Part shown: positions 1 to 64,000 of the stretch, one piece after another
How positions within the stretch are numbered: position 1 is the stretch's first letter
How the letters are laid out: each line of letters opens with the position of its first letter
Origin: Rebecca billardiae RCC1528
Lineage: Eukaryota > Protista > Haptophyta
DNA length: 64,000 bases
Assembly: GCA_965240325.2 (NCBI GenBank)
Contig: OZ251225.1
Coordinates: 1,178,001-1,242,000, forward strand
Direction of reading: 5' to 3'
Program-made: the position numbers and the translations under genes
Notes under the pieces: generated by a model
What the model was told of the DNA's origin: nothing
The model's input: the letters and a program-made list of their open reading frames with translations, nothing else
Databases searched by the model: none

Positions 1-1735
1 CGCACGAACCCTCGCGGGCGACGAGATATATCATTGACGCGGGTAGCCCTTTAAGGCGTTCCCGTACCCGCGCGCGATTCATAACCGTACCTTTTCTGAT
101 TACTATAATTATCTCCCGTCGATTAATACTGCTCATCGCTACAAAAGGCGCTGCCACTGCCTTGGCCACTGGCCACTGGCAAACTCGACGCGGGCTCGCG
201 AACAGGCGGGCACTGCACGCGATCGTTCAATCCGACAAGACTCAGCGCCGGTGCGCGCAGATCTGCGGCGGGTCCCAACGGCCGTCGGCATCGCATTCGT
301 GCCTCGTTCACCCCGCGCGCCCCGCCCTGCCATGCCTCTTCGGCCCAGTGCGTTTTCCAACCGAGCACGTCGTCACTCGGTCGCACGAACGCGGCCGTTG
401 TCGACCGGCTCGTAGCTGACCATTCGCGCGCCCGCGCGCGCCACGCCGCACGCCGCGCAGCTGAGGCTCTCGGCATGTTCAGAAGTCGCTCGCCCAACCC
501 TCACCGCTCACGCTCGCGCCGTCCATGACCATGGCCGAGCTGTGATGGCTGAGCCGCGTGCGGCGTGCTGACGGCTGCGCATGGCGGCGCGGCAAGCATT
601 TGGCGCGCGAGCCGCGCGCTGACCGTGAGGAGGGGCTCTGGCGCTCACTCGACGGATGCCTGACCGTGCCTGACACGAGAGCCACAGGCTTAGATCTGCG
701 AGCGGCGAGCCCGCGATGATGGCGAGTTGGCATATGCTACGGGCGACGCCGTGCTCCCCTCTCGCCCGTGCTCGCAGTAGTCCTCGCGCTCCGGGCCGTC
801 GGCCGACAGCACCCGCGGCGGCACCGACGCGCACAGCCATGCAGCGGCCCTCGCACCGAGTGCATCGACGCGGCGGCGAGCCTGACAGACAAAGGCGTGC
901 AAGGAGCGGCTACTGCGGCTGCGGGAGGTCGTAGATAGACAGGCTCGAGCCGCGGCTGCTCGCGACGCTCTTCCCCGCAGCGAGCTCGTCCGACGCTGCG
1001 CCGATCCCGCCGAGCGCGCGAGGCTGTGCGAGGCTGAGACGGGCGAGCTGCCGAGCGCGATCTCCGCGCTGCGCGCGGCCACAGACAACAGGGCTGCCCG
1101 ATGCGCACCGGGCGGAGGCGCTGCGGCTGCTGCGCGTCGAGTTCGACAGGCGGCGCAGCCCCCCGAGGCCCGGGCCGTCGACCGCGTCGATTACTCGCGC
1201 CCGCGCCTCCTGCACGGCGACGCGCCGGGCGCGCGCATCGTCATTCGGTGAAGAACGCGACGACTATTGCATACCAGTAGGGCCGTGCGCCCTCAACTTC
1301 GTTGTTTACTACCCGAAGATCGGCGTAGCCGATCATTCTTATATATACGGAATTAGGAGAGAAAAAAGAGTGCTGTAGACTATATATATATGTAGTGAGC
1401 AGACGACGACTTTCGGACACTCCGCTGATTACAATTTACATTTTAGTAGTCGTTACTAGAATTTACGAGTGGCGCCTTTAATTGCGTAACTTGTACTGCC
1501 AGATTCCCCGAGGGACCTCCCCGTATTAATCCTTATTTTCAAGATATAGTCTCCTAAGACGAGTACGTTGCTCTGAGTCTGAGATCCGCGCATTCTAAGT
1601 AAGGTGCTAGCTGATAATACATGTCTGTCCGCATTGGACCGTCCCGGCGTCCGGCGCCCGCGCCGGAAGCCGCGTACGAGTGTAAGGGCACGTAGTTGGG
1701 CGTTGGGCACGCGTGCATGCCAGCAAATCGTGCGC

Positions 1736-2410
1736 TCATGTATGTTCTGCCTTAACGTAGTACCACCCGACGAGTGAGAGCGCGTGCGTGCGTGCGAAGT
1801 CGGCCACCGGCCAGCGACCACGCTGCGATGGTGAGGCCAGTGCACCATCGAACGCAATCCGAGCACCGCCTGGCTGAGCAAAAAGTAGGACAAAGTATCG
1901 ATGGAAGCCTGTGCGAGGAGGAGGCGTCGGTGGCATGTATTGAGTGCGCACATCACCCCCGGCCACCTCCTTCCCGGGGATGTTCACAACCAGCCAGTGC
2001 AGCCAGGGTGCGTGCGTGGGCTTCTGCCTGCTCGGCGCATCAGGGTCCACAATTGCTAGGGTGAAGTACGAGCTGGCGTCTGCCGCCCAAGCCACGTCAG
2101 GCTGCGCAGACGCCTGTGCAGGCGTAAGCGTGATCCCCCCGTGCCCGTGCGCAGCCTTGCTCGCCGTTCCTGGGAAGTCCACAGTGAGCTCCAACCGTGT
2201 CTTCACGAATGAAGCCGGGAGCACGTCTGGGACGAGGCCGGCGCTGAGCTGAAGCACAGACTCCTCGTCACTCTTGGCACTGGGGGCTGCACGCGTTGTA
2301 CGGCTCTGTGATGATTGGCCAGAACGAACAGACACGAACAGCACCGTGAGTGCGAGGCAGATGCCGACGATCAAATAGGCCAACCAGCACGAGCGGCCGG
2401 ACGCCGCCAT
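1736..2410 (-). CDS. Phosphatidylethanolamine-binding protein (PEBP/RKIP family) with N-terminal TM/signal anchor
   Basis: Motifs YFTLAIVDPDAPS, WLHWLVVNIPG and YMPPTPPPRTGFHRY; hydrophobic N-terminus; first ATG at 2410. Confidence 0.92.
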   Translation of the reverse strand: MAASGRSCWLAYLIVGICLALTVLFVSVRSGQSSQSRTTRAAPSAKSDEESVLQLSAGLVPDVLPASFVKTRLELTVDFPGTASKAAHGHGGITLTPAQASAQPDVAWAADASSYFTLAIVDPDAPSRQKPTHAPWLHWLVVNIPGKEVAGGDVRTQYMPPTPPPRTGFHRYFVLLFAQPGGARIAFDGALASPSQRGRWPVADFARTHALSLVGWYYVKAEHT

Positions 2411-2627
2411 GCCGAGCACCGATCACCCAGCGCACTTTTGTAATCATTCTCGCCTGCCTGAGCGTGAGCTATGATAGTGTCTGTCTGGGCACGCCGCACG
2501 GGCAAGCCAACTGATGCCAACTCAGCCATCAGTCCATCACAGTCACACCGGCGGCGCGCGGCTGACCGCACTCTGCGCCAGTCTGCCTTCCTCGGAGTCT
2601 CCGCGGGCCCAGTCTAACTCTAGGAGT

Positions 2628-4286
2628 CTAGGGGCCGCGCGGTGCCGGCTCCTCGACCGGCGGCAGCTGCGCAAAGAAGCGCTGTGCGCGCAGCACCTTG
2701 GCCTCGACAATGTTGTACCGCGGGTCGATGCGCGCCTGCGCACGGCGGCGGAGCGGGTTGGGCCGCCACGTGAGCCACGAGGGCGTGGGTGCGGCGCGTG
2801 GAGCACGCGCGCGAGCGCGCACCAGCGCCGTCGCCTCGCCGTACGGCAGATGCTGAGTGCGCTCCTCCGGCTGGCCGGGCATGTGGCTGTGCTGGGCAAC
2901 GGCCAGGCCGGCTAGGCAGTAGCATGTGTGGTAGTAGTCGGGTTCCTTGCCGGGCTTGTCGCGGAGCCCGCCCTTGCTGAGCTGGCCGCAAACCATGAGG
3001 TAGTCCTGCAACGCGCCCTGGTCGTACAGCCACGCGCCGTCAGCCTCCTCCAGCGCCGCGAGCAGGCCGCGCTCAGCAGCCGCTCCCGCCTCAGCAGAGC
3101 GAATGCCATCGTCATCCGCACCCATTTCGAGCGCGCGCGCGATGACGGCGAAGGTCGCGCCCTGCCAGAAGGAGTAGCAGCCATCGACCAGCTTGTTCGT
3201 CCGGCCGTGGAAGCCACCCTCCAGCCGCTTCTGGCAGCTCGCAAGCCAGCGCAGCATCGCCCCGAGTCGCAGCTGACCCAGCTGGCCTGTGATTGCCAGC
3301 GCCGCAGCGCCGCAGAACGCGTACCCGCCGTGCGCCTCGAGGCCGGGCTCGCCGCCGAGGCCGCCCTCGTACGTCTGGCACTTGGCGATCCACTCAGGCG
3401 TGCGCGCGATCAGCTCGTCCGTGAGGACGTTCGTCAGCGACGCGACGGCCATCGCCGTGTAAGCCCCGCTGTCGGGCGTGAGCGAGCGCATCGCGCGCGC
3501 ACCGCGTCGCACCGCGCCACGGGCGGACGGGTGAGGGCACACACGCACGTGCACCCGACCGATCGGGACTACAGCGGCGCCGACGCGCGCGGCGCGAGGC
3601 GCTCACCGCACGTCCACCTCGCCGTCCTCGTGCATCGTGAAGCAGCCGAGCGCGTCGTCCTTGCGCTGGCGCAGGAAGCTGTACAGCCGCTGCCGGTCGA
3701 TCGATCGGTATGCCTCCTCAGTGCCGATGATCATGAGCGAGTTGATCGCCGCGTAGGTCGGGGCGAGGTGCGGCAGCTGGCCGGGGTACGGGCCGCCGCA
3801 GTAGCCTCCAGACGGGTCCTCGCACCGCTTGAGGAAGGCCACCGTCCTGCGCGCGCGGCGGGGCACATGCGATCCTTGCCGCCGGTCATGCGCACGCTTC
3901 AAGGTGAGTGACGGAGAGGCGCCGGACGGCTTGCCCACGCGCGCGCGCTCGCACCGTGAGGCCAAGTCGTCCGAGAGCGTGTGGCCTAGGATGTCGAGCG
4001 CATTCAATATCCAGTAGCACAGCCACGGGCGGCTCGCATCCAGCGCCTGGAAGCCCGAAGGCAGCTCCTCGAGCCCTTTGAGCAGGTACGCGATGTGCTT
4101 CTCGCGATCAAACGGCACGGTGTGGCGGCGAACCGCGTCGCCGCCGGCGTCGAGATGGGCGAGGAAGAGCTTGAGGCAGCGCTCCTCCACGGCCTGCTGC
4201 TCCCGCGTCGTCGTGGTCTGCACAGAAGGCGGCTCGCTCGTGTACCGTCCACACGGCACCGCCAACACGTCGGACGGCGCAGACAT
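2628..4286 (-). CDS. FNTB: Protein farnesyltransferase beta subunit; introns at about 3847-3954, 3469-3606 and 2736-2822
   Basis: LDASRPWLCYW, HLAPTYAA, GEVDVR, EAHGGYAFC, GRTNKLVDGCYSFW and DKPGKEPDYYHTCYCL; GT..AG introns restore the frame. Confidence 0.93.
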
Positions 4287-4448
4287 GCTTTGCGAGTGCG
4301 GATTTTTTTCATCGTGCGGATTTATTCGTTATTCGAGTTTTCCGCGCCTGCACGGTTTCCGGTGAAGCTCGAAGTCGGACCGGCGGTCGGCGCGCCGCCG
4401 GCGGCTGAGCTGCAACGGTCGCTCACGCGCAAGGAGCCCGCAGCCCAG

Positions 4449-5690
4449 TCACAGCCTTCCTCTGACAGACGATGATGGCGGGACCACCGTGGGCGCGCCG
4501 CCGCCCGCGGGCACGTCGTCAAACGGAGGCCGGCCTTCGCGCAGCCGTGCCACGACGCCGGCAGTCCTGGCATCCTCGCACGGCGCGAAGCACGCGCCTT
4601 CGATGGCCGCCTCAGCCTGGGGATCGAGCGCGTCGATGGACGTACACCAGCGCGGCGCGTGGTCCTTGTCCACCAGCACCGCGCGCACGCCCTCGAAGAA
4701 GTCGGCCGCCGCCGCCGTCGGGCCAGCGTCGCCGCCGCCGCTGATGTCGGCAGCAGTCGTGAAGTGCTGTGCAAGCGCGTACTCAGCCGCGAGGCACTCG
4801 CGCAGCGGCGCGGTGGCGCAGCGGCGCAGCAGCGCGAGCGTCGCGACCAGCGCCACCGGCGAGCGCGCGCGGAGCGCGCTGAGCGCGTCCGCGGCCCACG
4901 CCGTCCGCTCTGCGCCCAACGCATCAAGCAGCGCGCGCACGCTCGGCGCGCCAAAGCAGCGCTCGATCGCTGCGCGGTGCTCGGTGAGGCTCGGGCTGGC
5001 GGCGTCGGGCTCGGGTGGTGACGCGCCGCCGCTCAGACGCTCGAGGAGCGCGGACACGTCGCTCTCGCCCGCGCAAGCCTCCAGCCCCGCCTCCAGCCCG
5101 CCGAGCGCGGCGGAGGGCACGAAGTGGGTCGCAAGGCCAAGCTCGCACACATCGCGCGCGCCGAGCCGCGCGCCGGTGAGCGCGAGGTACGTGGCGGTGG
5201 CGCGGGGCAGGCGCTGGAAGAAATGCGAGGCGCCGACGTCGGGGAAGAACCCTATCGCCGTCTCGGGCATCGCGAAGAGCGTGCGCTCCGTCGCGACGCG
5301 AAAGCGGCCATGCACGGACAGGCCGACCCCCCCACCCATCACGATCCCATCCCAGAGGGAGACCTGCGGCTTGGCTGACTCGGCGATGGCGGCGTTGAGA
5401 GCATACTCCTCGGCGAAGAAGCGCCGGCTGAGCTGGCCGCCGGACTGCGCGTCGTGCGCCACGGCCTTCATGTCGCCGCCCGCGCAGAATGCGCGGCCGC
5501 CCTCGCCGCGCAGCAGCAGCACGCGGCAGCTGTCGTCCGCGGCTAGAGCGGCGAAGGGGCCGGCGGCGAGCTCGCGCACCATCTCGAGGGTGAGCGCGTT
5601 AAGAGCGCGTGGCCGGTTCAGAGCGCACGCGAGCAAGCCGCCGCGGCGCGACACGTGGACCAGCGGGGCGGCCTGGGTCGTGGCCGCCAT
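4449..5690 (-). CDS. HIBCH: 3-hydroxyisobutyryl-CoA hydrolase (crotonase family)
   Basis: LNRPRALNAL, AFCAGGD, GIVMGGGVGLSVHG, FAMPETAIGFFPDVG and DFFEGVRAVLVDKD. Confidence 0.92.
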   Translation of the reverse strand: MAATTQAAPLVHVSRRGGLLACALNRPRALNALTLEMVRELAAGPFAALAADDSCRVLLLRGEGGRAFCAGGDMKAVAHDAQSGGQLSRRFFAEEYALNAAIAESAKPQVSLWDGIVMGGGVGLSVHGRFRVATERTLFAMPETAIGFFPDVGASHFFQRLPRATATYLALTGARLGARDVCELGLATHFVPSAALGGLEAGLEACAGESDVSALLERLSGGASPPEPDAASPSLTEHRAAIERCFGAPSVRALLDALGAERTAWAADALSALRARSPVALVATLALLRRCATAPLRECLAAEYALAQHFTTAADISGGGDAGPTAAAADFFEGVRAVLVDKDHAPRWCTSIDALDPQAEAAIEGACFAPCEDARTAGVVARLREGRPPFDDVPAGGGAPTVVPPSSSVRGRL

Positions 5691-5820
5691 GGTGATCCGA
5701 ACCTTCTTTTTCGGCACCAATCAACAACGGAAACTTACGGCGGCGGGGCGGAAAGAACAGATGCGAATAATTGCGATGCACATGAAATCCGGCGCGCCCT
5801 GGTGCGTCCGGGTGCTGGAC

Positions 5821-6943
5821 CAAGGGGAGTCAGGGTACAGCACGTCCAGTTGGGCTGCAGCTGGAGCTTGGGTACAAAAGCTTCCCGCGGCGCAGCGGCA
5901 CTCGCCGCCGCCGCCGCCGTGGAGGGGCGGTTGTGGCGCGCACGGCGTGAGCCGCTGCGGGCGCTGAGGTGCGCGCGACGGCGGCGCGCCCGGCGGCGCT
6001 GCTGTAGGAGGCCACTGCCCTCCTCTCTGCCCCGCGCGCTTCGCTCGTCGTCGCCGTCGCCGCGCCTGCGACTAGCGCGCACGCGAGCGCCGCACCGCCC
6101 GGAAGCCGGGGCAATCTCAGTCGTGACTGCGCATGTGCGTCGCGACCTGGTCGGCCCAGCGCGCGAGGCGCGTGCGGGCGAGGCAGGGCCAGTGTGGCCG
6201 CGCGCCATGCCGCCTCGACCTTGCGCCAGTGGGCATGTCGCGGGCCTTGCACCTCTGTCGACAACGTTGACAAACAATGCGGCACCCAAGCGCAGACGTC
6301 AGTGTGCACGATCGAGACAGTAGGCGTACAGACGCGATAGTTGCAGAGCCTTTTGTGATCATGCGAGTCATGTATCGTCAGTGACTCTCGCCCAGGTCGT
6401 CTGCGCGCTGAACTGACGTTTTGACTGAGTGCCTCGAGATCGCCTCGACGATGGCCCGTGCATTGCTTGAAGACTCGACACCGAGTCCAAGCGGCCAACC
6501 AGACACACGTGCTCAGTTCCCTGTTGTACGCTCAGATGGGCTTACTTGAGGCGGCATGGCGCGCGGCCACACTGGCCCTGCCTCGCCCGCACGCGCCTCG
6601 CGCGCTGGGCCGACCAGGTCGCGACGCACATGCGCAGTCACGGCTGAGATTGCCCCGGCTTCCGGGCGGTGCGGCGCTCGCGTGCGCGCTGGTCGCAGGC
6701 GCGGCGACGGCGACGACGAGCGAAGCGCGCGGGGCAGAGAGGAGGGCAGTGGCCTCCTACAGCAGCGCCGCCGGGCGCGCCGCCGTCGCGCGCACCTCAG
6801 CGCCCGCAGCGGCTCACGCCGTGCGCGCCACAACCGCCCCTCCACGGCGGCGGCGGCGGCGAGTGCCGCTGCGCCGCGGGAAGCTTTTGTACCCAAGCTC
6901 CAGCTGCAGCCCAACTGGACGTGCTGTACCCTGACTCCCCTTG
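5821..6943. mobile_element. Non-autonomous foldback DNA transposon with P-element-like ends; 396-bp TIRs and 7-bp TSD GCTGGAC
   Basis: Arms 5821-6216 and 6548-6943 are reverse complements (2 substitutions noticed); termini CAAGG..CCTTG; GCTGGAC at 5814-5820 and 6944-6950. Confidence 0.88.
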
Positions 6944-7202
6944 GCTGGACACGTCGTCGACGACGGGTCCTGTGGATCCGGGCGGGGTAGCCAGCGGCGG
7001 GTTGGCGGCGGCGGGCGCGTATCTCCCGGCGTTTGCTTGGAGGATCCCGGCACCATCAGCACGTGCCCTCTTCTTGTGCCAACGCCCACTGCAGCCAGTG
7101 CCACCCCCACAGCGCATCTAGGCCCCCCCGCGGTCTCTTCCACGCCACACCTCGCCCTCCTGGCCACACGACAGACAGACAGCGCGCATCCGAACGCAAC
7201 CC

Positions 7203-9522
<2,320 letters not shown>

Positions 9523-10072
9523 GCCAAGCCAGACTACGCGTGTCGCCGACGACGCGCGGGTGCGGTCACAGCCAGCCACCCACTGGCCCCCGGCCCGACG
9601 CCACGGCGGCGTGACAACACCGCCGCCGCGCCGTGGACCCCACCGCCACCCAGCAATCGCCCTCCGGCCGCCCCGACCCCGCTCAGCCCCCCCACCTCCA
9701 AGATGAGGCGAGCGCCTCCAGCTGCCGGCCTCCAGCCACACGGGCCGCGCGGACGCGCGCGCACTCGTGAGCTCCGCCTGCACAGTGGGTGTGCAGCGCG
9801 GCACACGGGTGCGTGCGGTCCGCGCACGTGGCTGGCCGCTCGCACGCACAGCGCGTGCACGAGCGCCGGCAAAGTGAGGGCGTCCGCCATGGCCACGTTG
9901 CTCGACAGGCATGCTCACCGATCGCCGCGCCCGCGTAACCCGCGGTGCATGCATGTGATCGCCAGCCAGCATATTGACGAATGACGTCCTGGGCGACACT
10001 GCGTCCAATTGCGCAAGACTCCATCCGCCCCGTCGTCGGAACGGGGCGGCTGTGATGCTGACTATATATAGG

Positions 10073-10094
10073 ACACACACACACACACACACAC
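10073..10094. repeat. (CA)n microsatellite
   Basis: Run of AC dinucleotides. Confidence 0.8.
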
Positions 10095-11032
10095 AGCACA
10101 CACTTACGATCGGCCTGTTTTATTTCTACGAGAGCCCAAAGGCGACATTCGCCAAAACGCGGTACAATGGCGGCTTGCCCGCTGGTGCGGGCGCCGGAGC
10201 TAGTCCGGAGTAGTGATGGCACGTCGTTCGCGCATTCTCGTGTTGAGGCGCTGCGCTGTGGCGAAGGATGTTGTCAGACATGCTGCTTCGCCTTGCCGTG
10301 GTGCTTCGCCTTGACACAGCGGTCACTTGCGGTGCACGGCAGTGTGTACGATGCAGCCGGCGAGCGGCGGCAAACCGCCGCAGCTGCAGGCCCTCTGCAA
10401 GCTGCAAGCACTCTGCCTTGGCTGCATCGCACCCGCGTCAGATAGAGCGACCAGTTCACAGCCAGATGGACTGCAATCGCCACTAGCTCTAAACGCTCCG
10501 CCGCCTCTACCTTGTCGAGCTTGAGATGCTTCCGTTCGGCGTGCGCTTGCATGCAGCTTGCCGCCTGCATTTGAACGTGAGCGCGGAAGGTTGGTAGGCC
10601 GGATGCTCAGGCCTCCTCGGCGTATATTATGACAAGGTGCGTGCCACGCGCACCCATGACGCGCGGAAAGGCGTGCACACGTCTCCTGGCGCATCTGGCA
10701 GGCTGCAGTCTTGGCCAAGATGATGAGAACAAGCCTGCAAGCGCTCGCCGCGCGGGCGCGAGCGCGCGGAGAGTTCTAGGATCCGACCCATGGTGTTGGG
10801 TGTACCTCGTGTGCGACGACGACGAGGCGGACGAGCGCCGCAACTGGATTCCTGCACTCACCGGTCACCGAGGAGTGCAGGAATCGCGTTCCTTGCGCAC
10901 GTGGGGGCCGCCATCGGCCGTGAGAGGTACACCCAACGGGGCGTGACACCGATTCCCACTGGCGGGCAGGGGTTTGTCGCCGTGACATAGGAAATGGAAT
11001 CTGGTAGAAATAAAACAGGCCGATCTCTATCG

Positions 11033-11200
11033 GATATATCTATATATCTATATAGATATATAGATCTATAGATCTATATATATCTATATCTATATCTATA
11101 TCTATCTATATATATATATATATATATATATATCTATTAACGACGTGGTATGCAACGGGCAGGCGTCAGAGTCAGCAAGCTGTATATATATATATATATA
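11033..11200. repeat. AT-rich (TA)n/(TATC)n microsatellite cluster
   Basis: TATATC/TAGA/TA runs at 11033-11137 and a (TA)n run at 11183-11200. Confidence 0.85.
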
Positions 11201-13186
11201 GAATAATGTGGAGCCCCACTGTCGGTTGCGCCGGAGGCGGAAGGTGTGTATAATCAAGCGGCATGACTAGGGTAGCAAATCACACAGAAGGCCTGGCCTT
11301 CAGCCTCAGGTGATATGAGCCCCAGTCAGTGTGGCGTGTCGGCCTCAAAGCCGGCGGGCGTCCGAGCAGGGTTCTGTTGCCCAGAGGGGGCCGCTGTCTC
11401 ACACTGTCTCACCAGCTGGGGGGGGCGGGGCGTCCCGGGCTGTTTGCGCTTGCGGGCCGTGGGGCCGGCACTGCGGCACTCAGTCACTGAGATCGACAGT
11501 AGTGGACTCTGGTGCCACCCCACTCCACTCGTGGCTCGGGGCGGCGCCCGGCTGACTTGCCGGCCAGCACACGTACGGCTGCTCAGCCGCCGCCACTCGC
11601 CAGCCGCCTCCGAGACCGAGGACACGGCGACGCGGGTCATCGGCCGCCCGCCGGCGCGGGCTGCTCCCAGCGGGAGCGGCCGGCAGGCTCGGTGCCGTCC
11701 GCGGGCCGCCTGTAGTTAGTGCTTGGGTAGTGGGTGCGCGCGACGCGTCGTATAGATAAGTGCATGGCTGTAACTACTGAGTACTGGCTAAGCAGCTCTG
11801 ATTCTACAACTTTCAATTTTGAATCTAGCTACTAGACTCTACTAGCTGAGCCTGAGCAGCGCAGTGGAATTGTCATTTGTCGCCGGGTCACTTGCCGCCC
11901 GGATGGTTTGGTACGTACTGCTGGGCGTTGAAGCAGCCGAGGTACGTAAGGCTGGCAGATGCCAGGAGGTACTGCGCGGGCTTGCCGCGCGCGCCGCCCG
12001 TACCACAACGTCGGGCCCCTGGGGAGATGCGAACGACGATTCACCGGATCCGGATTAGCGGAACCGCGTGAACTTCATCTTCGGGCTTGTGCAAGCGCGC
12101 ACATGGCCGCGATCGGCTCGCTCCTGTCTGTCGCCGCGGATGAGTCAAAGCCTCTCCTCCTCGAAAGCGCAGGCCGATGAGGCGCAGACTTGGCCATTCC
12201 CGCGTGCACGCCCCCTCTGCCCGATCGTCGCGGCCGTCTTCCAGCCGCCGATCATTGCTGCCGCACGAGCGACGAGGCCGGCGAAATGTGGAACGCGGAG
12301 AGCTCCATGTAACGGCTCAGGAGCGAACGGTGGCACACGACGGGCTCGCTCTCCTCCTGGTCGTTCCAGCGCGGTAGACTGGCTGAGCGTGGCCGCGAGC
12401 CGCCGTCCGGGCGCATCGTCGGCCTGGTCGGCGACAGCGATGAGGCGCCATGATGAGGAGCGGGCGGGCTCGTCAATTGAATCCGACCGAGGGACGCCTC
12501 AGCTTGGTCGAGGCGGCTAGGCGTGCGGGCGCAGCTCACACGAGTCGCCTTTGGCGACTCGTCTAGCGGCGTGGCGGACGCAGGGATCGTCGCTTCCCCG
12601 GCCCATGCGCCCTCGCTAGGCGACATGGGCTCAAGCTCGCTGGACGTCCCGGCCGCGCCTTCGCTGCCATACGGCGACTCGAAGAAGGCGGTCTCGGTGG
12701 AGGGCGTGTCGCTGACCTCGATGTTTGCGTGGCCGCTCGTCTCTGCCGGCGACGTGGCCGGCGCGCTGTGCAACATCTCGCACCGACGAGCACGGGGCGC
12801 TCGAGGCACGGGCGTGTGATGATGCGCGCGACGGGTGACGCCTGGGGCCGAGGGGGTACCACCGGACGCGCGATTGCGTGAAAAAGTTCGGCGTCCGTCG
12901 TCGTCGTCGTCTCGTCAAAAAGACGAACGAAGCGAAGGCACCCAGGTTTGTTTGGAGGTTCTCAATTCTCATCAAGCACCGCAAATTGGACGGAATTTTA
13001 CCGATCCGAGATCGCTAATATTCGAACCCCTTTCGCCACACAGGATCTTCATTTAGCTGGGTACTTCTTAATCAACTTGATCCATATTCGTCGGTCCTCA
13101 TCCGCACCGTGATTGGCTGATTGCCGCAGGAGCGAAACCCTGAATTCCGATTTGCCGAGATTACCTACTAGAATTGGTCTCCGGCT

Positions 13187-13220
13187 TGCGGGTAATTTTA
13201 CCCCTGTAAAATTACCCGCA
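13187..13220. other. Perfect 15-bp inverted repeat (hairpin) just upstream of the DUF1350 gene
   Basis: TGCGGGTAATTTTAC-ccct-GTAAAATTACCCGCA. Confidence 0.75.
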
Positions 13221-13248
13221 CTGGCAAGACAAAACAGCCATTCCGTCC

Positions 13249-14466
13249 ATGGCTGCCGCCATGCGAGGGCTGCGCGGGTTGCACGTGCTGCTCCTCGCGG
13301 TCGAGGCGGGCGGCGCACGCGCCGCCGCGCCGCCGGCGCCGCCGTGGGACGGGCGCAGTGGCTGCTACGTCCTGCGTCCACCGCCCGCCCTCGCCACGCC
13401 CCCACGCGCCATCGTCCACTTTTGCGGCGGCGTGTTTGCAGCGGCCATCCCGCACGCGCTGTATCGCCACTTCCTCTCAGAGCTCGCGCACCGTGGATTC
13501 GTGGTGGTTGCGAGCCCGTACGACGTTGACTTCGATTTTGGCACGTGCACGGCGCAGGTGCGTGCCACCTACGCCGACGCGCTGCCCGCCGTACGCGCAG
13601 ATCACGGTGAGCTGCCACAGCTCGCTGTCGGCCACTCGCTCGGCGCCGTCGTGCTGACCATGTGCGCGACGGCGGCCGCAGCGGCGGCGCCGCCGTACGT
13701 GGGCGCCGTGCACATTGCGTACAACCATCGCCCGCTGCGCGAGCTCGTGCCCGGCTATGACGCGCTCATCGCGCCCGCGATTGGCGCGCAGTACGGCGCG
13801 CTGCGCGGCGCACTCGCGTGGCTGGGCACAGGCGGAGCCGCCGACGGCGCGCCGCCGTCGCCACCCCCGCCGCCAGTACCGCCGCCGCCAGCCCTCCGCC
13901 CGCGCCGCCATGCGCTCGTACGCGCACTCGCCGACGCCCTTGCGCTCGCCCGTGGCCTTGGCCGCCAGCTGCCCACGCTTCTCGGCGAGCTGGCCGATGG
14001 CGTGCGCGAGCTGCAACCGCCGCCCGAGGCGGTGCTCACGGCCGCGCGCGAGCGGTACAGCATCCCGCACAGCCTGCTCGTCTCGTTCGCGCCCGACCCT
14101 CTCGATGGCTCGGACGCGCTCGAGGACGCACTCAGCGCGCGAGCTCGCCGATGCCCACACGTCGGGCTCCGGCGCATTCGGCTGCGCGGCTCGCACACGA
14201 CGCCGCTCGATGCGGAGCCGATGGTTGTGAGGGCGCTGCAGACGGCTGCGCGCGTCGCCCCACAGCCCGTGCGCCCGCTGCTCAGCCGGCTCGCCGCCGC
14301 CGCGCGGCGCGCGGCGCTTGCCAACGTCGACGCGCTCGTCGACGCCATCGACGAATGGGCGGCCGAACGCTGCGCGCTGCGCCGCCCGTCGTCGCACTGT
14401 GAGTGTGACGAGCAGGGCCTCTCGTCATCATCACTTGCGGCGGACGCGTTTGATTTCCAAGGATGA
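13249..14466 (+). CDS. DUF1350-family alpha/beta hydrolase, probable signal peptide
   Basis: IVHFCGGVFAAAIPHALYRHFL, nucleophile elbow VGHSLG, LVSFAPDPLD and GSHTTP. Confidence 0.8.
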   Translation: MAAAMRGLRGLHVLLLAVEAGGARAAAPPAPPWDGRSGCYVLRPPPALATPPRAIVHFCGGVFAAAIPHALYRHFLSELAHRGFVVVASPYDVDFDFGTCTAQVRATYADALPAVRADHGELPQLAVGHSLGAVVLTMCATAAAAAAPPYVGAVHIAYNHRPLRELVPGYDALIAPAIGAQYGALRGALAWLGTGGAADGAPPSPPPPPVPPPPALRPRRHALVRALADALALARGLGRQLPTLLGELADGVRELQPPPEAVLTAARERYSIPHSLLVSFAPDPLDGSDALEDALSARARRCPHVGLRRIRLRGSHTTPLDAEPMVVRALQTAARVAPQPVRPLLSRLAAAARRAALANVDALVDAIDEWAAERCALRRPSSHCECDEQGLSSSSLAADAFDFQG

Positions 14467-15002
14467 GAATCAGGCTGTTGCCAAACGATTGAATCGTTCG
14501 GGGGAAGACGCCAAGACGGGCGGAAGCGCGTGTTCTTCAGAATGTGCTAACTGCTACTACTATCCACAATAATCGTATAATATTCGTAGTATATCGTCGG
14601 GCGCGCACTCTTAGTATTCACCGGCCGCGTCGCCCGTACTCCGTCTCAGGCCGCAACCGTAGAATCTGTCGGCGTAATCAGTCCGCGGCGCAGCCGGCAG
14701 CATGCTGCCAGCATCCCGGCAGCTGTGGGACGGTCGCGACGAATTTGAACATTGGAATGCCCCGATGTCCCGAGGCTAGCTGGTCGCCTGGTCCGCGTCG
14801 GGGTCACGCGGTCCGACGCCATTCGACCGGCGACCCCATCGGCTTAGGATGGAGTCCGAGTCCGACTCCAAGAGTCAGCGGAGTGTCACCGAAGCGCTGG
14901 TCCAAGTTGCTGTGCTAGAGCGATAAGGGACGCGAGGTTGTCCACAACCACCCGTGGATCCGTCACATCGCAGTGAAGAGGGCCGCCATAATCAGGCCAG
15001 CT

Positions 15003-15422
15003 TCATAGCTCTGTGATGCCAGGATGAGGTGCGTGACTGCGTGCCTTCTTGCTTTCTCTCGGTGGTGGATGTCCGGGCAAGCGGAGGGTGCGCTCGTCCA
15101 CGGGCTCCTCAGACGCAGGCGGGGGGGGCGCAGCGCAGTATATGTCCATCTCCACATGCTCTCCTGCGGGGGCGTTCCCTGCAGTCGGGCCGAGCTCGTT
15201 CTCGAGTGTGAGGCCTGCATTGTCGTGCTCGTCGAGAGTAAGGTTGCTCGCTTCCATCTGCGGTAGGAAAGCAGCGACGCGATCGAGGAGCGAACTGCGG
15301 GGGGGCGGCGCGATGTTCGGCCGAGCGGGCTCCAGAAGCATCGCCGGTGGCCGCGGCAGCGCGTCCCCGGCACCGAGCAGCGCGCGCGAGCGCTGCGCGG
15401 CCTTGCCATCATCGTCGGCCAT
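15003..15422 (-). CDS. NOPCHAP1/C12orf45 (DUF4598)-like small protein
   Basis: SSLLDRVAAFLPQMEASN, HVEMDI and C-terminal PGITEL resemble this family. Confidence 0.65.
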   Translation of the reverse strand: MADDDGKAAQRSRALLGAGDALPRPPAMLLEPARPNIAPPPRSSLLDRVAAFLPQMEASNLTLDEHDNAGLTLENELGPTAGNAPAGEHVEMDIYCAAPPPPASEEPVDERTLRLPGHPPPRESKKARSHAPHPGITEL

Positions 15423-15571
15423 CGTTCCCTGCGAGGACACGGTCGCGACTCGCGAGTGGCGACTGGCAGAGCCGCAGAGTGGCAGCCGGGAGGGCACGGT
15501 GACACTTGGGGGCGACGACCGGCGCCCCCGCCGCCGGCGCACGCCCGCCGACCCGCACGACGGATGTGACG

Positions 15572-16918
15572 ATGGTGACCAGTCTGGCGTTCATCACTGC
15601 GCTCGCGGGCGGCGACGCGTCCATCGTCACCGTGTCTGAGCCCGCGTGCTCGGCCGTCGTGCACGTGCACAGCCCAAAGACCGGAGGCTCGTCGCTCCAG
15701 CGTCTCATCCAAGCCCAGCGGCGCTTTGGCAACTACTCTGACGCCCGCGGAGGGATCGCCCGCGCTCCGAGCGGTGACGGCAGGCTCTTCAGCGTGCCCC
15801 ACCACTGGCTGGGAAGCCCGGACCTGCGCGCGCAAGTGCCGCACATTGCAGTCGAGTTCCACAAAGGCCCGCATGCGCCGATGCACTCGACGAGGAAGCT
15901 GGACTACCTCGCCGTGTTTGACGCCATGCGCCCGAGGCTCGCGGTGGCGAGCCCGCCGTGCTTAGTGGTCACAGTCACGCTGCTGCGCGAGCCGCTGGCG
16001 CATCTGGTCTCGACGTACCTGTACGTGCGACCGAAGAAGCGCGACCAGCAGGACGATCCCGCCAGCGTCGCCGCCGGCCTCGAGGCGTTCCTCGCGCAGA
16101 GACGAGCCGATGGCTTCTGGGGCCCGTTCAATCTGGGCCACCTGGGCGCGGCTGGTATCCGTCGGTTCCTCAGGAAGCCGCTGGAGCTGCCGAACGGCCC
16201 TGACGTGCGCAATCACCCGGCCACGCGCGCGCGGCGAGGCGTGCGTGCCGACGGCGCCGAGCACGACGGGTCGGGCGTGTGGGTCGCGGGCACCGCTCTG
16301 AGTGCCGAGCAGGCCGCCGCCGCGCAACGCGCTCGGGCGCTCGAGCTGCTGCGCCAGCAGGAGGCCACGCTCGCCACCTTCGACGTCGTCGGGCACACCG
16401 AGCGCTTTGCCGAGAGCGCACTGCTGCTCATCGACGCGGCCGGGCTGCAGTGCGCCTGGTGGGCCGACACCAACGTCCGCGGCGAGGGCGGGCGCTCGCT
16501 CGAGAACGACACATTCGGCGCGCTCTTCGATGCCACCTTCCCCGCCCTGCGCGCATGGTATGCGGCGCGGCTCGACGTCTTTGACGCCCGCGTGCGAGCA
16601 CGTGGGCCGACTTTCGCCGCGCGTGTCTCTCGACTGCGCGCCGAGCGTGCTGCGTATGCCGCGCTGCTATGCCGGGCGGAGGGTAAGGACGCGAGTACGT
16701 GCCCTGGGGACCATCGTCAGGGCGCAGCCACTCGGCCGAGGCAGGGCTCGTGGCGGCGTAGGCATCTTCTGGCTCAGCAGCAGCGGCCCTGGCGCAGGAT
16801 GACAGCAGCCGCAGCAGACATCACGGCGTCTGACAGTGCGTCTGACAGTGACGCACGGTCCCCAGCGGCAGTGCCACGCGCCCTCGGAGGACCTTTGGCG
16901 TGCCGCCCCGGCCGGTAG
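15572..16918 (+). CDS. Secretory/Golgi sulfotransferase-like protein
   Basis: Signal-like N-terminus; 5'-PSB-like HSPKTGGSS; 3'-PB-like LLREPLAHLVSTY; FDVVGHTERFAES. Confidence 0.75.
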   Translation: MVTSLAFITALAGGDASIVTVSEPACSAVVHVHSPKTGGSSLQRLIQAQRRFGNYSDARGGIARAPSGDGRLFSVPHHWLGSPDLRAQVPHIAVEFHKGPHAPMHSTRKLDYLAVFDAMRPRLAVASPPCLVVTVTLLREPLAHLVSTYLYVRPKKRDQQDDPASVAAGLEAFLAQRRADGFWGPFNLGHLGAAGIRRFLRKPLELPNGPDVRNHPATRARRGVRADGAEHDGSGVWVAGTALSAEQAAAAQRARALELLRQQEATLATFDVVGHTERFAESALLLIDAAGLQCAWWADTNVRGEGGRSLENDTFGALFDATFPALRAWYAARLDVFDARVRARGPTFAARVSRLRAERAAYAALLCRAEGKDASTCPGDHRQGAATRPRQGSWRRRHLLAQQQRPWRRMTAAAADITASDSASDSDARSPAAVPRALGGPLACRPGR

Positions 16919-18113
16919 GTGCGAACTGCGGACCCTCCGCCCGAGGGGCTGACTGCAGTAGCGGACCCTGGCTCCGGGACCACGTACTGTCTTGCCGACG
17001 GTCCCGGTGGCGAGTGTCAGGCTTTCACTGTACAATTATAATACTAGTCGTCACAATTTTCAGCGTAAGTGTCCTGGGCCTGGCACGGGGGCGTCCGCCG
17101 AGCGACCGTTTGGACATTGAACCGGTCAGGCTTATCTCCTAAACCCCTGGACGGGTAAATCCAGGTCCCCCCCCCCTGGGGGGTCCGGGAGGCCGCGACC
17201 AGTGTCGTCGCTGAGTCCGGGCGGCGTCGCCAAGCGGCGGCTGGAGGAGCGACGGGCGCGTGAGCGTGGCGGCTCGCGGGTATCGCCGGCCTTGTGGCAC
17301 GTAGTCGCGCGTGTGCGCGCCGTCGCATTGCGTGTACAACACCAGACGCTGACTCCCATGCCATTGCCACGCCCTGAAGACTGCCTCCGCACCTTGTGTC
17401 TGCGTTCAAATGCTCACGAAGCTGGCTCGCGCCGCTTGTGGCAGTGCCTAGCGTGCAAGAAGCTGCTACAAGTGGTGCCATAGCACTCAAGACCCGGCCG
17501 TCACGCATGGGGCTAGTCGGGTAGGCTTATCTGTGCTATGGGCGACCAGGAAAGCAGCTCGATCAGTGATCCGTGACTCTGGAAATGTCGTGCGGCACAC
17601 ACCGTTTGAAACGCGAGAGCGCGACGCGTGCCTAACGTGACCTCTTTCAGGCGGCGTGCGGGGTCGGAAGTCCAGCGCGCGTGTACGTATACATTGTGCA
17701 TACATACCCCCACCTCCCCGAGCCATCTCATCGCGCCCAGGCTCCCCACATGTCGAGTCGGCTGGCAGGAAGTGACCGCTCGGCACAAGCTCAAGCCCGC
17801 AAGTGGTTGCGCGCGCCAACCGCAAGGGCGACGAGCGAGGAGAGACATCAGCGGGCTGCTTTGTCGACGTTCCCCTACGTCTTGGGGCCCGCCCCGCCCA
17901 GCGTGCCGCCACGGAACGCCCCGCAATCGACCGCTAGGACGCTCGGCGAGCACGCACCCACCGCCGCCACGGCAGCCGTCCCCCGAGCCAGGGGTGTAGG
18001 GGACAAGCATCAGGTTCATAATTACTCCGCCGGGAGGAGAGGCTTTGCTGCGATTCAAAGTTGCAGCGGTTGCTCCAAACTCCTCGACGCTGCTGCCGAG
18101 GATCGCAACGAAC

Positions 18114-20161
18114 ATGCCGTCGCCGAGCATGCCCGCCTCGAGCCCGCCCTTGGCGGAGGCCAGCGAGGTGTTGCCATACACGGGCAAGCGCCGCGCGCGT
18201 ATGCGCCTTTCGAGCCCCGTCGATGTGTACGTGCGCTGCACCCTCGTCCGCCTCGAGGATGTGCATGTCAACGCGGGCACGTTTGATGCCGAGGTGCGCG
18301 TGGAGGCGCGGTGGCGCGATGAGATGCTCGAGCACGTGACGGAGCCGCTTCCGTTCGCTCACATCGACGACTTTGGGTTCGAGACGCTCGAGTGCACGGT
18401 CTTCCGCCAGCGCGTAAAGATCGACGGGCCGCGTCTCGTGTTTGCCAACCTGGTGCAGCTCTTCGAGTCGCGCTGTCGATGTGTCAACCTCGTCGCGGAG
18501 AAGGCGAGGCGGCCGGACGGGGTGCGCTGCAACCTCTGCATCACCGGCGTCTTCTTCGGGCGATTTCGCGGCGCGTTCGACGTCTCGAACTTCCCGTTCG
18601 ACTCGCAGGCCGCGCACATCGTCCTGCGCTCTATGCGCGTGCACCCAGACACCTGGCGGGTGCACGGCCCGCCGACGCTGTACGCACACCCGATGCACGT
18701 GCAGCTGTTGCCGGAGACCGCACCCGAGTGGCGCAACGACGTGTCGCCCTCGGTGGCCACGACACAGCTCGAGCAGGAGTACGTCCTGCCGGCCGATCTC
18801 GACGTTCAGCCGGCCGTGACCCTGCGCGAGATGTCGCCCTCGCTGCTCGAGCACTCAGAGCTGCACGTGCTCATCCGGCTGCGGCGCCGCTCGCGCCCGT
18901 GGGTGACCAACGTGCTCGGCGTGCTCGCGGCGATCGTGCTGTGCTCGTTCTCGGCCCTGCTCCTCCCTGCGAGGGACGCAGGCGCGCTGAGCGTGAAGCT
19001 CGTGATCGTGGGCGCCGCGCAGGTCGCGCTCGCAGCATTCAGGGTGCGCCATCGCCCCGCGCGCATGAGCGAGCGCGCGGTGCCACTGGTGGCAGCTCGC
19101 GGCCTAGCCGTCGCCGTGACACGCGCCCCGCCCGCCCCGCCTTCTCCGTGCAGGCTTCCTTCCGGGCGCGCATGCCGACCTTGGCGCCGTCGACGTGGGT
19201 GGATACGTACTTCAACCTGTGCGTGCTCACGCTGGTCGTCCTGCTCGCGGCCCAGTGCGCGGCATTCGTGCTCAGCTGCAGGGAGGACGCGCGCACAGGG
19301 GATGCGGGCGCGTCGCGAGCGCTCTCCGCGGCGCGGCAGCTGCTCGAGGCGCGCAGCCGGCGCTTGGTGACCCGACGCCGCCCACACGTCGACATGCCGC
19401 CGCCCCTGCCTCCGCCATCCTCGCCGCCCGCGCTGCTGCCCGCTGCGGCGACGACTCACGGCGGCGGGGGTGCCGATCCCAGCGCGAGCGCTGATGCTGG
19501 CTCGACGAGTGCGCACTGGTGTCTTCTGCCGTCGGCTGAGCTCGACGTCATCGTCGCTTGCGTCGTCGTCGGCTGTTGGCTCGCCTGGCACGCCGTCTAC
19601 GCCTGGCGTGTTCACCAACACCGCTCGCGCCCCGCCCTCATGCCAGCACAGGAGCCGGGGCAGTTGGGGGCGGGTGCCAAGGGCCCGGCTCCTCCGCCCA
19701 GCCTGAGCTGCTCGTCGCCGGTAGGAAGCGGGACCGCGCTCGTCGGCTGGAAGAGCGAGAGCTCGACCGGGGCGGTGATCCGCGCGACAGAGGTCTCCAT
19801 GGCGGCACCTCGCGCTCCCACCACTGGCAGGAGCGGCAGCGGTGGCCCCGCGCGCACCAGCGACGCAGGCGGGGGCAGCAGTCGCGAGCGCGGAAATCCA
19901 TTCCCACCGCATCACCCGCCTGGCGTGCCGCCGAATCCAGCATCAAGTCCGCAGACCCCTCGGCCGCCGCCGCCACCGCAAGCATGTGGCTCTTCGTCAC
20001 CCGCAGCACCATCGTGCACGGCATCGGTGACGCCGACGCTCGGCCCTCGGCCTCCGAAGACGGCAGTGCTCCCGCCAACGGCAACGTCAGCAATGGCGGG
20101 CGCGGGCTCACAGGGTCGGGGACCGGGACGGCGGCATCAGCATCAACCCCAGATGTTCTGA
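18114..20161 (+). CDS. Pentameric ligand-gated ion channel-like subunit (Cys-less Pro-loop); intron at 19044-19153
   Basis: Beta-rich extracellular domain (GTFDAEVRVEARWRD), FDVSNFPFDSQ, LRRR before TM1, four hydrophobic segments after splicing, and MPTLAPSTWVDTY in the M2-M3 loop. Confidence 0.75.
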
Positions 20162-20706
20162 CGACGAACAAGAAATGCGCAGCACTAGGAGATACTAAGC
20201 GATGCCGTCGGTAACGTCGAATCGGCATGCAGTCAGAGTCTACGTATTAACTGATTTTATTAATTCAAATTATTTATTAATTTTCGCCGCGGCGGTATAC
20301 TTTTTAAACAGTAATATAATCAGAAATATAATTTTATTATATATATATACTAAAATAATATAAAGATGGCGGGCTCCGCGAACTCGTCCGAGCCCGCGGC
20401 CAGTCCGCGACGTGACTCTGATGACTGATCTGAGGACTCCGCGCCGATTGACGAGGCCGCCCCCGCACTCCGCAGGCCCGTCAGCCCGTCTACGGTCTAG
20501 CACTTAGCAGTCGGTTACGGCATGCAGTGATTCATGCACGGCCCGGCACTGGCAAGTGGCAGCCCTGATGTCCCGGAGGCGGGACTCCGGACAGTGGCTC
20601 TGTTGGCAGCCCGGCTGGCGCCTCGTCGCGGAGCCTAGTTTAGTCTGTTTAGTATGTAGTTATGAAATGACATGGCCGTAGCGCTCGGCTTCAGATGACA
20701 GATTGG

Positions 20707-21792
20707 TCACTTTGCAGCGCGCTGTCGCTCGAAGATGCGCGAGCAGCGTGCGTCGCCCGTCACGATCTCCAGCACCATCTTGTCGCTGCGCTTGTCGAGA
20801 TGGCGGCGGAACTCAGTGAGCTTGACATCCGTCCGCTTGCGGTCGCGCGGCCTGCAGTGCGTGACGAGCACCTCGCCCTCCCAAAACGTCTCCTTGAGCA
20901 CGGGCTGGCCATCGATCTCGTCCTCGGTGGTGCCGCCCACGATCAGTGTCTCGACCTTCTTGCCGATCGGCGTCTGCATCGAGAACTCCCACACGTCGGG
21001 GTCGACCTGAACCCACTCCTGCACCGGCTTCAGCTTGATCGCCACCTGCCGCTTGGCCCACGGCACACCCGTCGCCTCGAGGTACTCCTTGAACTTGACC
21101 GACTGCGACAGCGCCCACACGCCGGTGAAGTCCACGTCAGGTGTGCGCGAGGCGCTCAGCTGCGGCGCAGCCGATGCGGCGGACGAGGCAGAGTGCGCCT
21201 GCGCCTGCGGCTGCGGCTGCGTCTGCGCCTGCGGCTGTGGCTGTGGGGATGGCACGGGCTGCTCCCCGGCTGCCCTGGCCACTGGCTGCACGGGCTGTGG
21301 CTCCGGGTGTGGCTGCTGCTGTGGCTGCGGTGGCGGCTGTGGCTGTGCGGATGGCGGTGGCTCAGGACGGACGTGCTGCTCTTCCGCATGCAGCTGTGAG
21401 CCGCGCGACGGCGTGGAAGTCGGCTGTGACGCGAAGCTGTGAGCTGGCGGCGACGTCACCGGCGAGGCCTGTGGCGTTGACCACTGGTTTGCGGGGCTCG
21501 ATGGCAGCTGCAGCGTGGAGTCAGCAGCAGATCTCGAGGTCTCGAGATGTCCCATCGAAGCGCTCCGAGCGCCCACGGCCGCAGCCATTGCCTCCTCGGT
21601 GATGGGATCCGGTCCGGCAACCAGCCGCCACATGGCGGTCAGGTTCTGTGCAGTGGCCTCGAGCTCTGCGATCAGCCGCGCATTCTCCTGGTCGCGCTGC
21701 TCGCATCGCGCCTTGAGCTCGGCGACAGCCGCCTCGAGCTCGCGGATGTGCGAGGTGTTTGTCGTGATCTGGGCGACAAGCGGCGTCGCCAT
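20707..21792 (-). CDS. Coiled-coil plus Pro/Gln linker plus C-terminal FABP/iLBP-like calycin domain
   Basis: DFTGVWALSQSVKFKEYLEATGVPWAKRQVAIKLKP ... EIDG ... MVLEIVTGDARCSRIFER follows the FABP pattern. Confidence 0.75.
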   Translation of the reverse strand: MATPLVAQITTNTSHIRELEAAVAELKARCEQRDQENARLIAELEATAQNLTAMWRLVAGPDPITEEAMAAAVGARSASMGHLETSRSAADSTLQLPSSPANQWSTPQASPVTSPPAHSFASQPTSTPSRGSQLHAEEQHVRPEPPPSAQPQPPPQPQQQPHPEPQPVQPVARAAGEQPVPSPQPQPQAQTQPQPQAQAHSASSAASAAPQLSASRTPDVDFTGVWALSQSVKFKEYLEATGVPWAKRQVAIKLKPVQEWVQVDPDVWEFSMQTPIGKKVETLIVGGTTEDEIDGQPVLKETFWEGEVLVTHCRPRDRKRTDVKLTEFRRHLDKRSDKMVLEIVTGDARCSRIFERQRAAK

Positions 21793-22015
21793 GGCTCCCG
21801 GGTCCTGCGGGCCCGACAGCGATGAAGCGGCGACACAGCGACGAGCTCGGAAAGGAGGCGGCGGCCCGTTCACCGGCTTGGCGATTCCTCGCGACCGAGC
21901 GCGTCACCAGGGAGCCAGGACCAAAAGAATCCACGATGGCGGACGAACGCGCCCCTTGCGCTGAGGAATTCCTCGCGCTGAGAGCGGGGTGGGTGGGCCG
22001 GGCGGGGGATGCGCG

Positions 22016-23329
22016 ATGCGCCTCGGCGGGCTGCTAGGAGCGCTCGTCGTGCACGTGGCCCGGCCGGGGCCGCGCTTCTCGCACCCCACGCCGCGCGCGC
22101 ACATATGGGCGAGTGCATTCCCGCCCACGCCGTCATCGCACGCGGCGGGCGTCGACGCCGAGCTTGAGGCGGACCAGGTGCGCTCCAACGTGCTCACCCG
22201 AGCCGCGCGCATCGGCGAGGGTGCGGCTGAGGCCATGCGGAAGGAGGAGCGCAAGAAGCGCGCTCTCGAAAAGGAGGCGGAGCAGGCGAGCCAATCCGAG
22301 GAGCTCGCCCAACGTGCCGAGCTCATCATCGCCAATCTCGCCACCATGAAGGAGCGGCAGACCGGCGACGGCGGCCGGCACATCCGCGTGCAGGACTGGA
22401 CCGAGGTGGACGCGGACGGCAACCCGGCGGAGCGCGTGGTGGTGATCGACGCGGGGTACAGCTCGGCGCGCGAGTGGGCAGAGGCGGCGTTCAAGAAGGC
22501 GCGGCGCATGCGCCGCGGCTCGGCCGCGCTCGTGCCCCTGATCGAGCAGTCGACGCGCGCCATTGCGGCCCTGGATGAGCTCGTGGCGCGTGCGGCCGGC
22601 GCGGCGGAGGTGAGCGGCGACGGCCTGGCCGAGGCGGTGAGCACGCTGGAGTCGCGCGCGCGCAAGCTCGGCGTCGAAGTACCCGCCGCCGACGACGACG
22701 ACGCCGACGCCGATCGGCGCGGCGGTGCGCGGCGCGGCGACGGCCGCGCCAAGGTTGGCACGGCCGGGCGCGCTCCGACCACGGGGCGCGGCTCGTCATT
22801 GCGCGAGTGGACGGGGCGTCGGTTCCTCTCGCCCGGCGGGGTGCCGATCCTCGTCGGGCGGAACAAGCGTGAGAACGAGCAGCTCTCGCTCGTCATCGCT
22901 CGGCACCCCGACGTCTGGATGCACGTGCGCGAGGCCCCGGGCGCGCACGTCGTGCTGCAGCTCTCGCGCAACGCCAAGGGCAAGCACGGCGAGCCCGAGC
23001 CCGAGGACGAGTGCGTGCAGATGGCGGCCAACCTGGCAGCATTCTACTCGGACCTGCGGCACGAGCGGAAGGCGCTCGTCACGCTCGCGAGCCCCAAGTA
23101 CCTTTGGAAGCCGAAGGGCGCGCCGCCCGGCGCGATCGGCGTGCGGCAGGTGCACGGCAGCCACGTCGCCTTCCCGATGGACGTGCCGGAGGAGTGCAAG
23201 GAGGCGCGCGCGCAGGCGCCGGACGACTGGGGCGAGACGCGCGTCGGCGACCGCGCCGGCGCGTCGGGAGCGGAGGCGCCGACGGGTGGCGGGCGCAAGC
23301 GCAAAGGAAGCAAGCGGAAGCGGGGCTGA
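22016..23329 (+). CDS. NFACT-R (DUF814) domain protein, RqcH/FbpA-related
   Basis: AEAAFKKARRMRRG coiled coil; ILVGRNKRENEQL, DVWMHVREAPGAHVVL, AANLAAFYS and KPKGAPPG. Confidence 0.85.
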   Translation: MRLGGLLGALVVHVARPGPRFSHPTPRAHIWASAFPPTPSSHAAGVDAELEADQVRSNVLTRAARIGEGAAEAMRKEERKKRALEKEAEQASQSEELAQRAELIIANLATMKERQTGDGGRHIRVQDWTEVDADGNPAERVVVIDAGYSSAREWAEAAFKKARRMRRGSAALVPLIEQSTRAIAALDELVARAAGAAEVSGDGLAEAVSTLESRARKLGVEVPAADDDDADADRRGGARRGDGRAKVGTAGRAPTTGRGSSLREWTGRRFLSPGGVPILVGRNKRENEQLSLVIARHPDVWMHVREAPGAHVVLQLSRNAKGKHGEPEPEDECVQMAANLAAFYSDLRHERKALVTLASPKYLWKPKGAPPGAIGVRQVHGSHVAFPMDVPEECKEARAQAPDDWGETRVGDRAGASGAEAPTGGGRKRKGSKRKRG

Positions 23330-23670
23330 CCAGCTGGACATTGCTTCTACTGTCATTTGATAGCGTCGCGGGTGGTGGGGCGCCAGCTCTCCGTCCAGTG
23401 GACTTGTTCCGATTTGACATATTGAGTTCCGCCGGCTGCGGTCGCTCGCTTGGCTGGAAGCGTGGAAGAAGAAAATGGTAGCTGCGGAAACTCTGCTGCA
23501 AAACTTTAAACTCCGCCCTGTTTTTTCTGGTTTTTTGTGAGTAGGAGAGCGACCAACCGTCGCCCGGCCCCAGCCATCGCGCCACGCGCCACCGCTGCAC
23601 GCGTTGCGCCCACGCGCTGTGGCGCGAGCGCGCGCACGCTCAACCACCTATCAAGACCGAACGATCGGCA

Positions 23671-26600
23671 ATGCAGAACGGGACACCGACCAAGGCGCCG
23701 CCGCTGCGCCACGAGGTGTCGGGGATCAAGCGGAAGTCGCCAGTCTTCTGCACGGATGACCTCCTCCGCGTCAAGCGCGCCTCACGCGTAGACAGCTTCA
23801 CCGGTATGCGCCGCCGCTGGCGGCGCGCGCATGCGGGAGCGCGCGCGCGCGCACTCCGCGCAGCGGCCCACCCGCGCGGCGACACGCCCGCCCTGCCTGC
23901 CGCCGCCCGCTGCCTCACCTGGCGCGCGCAGGCGATGCGACTGACTTCATCACGCAAGGCACGAAGGCCGAGCTGCACCTCGAGGACGGCACCGTCATGG
24001 CGGGCTGGTCGTTCGGCTCGAAGCGCTCGGTGTCAGGCGAGGTCGTGTTCAACACCGGCATGGTCGGCTACCCCGAGGCGCTGTCGGACCCGTCGTACCG
24101 GTGCGGGCGCCGCGCCGCGCGCGGGTGTCCAGCGCCGCGCCCGGCGCGGGCGCTCGCGCGCCTCCCCGCCCCCCGGGCGCGCTTCCTCGCCTCGCCACGC
24201 CGCGCGCTGAGCACGCCGGCCGGGCCCTGTGCTGCGCCGCGCTCCCCGCGCGGCCGCCGCCGCGCAGCGGCCAGCTGCTCGTGCTCACGTACCCAATCAT
24301 CGGCAACTACGGCGTGCCGCCGAGCGAGAAGAAGGACTCGTTCGGGCTGCCCGAGTACTTCGAGTCCGACGATATCCACGTGACCGCGCTGCTGGTGAGC
24401 GACTACTCGGCCGAGCCGTGCCACTGGAACCTGACGCACACGCTGGCGGCGTGGCTGCAGCGGCACAACGTGCCCGCGCTGTTCGGGCTGGACACGCGCG
24501 CGCTGACGAAGCGGATCCGCGAGAAGGGCGCGATGCTGGGCAAGATCGTCTTCGCGCCCGACACAGCCGCCTCCGTGCCGCAGGTCGACCCGAACAAGCT
24601 CAACCTGGTCGCGCAGGTGTCGACCAAGGCGCCGCGGCTGTTCGAGCCGCCGCCCTCGGTCGAGCGCCGGCTGCTCAACGGCAAGTCGGTGCGGATCGTG
24701 GCGATCGACTGCGGGATGAAGTTCAACATCATCCGGTACTTCATGAAGCAGGGCGTCGAGCTCCTCGTCGTGCCGTGGGACCACGACATCACCAGCGAGC
24801 CGTACGACGGGCTGTTCATCTCGAACGGGCCGGGCGACCCGTCGATGGTCTCCAAGGCGGTCGCGCACGTGCGGCACGCGCTCGAGGGGGACAAGCCGAT
24901 CTTCGGGATCTGCCTGGGGAACCAGATCCTCGCGCTCGCCGCGGGCGCGCGCACGTACAAGATGAAGTACGGCAACCGCGGCATGAACCAGCCGTGCGTC
25001 GACACGCGCACGGGCCGGTGCTACATCACCGCGCAGAACCACGGCTTTGCGGTCGACTCGACGTCGCTGCCGCCCGACTGGCAGCCCTTCTTCATCAACG
25101 GGAACGACCAGACGAACGAGGGGGTGATCCACCACACCAAGCCGTTCTTCTCCGTCCAGTTCCACCCCGAGGCCTCCGGCGGCCCCACCGACACCGACTT
25201 CCTCTTCGACATGTTCCTGGACAAGATCTACCTCGGCAAGCCGCCCGTCACGATCTCGTACACCGCGCCCAAGCCGTACGTGAAGAAGGTGCTGCTGCTC
25301 GGCTCGGGCGGGCTGAGCATCGGGCAGGCGGGCGAGTTCGACTACTCGGGCTCGCAGGCGATCAAGGCCCTCAAGGAGATGGGCGTGTACACCGTGCTCA
25401 TCAACCCGAACATCGCGACCGTGCAGACGTCGCACGGGCTGGCGGACAAGGTGTACTTCTACCCGCTCACGCACGACTACGTGTGCGCCGTGATCGAGAA
25501 GGAGGGCCCCGACGCGATCCTGCTGCAGTTCGGCGGGCAGACGGCGCTCAACTGCGGGATCGAGCTGGAGAAGTCGGGCGTGCTCGCCGAGCACGGCATC
25601 CAGGTGCTCGGCACCCCCGTCGACGCGATCATCGCGACGGAGGACCGCGAGATCTTCACGCAGAAGCTCGCCGAGATCAACGAGTTTGCCGCGCCCTCGG
25701 CCGCCGCCAACTCGGTCGGCGAGGCGGTGGCGGCGGCGGCGAGCATCGGGTACCCGGTGATCCTGCGCGCTGGGTTCGCGCTCGGCGGGCTCGGCTCCGG
25801 CTTCGCCAACAACGAGGAGGAGTGCCGCGAGCTCGCCACCAAGGCGTTCGCCAACTCGCCGCAGGTGCTGGTCGAGCGCTCGCTGCGAGGCTGGAAGGAG
25901 ATCGAGTACGAGGTCGTGCGCGACGGCAAGGACAACTGCATCACCGTGTGCAACATGGAGAACTTCGACCCGCTCGGGATCCACACGGGCGACTCGATCG
26001 TCGTCGCGCCCTCGCAGACCCTCTCCAACTCGGAGTACTACAAGCTCCGCTCCACCGCGATCAAGGTCGCGCGCCACCTCGGGATCGTGGGCGAGTGCAA
26101 CATCCAGTACGCGCTCGACCCGCTCTCGGAGACCTACTACATCATCGAGGTGAACGCGCGGCTCTCGCGCTCGTCCGCGCTCGCGTCGAAGGCGACGGGG
26201 TACCCGCTCGCGTACGTCGCCGCCAAGATCGCCCTCGGCGTGCCGCTCACCGAGATCCGCAACTCGGTCACGCGCAAGACGATGGCGTGCTTCGAGCCGT
26301 CGCTCGACTACGTGGTGGTCAAGATCCCGCGCTGGGACCTGCAGAAGTTTGCGCACGTGGGCAAGCTGCTCGGCTCGTCGATGAAGTCGATCGGCGAGGT
26401 GATGGCGATCGGCCGGAGCTTCCCCGAGGCGATGCAGAAGGCCATCCGCATGGCCGTGCCCAGCTGCGAGGGCTTCGAGTCCAACGCCGACGTGCGCGCA
26501 TACTCGACCGACGAGCTCGAGCAGCACCTCACCGAGGCGTCGGACCAGCGCGTGCACGTGATCGCCGAGGCGCTCAACCGCGACATGGAGGTGCAGCGCG

Positions 26601-28989
26601 TGCACGAGCTGACGCGGATCAACCACTGGTTCCTGCTCAAGCTCGCCTCGATCACGCGCATCCGGCGCACGCTCGAGCAGTTCACGTGCAACCAGCTGCC
26701 GCTGCCCACGCTGCTGTTCGCGAAGCAGAACGGCTTCAGCGACCGGCAGATTGCGCGCGCGGTCGGCGCGAGCGAGGACGAGGTGCGCGAGCTGCGCATC
26801 CGCCACGCGATCACGCCGTTCGTCAAGCAGGTGGACACGCTCGCCGCCGAGTTCCCCGCGGCGACCAACTACCTCTACATGTCGTACAACGCGACCGAGC
26901 ACGACCTCGCCTTCGACGAGCACGGCGTGATGGTGCTCGGCTGCGGCGCGTATCGCATCGGCTCGAGCGTCGAGTTTGACTGGTGCGCGGTCGGCTGCGT
27001 GCGCACGCTGCGCAAGCTGGGCCACCGCTCGATCATGGTGAACTACAACCCGGAGACCGTCTCGACGGACTACGACGAGTGCGACCGGCTCTACTTCGAG
27101 GAGCTCTCCCTCGAGCGCGTGCTCGACATCTACCAGCTCGAGACGTCGACCGGGATCATCCTCTCGGTGGGCGGCCAGATCCCAAACAACATGGCGCTCG
27201 CGCTGCACGCGCGCGACGTGACGATCCTGGGCACGAGCGCGGAGAACATCGACAACGCGGAGGACCGGTTCAAGTTCTCCAAGATCCTCGACTCGATCGG
27301 CGTGGACCAGCCCACGTGGAAGGAGCTCCGCTCCGTCGAGATGGCGAAGACGTTCTGCAAGCAGGTCGAGTACCCGTGTCTGATCCGACCGTCGTATGTG
27401 CTGAGCGGCGCCGCGATGAAGGTCGTCTTCAACGACAAGGTGCGCGGCGCGCGGCGCGGCGGCGCGTGCTGCCCCCGCCCCTCGCCGCCGCGCGCCCCGC
27501 GCGCAACCCTCACCCGCCGGGCGCCGCGCCGCCGCACGCCCCCGCAGGACCTCGAGATCTTCCTGAACAAGGCGTGCGACGTCTCGCCCGAGCACCCGGT
27601 CGTGATCTCAAAGTTCATCGAGAACGCCAAGGAGATCGAGGTGGACGCGGTCGCGGCGGGCGGGAAGGTGGTGAACTACGCGATCGCCGAGCACGTGGAG
27701 AACGCGGGCGTGCACTCGGGCGACGCGACGCTCGTGCTGCCCGCGCAGAAGCTGTACTGCGAGACCGTGCGGTGCGCGCGCGCAAGGCGCGGCGGCGCGC
27801 CGGCGCGCGACCGCGCCACGCCGCGCCACGCCGCGCCGCGCGAGCGCTGTGCCCACCCCTCCGTGCTGCCGCCGCCGCCGCCGCCGGTGCGCGCGTGCGC
27901 GCCGCGTGCGCGCAGCCGCGTGAAGCGGGTCACCTTCAAGATCGCCGAGCGCCTCAATATCTCCGGCCCGTTCAACATCCAGTTCCTCTCCAAAGACAAC
28001 CGCATCAAGGTGATCGAGTGCAACCTGCGCGCCTCGCGCACCTTCCCCTTCGTCTCCAAGACGCTCAAGGTGCGGCGCGGAGGCGGCGTGCTGGGCCGTG
28101 GGCCGCGCGGGCGGCGCGGCGCGGGCGGCGCGGCGCGGCGCGGGCGCCGTGGGCCGTGGGCCGCGCACGGGCGCGCCGTGCGTGCACCGGGCGCGCCGCG
28201 CACGGGCGCCGGGCGCGCGAGGCCTTCCGGCCGCGGCACGGCGCGCGCGCGGCCCAGCCTCTCACGCCGCGCCCGCGCACCCCGCTCGCGCGCCCGACCG
28301 CGCGCGCACAGGCGGACTTCATCGAGCTGGCGACGCGCGTGATGATCGGCGAGGCCGTCAAGCCCGCCCCCATCCACCTGCTCGAGATCGACTACGTCGG
28401 GATCAAGGCGCCGATGTTCTCCTTCACTCGGCTGCTCGGCGCCGACCCCGTGCTCGGCGTCGAGATGGCGTCGACCGGCGAGGTCGCCACCTTCGGCGAC
28501 ACGCGGCACGAGGCGATCATCACGTCGATGCGCGCGGCCGGCTTCCGCGTACCCAAGAAGTCCGTCTTCCTGTGCATCGGCCCGCTCTCCGCCAAGCTCG
28601 ACTTCATCGACCGCGCGAAGAACCTCGTGAACAAGGGCTTCACGCTGTACGCGTCCACGGGTACGCGCGACTTCCTCGCCGAGCGCGGCGTGCAGACCGA
28701 GCTGCTGCACAAGCCGTCCTCGAAGGCGAAGCCCAACTTCGAGGACTACGTGCGCGAGGGCAAGATCGACCTCGTGATCAACATCCGCGACTCGCACGCC
28801 GACACGGGCTCGCTCACCGACGGGTACAACATCCGACGCTCGGCCGTGGACAACGGCGTCACGCTCATCACCGACGTGAAGCTCGCCGGGCTGGTCGTCG
28901 CCGCGATCACCGTCGAGGCGCCAGACCCGCCCCAGGACGGCTCGGCGGCAAAGGTGAAGGTGAAAGCATGGGACGAGCTCGGCGGCTGA
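23671..28989 (+). CDS. Carbamoyl-phosphate synthetase with fused glutaminase (small) and synthetase (large) chains and MGS domain; introns at about 23804-23931, 24101-24267, 27440-27547, 27772-27915 and 28070-28311
   Basis: [62 protein letters not shown] and [11 protein letters not shown]; stop follows the MGS domain with no DHO/ATC. Confidence 0.96.
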
Positions 28990-29771
28990 GCAGCTGGCGC
29001 GCGCACGCGTCGCGTCGCCGTCTGCGCCGCCGAGATTCCACGTAGGGCGACGATCGTGGCCGTCTTGCCTCTTGGTCACCAACTAGTGGTCGTGCGCGCC
29101 ACGCGTGCCGCACTACAAGCAGCCGTAGCTGATCATTGGCGCGCACGGGCCGTGCGGCGGCGCGCGCGTGATCCGCAAACTTGGAAGTGGCAGTATATTG
29201 TAGTATGTAGTAGGTACGCATGCACACCCGACGACGGACGCGGGACGAGCAGGTCTGCAGCGTTAGCTACTCATGCCTCATACTCATGCATAGTCATAGC
29301 TGCGCCGACTCGGAGTCACTCAGGCGGACGCGGAGTGACTCGGTCTCGGACTCGGACTGCCGTAACTCAATCAAATAATCTGATATGAACTGCCGTTAGC
29401 ACTGCGGACTGGTCAGTCAGTAGGACTTCATTACTACTACCATGCATGCAAGCAGCACAGCACACTATACTCGCGTCACATACTGCTGCAGATCGACCTC
29501 GCCGGACTAAGCGCCCAGCGCGCCTGCCAGCGCGGAGCGCCTTGCGGCGGGCTTGCCCTTGGCCTTGGGCTTGAAGAACATCTGAACGGTCGCACTAGGC
29601 CTAGCGCCTGTGAGTGTGACTTGCGGGCGGGTCTTGGCGTTCACTGAGGATGAGATCCGTGAGATGAGCGGCTTGTCGGCGAGCTCGGACACAACGTGGT
29701 CGGCAATCGTGTCGAGGAACTGGACGCGCACAGGCCGCTGGCATCACCCGGGCATCCGGCCGTTCAGCCGG

Positions 29772-30947
29772 TCAGCCACCGCGCCGCGTGGCTGCGCGCT
29801 CGGCAAGCGCGTACGTGAGCGCGGCCTCCTCCGCAGTTGCAAAGGAGCCCAGCGACTTGCGCTTGCCGCCGTTGGGGCCCCGCGGTCCCTTCGGCACGCT
29901 GAATGGCAGCTTGGCACTGCCGCACACCACGTGCGCGTAGCCGCTCTGGTTGCTGGCGCGCTCGAGGACGATGCCCTCCCGCTCGGCGTACTGCAGCACC
30001 TCGTGCGCGCTCGGTGCGTCCGCCATCATCTCCTCCACCGTGCGCTTGCGCGCGTAGTTGCGCCGCTCGCGCGTGGTGGGCTGGCGGACCTTCTGTGGAA
30101 GTGCCCGACACTCGTTCTCTTTGCCTTCGATCGTCGCCGCGTGGAATCCCAAGTTGGGCTCCCACCCGCCCTTTGCGGCGGGCGGAGCCGGCATGGGTGG
30201 CACGGCGTTGACTGGAGGCGGGGCGTCGGGCACGGGATGCACGGCAGCGATGGGCACTGCTGGCGGCTCTGCCATGGTCGGCGTCGCGACAGGCGCGCAC
30301 GTCGATGGCACCGTGCTCGAAGCACCGCAGCACGGCTTCACGTCCGCGACACTTGCGGAGATGGCGCCCGCCGTGGCCGGGGCGGCAGCAGCCGCAGGCA
30401 AGGCCGCCGACGGCGTGGGCACGGGAGGAGCGACGGCCGGGGGCGGCGGCGCGGGCGCCGGTCGGTTGGAAGCCGTCTTGGGGAGCCACTTGGATAAGGG
30501 CTGGAGTGGCGTGCCAGCAGGCACGTACCACACCCTGCGAGCCACATCCCAGCGCGCTCCGAGCGCCTTGGCCGCATCCTTCTCGCTGTACGGGCAGCAC
30601 AGATCAACTGACGTCTCCGCGAGGGGCCCTGTCGGCTCGGTCGGGGCGGCGGACTCGTCGTGTGATTGGAGTGGTGGAAGGCCGCAGAGTTCTCGGCGCG
30701 CGGCCGTGTCGTTCGGTGGGCCCCATCGCATCGTGGACTTGCAGCCGCGCTTCTTGTAGAAGCTGCAGCCCCAGAACATCCCGCGCGAGCCCGGCTTGGG
30801 AAGCATCACTCCGCCGCACGCACGGCACGCCAGCGGATCTGTCGCTGGGCAGGAGCACATGCGTGGGTCCATGCTGTCGCTGCCGCCGCAGACGCAGCGC
30901 AGGGTCCACATGACGAATCGCGCGTCCGTGTCTTGCGAGATCTGCAT
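29772..30947 (-). CDS. Chimeric protein: topoisomerase-type C4 Zn ribbon, DUF5710 and AP2-like DNA-binding domain (3' end uncertain)
   Basis: CRACGGVMLPKPGSRGMFWGCSFY..GCK; CPYSEKDAAKALGARWDVARRVWYVP; SNQSGYAHV..KSLGSFATAEEAA. Confidence 0.7.
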   Translation of the reverse strand: MQISQDTDARFVMWTLRCVCGGSDSMDPRMCSCPATDPLACRACGGVMLPKPGSRGMFWGCSFYKKRGCKSTMRWGPPNDTAARRELCGLPPLQSHDESAAPTEPTGPLAETSVDLCCPYSEKDAAKALGARWDVARRVWYVPAGTPLQPLSKWLPKTASNRPAPAPPPPAVAPPVPTPSAALPAAAAAPATAGAISASVADVKPCCGASSTVPSTCAPVATPTMAEPPAVPIAAVHPVPDAPPPVNAVPPMPAPPAAKGGWEPNLGFHAATIEGKENECRALPQKVRQPTTRERRNYARKRTVEEMMADAPSAHEVLQYAEREGIVLERASNQSGYAHVVCGSAKLPFSVPKGPRGPNGGKRKSLGSFATAEEAALTYALAERAATRRGG

Positions 30948-31080
30948 CGTGCCGGGGTTGACGTGCGGCCGTCGGACGGAGTGGACGACCCAACTTCGAA
31001 CTTTGAATTCAAAATCTGGACGTGAAAGTGGCGACCGGCCGGAACCTACGATCAACCAATGAACCAAAGGACCTTTGGAT

Positions 31081-33190
31081 CAAAGGAATAGAAGAGAGAT
31101 AGGACGGCAACTCCCAGTGTGCGCCGGAGACCGAGGTCATGGTACCGACTCCATCGTGCCGGGGGCCGAGGGCCGCTGAGTTCCGAGCGACGCCGAGGCC
31201 GCCCCCTCCCTCCCGCTCCCGAGCGCCGCTCCGCCGCGGGCGTGCACGCCGCCAATTCGACGCGCGCGGCGCTGCCATGCTGTCGACGCTTCAACCGGGT
31301 CGTCGGTCGACTGCCGCCGCGCCCGCGCCCGCCGCCGAGCCCACCGGGTGCGCCACGCGCCGCGCGGCACGCGCGGGCGCCGAACCGACCGGCGCCGCCG
31401 CGAGCGCCCGCGTGAGGGGCGAGAGAGGGGGAAATTCGCGGGTGTTAAGCTTTGAATGTGGGGTTGGGTCCACCGAGCCCCCACACAGACCTTAACACCC
31501 GCGAAAATGTCCCCAGACCGTGCGCTCACGACGCGCGTATGCTACCTTCCTGAGTGCAACAAAGCTGGTTGTGCTCCTCTGCGAGCGCCGTCGCCTGAGT
31601 CGAGAGAGCGGATATTTCGCGGGTGTCTTCGTTTGGGCAAGGCCCCTTGCTACTACTCTCGGCATACATGCCCGAAGACCCGCGTTCTAGCGTGCGGGGC
31701 GCGAGCAGACCACGACGCGCACACGCGGCGCGCCTTGGCACAATGCACCTGGCCATGCGACGCCTGCGCGAGCGTCGTCCGAGGCGAGAGAGGGGGCTAT
31801 TCGCGGGTGTCTTTGCTTCTTTGGAGGGTTGTGTCCATGCCCTTGGCACACACGCCTTAACACCCGCGATTTGTGCGAAGAGCGCGCTCTCACGACAGCG
31901 CGCGCTCACGGCAGCGTCGTAGACAAGCGAATGCAGGCTGCCTAGCCCCAACCAGCGTTCGGCACTGACGATATCGACGATGCCACTGAGCCGCGGTCGG
32001 AGAGAGACGATGGCAATCACCTGGGTCAGACTGTAGCCTCTAGACTCGGCACAAACATCAGAGGCTTCGGACTAGCTGCTAGGCAGCGTGCGCAACGATA
32101 TATCGGATGTTCGGTCTATGATGAAGTGATTGCGCAGCGCAGGCCTAGTCCCGCCTGATACGGGCCACTCGGCCGCATCATGCCATTCATGGCATCGGTC
32201 GATACGAATGGCACGCGCATGTCTACTGCAGGTTTCTCTGAAGAGGATACGAGCATCTGCCCGCGTTGGGCGACGCTCTCCAGGCTCTAGCGCGTTCGAG
32301 GATGGCGCAGTTGCTGTAGGCGGTGCTCGCAGCTAGGCGAGTCCTCCACGACGCGTGGCGCGCGCACGCTGCCGTGAGCGCGCGCTGTCGTGAGCGCGCG
32401 CTCTTCGCACAAATCGCGGGTGTTAAGGCATGTGTGCCAAGGGCATGGGCACAACCCTCCAAAGAAGCAAAGACACCCGCGAATAGCCCCCTCTCTCGCC
32501 TCGGACGACGCTCGCGCAGGCGTCGCATGGCCAGGTGCATTGTGCCAAGGCGCGCCGCGCGTGCGCGTCGTGGTCTGCTCGCGCCCCGCACGCTAGAACG
32601 CGGGTCTTCGGGCATGTATGCCGAGAGTAGTAGCAAGGGGCCTTGCCCAAACGAAGACACCCGCGAAATATCCGCTCTCTCGACTCAGGCGACGGCGCTC
32701 GCAGAGGAGCACAACCAGCTTTGTTGCACTCAGGAAGGTAGCATACGCGCGTCGTGAGCGCACGGTCTGGGGACATTTTCGCGGGTGTTAAGGTCTGTGT
32801 GGGGGCTCGGTGGACCCAACCCCACATTCAAAGCTTAACACCCGCGAATTTCCCCCTCTCTCGCCCCTCACGCGGGCGCTCGCGGCGGCGCCGGTCGGTT
32901 CGGCGCCCGCGCGTGCCGCGCGGCGCGTGGCGCACCCGGTGGGCTCGGCGGCGGGCGCGGGCGCGGCGGCAGTCGACCGACGACCCGGTTGAAGCGTCGA
33001 CAGCATGGCAGCGCCGCGCGCGTCGAATTGGCGGCGTGCACGCCCGCGGCGGAGCGGCGCTCGGGAGCGGGAGGGAGGGGGCGGCCTCGGCGTCGCTCGG
33101 AACTCAGCGGCCCTCGGCCCCCGGCACGATGGAGTCGGTACCATGACCTCGGTCACTGGAGTTGCCGTCCTATCCCCTTTCATTCCTTTG
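31081..33190. mobile_element. Non-autonomous foldback DNA transposon with P-element-like ends; ~830-bp TIRs and 7-bp TSD TTTGGAT
   Basis: Arms ~31081-31917 and ~32366-33190 are near-identical inverted copies; termini CAAAG..CTTTG; TTTGGAT at 31074-31080 and 33191-33197. Confidence 0.88.
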
Positions 33191-33437
33191 TTTGGATCAA
33201 CCGGACTGACAATCGCGGAAGCCGGAAGCACTCGGGGTGGCGATGATAATGACAATATCGTCGTGATTTTATTCGATGACAATTCAATATTGACGATCGA
33301 ATATCGTCGGTGGCTTCGAATTCTGCTGCTCCTATTGCCTCTCCTTGGCGCCAGTCGCCCAGTGTCAATGGCATCAATGACATGCTACACTACTACGACC
33401 ACTTGGCCGCCGCCTCATCAGCAGCTATCAATGGCCC

Positions 33438-36400
33438 TCATAGCCGCACATCGGCCGGCTCACCGAAGACGGGCAAGACGGCCGCCGCCGGGCCGAGCAA
33501 TGGGCCGCGCGGCGAGGCGGCGCCGAGGCCGTACTCAGACTCGCGCGCCGCGGCGGCCGCCTCCGCGGCGACGACGGCAGCGCCGACCAGCGCGTCGACG
33601 ATGGCGCCGATGTGCGCGAGCGCCTCGGTGTGCCGCGTCGCGCGCTCGCCCGCCGCGCGCGCAAACCGCCAGCGCGCGCCGCGCACACGGTGCTCGGGCG
33701 GGCAGCCCGCGGCGCGCCACGATGCGGCGCGCACGTTGGCGCGCGATCGCTGCAGACGGACCGCGTCTGCAGAGCGCGGCGGCGGCGGCGCGAAGCGGCC
33801 GCGCAGCAGCACGGGTGGCTGCCCCCCCGTCGAGCTGGCCAGCAGCAGCAGGCCGTGGTCGGCCGAGACGGCGAGCCTGTCCAGCTCCGGCCGCGCGCCG
33901 CCGCCCTTGGCGCCCGCCGCGGGCCGCGGCGGCGGCGGCAGCGCGGGCGTGAGGTCCAACGGCCCTTTCACGACGCGCGCGCTCGCGAGCGAGACGACGC
34001 TCAGCTGGTTGGCGCAGAGGATGTACGCGTAGTCCGACGCGGTGTGCGCGAGCGTGCCCCCGAGCGCGAGCGCGGGCGCCGCGCTCGCCGCGCTCGCCGC
34101 CGGCAGCGGCACTCGCGTGCGAAGCGGCGTCGGCCGCACGCTGCCGCCATGCACACTCAGCAGCGCAAGCTCACAAAAGGCGGCGGGGAAGGCACGCGAG
34201 GGCGCGTAGTACGCGAGGACTGCGAGCTCGCGCCCGCCGCCGGTGAGCGCCGCGCCGGCGATCACGCCCGCGCGCGTGCCGAGCACGTAGCTCCGCACCG
34301 AGTGCTCCAGCAGCAGCGCGCCCTCGCCGCCCGCCGCGCGCCGCACCGTCGTAAACTCGGCGCGGCCGTCAGCGCGCACACGCTCCTCGCGGCCGAAGGT
34401 GCTCTCGACCGAGCCGTCCGCCAGGGTGCGCGTGCGCCACGGGGTGCTCGCGCCGAGGCCGAGCGGGTGCAGCCGGTTGGCCTCGTACGCGCGGGAGATG
34501 GCGACGAACTGCCGGCTGCGCTCGGGCGCGCGCACGGGCACGCGCACGCCCTCGGGCGGGAAGAGGAGCGCCGGCGGCGCCGACTCTGCCGGTGTCACCT
34601 CCCTCACCGCCAGCTCGAGTCGAGCGCCGCCGCGCGCCGGCGCAAACCAGCCAAAGGAGGAGAGGTGGAGCGGCGAGTAGGGCCAGAGCCGCACGCCGCC
34701 GCGCGCGTCGAGCGTGACCACCGTCGGCGCGCCCGCCAGGCCGCCCCCGCCGCCGCCCGCCGCCGCGCCGCCCGCCGCCACGCCGCAGAAGAGGACGGCG
34801 GCAGCATGGCCGCCGGAGAGCAGCTCAGCGCTCAGCAGCGACGGCGGCACGGCGGGCGCGGCGCCCGCGGGGAGCAGCCGCGCGTCGGCGCCGTCCGCCT
34901 CGCGGAGCGCGCGCGCGCGCGCGGGCGGCGCGCCCAGCACGACCATCGCCGCGGCGGGCGTGTTCAGCTTCACCGCCAGCCCGCAGCCGAGGCCGGCGAC
35001 CAGCGACGGCTGATGGCCGCCGAGCGTGTGCGTCGGATGGAAGCAGACAGCGCGGGCGCGCACGTCCGTGGACGGCGGCGGCGCGGCGGCGGGCGCGGCG
35101 GCGGCGGCGGAAGCGCCGTCCGCGCCAAGCGCGGGCGCGCCGCTCGTCTCGCCCGACGCCGCCGCGCGCAGCCCGAGCGTGCGCAGCAGGCCGCGCCGGC
35201 GCGCGGACGTGGTGGGCGCGCGGCCGCGCCGCCCGCCCGCCGCCGCCGCGCCCGCCGCCGCCGCCGCCGCCGCCGCCGCCTCCCTCTCCGCCTCCTCCGC
35301 CTCGGCGCGCGCGATCAGCTCGGCCGACTCGAGCTGCGCGGGCGTGACGGCCGCGAGGAGGGCGAGCTCGCTCTGCAGCGCACTCGCCGGCTGCCCGCCG
35401 CCACCCGCCGGCTGCGAGCGCCCGCCCTTGCCCGCACCGCCCGCGGCGGCGGAGGCCGCGGCCGCCGCGCCCGCCGTGCGAGCGCGGGCGTGCGCCGCAC
35501 TCGCCGCCTCTGCCAGCGAGGGCGTCGCATCGAGCTGCGCGGGCAGGGAGGCTGCGGCGGGCTCGGTCGCGGGCGCGCCCGCCTGAGCCCCCGCGACCGC
35601 GGCCGCGCGCGCCGCGCCCGCCTCCAGCACCCGCCGCCCGCCCTCCGCCGAGAGCGCGCCCCCAGGCACCAGTGCCCACGCGCACACAGCTCCGCTCTCA
35701 GCGGCGGTCGCGAGCGCGCGGCCGTCCGCACTCCAGCTTACGCAGCGCAGCGCAGAGGGCGCGGCGGCGGCGTCGCGCGGCGCGGCGCGGCCGCCGCCGC
35801 CTGTCGGCGGGCTCACCCAGCGCACGGTGGGCATCGGCGCCGCCGCCGGCCCCGCCGCCGCCGCCGCCGCCGCCGCCCCGGGCTGCCCGCCCGCGGCCGC
35901 GGCCGCGGCGGCGGGCCCGGCGCCCGCCGCCGTCGGCGCGGCGGGCGGCTGCGGCCAATCGCACGCGAGGATGGCGACGGAGCCGTCGGCGCGTCCGGCG
36001 GCGACGAGCGGCGCGCGCGGCGCGAAGGCGAGCGCGGTGACGCCCACAAGCCCGCCGAGCGCGCCCACGCCCACGCCCTCCTCCGGCCGCAGCTGCCAGC
36101 AGCGCCACCAGGCCAGCTCCAGCTCCGCGTGTCGCGTGACGAGCCGGCCGCGCGGCAGCGGCGGCGTGTCTGCGGCGCCTAGCAGCCGCTCGTGCGCGCC
36201 GTCGGGCGCGTCGGCGTGGGCGGGCTCGGCGTGGGCGTGGGCGAGCGCGCCGGGTGGGGGCGGCCCCGCGCCCAGCTCGAGCTCGTCGTCGTCCTCCCCC
36301 GCCGCCGCCTCGGCGCCGCCCTCCGCAGCCTCCGCCGCGAGCTCATCGCCGGTGCCACCCCACCCGTGGTGCCAGCGGCGGCGCCGCGGGCGCGTGGTTG

Positions 36401-37937
36401 GGAGTTGGTGCGCCATGCGCTGCGAGGGGAGCGCGGCGGCCTCGCGCGCGGCGCGCTGCCTGCGCATCTCCGCGTACGCGTCGCCCAGCCCCTCGGGCGG
36501 CTCGATCCCGTCCGCGCGCCGCGCCGCGCACGCCGCGGCCCCGCAGAGCAAGTCGCGCGCTGCGCGCTCGCTCAGCGCGCGCGTGCGCGCCGCCTCGGCC
36601 GCCGCGTCGGCGGCGAGCTCGTCGGCGAGCTCGGCGAGGAGGGAGGCGGCGGCGCGGTGCACGCCGCGGTCGCCGGCGAGGAGCGCGTCGCCCGCGACGA
36701 GCGAGTCGAGCAGCGCCGCCTCGCGCGCCATCCACGCCTCGAAGCGCGCCGCGCCGCGCTCGACCGCCTCAGCGGCCGCGCGCCGCGCGCCCTCGCGCGC
36801 GCCGTCCGCGCCCGCGCCCGCGCCCGCCGCGTCCGCGTCTGCGTCTCGCGCGCGGGGGGAGGGCCACTGCGCGAGCTGCGCGCGGAGCGCGTCGACGCGC
36901 TCGAGCTGCGCCTCCCGCCCCGCGTCGACGCGCTCCACCAGCGCCGCGAGCGCCACCGGCTGCGCGCCCTCGGCCGCGGCGCCGCTGGGCGCGAGAGCCG
37001 CCAGGCTCGCTCGCAGCTCAAGCGCGCGCGCCGCGTACGCGCGCCGCTCGGCGTTCTGCGCGCGCAGCGCCTGGTGCCGCGCGTGCAGCTTGCGCTTGTG
37101 CGCGCGGCGCTGCGCGCCCAGCCGCAGCTCGACCGAGTCGCTCAGCGGCGCGAGCGCCGACGCGCCCGCGTCCGCATGCCGCAGCAGCAGGCTCACAGGC
37201 GCGCTCGCGGCCGCCTCAATGGCAGCGCGGCCGCGCGCGCGCTCCGAGGCGCGCGCGCGCTCGGCGTCGGCGCGGCTGCTCGCGCTGCCCGCGCTGACGA
37301 GCTTCTGGAGGTCGCCGAGACCCTCGAACCGCTCGGCGAGCGCCGCGGCCGCGCGGCGCTGCGCCTGCACCTCCGCGGGCTCAGCAGCATCCGCGTCCGC
37401 CGCGCCGCCGGGCGGAGGCACCGACTCCGCCGCCGCGCTCGCCGCCGCCCCGAGCGCGAGGAGCGGGTCGGCCGCGGCGGCCGCGCTCGGATCGGCGGGG
37501 GAGAGGGGAGAGGCGGCTACCGCCTTGGCGGAGGGCTGCGCCCGCGGCCGCGCGCGGCCCTCCTCGAACGCGTGCAGCTCGCCCTTGAGCTCGTCGGCGC
37601 GGCGCGCTGCGAGCAGCTGCTCTGCGCGCAACGCGGCCGCGCGCGCCTTTGCCGCCGCCTCGTCGCGCCGGAGCCTCTCCTCGTCGTCGTGCAGGCGCCC
37701 GAGCCGCGCCCGCGCCTCCGCGATCTGCCGCGCCTTCTGCCGCGCCTCCGCTGCCCGCAGCTCCGTCTCGACCGCCTCGAGCTCCGCTCGGCGCGCCGCG
37801 GCCGCGGCCGCGAGCTCGGCCAGCCGCGCAGCCTCGTCATCGGGGGGCTCGGCCGGGCCCGACTCGGACAGCGCGGCCGTGGTGCCCAGCGTGGTCGCCG
37901 ACGCCGCGCCGGGCGAGACCGCGCCTGAGGACGCCAT
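33438..37937 (-). CDS. Large Ala-rich protein with N-terminal coiled coil and WD40-like repeats
   Basis: Open frame of ~1500 aa; VTALAFAP..VAAGRADGSV, CVSWSADGRALATAAESGAVCAW, VCFHP and TLDARGGVRLW. Confidence 0.65.
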   Translation of the reverse strand: MASSGAVSPGAASATTLGTTAALSESGPAEPPDDEAARLAELAAAAAARRAELEAVETELRAAEARQKARQIAEARARLGRLHDDEERLRRDEAAAKARAAALRAEQLLAARRADELKGELHAFEEGRARPRAQPSAKAVAASPLSPADPSAAAAADPLLALGAAASAAAESVPPPGGAADADAAEPAEVQAQRRAAAALAERFEGLGDLQKLVSAGSASSRADAERARASERARGRAAIEAAASAPVSLLLRHADAGASALAPLSDSVELRLGAQRRAHKRKLHARHQALRAQNAERRAYAARALELRASLAALAPSGAAAEGAQPVALAALVERVDAGREAQLERVDALRAQLAQWPSPRARDADADAAGAGAGADGAREGARRAAAEAVERGAARFEAWMAREAALLDSLVAGDALLAGDRGVHRAAASLLAELADELAADAAAEAARTRALSERAARDLLCGAAACAARRADGIEPPEGLGDAYAEMRRQRAAREAAALPSQRMAHQLPTTRPRRRRWHHGWGGTGDELAAEAAEGGAEAAAGEDDDELELGAGPPPPGALAHAHAEPAHADAPDGAHERLLGAADTPPLPRGRLVTRHAELELAWWRCWQLRPEEGVGVGALGGLVGVTALAFAPRAPLVAAGRADGSVAILACDWPQPPAAPTAAGAGPAAAAAAAGGQPGAAAAAAAAGPAAAPMPTVRWVSPPTGGGGRAAPRDAAAAPSALRCVSWSADGRALATAAESGAVCAWALVPGGALSAEGGRRVLEAGAARAAAVAGAQAGAPATEPAAASLPAQLDATPSLAEAASAAHARARTAGAAAAASAAAGGAGKGGRSQPAGGGGQPASALQSELALLAAVTPAQLESAELIARAEAEEAEREAAAAAAAAAGAAAAGGRRGRAPTTSARRRGLLRTLGLRAAASGETSGAPALGADGASAAAAAPAAAPPPSTDVRARAVCFHPTHTLGGHQPSLVAGLGCGLAVKLNTPAAAMVVLGAPPARARALREADGADARLLPAGAAPAVPPSLLSAELLSGGHAAAVLFCGVAAGGAAAGGGGGGLAGAPTVVTLDARGGVRLWPYSPLHLSSFGWFAPARGGARLELAVREVTPAESAPPALLFPPEGVRVPVRAPERSRQFVAISRAYEANRLHPLGLGASTPWRTRTLADGSVESTFGREERVRADGRAEFTTVRRAAGGEGALLLEHSVRSYVLGTRAGVIAGAALTGGGRELAVLAYYAPSRAFPAAFCELALLSVHGGSVRPTPLRTRVPLPAASAASAAPALALGGTLAHTASDYAYILCANQLSVVSLASARVVKGPLDLTPALPPPPRPAAGAKGGGARPELDRLAVSADHGLLLLASSTGGQPPVLLRGRFAPPPPRSADAVRLQRSRANVRAASWRAAGCPPEHRVRGARWRFARAAGERATRHTEALAHIGAIVDALVGAAVVAAEAAAAARESEYGLGAASPRGPLLGPAAAVLPVFGEPADVRL

Positions 37938-38100
37938 GCCTCTACCTCCCCTCCGCAACGGTTGTGCAGGGTGCGGCTGCCATCGTTTTCACCCTGCTGC
38001 TGCAGTGCTGCTGGCTGCTCCAGCATGAGGCCTGTCCGGAGCTTTCGCCCGGACTCATTGGTCAAAGTGGCTGCAGCAAGCACACGTGGCGGCCGTCTTG

Positions 38101-39306
38101 ATGCGGTGGCCGGTGGTTCTCCTGGTCTGCGCGTTCGCCACGTGTGGCAGCGGGGCGGAGCGACCTCCCGACCTCGCCACATCCTCGCCATCGCGCGTGG
38201 CAAAGTCCAAAGTTGCCCTCTCCGCCGCCCAGGCCGCTCAGCGGGCACGAAAGGTTGCGGCGCGCGAGGCTGAGGAGGAGGATGGCGCGGTGGAGGAGTC
38301 TGCGGACGCGGGAGCCAGCCTCGTGGCGTCGGTGAGGCGCATACTCCACGCGCTCCTGCGCCTCGTGCTCAGACTCCTTGGGATGGGCGCGCTGCTTAAA
38401 GAGTCGGCGCGTGCGGCAGCACCGGCGGGTAAGGGGTGCACGGACGAGGATGAGGAGGAGGTGGAGGAGGAGGAGGAGGAGGAGGAGGAGGAGGAGGAGG
38501 AGGAGGAGGAGGAGGAGGCAGTGGAAGCGGCGGCGAGCGAGGCGGGCGATGCAGAGGAGGCGGTGGGAGAGGACGTGGAGGCGGATGCTCGGGAGGACGT
38601 GCCCCCCGCCGCCGACGCTCCCTCCGAGGGGCGTGTCGCGCTCGCTGCCGCCGCGCCGCGCGCTGCCCCCAAGAGCCGGCTGCAGAGCCTGCTCGCCAGT
38701 GGGAGCCCGGCGGCCGAGTCGGCCGAGGCGGACGGCGCCTCGGCCGCGCCAGCACCCGGCGCGGCCAAGGGCCTCCGCAGCCTCGGCTTCTCCGACAAGT
38801 TCGCCGACGCGATGAGCACGCGCATGGCGCGCGCCGGCAAAGGGTCCATTGACCTCAGCAGCCCGTGGGCGCGCACACTGCTCGCGCAGCTCGCGCAGCT
38901 GCGCGGGGCGGACAGGGACCCGCTCGTGCGCGTGCAGCCGCCGGCGGACCTGTCCGAGTGGATCGTCGAGATCACCGGCGCGCCGGGCTCGCTGTACGAC
39001 GGCGAGCGCTACAAGCTGCAGTTCAACTTCGACCGCACCTACCCGAAGGCGCCGCCGCGCGTGCGCTTCCTCCGCCCCGTGCCCAAGCACGAGCACGTCT
39101 ACTCGGACGGCAAGATCTGCCTCAACATCCTGTACAGCGACTGGAAGCCGGAGATGACGGTGCTCGGCGTGAGCCAGTCGCTCATCTCGATGATGGCCTC
39201 GGCCGACGAGAAGAAGCGGCCGCCCGACAACGCGGCGACCATCATGTCCTCGATCCACCAGGACCCGACCAAGATGCAGTGGCTCTTCCACGACGAGAAG
39301 TGCTGA
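38101..39306 (+). CDS. UBE2W: UBE2W-like ubiquitin-conjugating enzyme with N-terminal signal peptide and poly-Glu extension
   Basis: YPKAPPRVRF, HEHVYSDGKICLNIL, KKRPPDN and C-terminal WLFHDEKC as in UBE2W; N-terminus MRWPVVLLVCAFATCGSGA. Confidence 0.85.
   Translation: MRWPVVLLVCAFATCGSGAERPPDLATSSPSRVAKSKVALSAAQAAQRARKVAAREAEEEDGAVEESADAGASLVASVRRILHALLRLVLRLLGMGALLKESARAAAPAGKGCTDEDEEEVEEEEEEEEEEEEEEEEEEAVEAAASEAGDAEEAVGEDVEADAREDVPPAADAPSEGRVALAAAAPRAAPKSRLQSLLASGSPAAESAEADGASAAPAPGAAKGLRSLGFSDKFADAMSTRMARAGKGSIDLSSPWARTLLAQLAQLRGADRDPLVRVQPPADLSEWIVEITGAPGSLYDGERYKLQFNFDRTYPKAPPRVRFLRPVPKHEHVYSDGKICLNILYSDWKPEMTVLGVSQSLISMMASADEKKRPPDNAATIMSSIHQDPTKMQWLFHDEKC
38446..38518 (+). repeat. 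(GAG)n coding trinucleotide repeat (poly-Glu)
   Basis: About 18 uninterrupted GAG codons within a longer acidic run. Confidence 0.9.
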
Positions 39307-41274
39307 GCGCGAAAGCGACGGAGCGCACGGGGGGCGCCGTGCCGGGGGTGGCCGACAATGGGGCGACTCGGTCGCGACGGCAGCGCACGGGCAGGTGACG
39401 ACGCCGAGCGCGGGCCGTCGTCATGCGACGATTTGCTCGGACGCGACGGCACATCACTCCCATTGTCAGGCCCTCGGGCTAGTGAGGATGCCATGAACTG
39501 TCAATCTAAACTGACCGTGTTGCGGGTCACTGGCTGAATATATTACTGTAAGTGTACAGTCGTGCAACTGATGAGTAGGTCACGGTATAATCATCTAAGT
39601 CTTCGTGAGTTACCGTAAATACTGATCGGGCATTGCAGTCATCCGGTTTATTCAATTTTCAGAAAGTCAGCTGTCGTAGTTTTGCTGCTGCGAGCTTTAA
39701 TTAATGGACCCCACGACCAAATTCAGTTATGGCGGGCCGTAGGTCCGCCCCTTGTAGTGCCCGGGAAAAAGATAAGAAAAGAAAAGGAAAAAAGAAAATC
39801 GCCTCGCAGAGAAAAGAAAATCGCTTCGCTCACTACCGGGCGCCCTCGCAGCTCCCACTGGGGACGCTCGGCCGAAAGAGAGTCCTGGATGGCGCGCAGC
39901 GCGTGGGCCGTGCGCGCCGAATCCAACGCCGGCGCGGACATCGCGCGGGGATTCCCGAGACTCATTTTCGCCCGATTCGCGATTGCTGCCCTCGTCGTCT
40001 CGCGTGCAGGTCGAACGGGGGCTAAATCGACACGTTTGGAGCGGTACGCTCGGCGCGTCGACACGATCGTGCGACCTGGGGCGATCCTCGCCCGACGTGC
40101 ACGTCGAAAGCTCGCACCGGCCATAGCATCATGCGCTGCGCACGATGACCGCCTCGCGCCATCCACCGTCGCGCGTCGGGCTCGGTGCGAGAAAGCCCTC
40201 ATCACGAGGCGTCTCGCGGGCGGGCAGCGCCATCGCACGCGACGCAAGATTTGGCGCGGCCTCCTGAACTCGATCGCCGGAATCCGCGCACCGGACTCAG
40301 TCATTGCTCGCGGTCCGGGCCCTCAGCCGAAGCCCACGTCCGGCCTGCATGGCGTCGACGGTGACCAATGCGACGGAAGCGCAGCGCCAACGGCGTACGA
40401 CGCGCAGCGGACGCACCTCCCGGGTCTGTCGCCGTGGCAGCAACCGCGTCATCGCGAGTTGGCGACCCTCGCCACAGCGCGACACAGACAAGCCCGTGAT
40501 GCCATCCGCAGAGAGATGAAACGTCGAGCATGCAACATCGCCGCGCCATGGCCTCGTCCATGGCGCAGGCGCTGCGGGACGAGGCGGAAGTCGTCACGCC
40601 GGTGACGGATGCGCTGCGATTCGTGTGCCCGCGTGAGCAGCGCTTGCCCACTCTCGATCGCGAGTGCACACGCTGTCGCTGTGCGCGCGCGCGCGCACGA
40701 CCAACAGCTCCTCGTGCCGCCGAGCACGCGAGCGCCAGACCTGTCGAAGATGCGAAGAGCGACGACCGCGTTAACGTCAACGCGCTCGTGCTCAGCGTGG
40801 TGGCCGTGTACGACGTCAACGCGACCTGCGCCGAGCCCATCATGCCTGGAGCCGACATCGACAAGCATCCTCGCGACGACCGCTCTCGGCTGGCGGCAGG
40901 AGGACATGCACATGAACTACTCTGGCGGCTTCGTCGGCGGCGAGGCGCTCGATTACGCCATCGCGGTCGACATGCGGCACATACAGCGCGTACCCGCGCT
41001 CGCGCGGAGCAACGGGCTACCCGCCCCGCCCCGCGTGCTGCACATTCCCTCGTGGGTGTGGGCCTCGCTGATGCGCATACAATGGCTCGGCTAAGAGTAC
41101 AGACCGTGAAACGTGTGTACATCACGTCGGGGAGCCAACTTCACGTGTCACTGGTCCTTGCACTCGACTGTCCGTCACCCACGGCCACGAGCGAATGTGG
41201 AAAGACGCGAACCCGCAAAGGATACATTGCGACAGCACTGCCACGGCCCGCCGACCCCCCCGCCCGCCAGGGCA

Positions 41275-42472
41275 CAGTTTTTTTGACGAGTGTATTCAGT
41301 TCCTTCAGTTATTTGCATACACACTGTGAAAACTGGAGTGTAAATGGTGTGTATGGGCACATTTGGTGTGTACCCAGGTGTGTACGAAAATGAACATCAG
41401 TGTGTACGAATTTCTTCGGCTACAGTACACACTCGAATACTGTACACACACCAATACACACCCACACGGCGGGCGCGGCCGGTGGGCGTGAGCCCGGGCG
41501 CGCGGCGATGGCGACAGGCAGCGCCGCCAGCGCAACGCCCCGTCGCAATTTCAGCTGGACAACCGCGTGTTGCGGCCTGAAGAGGCGATTGCAGCCGCAG
41601 AGGCACGACTCCAGACCGCTTGTGCGGACAAGAGCCCTTGGCGAAGCTCGACGACACCAGAGCGTCGCTGAGGGATGCGCCACGTGTGATGCGCAAGGCC
41701 CTCAGGGACAACGGTGGTGAGCAAGCCGAGGACACGTTGGCGCTGTCGGGACGACTGCAGACGACTGCGACGCGCCGCTTGATACGACGACTCGTCGTCT
41801 TGGCATGTGATGAGCACGCTGACCTTGCCGTCCTTGTGCTCGGTGCAGACACCCCGCCAGCGGAGCTCGCGTTCATGTGCGCGCAGCGCATGCCAACGCC
41901 GCTGTGCATGCCGAGGAGGATGTGCGCGAACCGAGCTCACAATATCGCGGAAGTGCGTGCAACGGCCCTCACAATTGACCCGATGCCGTCCTGCGACAGG
42001 AGCTCGGACTCGGAGTAACCTCGGTCCAGCTTTCGCACGGCACGCGTTGGCGCCTTGGCGCCTTGGTGGCGTGCGCCGCCTCCACTTGGGGCAAAGCCAG
42101 ATGCAGGCGCATCGTCCGTCATGCGGCCGACGCAGGCGCTTCGGGGCGCGGACTCGCGTCCGCGCCCGGGCCGGAGCACCACGGAGCGGTAGCTCATCGA
42201 CTGGTGTGTAGTAGTGCTAGGTGTGCATCAGCAAGTGTGTCATGCCAATCACCACGCGCGTGCCTTTCAGCATCATACACCCCAGTGTGTATGATTCTCC
42301 CTCACTGGTGTGTATCCATACACAGCAGTGTGTGTATTCTCATACACACTGCTGTGTATCCCATACACAGCATGACATCGACGGTGTGTATTTCATCATC
42401 GTACACACGTGTGTATGTGGTCATACACACGTGTGTATGAAGATAACTGAATACACTCGTCAAAAATAACTG
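41275..42472. mobile_element. Putative non-autonomous TIR element with subterminal TACACAC/GTGTGTA repeats
   Basis: Left CAGTTTTTTTGACGAGTGTATTCAGTT versus right AACTGAATACACTCGTCAAAAATAACTG; many TACACAC/GTGTGTA motifs at 41310-41465 and 42200-42440; no TSD found. Confidence 0.55.
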
Positions 42473-43196
42473 AGTTTGGTCGAATTATCCTTAATTAATA
42501 CGAGCCTCCAGGACCGCCGTCACCGCATATGTAACTGATTACATGTATCGGATGTATCAACTATCATGCAGTCGGCGGGGCCTGCCGTGATTCGCGACTC
42601 GGTCCACTAGATAGTAGATGAGTAGATGCCCGGCTCCGTGCTTCAACTTGGAGACCGTCACTCGGACAAGGACAGTCATCGGCTCCCGCACTCCGAGTCC
42701 GAACTCGCCGCGCCGATCACAGCCAGACTGAGACTGAGTCCGGCCAGTCCGGGGGCCGTCCCGGGTGCGCCGTCAGCGCTGGCACTCACTAGTAGTGGCA
42801 GCACGGCAGTGACCGAGTGTGACGGTGCGGGCGTGGTCACTCGCCCGCGGCCGCGCTCGCCCGCTCGCCGGACGGTCTGGACTAGACTGGACAGGGATTT
42901 CACTCGGATTTGACCTGACCTCACGGCGGGAGTGGGCGCCGGCCGGCCTGGACGAGCCGCCCGGCCGCGGCCGCTTGGGTCGTGTCGGCCCGTCCCGGTC
43001 CTCGGCCGTGCTGTGCCGGTGGGTTGTGCCGCGCGGGCCCTGTCCGGATGAGACACTGACTGGTTCCCCGGATAGCTGCTGCTCTGGCCAACCGTGACGG
43101 CGCCGAGGTGCCTCCGTCGGGCGTCGGACCCAGGCCCGCCCCGGTCTCAGTCACGTCTGGAGCGCGCGGGCGTGGGCTTGGCGGCGTCGGGATAGC

Positions 43197-45965
43197 ATGA
43201 GCCTTCTTGCGACGAAGACGTGTGCCTTTTGCGGTCGTGTGGAGAAGGAGGCCATCGACGCGGGTGCGCCCAAGTTCTCAGCATGCCCTTGTCGGCAGGC
43301 CAAGTGCGTGGCGCGCTCTTGGCGCGCGCGCGTCTTTACGCGCCAAGAGAGCGCGTGAAGAGCGCACGTAAAGAGAGCGCTCGTTTTACGCGCGCGCGCG
43401 CGCGCTCCCGCCCGCATGCTCACATCCACGTGCGCACACGCAGGTACTGCTCGAAGAAGTGCCAGCTGGCCCATTGGCGTGACCCGCATCGCTCCCACAA
43501 GCGCGAGTGCACTGCCGCCAAGTCCACGGCGAAGGCCGCACAGCCCGAGCCGGAGGTGCCTCCGCCTCCCAATCGCGCCCTCGGGGCGGGGCAGCTGTCG
43601 TCGCTGCGCGCGCGCGCGGAGGGCGGCGACTCCAAGGCGATGTTCCAGCTCGCCCTCGCGCTGCACACCAGCTCCGGCGGTGATCTGAACGCGCGCCAGC
43701 GCGCCGAGGCGAACGAGTGGCTGGAGAACGCGGCTGCCGCGGGCAACGTCCCTGCGCAGCGGGCGAAGGCGGTGCTGGGTTTGGCCACCGACTCTGGCGG
43801 GACGGCGCGCGGCTCGAAGAAAGGGCCGTCGTTGCACCGGTCTCTCGAGAGCATGCGCCAGGTGGCCGCGACCATCCCTGACGGCCATCCGGACAAGGAG
43901 CACATGGCAGCGACCATCGCGGCCTTCGAGGCGGGCAAGGAGTTGCTCGCGCAGTCGGAGGGCGCGGAGGGCGCGGAGGAGTCGTTTAGTGCGCGCCAGC
44001 CCAAGACGGGGAGCAAGCTCGGCCAATTCGACGCCCTGTGCGATTCGGAGCAGCTCGGCCACCTCATGCGCGGCCTCGTCCTCGGCTTTGGCAGCTGGGA
44101 GGACGTGTCGGCGCGCGAGCCGCCGTCGCAGCCGGAGACGGACGGGCTGCTCAAGCGCGTGTTCGGCAGCCGGTACATGTCGGGGCTGCCCTCGATGTGC
44201 GCGCCGGCGGATGAGCAGACGCGCGCGGCGCAGGCGCGCCTCGCGGGGCGCGAGCTGCCCCCCGGCTGGACCCTCTTCTGCGCCGAGCTGCCCGCCAAGG
44301 CGGCGGCGTACACGAGGCTGCTCGTGGCGCGCTCGACCACGGCCGTGCTGGCCGGCGAGAGCGGCGTGGTGCGCGCGCTGCAGGGCGACTACCACTACAT
44401 GTACTGCACGGTGGACGAGCTGGAGGTGCTCACCGCCTCCACGGCGCTCATGCTCCTCGCGGACGGCGGCTCGTACTGCGTCGCGCCCGCGCTGATCGCC
44501 ACCGACGGCGGCCACAGCGCCGCGCTGCAGGCGGTTCTCTCCCTCGTGCACTCGACGCCTCTGCTGGCGCCCAGCTGCGCCAAGTCGGACGCTTACCACG
44601 CCAAGTACCGCGAGGATCTGCTCGATGCGGACGGGGGCGGCGCCGAGCGCCCCGCCGCTGACTGGCGCTGGCCCGAGCGCAAGCGCAAGGCGGAGGCGCC
44701 CTCGCGGCCGTCGCCGCCGCAGTTCTGCCGCGCGTACCTCCTGCAGATGATTTACGGCCCAGTCGGGCTGCTCGCGCTCTGCTCGCGCGAGCCCGGCTTT
44801 GCGCTTGCGATGCAGGCGTGCCCGAGCTACCTCGGCGCGCGCGGCCGGCTGCTCGAGCTGTACGGCCGCCTGCACCAGCCCACGGCGCCGCCCCCCGCCG
44901 ACGCGCCCGGTGTGCTCGAGCACGCGCACGTGCGGCGGCCTTCCGATGCGGCCGGCAGCAGCGGCAGCAGCGGCGCCTCAAGCGGGGCGCCGGCCGAGCG
45001 CGAGATGGACGAGATGGCGACGCTGATGCTGGCGAGGCTCGCGGGATACGCCCTGCAGGTGCGGCCCCCGGCCGCGCGCCGCCGCGCAGTACGCGCGTGC
45101 GCGCCGCTCACGCGCGCTCCGCCCCCCTGCTCCGCTCCCGGCCCCCCTCGGGCAGGCGATGCCCCCCACCGGCCACGAGCTGCAGCTGCAGCCGGGCCAG
45201 CGCATTCTCTTTGCCGGCGGCCGCTGGAGGCACGGCACGGTCGTCAGGCAGTGGTGGCGGCGCGACGAGTGGGACCCCGACCGCTGGGCAGCCTACCAGA
45301 TGCGCGATGACGAGCCCGACGGCGGCTTTGTCCTCGACGGCGTGACCGGTACGGAGGGGCATCAGGGAGAGCCGGACGTGGTGGGGATGACGACGGGGCG
45401 GAAGGGGGGCCTCACGTACGCGCCCGTTGAGCACGAGCGCTGCGTGCGCGCGATGCACGACGCGAGCGCGCCGCCGCACCTGCGCTGGAGCGCGCCCGCG
45501 CTCGGCGCTCGCGTGCGGCTGCACGGGCTGGCGGCAGGGCCAAACGCCGCGCTCAACCAGAAGCTGGGCACCGTCGTCGCCGCCGTGAATGCGGAGGGGC
45601 GCGTCGGCGTGAAGCTGGACGGCGAGGGCGGGCGTCAGCTCTCGGTGCGCACGGCCAACCTCAAGCCGCCGGCCGATCACCCGATCTACCGCAGCCGCCC
45701 GGACAGGCAGAACTTCGAGGTCGGCCGCTCGGCCGAGGCCGACCCTGACCTCCTGCCCCCCTCGCGCTTCCCGCGCAACGCGGTCGTGCCGCCCGGCACG
45801 CCCCCGGGGCTCGACTTTCTCAAGTGGGCGCGCGGGACGTGCACGGAGGAAGGCATCCCCCCGCCGCCGCCCATCTGGGGCTGGAGCGAGCACGAGTGCA
45901 GGTGCATCGTGCCTGGCTCGTACCACGACCGCAAGGGTGTGCGAAGCGGCCGATTTGTGCCTTAG
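43197..45965 (+). CDS. MYND zinc-finger protein with a SEL1-like repeat; introns at about 43304-43443 and 45059-45155
   Basis: Spliced CAFC..CPCRQAKYCSKKCQLAHW..HKREC; GDSKAMFQLA..WLENAAAAGN; C-terminal GARVRLHGL..LNQKLG..GRVGV. Confidence 0.75.
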
Positions 45966-47027
45966 CAGCGCGGGGGTCGGGGCTTGCTGCTGTGCCAACG
46001 CGGGCCCTGATCGGCGTCATCATCCTGTTTGTCTAGTTACTAGTCTGCTTCTGCTTTACTGAGTAGCCTGCTCACCATCAATTGCTGATGCTGTGAGTGT
46101 GATGAGGCGGACGCGATGATGATTATTATTCATCGCGATATGCAGTAATCGCGCGCGATCTTATATATGGCACAGTTGCATACCACGTCGTTAATATATG
46201 GCATAGTGAACAAAAACGGGATTATCGTCACCGTAACCTGTCCGATGCGAGCCGATTTTCGGGGAATTTATCGCGCGGGCCGCACGAGCGCACAGAAGAC
46301 GCTACGGTGGTCGCGCAGGCGCCTGGCGAGTGCCCAGGGCATGGGACTGCAACACCCCACCCAGCCTCCCCATCCCTCCGCCCCTCTCTGCCTCGCCGGG
46401 TTGCACGCGGCTGGCCGGTCACGTAGCTCGTGGTGAGCCATTCGTGAGCGTGGGGCCCTGCTGCTCAGTGCGGCGATGCAGCGAGGCGAAGCGGCGCGTA
46501 AGATGGCGCATCTTACTCCAAATGCAGTCTGCTGCCAGCACAGCCGCCCTCGCCGGAGTGCCTGGTCGTCACCTTCGTCGTGTGCACCTGTTGCGAGCTG
46601 CCGTCAACAAGCGAATGCCTCAGGCCTCCCGGGAGCCATTCAAACACGCTCGTCCTCGACGAGGCGTGCGCGAGGCACCGCGCGAGCGCGGGAACGGCCC
46701 TTCCCAGCATACTCCTACACGGCCATCCACCTCGCCACAGCCTGCCATATCACACTCCTCCCCGCAACAGTGCCCGCGTGCCGCGTGCGAGGCCGGCCCA
46801 ACCCCAGGCAGAACTGGTGCACAGATATTTTCGACTGCGAGGAGACGGCGGCGAGCACAGGCGTGCGGCGCCGTCCCGCGCTTCATTGGGATGTTCTAGA
46901 CCAGTCGCGCGCCCGCGGCACCGCACCCGCCCTCTCCGCGTCGCGTGCCACTCCACGCAGCGCGCGCCCTCTCGGGCGATGCGAGTCTCGCCATCGACGG
47001 CGATCTTGCGGCTGATTCGTACCCGCA

Positions 47028-47338
47028 TGTATTCAACAAATACGACAAATCGCCGAGCCGAACCAAAGGAATGAACGCACCTCGTCGCGCGATGGCATGG
47101 TCGCGCTGTGTGACGTCGCTCGCCGCAGGAAATTCGGTACGCGACGAGAGCACGGTGCACGCGCACGGCGCGGCGTGGGAGGCGGGGCGGTGTCGTCCTC
47201 GAGCCATCCCGCCCGCGCTGCGGTGCGCCAGCCGCCACCTCGCCGCGCCGTGGCCCATGCCGCGCGGCAGGTGTCGACCAGACCGACCTTGCCGCCCGAC
47301 AGACGGCCGCACCGGAAATTCTGTATTTGTTGAATACA
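47028..47338. mobile_element. Possible ~310-bp MITE
   Basis: 16-bp perfect AT-rich inverted repeat TGTATTCAACAAATAC / GTATTTGTTGAATACA in GC-rich DNA. Confidence 0.4.
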
Positions 47339-47797
47339 GACTTACCCACGTGCCCGTGCTGAGGCGGGGCCGGTGGCGGCGGCGTGGCGCGGCGGCGGCG
47401 GCGCGGGCAGCCTGACGGGCCAGATAGGGCGCGCCAGGTCGGGGCGATCGTGATGGGATGGTTCCATACGCATCAGCGCGTGCTCCTGTGCATCTCAAGA
47501 GCGCGCTGGGCGCCCTCTCTCGCGCCTATGCCCATCCCACGCGGTCTGAGAAGCCTCTGTTTGGACAACGTTGGCTGCGCGCTCGGTCGTGGCTGCCCGG
47601 CGGGTCGAAGAGGTCGAGGCGAGCCGGGTCGTTCGCGACGGACGATGTCTATGGGTCATGGCGAGTGGCAGCACGCAGCTCGGGCGCGCGCCCGGCGCCT
47701 CCTCGCCGCGCTACATCCACACCAAGATCTGGCCCAAAAACAGGCTTCAAGAGCGAAACTCAGTCTGGTCCCCCCAGCATGGCCACGTAGACCGACG

Positions 47798-48556
47798 ATG
47801 CCCAGCGTCGCCACGAACACCGAGCCCGAGGGGACTTTCCCCGGCGAGCTGCGCTTCTCCGACCGCGCACTGTGTGACGGATCGAAGCGCACCGCCGCGG
47901 ATGGCCTCTCGCGCTGGTGGACCATCACGCTTGCGGATGGCACGCGGCTGACGCACTCCATCGCCAGGACGGCCACGCAGGAGGCTGGCCCTGCTTCTCC
48001 ACAGGGAAAACGCGCCGGCCCCCGCCGGCGGCGCAAGGGAGGTCGTGGCGTGCCTCCTACTGCTCCCCCGCGGACCGCCCAGCACGCAGCGCGCACGCCG
48101 GCCTCGCCGGTGCGCCCGCCCGCCGCGCAGGGCTCGGACGCTGAGGCGCTGCAGGCGAACGACGAGCAGCAGCACTCTCAGAAGCGGAAGAAGAAGCCCC
48201 GGCGTGGGAAGCGCGGGCAACGGCGCGACGCCGAGGGCCGACGGATTCGTTCTCCATCGAGCCGTCGCTCCTCGACGCGCCGCGCCGTCAAGGAACGCCA
48301 GGCGCGCAAGGCGGCGCGCCTGGCACCGACCGCTGCAACCACGCCAGTCCCTGCTGCCCCGCTCCACGAGGACCGAGACTCGCCCCCGGGCGACGACTTG
48401 GACGACGAGGAGCTGCCGCAGCAGCGGACGAAGCGCACCCTGGACGACGCCGCAGCGCCAGCCGCCGCCAGCCAGCCAGCTGGCTCGAGCGGCAGGCGCG
48501 TACGCGACCGCTCGGGGAGCACGGGGCAGGCTCGACCAGCTGCTACCAGCGGCTGA
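47798..48556 (+). CDS. Hypothetical Lys/Arg-rich protein
   Basis: ORF from MPSVATN with basic NLS-like clusters; no recognised domain. Confidence 0.3.
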   Translation: MPSVATNTEPEGTFPGELRFSDRALCDGSKRTAADGLSRWWTITLADGTRLTHSIARTATQEAGPASPQGKRAGPRRRRKGGRGVPPTAPPRTAQHAARTPASPVRPPAAQGSDAEALQANDEQQHSQKRKKKPRRGKRGQRRDAEGRRIRSPSSRRSSTRRAVKERQARKAARLAPTAATTPVPAAPLHEDRDSPPGDDLDDEELPQQRTKRTLDDAAAPAAASQPAGSSGRRVRDRSGSTGQARPAATSG

Positions 48557-49545
48557 GACTGCCAGCTGACATCCGGACCTGCACCATCGCCCTCGCTCGG
48601 GGCACAGCAGGGCCATGCGAGCCGCGCAGCGCAGGTGGATCGCGCTTCAGCAGCTCAAGGCCGCGCTCAAGCTTTACGATCGCGGTGCAGGCTATGCTCT
48701 GCCACCAACGCCGACTTCGTGTCGACGATCGGGCACTGCCGCCGACGAATCAGGAGACCCGCGTCGTCCTACCTGTGTCGTTAAATCATAGAATGAGTCT
48801 GGGAGCTGCTCAGGCCGCTGTGTGCGGTTTGAAGGCGCGCAAACTTGTGGAGCGGGTGACCACATGGGTTGAGCACAATGCGACGTTGCGTGTTGCCGCG
48901 AAACACCACTTCCTCGCCTCTCCGCGCGCGCGCCGCGCGGCTACCGTGACCTCATCTTAACAGGTCACGTGTGGCCGCCCGTGGGGCGAGGGTGGGCGAG
49001 GAGGGGCGGGCGAGGGTGACGCCGCCCCGGGGAACCGCCTTGGCAGGCCGACCGACGCCTCGCAGCCCCCCTCGCGGCACACATGCGCGCACGCCCGCCG
49101 CTCGGAGCGCGCCATCGATTCGAATGGGCGTGCGCGCGAACGACCATGCTCAAACGGCTTCGGCCCGATCTTTCTCCACTGTGGCGGCGCGAAGTGCCGC
49201 GAACGGGGCATCAAAAAAATTCCAGCGCATCCCCACTGGGCGGAAGTGCGGACAGGTTACGGTGACGGCTAAAATCGAATTGTTTACTGTGGGATATTAA
49301 CTTATGCTGTGACAGCAGTCGTGACTCATGTCGGCTAATCATAATAATCGATAATGGTGCCCAGCGAAAGTAGCAGTGGCGATCGATGGCATCGAAGATA
49401 TATGATGGTGATGACGCTGATGAGATGGTGCGCGCATCGTCGCGCACGATGATACGTCGTCGCGGCACACTCGCGCGTCGTGCGCCGTCAGTCGTCAGCA
49501 CTCAGTCAGCAGCGATGACGAGAGTCCGAGCAGTATGGGGGTGTG

Positions 49546-52071
49546 TCAGAAAAAGTACCACAGCGTCCGACCCTCGACGAGCCCGAGCTCAGCCGCGGCA
49601 CGGCGCAGCTCGCAAGGCGCGCCGGCGGACGCGCTCGTGACACTGGCCGACTCGTCCGCGCGCCTGAGCGCGACGCAGACCACCGTCGGCCCGCGGATCT
49701 CGCGCGCGTGCACGACGGGCGCCTTGAACGCGGGCCGGAGCGCGTGGTTGCAGTACGTGGTGCCCACGCGCTTCGGGTCGATGTCGGCGAGCGCGACGAT
49801 GCGCGCGCGCGCCTCGGCGGACAGCGCGCTCACAAAGTGCTTGCCGTCGCGCCCCGCGCCCCACACGGTGAACGTGCGCCACTCCGGCAGCTCGAGCACG
49901 CGCCGCTCGAACGCCGCGACGCGCACGGCGAGGAGGCAGCGGCGCGAGACGGTGGAGGTCATCGACGAGGCCGTCCAGCGGTACAGCAGCACAGGCTCGG
50001 AGGGCGAGCCGACGCGGAGCAGCGGCGGGTCGGCCGCGAGCGCGCGCTCGAGCCGGGCGAGCCACGCCGCGCCGCCGCCGCCCTCGGGCGCGGCGCCGGC
50101 GTCATCCTCCTCCGCCGCCGCCGCCGCCGCCCCCTGCGCGGCTCCCGCGCCGTCCGGCGCGGGCGGCGCGGCGCGCAGCAGGTGCCGATAACTGTCGAGC
50201 TGCTTATGCATGAAGTCGAGGTCCTCTGCGGGCGCGCACAGGAAGCCGCCGCACCGCTCGAACGTGGCGCGGGCCATGCACCACGTGGGCATCTGCACGG
50301 TGGTCTCGCGGAACTGCTGCAGCCACAGCTCGAGCGGCGGGAGGCCGTTCGCCCACGTCTCATAGTGCGCGGTCGCGCCGTCCGGCAGCCGGCGCCACGC
50401 GCCGCCGACGATGGCGCGCGGGTGCGCGGCGAGGGCGGACACCTGCGCGTGGATGCGCGTTGGCAGCATGATGTCGTCGGCGTCGAGAAAGAGAAGGACG
50501 GCGCCGCTCGACTGGCGCACCGCCGCGTTCTTCGCGAAGCCGATCCCGCCCGCCGACGCCGACGCGTCCCCGCCCCACCGACTCCCCGAGACGACGGCGG
50601 CCACGCCCGCGCGCCGCAGCCGCCCCGCCCAGTGTCGCACGGCCGCGTCGGTGCCGTCGTCTGACGCGTCGTCGAAGATGCTCACCTCGAGGGGGCCTGG
50701 GTAGGTCTGCGCGAGGACGGAGGCGAGGCACTCGTCCAGCGTGCCCAGCGCATTGTGCGCCGGCACGATCACGCTCACGCGCGGCAGCTCCGTCCCATGC
50801 CCCAGCGCCGCGTGGGGCGCGCCGTGCGCCGACAGCACGCCGCGCGCCGACGGGCGGGTCGGCCGCAGCTCTGCAGCGGCCGCGAGCTGCGCGACCTCGT
50901 CGGCGAGCGCCTGTGCGCTGCGGAGTGGGCGGCGCTTCGGCGGGGGCTCGAGCAGCTCGAGGTCCGAGCCAGCTGAGCCGCGTGCCCGCTGCTTCGCACC
51001 GCTCGCCTCGCCTGCCGCGGTGGCAGCCGCAGCCGGCGCGGGTGCAAGCGCGGGCGCTGTGGCCTCGGGCGCCTCCTCCGCCGCCGTCGCCAATTCCGCC
51101 TCCGCCTCGCCCAGGCCGAGCAGCCGGAGCGCGCGGCCGCCGTGGTCCGCGAAGGCGCGCTCGCTCACGCGCGCCATCCCGTTGTACATCACGCGCGGCA
51201 CGGCCGAGCAGTTCGCCGTGCCCGAGTGCACGAGCCACGGGTGCAGCAGCACGGCATCGCCGATGGCACCGCACACCTGGTGCACGCGCGCGCGCGCGGA
51301 GCTGCCGCCGCCGCTGCCCTCCAGCTCGTAGTCGAGGCTGAGCGCGCCGACGCGGCGGCGTGCGGCGGCCTCACGTGACGACCAGCCGTTCAGCTCCTGG
51401 TGGGTCACGCCGCCCTCTCCCGCCGCGCGCAGCGCCGCGTACACCCAGCGGTGGCTGCCGCGAATCAGCGCGGTGCCGCCGCCGCCGGGCTCGCACGCCG
51501 AGCCGAGCACAAGGAGCACGCAGCCCTGGTAGCGGTGGCCGGCGAGGGTACGCCGCTCGTCGGTGCTGAAGCCCGGGCCGATGTCCACGTGCCATCCTCG
51601 CCAGCGCTGCCCGCGCCGGTTCACCGGCGACCACGCCGGCGCGCCTGCGTCCTCCGGGAAGACGATAGGCGCGTACCAGTGCCGCACAGGGATGCGCCCG
51701 CCGCCGGCCGGCGGGCCCGAGTTGATGGGCAGCTCCCAGTCGCCCGGCCCGAGGAGGGCGTCCAGCGCGGCAGTGAGCGGCGGCGAGCTCACGAGGGCGC
51801 GCCACGCCGCCGTGTCGCCCGGCGGCGTCACCTCCACCACGCGGCGCGTGCTCGCTCGCGGCCACGAGGCCGGCCGGGCGAGCTCGATCGGCTCCGTGCC
51901 GACCTCGCCGCTCTCCGGCGGGATGGAGGGCGCGGCGATCTCGCGCTCGAGCTGCTCGCGCAGCGCATCCATCGTCTCGCGGCCCACCGCGCCTCTCACG
52001 TACACGAAGCCTTCGCGCGCGAATGCTTCTCTCACGGCCTCCGCATGGCGCTTGACGGATGCGGACTCCAT
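49546..52071 (-). CDS. Fusion of a PhyH-like 2OG-Fe(II) dioxygenase and a B3GNTL1/QTGAL-like GT2 glycosyltransferase
   Basis: N-half: FAREGFVYVRGAV, WHVD, GGTALIRGSH, GDAVLLHPWLVHSG..R. C-half: VSVIVPAHNA..LDECL, GIGFAKNAAVRQSSG, FLDADDIM, TVQMPTW, EDL, FTVWGAGRDGK, DIDPKRV and LGLVEG..YF. One uninterrupted frame. Confidence 0.88.
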   Translation of the reverse strand: MESASVKRHAEAVREAFAREGFVYVRGAVGRETMDALREQLEREIAAPSIPPESGEVGTEPIELARPASWPRASTRRVVEVTPPGDTAAWRALVSSPPLTAALDALLGPGDWELPINSGPPAGGGRIPVRHWYAPIVFPEDAGAPAWSPVNRRGQRWRGWHVDIGPGFSTDERRTLAGHRYQGCVLLVLGSACEPGGGGTALIRGSHRWVYAALRAAGEGGVTHQELNGWSSREAAARRRVGALSLDYELEGSGGGSSARARVHQVCGAIGDAVLLHPWLVHSGTANCSAVPRVMYNGMARVSERAFADHGGRALRLLGLGEAEAELATAAEEAPEATAPALAPAPAAAATAAGEASGAKQRARGSAGSDLELLEPPPKRRPLRSAQALADEVAQLAAAAELRPTRPSARGVLSAHGAPHAALGHGTELPRVSVIVPAHNALGTLDECLASVLAQTYPGPLEVSIFDDASDDGTDAAVRHWAGRLRRAGVAAVVSGSRWGGDASASAGGIGFAKNAAVRQSSGAVLLFLDADDIMLPTRIHAQVSALAAHPRAIVGGAWRRLPDGATAHYETWANGLPPLELWLQQFRETTVQMPTWCMARATFERCGGFLCAPAEDLDFMHKQLDSYRHLLRAAPPAPDGAGAAQGAAAAAAEEDDAGAAPEGGGGAAWLARLERALAADPPLLRVGSPSEPVLLYRWTASSMTSTVSRRCLLAVRVAAFERRVLELPEWRTFTVWGAGRDGKHFVSALSAEARARIVALADIDPKRVGTTYCNHALRPAFKAPVVHAREIRGPTVVCVALRRADESASVTSASAGAPCELRRAAAELGLVEGRTLWYFF

Positions 52072-52165
52072 CCTGCCACTTTGGACTCTGGCACTTTGCA
52101 CGACGGAGTCCGGGAGCGGAGCCACGGTGCCCCTCGGTGTGGCAACTCGGACTCGCCGTCCAACG

Positions 52166-53328
52166 ATGCCGGTGAGCGCCGCGATCGACTCGACATCGGC
52201 GGCGCTGGGCGCGCTCCTCGCGACGCTCGCGCTCTATCCGCTCGATGTGGCGAAGACGCGCATCCAAGCCGAGCCGGGGACCTCCCGCGAGCGCGGCACC
52301 CTGGCCATGTGCGCGCGCATCGCGCGAGAGGACGGGCCGCTCGCGCTGCTTGTGGGCGTGACGCCCAAGGCGGTGTCCACCGTGTTGTCCAACTTTGCGT
52401 TCTTCTACTTCCTCGCGGCGCTGAAGCGCGCGTACTCGCGGGTCGGCCGTCCGCCGGGTACCGCCGCCAGTCTGGCCATGGGCTCGCTCGCGGGTGCGCT
52501 CAACATGTCGGTCACGCTGCCAACCGAGACCGTCACGACACGGCTGCAGGCGGCGAGCGCGGCGAATCAGGAGGGGCTGTTCTCGAGCATGGCGAACATT
52601 TACGACGAAGAGGGCATTCTCGGGTGCGTTGCCCCACGCCGCGCGCGTCGCGCGCGGCCGCGTCGTGGCCCGCCAGCCTCCCGCCTCTCACCTCGCGTCC
52701 GCCGCCACACGCGTTGCGCCCTCGGACGATCCCGCGGGGTGCCCACAGGTTCTGGCGGGGCTATTTTGCATCGCTGATCCTGGTGATCAATCCGGCGATC
52801 CATATGACGGTGTTCGATGCGCTCAAGGCGCGCGTGCTGCGCGCCGCCAGCGCGCTGCAGGGCCGGCCGGTGCGCGCGCTCACCGCGGCGCAGGCGTTCC
52901 TCCTGGGCGCCCTCTCCAAGGCGCTGGCCACCGTACTCACTTACCCACTTATCCGGGTCAAGGTGCTGCAGCAGGCGGGGAAGCGGCGCGCGGAGGCTGG
53001 CGCCAAGCCTGGCGAGCCCGAGGGCGCCGGCGCCACGCGAGACGCCGCTCGCCCGCCGGCGCAGCAGCCGGCTGGCACTGCGGAGCTGCTGGCTGCCATC
53101 TGGCGCGCCGAGGGCGCGCGGGGGCTGTACAAGGGGTGCGACGCACAGCTGCTGACGACCGTGCTCAAGAGCGGGCTTCTGCTCATGAGCAAGGAGCAGG
53201 TGCTCCGCCTGACGATACGGCTGCTGCGTGGTGGCGCTCGTGGGCGCGCTGGCTCTGCTGCGCAAGCGCTAGTCCCCCGATCCGCGACGACAGCAGCAGC
53301 GACGGCGGCAGGGCTTAGGGCAGGCTAG
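52166..53328 (+). CDS. Mitochondrial-carrier-family protein of peroxisomal PMP34/SLC25A17/ANT1 type; intron at 52624-52748
   Basis: Three Px[DE]xx[KR]-like motifs (YPLDVAKTRIQ, LPTETVTTRLQ, TYPLIRVKV); LVINPAI; AFLLGALSKALATVLTYP. Confidence 0.85.
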
Positions 53329-55516
53329 AGCCGCTGAGCCGGAGTCTGCGGCCTGGCAGCCCTGAGGTGAGTTGCCCACCGGGCCTGCTGTGGACCGGCG
53401 TGGGGCAAGATGCGTGACGAGGTCACCATTCGCCATGCCATGCTGTTGCCGATGCATGCCGCCACCGAGTGCTAAGTGTGCCATGCCGCCGAATGGGCAT
53501 GCCATGCGGCGGGACATCGGACTGCCACAAGGCACAATTGAAAATGCGGTTAATGTCGTCGTCAATGACAATGGGATGAAGCGGGCCGCCGGGCCGGGAT
53601 CGGCGTGATTCGGCGTCGGCCGCCGGCTGAATAGACAGAATAATGGCCCGCGGTGCAGGGCGGAGCGCGCAGCGTGGAGCCCGCACCAGCGGGCCCGAAG
53701 TCCGAACCACGTTTCATTGAAAAGATCTTTGATCATCAAGAAAAAAGGGACGGGGGGCGGCGGAAAAAAAGGGACGGGGGGGCTCCGGTCACTGTCCGGG
53801 ACGTCCAGCAGGGGTGCATTCAGACTCTCTGGGGGGGTCTGGGGGGGGCTCCCCCCAGCCGATCGAAGGACCAAATACGCCTCAATAAGGCCCCAACTCG
53901 CCAGAATTCGCATAGCAGACCGTGTTCGCTGGTGTTGGCTGAGGGCTGCATCGTGCGGCGTCGGCTCTGCGCCGGGCGGCCATGACGCATTACACACAGC
54001 CCCGATATCGGCGCCTCCCTCGCGAGTCAAGACGTAGCGCAGTGCAGGATCGAGCAACGCATTGACCGCTGCGGCGCACCGCGCAGGCCACGCCGCACCT
54101 CAGCACTCGCGAACAAGCTCTGAGCCAGCCAGCTGTGGCAGTCCTCTGAGGAGCTGCAGCCAAGCACGAGCTCGTGCGCATACCCGTGGCACCACGAGCT
54201 GACGGCGCGGCCCGGGGCGCGAGCAGCTAGAAGCCGACAAGCTCATGCGCACGCCCGCACCGCCGCGAGGTGTGGCCGCCGGCGCGAGCAGCTCGACGCG
54301 GATAGCGCGCAGCTTGCTCGAGTCGACGAGCAGCTTCTCGCCCATCGGTGACTCTCAGTGCACGAAGGTGCACCCGGGGCGCGAGCGCGACAGGGTGCCG
54401 CGGCCAACCAGCGGATGCGCCCGGATCAAGGCCTCCAAGGCGTCTCGTCTCCTCGCCCGCTCGGCGGAGCTCCATCGTGCGAGAGACCGGTCCGGGAGCC
54501 CCCAAAAAAGTTCAGCACGATGGAGTCCTCAGTGTTCGACTGTGACGACGCGTTCAAGGACAAAGAAACATACGAAATCGTCTGCGGCTTCGGTTTTGAA
54601 CCTGCGGCTTCGTCCGCCGCCCCGGAGATCTTTCGATTGGTACCCTCATCGCTCCCTGGCTCCCAGGGGTTCGTCTAAATGCACCCCCCCCATAGGGTCA
54701 GTGGACGTCCCTGACTGTGGCTGGAGCCGGGGGCGATTTTTAGGGCTGGCGGAGACCGAGTTTCGAGTTTTTGAGATCGCATAGCAGAGAGGTCTATTAG
54801 GCCGAAAAAGAGCGCGCCCAGCTGATTCCATAAGTAATCGATGGACGGGACGTGAGCCTGGCCGTGACTTTAGTGTAACGGTTCGTTACGAGCGAATCGT
54901 ACTCGTCTTCCCGGATCGCGTGACGTCCGGACTGGGCCACATCCGGATCGTCGGACGGGTGAGTGGTGACGTGCCCCGGCAGTCGGCACGATGGGCGATG
55001 GCGGATATGCGGGACGGCGCCTGCACGTGCCTCCGGACCCGCCTCCCGCTTGCTGCTCACGCAGTCAGCTGCGACCGTGGCGCATGATCGCAGAAGCAGT
55101 GCCGGCAGTACGGCCTGCATCAGCTAGTGCCGCGCCGTCGTGGCGCGCGCGGTACGGTTGCGCGTTTGCAGCGCTCGCCGCTCGGCGACGGCACGCGCGT
55201 GCGGCTCAGGTGTGTCAAATGCGGTCTCGTCGGCGCGCTTTCGCCTGCCACCTCGTGCACCCGTGCCGCCAGTTTCATCGTCTTCATGAGGACTGCTGCT
55301 GCTGTCGCCATCCGCTCTCCATCACCCCGAGTCGCCGGTCGCGCGGGCGCGCGCCGGTAGGCACTAGGTAGGCAGGGCGTACGGTCACTCACCCGTGCAA
55401 CGGGTCAAGTGGCCAGAGTACGTCTGGTCGTTGGCTGGCACGGGCCGCAGCGCTAAAGCACCCTGCTGTCACACCCGACTCCTTCAGTACTCCGAGCTCC
55501 GCGGCACGACTCACTC

Positions 55517-55662
55517 GGCACGATCGCGGACGGGTCGGATCCGAGCTGATCAGCCAGAGTTGGACACAGTTTGGCAGCTACTAGTAGTAATTCCGATGCC
55601 GATGGCACGATCGCGGACGGGTCGGATCCGAGCTGATCAGCCAGTTGGACATTTGGCAGCTA
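55517..55662. repeat. Two-copy direct repeat (~87-bp period)
   Basis: GGCACGATCGCGGACGGGTCGGATCCGAGCTGATCAGCCAG at ~55517 and ~55604, each followed by TTGGACA..TTTGGCAGCTA. Confidence 0.8.
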
Positions 55663-56986
55663 GTTGTCAGACGGACGTCCGATTTGACGACCGGTGCCGG
55701 GTGCGGTCTCAGGTCCGCTGCTGTGATTGTGTGAAGTGTGAATGAGTCTCGCGGTCGCGCAGGCAGGGCGACGGTCGGACTAATAGCTTCAGTCATCTCA
55801 GAACCGACTTCAACTGGCGAACTGCCACTACGGCGGAGAGCCGCGATTGCACGGCCACCGCGGGCCCCCAACTGCGTTGATTCTATGCAGAAAAGGACCG
55901 CGGAACGCGGTCATATATCGTCATCACTCAGTGTGCCAATGAACTTACATACTGTATCAAGTTAACTACATGGTCATGCACTATGCAGCATTGAGTGAGT
56001 AGCTATGCACGGTGAGTGGTGCCGACTTTGAGCTAGTGCTGCTGAATTGGCGCGGCTGATGATTCGGATGATGCGGCGCGGGATTGGTGGCGCCGCGCGC
56101 GGCCGCCGCGCGGCGCGCCGACGCTCCGGCGACGCTCGCGTCCGGCTCGCCGCCTCCGGCCGGCTCGGGCAATCAACCGCCGGATTATTATAAATTCAAT
56201 TCAATATATATATATTAAGGCGCAACCGGACGACGCAGACTCTATGTCGACGATTCGGCTCCGGTCCCGGACCACGTGCGAAATATTATGCCACGACGAC
56301 GATATTCGTCCGTCGGGAGTCCGAAGACTCCGAAGTATCGTTTCGATTATCGTCGTCGTATATGAGCAGCTACCGCTGCGCCCGAGTGGCATCGTCGTCT
56401 ATCTCACCGTGAAATGTGAATCCGACGAGTCCGCGAGACCGCGGCGCCGGCGCCGGAGATGCAGCAGTGCCAGCAGAGAGCGGCTGATCGGTCCGCTGAT
56501 GATCAAAATTGCGCATACCGCCGCCCCGCTGACGACATCGAGCCGCCCACCCGAGTGCAGAGCGCCCCTTCGGCCTTGGCCGTACGTGCCGCTCTTTGCA
56601 AGCGCCATATATGGCTGGATCCGTCGTCACAGCTGCAGCATCCACGCTGCCCAGCTGCAGCCGCAGGCTGTCAGTGAGCAGCGCGGAGGCTTCCCCTCCT
56701 GAGCCGAGCTGCCGCGATCGGCCGTGTTGTTGCCCCTCGTCCTCGAGGCCTTGGGCGGCCAACGACAGCAGGCACAGGTCAGATGCAGCGGGCGCCTGCG
56801 CCCGCTGCTCAGCGTGCTCTCTTGCTCACGCCAGCCGCTCAAACTACCTGCGTGGCCTGCGCGCGGAGGCGAAGTCGGCGCGCGTGCGCGCGCACGAATG
56901 CCGCTCCAGCTCAGCGCCTCACGGGGCGAGCGCGAGCCGAGTGCCCGGCCTCATCGGCTGGTCCAGCCGTCCCCCGCATGCGCCAT

Positions 56987-57229
56987 TCACTTCTTCTGCA
57001 CCATGCGGTTCATGATGAACATGGATGTGTCCAGATACCGGCCCGCGCAGTTCGAGATGCAGTTCGCCTCGCTCGAGTCGAGCTTGTTGCCCGGCTTGGT
57101 GACGCACTTGTCGAAGCACATCTCCGACAGCTTGCCAATGGCCGCCTGGATCACCGCCTTCTGGTTCTCCAGCTCCAGGAAGGACTGGAGCTCCTTCGCG
57201 TCACGCTCGTCCGCGGCGCTGGGCGGCAT
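56987..57229 (-). CDS. TIM8: Mitochondrial small Tim chaperone Tim8
   Basis: Twin CX3C motifs (CFDKC, CISNC), ELQSFLELE and RYLDTS; 80 aa. Confidence 0.9.
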   Translation of the reverse strand: MPPSAADERDAKELQSFLELENQKAVIQAAIGKLSEMCFDKCVTKPGNKLDSSEANCISNCAGRYLDTSMFIMNRMVQKK

Positions 57230-57282
57230 AGTAGCTCGCGCAGCCACGTGCAAGGGCTGAGGCTCGGCTGACGAAATCAACG

Positions 57283-60200
57283 ATGGCGCTCCGCTTGCCG
57301 AAGATCGAGCCGATCGAGGCCAGAGCGCTCGCCGCGGCGGCCGAGGCGGAGAGCGCACGCCTCGAAGCCGAGCTGCTCGCGACCGAAGAGAGTGCACGCA
57401 CGCTCGCCGCGCGGGCCTCGCAGCATGTCGCTGCGACCTCGCAGCGCGCCGGCGAGCTCGAGGCGCGCGCGGCCACGGTGCGTGCCGAGCTCGCCAAGTA
57501 CGAATCGTCACGTGCGCACGCGCTCGCAGCGGAGGTGCGCGACCTGATGCGCACGATCGGGACGTTCGAGGCTGCGCGCGAGTACGTGCGCGCGCTGCTC
57601 GCCGCCGAGACGTGCGCGCGCACGTGCGAGCGCGCCCTCGAGGCGGGCGACAGCGCGGGCGCGCACGCGGCGCTGCTGAAGATGTTCGAGCTGGCGGGCA
57701 GCGTGCACGCCGAGCTGGCGCAGCGCGAGCGCGAGCAGGTGGCGCGCACGCCCGTCGACCCTCGCTACACCGCGAGCGCGCGCGCGCGAGACCGCGCGCG
57801 CGACCTGATCGCGCGCGTGCGCGCGGCTCTCGCCTCGGATGTGGCGCGCGCGCTGCCGAGTGTCAGCGCGGACGCTGGCGCGGTCGGCGGCGGCGCGGCC
57901 GCGCCGGCGTCGCCGGAGGGCGGCGGCGGCGGCGCGCGGGCGACATCCGACGCCGACGACGCCCTCGCCACGGCCATCGACCGGCTGCTCGCGCTCCAGC
58001 TCGCGGCGATGCGCATCGGAGGACAGGAGGCGGCCGCCGACGGCGCGGGCCGCGCGGCCGGTGCCTCGGCACTGGGCGGGCGGCACACCGAGGGCGCGGG
58101 CGAAGACGAGGCTGACGAGCCGCCGACGCCCACGCCTCTAGGCGCCGCCGCCAGCCCCGCCGCCACCCTCGCCGACGAGGCCGACGCGGCTGGCGGCCCG
58201 CAGCTGTGGGCGCTCGAGGCGCTGGCAGCGCCCGCCGTGCGGCGCTTTCGATTTCACTTCTGCGCCAAGAAGCCGACCAATCGGCTCGACCGGCCGGGGT
58301 GGGCCATGGCGCAGATCGTGACAGTGGCGCGCGCGCACGAGGCGCTCTGCCGCACGCGCGTGCAGCCGCTGCTCTCCGGCCCGCGCGCGTCCGCCGAGGC
58401 GCGCGCCCTGTGCGCGAGGCTGCGCGTCGGCGGTGCGCACGACGCTTTTGTCTCAAGTCTCGTGCGCGCGCACGCGGCCAAGCTGGCGGCGGAGTGGCCG
58501 TCGTACGGCGCGGAGGAGGCGGAGGTGCTGGCGTGCGCGCTGATCGACGAGCTCGTCGCCTTCGAGCGCCAGCTCCGCGGCCCGCTCGCCCTCCCGCCCC
58601 GCCTGCCCGGACCGCTCGCCCATTTTGTCCGGCTGCCTGGCGCGCTCGAGCGCTGGGTGCAGCTGGAGGCTGGCGCGGCGCGCGCGCGGCTCAGCGGCGC
58701 GCTCGCGGAGGCGCGCGCGTGGGCGGAGGCCGCGCCGGCGGAGGGCTCCGCGCGTGGCGGCCAGGGCCATCGCCTCGGCCCGGCGCACGACGGCGGCAGC
58801 GCCGGCGGCGAGGGCGCGGCCGGCCGCGCCGGAGCCGCGGCCGCTGCGGCGCCGGCCTCGTATCAGTCTGACGCCGCGTGGGCGCTGAGGCCGCCTCACG
58901 GCGCTGCGGAGCTGAGCTCGCTGCTGCGCTCGGCGACGGCGCGGTGCGAGCTCGCGCCGCGCGTCGCGCACGCCGCCTTCGCCTCGCACGTCCTCAGCCC
59001 GCTCGCCGAGGCGTACGCGCAGGAGGTGCGCACCCGGCTCGCGCGCGCTCGGCTCAGCAGCTCGGTGCTGCGGCGCGCGGCCGCACTCGCCCTCGACGCG
59101 GAGGTGGAGGAGGGGATGAGCGTGCTGGCGAACGGGGCGGCGTTCGGCGGCGCGGTGATCGTCGAGCTGCGGTGGCAGCGGCCGTGGCTCGACCTCGAGC
59201 TCGACGCGGAGCCGCACGCAGCCGCACGCGCCGACGCGTCAGGAGCGGCGGCCGCGGCCGCGCTCGCAGCCGAGCGAGGTCTGGCCCCGGAGCGGGCCGG
59301 CACGCGCGCGGCCGCGCGCGCGGAGGCCGAGCATCGCGCCGCTGGCGAGGGGGGCGGAGGCGAGGGCGTGGCGGCGGGTGACGACGACGACGAGGAGGAG
59401 GACGACAACGACGACGGCGACCACCACGACGACGACGGCGCGGACTCAGACGCGGCGACAAATGCCAAGGGTGGGGCGGAGGGCGAGGACGGCGATGCCG
59501 CTCCGCGCGCCGCGCGCCGCGCGCGCCGCGCGGCGCGCCGGCTGGCTGCGGCGGGCGCCGCGCTCGAAGGCCTGAGCGCCGAGTGCGTGGACCACCTCGT
59601 GTACGTGTGCGTGCGCGTGCGCTTCCTGCCCGCGGCGGCCGAGTACTTGAACGCCCGCGCAGCGCCTGGCGCCACGGAGCCGCCCGCCGCCGCCACAGAC
59701 CCGGCGCGGCGGCGCGGCAGCGCGGGCGCGCGGCTCGCTCGCGACGTCTCGCCCTCGCTGTGCGCTGGGCTGCGCGCGCTCTCGGACGCGCTGCGCGCCG
59801 CGCGCACGCACCTCGCGCCGTCGCTGTTCCGCCGCGTGCGCCGAGCGGTCGCGGCGCAGGTGGACGGCGCGCTGTACGCCCAGCTCCTCTGCCGCGTCCC
59901 GTTCTCAGCCGCCGCTGTCGAGCAGATGCGCTGGGACGCGCACGCGCTGAGCGCGCTGCTCGGACCGTCGCCGCCGGCGCGGCCTGCCGCGCAGCTCCGC
60001 CGCACGGCGGGCGTGTGCCGGCTGCTCTCGAGCGGCGGCGAGGCGCTCGTCGAGCTCGACTCGGTGCTCCGGCGTGCCCAGTCAGCGCACACCGCCGCCG
60101 CCGCCGCCGCCGATGCCGCCGATGGCTCAGCTGCTGATCCGGGCAGTGGCGGCGCGGCCGCGGCGCCCGCGCGCGCACGGCTCGGCGAGCTTGGCGTTTG

Positions 60201-60366
60201 CGCGCTGGGTGTGGACGATGCGCGCACGCTGCTGCGCAACAGCCTCGCGCTACTCCGCGACTCACCCCCGCTCCGGCCCGCATCTGTACTCGCACGGGAC
60301 GGCGCTGGTGCCTCGAGGGGATTCACGGGCGCGGCAGGCGCCACGGAGGCGTCATCCCTGCTCTGA
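57283..60366 (+). CDS. RINT1/Tip20-family tethering protein
   Basis: RFRFHFCAKKPTNRLDRPGW signature, LIDELVAFERQL, and C-terminal FSAAAVEQMRWD. Confidence 0.8.
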   Translation: MALRLPKIEPIEARALAAAAEAESARLEAELLATEESARTLAARASQHVAATSQRAGELEARAATVRAELAKYESSRAHALAAEVRDLMRTIGTFEAAREYVRALLAAETCARTCERALEAGDSAGAHAALLKMFELAGSVHAELAQREREQVARTPVDPRYTASARARDRARDLIARVRAALASDVARALPSVSADAGAVGGGAAAPASPEGGGGGARATSDADDALATAIDRLLALQLAAMRIGGQEAAADGAGRAAGASALGGRHTEGAGEDEADEPPTPTPLGAAASPAATLADEADAAGGPQLWALEALAAPAVRRFRFHFCAKKPTNRLDRPGWAMAQIVTVARAHEALCRTRVQPLLSGPRASAEARALCARLRVGGAHDAFVSSLVRAHAAKLAAEWPSYGAEEAEVLACALIDELVAFERQLRGPLALPPRLPGPLAHFVRLPGALERWVQLEAGAARARLSGALAEARAWAEAAPAEGSARGGQGHRLGPAHDGGSAGGEGAAGRAGAAAAAAPASYQSDAAWALRPPHGAAELSSLLRSATARCELAPRVAHAAFASHVLSPLAEAYAQEVRTRLARARLSSSVLRRAAALALDAEVEEGMSVLANGAAFGGAVIVELRWQRPWLDLELDAEPHAAARADASGAAAAAALAAERGLAPERAGTRAAARAEAEHRAAGEGGGGEGVAAGDDDDEEEDDNDDGDHHDDDGADSDAATNAKGGAEGEDGDAAPRAARRARRAARRLAAAGAALEGLSAECVDHLVYVCVRVRFLPAAAEYLNARAAPGATEPPAAATDPARRRGSAGARLARDVSPSLCAGLRALSDALRAARTHLAPSLFRRVRRAVAAQVDGALYAQLLCRVPFSAAAVEQMRWDAHALSALLGPSPPARPAAQLRRTAGVCRLLSSGGEALVELDSVLRRAQSAHTAAAAAADAADGSAADPGSGGAAAAPARARLGELGVCALGVDDARTLLRNSLALLRDSPPLRPASVLARDGAGASRGFTGAAGATEASSLL

Positions 60367-60712
60367 GTCTGAGTCTGAGTAGACCTGATCGACTGCTGAG
60401 TCGTCTGACTAGGACTACTACGGTACGACTACGCGCCTACTCTACGAGCCGAGTATAACTACTATATATAGTAGTAGTCATGGCATCACTCCAGGGCTCC
60501 AGGCGTATCAGACATGCGGTCGTACTACGCGGTCGTGATGGCGGTGATGGCCCAGTTCACTGGCAGTTGGGACCAGGCTCAGGCGGCTGTCGCGGACGCA
60601 CTGCTTGATGCTGCCGCGCGGGCGGCGTGGAACTGAGCGAGAGCGCGGATATGCCGTGTGGCAGTGCCGCCCAGATCGACCACCATCCACGACTCGCGAT
60701 CGCCAATGATGA

Positions 60713-61936
60713 TCACACCTCATCCTTAGGACTGCCGCGGCTGCTAGCAGCGCTTACGCCGGCGGGCGACGAGTCGCCCGATGCGGCGGGCGGCGAGGAC
60801 GTCCGTCTTCGTGCCCGCTTCCTCGTCCCGTGCTTTCGCCCCCCGCTCATGCCCGGCCCGAGTGCCTCACCGAGCTCATGTGCGATCGCATCGCCCACGC
60901 CGAAGCGCAGGCTGGGCGCGAGCATCCGGTACGCCTCGCGAGCGCCCGGCGCGTCTGCACGGACCGCCTCGAGTGCCATGTTGCCAACGAGCTGCACCAG
61001 TCCGTCTGCGTTCCCCGGGTCGCGCTCGACTTCCAGAATCATCGATCGCACGTTTCGGCTCAAGCTTGGCGACGCGGGCAGCGCGAGGATGGCAGCCCAC
61101 AGCTTTGCGTACGCCGAGACTGGCTCGCACTGCGCAAACGCGAGCGGTCCGTCGGGCCAGGTCCATGGCTTGGTCTTGCCCTGGAAGTCGACGACGGTGG
61201 CCTCGCGCAGGGCGGCGAGCACGGCCGCGGCGGGCTCACCGGCAGTGGCGCACGCGGCCACACCGTAGTGCGCAGACATCGGGATGCGCTCGTCGTCCGG
61301 CCTCGACGCCCACTCCTCCGCAAAGCGCTCGTTCAGCAAGCCTTGCAGCGCAGTGCCCGAGTGCATGCCCGCCGCGCGCGCATGCGCGAGCAGCTGCTCG
61401 GGGAAGTGCGGGTCGGGGCGGATGGCCAGCAGCGCGGCGCACATGATGCGGTCCATCGAACGCTCGAATCGGCCGTTCACGTGCCCGCGGAAGTACCGCT
61501 CGTCGAACAGCGCGTCGAGCGAGCCCTTGACGAGCCCATCTGCGTCCAGGATCAGAGCGCGCTCGTACGGCAGCGTCCACGCGTGAAGCTTGCCGTACTC
61601 GACGGAGAGGTCGCGGTGCGGGCCAGATGTGTCTTGCCACCTGTCCGTCGGGATGGGTGGCTCAATCGGCTCCACGACTCGCACCTCCCATCCCGCGCCC
61701 GAGAGCAGTCGCACCGCCTGATCAGAGACCACCGGGTGGACGAGCGCGACGCGCGCGCGTGGCCGCCCGGATGCATCCATCGCGAGTATCGTACGGCCGA
61801 GGACCACCGCGGAGAGTGCATAGACGTCGTTCGTCGCGTATGTCACGACCACCTCGCTCCCGCGCTCCGACGGCTGCGCTGCTGCAAGGCACGCAAGCAG
61901 AGCCAATGACGATGCAGTCGGGACGAGGGCCCCCAT
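60713..61936 (-). CDS. Glycosyltransferase family 8 (glycogenin-like) with signal peptide
   Basis: YALSAVVLGRTI, KLHAWTLPYERALILDADGLV, QGLLN and KTKPW. Confidence 0.82.
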   Translation of the reverse strand: MGALVPTASSLALLACLAAAQPSERGSEVVVTYATNDVYALSAVVLGRTILAMDASGRPRARVALVHPVVSDQAVRLLSGAGWEVRVVEPIEPPIPTDRWQDTSGPHRDLSVEYGKLHAWTLPYERALILDADGLVKGSLDALFDERYFRGHVNGRFERSMDRIMCAALLAIRPDPHFPEQLLAHARAAGMHSGTALQGLLNERFAEEWASRPDDERIPMSAHYGVAACATAGEPAAAVLAALREATVVDFQGKTKPWTWPDGPLAFAQCEPVSAYAKLWAAILALPASPSLSRNVRSMILEVERDPGNADGLVQLVGNMALEAVRADAPGAREAYRMLAPSLRFGVGDAIAHELGEALGPGMSGGRKHGTRKRARRRTSSPPAASGDSSPAGVSAASSRGSPKDEV

Positions 61937-61993
61937 TGCTGACAAGCGCCCGGACAAGCGCTGGATTGCTGAGTCCGGGCCGGGGTGAAGACC

Positions 61994-62158
61994 GAGGGAG
62001 CACGGCCGAACTCGGACTCGTGATCACCTCCCTCCCACTGGGAGGTGATCACGAGTGGAGGGAGGTGATCACGAGACTCGTGATCACCTCCCTCCACTCG
62101 TGATCACCTCCCAGTGGGAGGGAGGTGATCACGAGTCCGAGTTCGGCCGTGCTCCCTC
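61994..62158. mobile_element. 165-bp perfect palindromic MITE with 5-bp TSD AGACC
   Basis: 82-bp arms exactly complementary around A62076; AGACC at 61989-61993 and 62159-62163; six GTGATCAC cores. Confidence 0.8.
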
Positions 62159-62285
62159 AGACCGTTGGCACCCTGACGGTGAGGCTGCAATCTCCTTCGC
62201 CATCTGCCCAGCTGCAGAGCTCCAAGCCGCCAACGATTCTGTAGCGCGGGCCGTGTAGCTTGTCACCGACTTCCCGCGGAGGGCC

Positions 62286-63266
62286 ATGGCCTTGACAGTG
62301 ACGCGCGCGCCTGCCGGCGACCCGAACCGGATCATTGGGCTTGAGGTGCACGTCGATGACGCACCGCTCGTCCAGTACCCGCATTCTGACGGCCGCGTGT
62401 ACATCGAGAGCAACCTGACCGCGAAATCCTCGTACTGCCGGACGGTCGAGGAGGAGAACCCGTGGGGCGAGATTGAGGAGCGCGACGTGCCCGTGACACC
62501 GTTCAAGGTGAAGGTGCGCAACCAAACGAGCGACAAGATGTGGCTCGAGGTCTTGGTGGACGGCTCGCGCGTGCACTACCATTGCCTGAACGCGCAGGCC
62601 GAGGCCACCGTCGAGGAGATGGTGATCAAAGGCAAGAAGCACGAGCTGCTCTTCACCATGCCGCGTTTTCGCACGGCCGACGAGCGCGCGGACGATCCGG
62701 CCGTGCAAACTTCGACGACGGGGACGATCACCGTCCGTCTCTACCACGCGACCATGACGGGCCAGCAGTACACGACGTACTCGAGCACGTGGGACGCCAG
62801 CAACTTCAAGCGTACGTGCGGCGGCTCGAGCGCTCGTGCGACCAATGCATCCACGTGCATGCTTGCGCCCTGCGCCCCGCTGACGAAACACGCGCCCACG
62901 TGCCGATGCGTGCGCGCATGCCTTTGCGCCACAGAGGCGAACAAGGACGCCGCGTTCGCAGCCGGCCAACGGACGAACACGAACGGTCTCGTGAGTACAA
63001 CGGCGCCCGGCCGCATCAAGGGGCATGCGCCCGCGCCCGAGACAAAGATGTGCACAATGTACACGGTGGACAAGGTCGCTGCCGCAGAGCGCACGCTGAC
63101 GTATCGCCAGCGCGACTCGCTCGAAGCTCTCGGGCTGGTGCCAGCTGCAAACGACGCGAAGCGGTCGGGCCCTGTGAGCGAGCAGCCCAAGGCGCAGAAG
63201 CGTGCGCGTGCCGACCGCAAGCCCATGAAGCCGGTCGTCACGGGGACGATCGACCTCTGCGACTGA
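62286..63266 (+). CDS. Hypothetical protein; probable in-frame intron at 62812-62934
   Basis: Globular-looking composition, GC3-biased codons, GT..CAG intron candidate; C-terminal basic patch and IDLCD. Confidence 0.6.
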   Translation: MALTVTRAPAGDPNRIIGLEVHVDDAPLVQYPHSDGRVYIESNLTAKSSYCRTVEEENPWGEIEERDVPVTPFKVKVRNQTSDKMWLEVLVDGSRVHYHCLNAQAEATVEEMVIKGKKHELLFTMPRFRTADERADDPAVQTSTTGTITVRLYHATMTGQQYTTYSSTWDASNFKRTCGGSSARATNASTCMLAPCAPLTKHAPTCRCVRACLCATEANKDAAFAAGQRTNTNGLVSTTAPGRIKGHAPAPETKMCTMYTVDKVAAAERTLTYRQRDSLEALGLVPAANDAKRSGPVSEQPKAQKRARADRKPMKPVVTGTIDLCD

Positions 63267-64000
63267 GACGTGCACGTCGCAGGCGGTCATCACGCGCTGC
63301 GAGCGCAGTCCGTGAAAGCTCAACGTGCCGCTCCGGACGGCGGCGTCGGCGCGTGACGGGGCCCGACCAACGGTCACCACGCCCGCGCACGACCGCGCGC
63401 CCTCGGCCACTGGCTATGTAAAACATTGTCAGCAAGTCATCGCGTCGGAAATACTTTTTAAAAAGAAAATCGAATTAAACTGCCATGCCGGTCGCACACG
63501 GGTGCGAATGCGGCAGTGGGCGCAGCGCGCCGCGCTCGTCGCCGCCCTGGCGGTGGTGTGTGCTGACGAGGACGGCTGGGCACGCGTGGCTCAGCACGGT
63601 ATCCCTGTCTGGCCGCGGCCCACGGCCGCACAGCGCGCGGCTGAACGCACGCTCCGAGAGCGGATCGCGAGCGGCGAGATTGGGGTGAAGCTGGACTCGC
63701 GCGCACGGCCGCGAGACTATGCAGTGGACGAGGCGCATCTGAGTGTGTGTACCTCGTGCTTCGAGGACGAGTATCGAGCTCGCCTGCACAGCCGCCCTCT
63801 CGCGCCGCGCGTCGACGCGGCCCAGCCGCTCGTTGATGATTTTGCCATCGAGCGCTTTGCGCGTGCCGCTCGCTCGTACGAAGCGCCGCGCCGCGAGAGG
63901 CTGCCCAACCTGACGTGCCCGGGTGCGTGTGAGCTCACGGACGAGCTCTCGCAGATCAACGCGCGGCGCAACCATTTCGGCTTCTACGGCACCGTGCTGC

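Follow-up and report, generated by a model that had tools for sequence, protein, structure and literature searches.

The window analysed here, 64,000 nucleotides of the haptophyte Rebecca billardiae RCC1528, holds a long open reading frame that appears to join an oxygenase to a glycosyltransferase (GT), and the question it raises is whether the two form a single enzyme and, if so, on what that enzyme acts. The original prediction was of an intron-free frame of ~841 amino acids encoding a 2OG-Fe(II) dioxygenase fused to a relative of human B3GNTL1, which would hydroxylate and then glycosylate a nucleic acid base. The frame itself proved to be as described, 841 amino acids without interruption (all coordinates are those of the window):

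49546..52071, minus strand: whole coding sequence, 841 codons, with the ATG at 52071 and the stop codon at 49546-49548

In the ORF listing the open frame extends over 49546..52125 on the minus strand, giving 859 amino acids if counted from a GTG at 52125, and the first ATG, at 52071, agrees with the N-termini of the aligned orthologues P0059 and P0004. Since homology spans the whole of the 841-amino-acid frame, no intron is required.

A frame of this kind could be a pseudogene, or mis-assembly or read-through could have fused what are really two genes. In favour of this, the run searches listed no RNA run for the organism, only one run of unspecified kind that contained 5% of the search words. 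Against this, a contig from another strain (L001, Logan), independent of the source assembly, is collinear with the locus over 4,176 bp with zero gaps; L001 is genomic DNA and not a transcript. Comparison of the gene between two strains gave 9 synonymous and 6 non-synonymous substitutions, i.e. mainly synonymous ones, and Logan sample ERR14847151, from a near-identical strain, contains a 99% copy of the PhyH-GT gene. Many assemblies of independent origin also contain the fusion as an uninterrupted open reading frame, among them Tara scaffolds of Micromonas-like type and a gene model of Prasinoderma coloniale; and in two MMETSP transcripts (P0001 and P0165) a single frame passes from the last part of the PhyH domain to the GT, placing both halves on one mRNA, although these junction-spanning transcripts come from relatives rather than from the source organism. 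As the catalytic residues are invariant as well, an artefact or a dead gene is very unlikely, and we predict that the locus encodes a real, conserved bifunctional enzyme.

The fusion recurs well beyond the window. The PhyH-GT clade spans haptophytes, Micromonas-like algae and Prasinoderma, and this conservation marks it as an old form that is widespread in ecologically important phytoplankton. No previous description of a PhyH-GT fusion was found in the literature searched, in keeping with the original statement that none was known. Other long 'fusions' among the matches (with NOPCHAP1, UVSSA, a kinase or phosphatase, or ankyrin) may be merged gene calls.

The N-terminal half has the following features:

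51112..52071, minus strand: PhyH-type 2OG/Fe(II) dioxygenase domain, residues 1-320 (Pfam PF05721, AF2 model and PhyH-clan structural neighbours)
51571..51597, minus strand: GWHVDIGPG (residues 159-167) with the HxD iron ligands H161 and D163, invariant in 16 fusion proteins
51175..51246, minus strand: LHPWLVHSG (residues 276-284) to PRVMYNGM (residues 292-299), with H282 and R293; H277, H282 and R293 are invariant

PhyH (PF05721) was matched at residues 18-294 with 30.2 bits against a gathering cut-off of 22, and the orthologues match it too. The HxD...H triad and arginine (H161, D163, H282 and R293) are unchanged in an alignment of the 16 fusion proteins; following the pattern of the PhyH family, H282 would be the distal iron ligand and R293, 11 residues downstream, the residue that binds 2-oxoglutarate. 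The WHVD motif, the WLVHSG histidine and the downstream arginine that had been picked out from the sequence are thus confirmed by Pfam, by their positions and by conservation. The AF2 model of this half (pLDDT 87.7, pTM 0.89) superposed on an Atlas PhyH cluster with a TM of 0.85, and SnoN, KanJ, MysH, EvdO1, PHYH and EctD were among the Foldseek matches listed, with E about 1e-8. The window protein resembles the PhyH-clan oxygenases (PHYH, EctD, KanJ, SnoK/SnoN, EvdO1/AviO1 and MysH) in its double-stranded beta-helix fold, its HxD...H triad and the arginine 11 residues past the distal histidine, but it is only 11-17% identical to them and is fused to a GT. The motifs GWHVDIGPG and WYxPxxFPE were absent from the prokaryotic species genomes and viral contigs covered by motif scans.

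We know of no PhyH-clan enzyme that acts on nucleic acids. A TET/JBP-like oxygenase was considered and rejected, there being no Pfam match to TET/JBP in the protein and none among the 50 structural matches listed; nor was an AlkB enzyme found among the structural neighbours listed. The earlier analogy with base J and phage glc-hmC is weakened by this placement in the PhyH clan. The closest structural matches listed (SnoK/SnoN, KanJ, EvdO1/AviO1, MysH, PHYH) are instead oxygenases of small molecules, and several act on sugar groups; this is a point in favour of a role in small-molecule metabolism, in which the dioxygenase would act on the sugar or the aglycone of a glycosylated metabolite in the manner of KanJ, SnoK/SnoN, EvdO/AviO and MysH. 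These PDB-type neighbours are distant, however (TM 0.5-0.6 at the 11-17% identity given above), and indicate the PhyH fold only.

Two further elements bear on location and target. One is the segment that joins the two halves:

50800..51111, minus strand: Ala-rich acidic linker, residues 321-424 (from the sequence), with LLEPPPKRR (residues 373-381) at 50929-50955

The NLS-like PPKRR of the original prediction lies within LLEPPPKRR, a motif also found in P0059 and in the MMETSP transcript P0001 and conserved in haptophyte linkers. It looks like a nuclear localisation signal and suggests nuclear targeting. The other element is found in the green-algal members, in which the dioxygenase, unlike that of other PhyH-clan oxygenases, is interrupted by two c-Myb R2R3-type repeats, which sit in a loop some 20 residues N-terminal of the HxD motif (P0060-P0063, P0233, P0235, P0237, P0240 and P0244). 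The best PDB match of this insert is the c-Myb-DNA complex 1h88 (E 5e-11), and the insert is real, because 15 contigs carry it within an unbroken reading frame. A Myb domain is lacking in the window protein itself. Such repeats would fit a nucleic acid setting for the enzyme and, lying inside the oxygenase, raise the possibility of site-directed modification.

The C-terminal half comprises a catalytic core, a variable insert and a second domain:

50152..50799, minus strand: GT-A (GT2) catalytic core, residues 425-640 (Pfam PF00535, GT-A fold)
50473-50490, minus strand: DxD-type motif FLDADD, residues 528-533, with D-x-DD invariant in the family
50215-50229, minus strand: AEDLD, with E-D invariant in the family
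50032..50163, minus strand: low-complexity insert rich in Ala/Gly that separates the core from the C-terminal domain, seen in the alignment and varying in length among relatives
49549..50031, minus strand: B3GNTL1-family C-terminal alpha/beta domain, residues 681-841, with LLYRW, FTVWGAGRDG, DIDPKRVG, VVCVAL and LGLVEG

Pfam placed Glycos_transf_2 (PF00535) at residues 433-601 (E 1.8e-20), and a model of the GT half matched the GT-A fold with Z about 22. The predicted structure of this half is confident, with pLDDT falling below 50 at model residues 231-245, which correspond to the low-complexity insert. Throughout the aligned B3GNTL1 family D-x-DD and E-D show 100% conservation, and both are present in the window protein, which retains 44 of the 45 family-conserved columns. 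Exhaustive phmmer searches matched the GT half to B3GNTL1 of the pig (Sus scrofa; P0286, E 3.9e-48) and of a cetacean (P0371, E 1.2e-37); and Atlas models of chordate B3GNTL1 superposed on GT-half residues 13-426 with TM 0.81-0.83. Sequence searches, conserved columns and whole-length structural match all agree with the proposal that the GT2 is a member of the B3GNTL1 family. In the PDB only generic GT-A cores were matched, with no solved B3GNTL1-type structure and no specific match to the C-terminal domain being found there.

Whole-length collinearity with human B3GNTL1 had also been claimed. The core and the C-terminal domain do align with B3GNTL1, in two pieces and with mammalian (pig and cetacean) rather than human sequences: GT-half residues 16-195 with cetacean P0376 (44% identity, E 3e-46) and residues 274-387 with isoform P0378 (34% identity, E 1e-16). 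Taken together, the mammalian B3GNTL1 matches give an identity to the window GT of 43-44% for the core and 34% for the C-terminal domain. The pig and cetacean entries are in part aberrant predicted isoforms; collinearity is read from the two pieces together with isoform X1 (P0380), and no single isoform among those listed gave a clean end-to-end alignment. The C-terminal FTxWxAG..DxD..L.L.EG region is present as FTVWGAGRDG (residues 734-743), DIDPKRVG (763-770) and LGLVEG (829-834).

Animal B3GNTL1 is QTGAL, which has the same GT-A core (D-x-DD, E-D) and C-terminal domain (W-x-AG-x-x-G, D-x-D-x-x-K, L-x-L-x-EG) but lacks the N-terminal dioxygenase that the window protein carries. Within this GT family the one activity to have been characterised is the transfer of galactose from UDP-Gal to Q34 of tRNA-Tyr, and it can take place before splicing (bioRxiv 10.64898/2026.06.28.735034).

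With both halves defined, hypermodification of a DNA base can be weighed, in a manner like base J (JBP plus JGT), with the Myb repeats as guide in green algae and PPKRR directing the protein to the nucleus in haptophytes. Base J synthesis by JBP1/2 and JGT and the formation of phage glucosyl-hmC follow the same logic, in which a single target is both oxidised and glycosylated, and JBP1 carries a DNA-binding module on its oxygenase just as the Myb-bearing green-algal orthologues do. The match of the repeats to 1h88 near the HxD motif and the retention of LLEPPPKRR in haptophyte linkers are in favour of this alternative. The base J system, however, uses other families of both oxygenase (TET/JBP, here PhyH) and GT, and has no counterpart of the single polypeptide seen here; the dioxygenase of the window protein is neither TET/JBP nor AlkB, its GT family is known solely for RNA, and the Myb repeats are confined to other members. 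Further, tRNA-Tyr can acquire Q and have it glycosylated before splicing, as an early step of biogenesis (bioRxiv 10.64898/2026.06.28.735034), so that a nuclear signal cannot tell DNA from tRNA. We regard a DNA substrate as unlikely.

The original prediction treated the GT as a counterpart of QTGAL, and on this point phylogeny gave a different answer. All fused proteins formed one clade (support 100/99) apart from animal B3GNTL1, while an HD-domain-GT paralogue (P0345), encoded in sample ERR14847151, grouped with animal B3GNTL1 (support 92/88) and scored above the window GT whichever of the four animal B3GNTL1 sequences served as query. Because P0345 is the closer relative of animal B3GNTL1, the window GT is not the QTGAL orthologue; its place is in an ancient clade of paralogues defined by the PhyH fusion, and as a consequence its acceptor specificity may have shifted relative to QTGAL.

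Bacterial homologues of the GT, in the one lineage concerned, adjoin an EamA transporter gene to which they are translationally coupled, and no tgt or que genes were found beside them in that lineage; the family therefore need not be queuosine-specific. A word-indexed search with three bacterial rows in the query alignment listed about 1,000 bacterial proteins of 329 amino acids and no animal protein. The coupling to a metabolite transporter adds to the argument for small-molecule metabolism made above from the dioxygenase, as does the automatic JGI naming of the N-terminal half of P0233 as 'ectoine hydroxylase-related'. Yet the characterised member of the family acts on tRNA, and a metabolic role would find the Myb repeats and the NLS-like linker hard to account for, which makes this reading rather unlikely.

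Hydroxylase-glycosyltransferase fusions that act on proteins are an established design (LH3, L230), and the dioxygenase might hydroxylate an amino acid in some nuclear or cytosolic protein for the GT to glycosylate at the new hydroxyl, as in LH3/PLOD, mimivirus L230 and the Skp1 pathway. LH3/PLOD and L230 combine a 2OG dioxygenase and a GT-A glycosyltransferase in one polypeptide, as the window protein does; the LH3/ColGalT1 complex 8zgc was among the generic GT-A fold matches (Z 14.4); and Myb/SANT-type domains can bind histone tails as well as DNA. In LH3/PLOD, by contrast, the GT is N-terminal and the P4H-like lysyl-hydroxylase 2OG domain C-terminal, the reverse of the order found here, and the window protein lacks a collagen-like context. 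An LH3-like reading in the strict sense was rejected, the oxygenase being PhyH-clan and N-terminal. It is likewise not of P4H, lysyl-hydroxylase or JmjC type, and the GT has kept both 44 of the 45 conserved columns of an RNA-glycosyltransferase family and its special C-terminal domain. Modification of a protein is accordingly a distinctly unlikely alternative.

We tentatively prefer, with somewhat less than even confidence, a bifunctional enzyme whose halves would act in sequence on one substrate, most likely one borne by a nucleic acid, such as queuosine or a related tRNA base. What we infer of the substrate, the sugar, the order of the reactions and a nuclear location is as follows. With a UDP-sugar as donor, the GT would attach a sugar, and the dioxygenase would carry out a single oxidation, which would either create the hydroxyl that accepts the sugar or, after transfer, modify the sugar or the cyclopentene ring. 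Because the dioxygenase has its structural neighbours among oxygenases that act on small molecules or tailor sugars, the hydroxylate-first order of the original prediction is not favoured over the reverse, and glycosylation followed by oxidation is equally plausible. Queuosine already bears hydroxyls, so a hydroxylase would be unnecessary for making an acceptor, and this counts against the tRNA reading; net charge and pI per domain, taken as a proxy for nucleic acid binding, were not consistently basic across the orthologues.

A bolder version, which we hold possible but doubt on balance, is that the fusion makes a new hypermodified nucleoside in abundant marine phytoplankton, with the PhyH-clan oxygenase and the QTGAL-family transferase working as one machine: an oxidised glycosyl-queuosine in tRNA, or a site-specific glycosylated DNA base in the Myb-bearing green-algal orthologues. 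It predicts a nucleoside both glycosylated and oxidised in cultured algae. If true, this would be a second, independent route to 'oxidise plus glycosylate' modification of nucleic acids, alongside those to base J and phage glc-hmC; and should the substrate prove to be a nucleic acid, PhyH-type oxygenases would be extended into nucleic acid chemistry. To our knowledge, work on sugar-bearing queuosines has been limited almost entirely to animals, and the enzymes that make them were identified only recently. In algae the QTGAL-type transferase family has diversified, with at least two fused forms, PhyH-GT and HD-GT, within one organism.

The window has a GC content of ~68%, and the PhyH-type dioxygenase and the GT2 glycosyltransferase (GT), noted from the sequence alone, were recovered in one frame:

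49546..52125, minus strand: open frame in the ORF listing of the window
residues 18–294: PhyH dioxygenase domain (Pfam, 30.2 bits, cut-off 22)
residues 433–601: GT2 glycosyltransferase domain (Pfam, E 1.8e-20)

The first ATG, at 52071, gives a protein of 841 residues, a start that agrees with the N-termini of orthologues P0059 and P0004 by alignment. The motifs named in the original prediction were all present (GWHVDIGPG, LHPWLVHSG, Arg293, LLEPPPKRR, FLDADD, FTVWGAGRDG, DIDPKRVG and LGLVEG). A mitochondrial-carrier (Mito_carr) gene at 52100–53330 (plus strand) is divergent from the fusion gene across a very short spacer; this gene probably contains an intron, as it is called as two pieces on L001, a Logan contig from another strain. 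Positions 34001–38000 have an extreme GC of 0.81–0.82, compared with ~0.68 in the rest of the window.

It is highly improbable that the fusion is an artefact. L001 aligns end to end with 4,176 bp of the window in the same order (99.64% identity, 0 gaps), which rules out local mis-assembly as its source. Two MMETSP transcripts, P0001 and P0165, continue without a frame change from the final dioxygenase strands via the linker into the GT, providing transcript-level support for the fusion in a related haptophyte; the sequencing runs listed for the window's own organism included none of RNA. All 15 differences between the strains (window 49264–53439) fall within the 2.5-kb ORF, nine synonymous and six not, and the flanks, 1.65 kb covering the carrier gene and spacers, are identical. 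With an even spread of differences, the chance of this would be ~5 in 10,000. The dN/dS of the ORF is ~0.2, a crude value given the small number of differences.

PhyH and GT2 are also combined in database proteins P0059, P0004, P0242, P0276 and P0225, and the junction is still visible in the truncated gene calls P0064, P0018, P0013 and P0003; the fusion spans haptophytes and the green lineage. Myb domains lie within the dioxygenase half of P0060–P0063, P0233, P0235, P0237 (a cluster that includes a 974-aa Prasinoderma coloniale gene model), P0240 and P0244. Full alignment of P0060–P0063 placed two Myb repeats in a loop flanked by 'VVFPE' and 'W.PVNRR', some 20 residues N-terminal to the HxD. 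The insert is genuine, since P0170 is a single uninterrupted 3,021-nt ORF on 15 contigs (up to 1.74 Mb); its neighbours fall in clusters with Micromonas proteins. The best PDB match of the repeats was the c-Myb R2R3–DNA complex (E 5e-11), with SNAPc4 and CEF1 next, as might be expected of DNA modification guided by Myb; we consider this rather unlikely, and TET/JBP and AlkB enzymes, together with P4H and JmjC enzymes, were absent from the structural matches listed for the dioxygenase model. On a Micromonas-like Tara scaffold (L002:9132–11722), genes for a CYTH (thiamine-triphosphatase-like) protein and a SpoU-type RNA methyltransferase lie directly downstream of Myb-PhyH-GT. In metagenomic gene calls, ankyrin repeats precede Myb-PhyH-GT in P0291 (1444 aa) and the GT alone in P0341 (867 aa); these calls may represent genuine fusions or adjacent genes run together in annotation.

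Pig, cetacean, fish and nematode database proteins stood in for human B3GNTL1, with which the GT half had been predicted to group. An exhaustive phmmer search with residues 416–841 returned 242 clusters at E ≤ 1e-30, and matched P0286 (Sus scrofa; UniRef name B3GNTL1) at E 3.9e-48 and cetacean B3GNTL1 (P0371) at E 1.2e-37. By BLASTP the similarity to mammalian B3GNTL1 extends over both the GT-A core (44% identity) and the C-terminal extension (34%, FT[IV]W.AG and D.D motifs included). The predicted GT-half model is confident (pLDDT 86.4) and superposes over residues 13–426 on chordate B3GNTL1 clusters in the ESM Atlas (TM 0.81–0.83 by target), and bacterial proteins of ~335 aa fit it equally well; the PDB holds no solved structure of the family, the generic GT-A core alone being matched. 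At 45 columns conserved in at least 85% of 93 family members outside the fusion clade, the window protein keeps the consensus residue in 44, the exception being K to R. Together with the B3GNTL1 matches, this makes membership of the B3GNTL1 family, in both donor site and special C-terminal domain, well supported.

Membership stood, but orthology to the animal enzyme, the queuosine-tRNA galactosyltransferase QTGAL, did not. Two mutually consistent trees were built, a quick one of 112 GT regions and a careful one of 66; the family root lies on a long bacterial branch, so claims are limited to unrooted splits. All dioxygenase-bearing proteins fall in one clade (support 100/99), separated by a 92/88 branch from mammal P0380, fish P0310 (Menidia), nematode P0322 and Alphamonas P0316. 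On the animal side lies P0345, a protein of 614 aa in which a weakly scoring HD domain ('HDVCDH', Pfam E 0.044) precedes the GT:

L005:2001–3845 (Logan ERR14847151 contig): P0345 gene, 1,845 nt

P0345 outscored the window GT with all four animal queries (for P0324, 265 versus 200 bits), and its C-terminal domain is 46.7% identical to the mammalian protein, compared with 34.2% for the window GT. The same Logan sample contains P0058, a 99%-identical copy of the window gene. By sequence, then, the organism appears to have two B3GNTL1-family paralogues, the PhyH-fused one being the more divergent.

In the dioxygenase half, H161, D163, H282 and R293 are invariant across 16 fusion proteins, and the distal His-to-Arg spacing of 11 residues follows the PhyH pattern. 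The closest solved structures to the predicted model, itself a confident one (pLDDT 87.7, pTM 0.89), were PhyH-clan small-molecule enzymes (E ~1e-8, TM 0.5–0.6, 11–17% identity):

structural neighbours of the dioxygenase: SnoN/SnoK, KanJ, MysH, EvdO1/AviO1, FtmOx1, PHYH, EctD

Several of these act on sugar moieties. A role of the fusion in small-molecule metabolism would accord with these neighbours and is unlikely overall, the GT half belonging to a family with a tRNA-modifying member. The only ESM Atlas match was a generic bacterial PhyH cluster, and the signature motifs of the subfamily were absent from the viral contigs and prokaryotic species genomes scanned.

As the original prediction supposed, literature searches (B3GNTL1/QTGAL, algal/plant glycosyl-queuosine, PhyH+glycosyltransferase+Myb, haptophyte queuosine) found no description of the architecture; JGI automatic annotation names P0233 'glycosyltransferase .../ectoine hydroxylase-related'. 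The fusion combines two known kinds of domain, and oxygenase–GT pairs have precedents in LH3, L230, and JBP plus JGT. Hydroxylation and glycosylation of a protein would be another such pairing; given the dioxygenase matches described, we regard it as rather unlikely.

Because the intact modules stayed fused across very distant algae, they would act in two steps on one substrate. We tentatively favour, at somewhat below even chances, a tRNA-borne, queuosine-type substrate, since in the GT family activity has been characterised for just one member, which uses UDP-Gal to galactosylate Q34 of tRNA-Tyr at its homoallylic hydroxyl, a step that can precede splicing (bioRxiv 10.64898/2026.06.28.735034). 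The dioxygenase would generate another acceptor or, in line with the enzymes nearest to it in structure, modify the sugar once attached or the cyclopentene ring. Against a queuosine-type substrate, the window protein is the divergent paralogue, queuosine requires no extra hydroxyl, PhyH enzymes to our knowledge do not act on nucleic acids, and the bacterial GT homologues adjoin an EamA transporter gene, not que genes. In Gaiellaceae (L007:7132–8990 and L008:7108–8990), the gene for a 329-aa GT with C-terminal domain overlaps the upstream EamA-type gene by 4 nt. The eukaryotic queuine transporter SLC35F2 belongs to the same superfamily as EamA, a kinship that may be coincidence.
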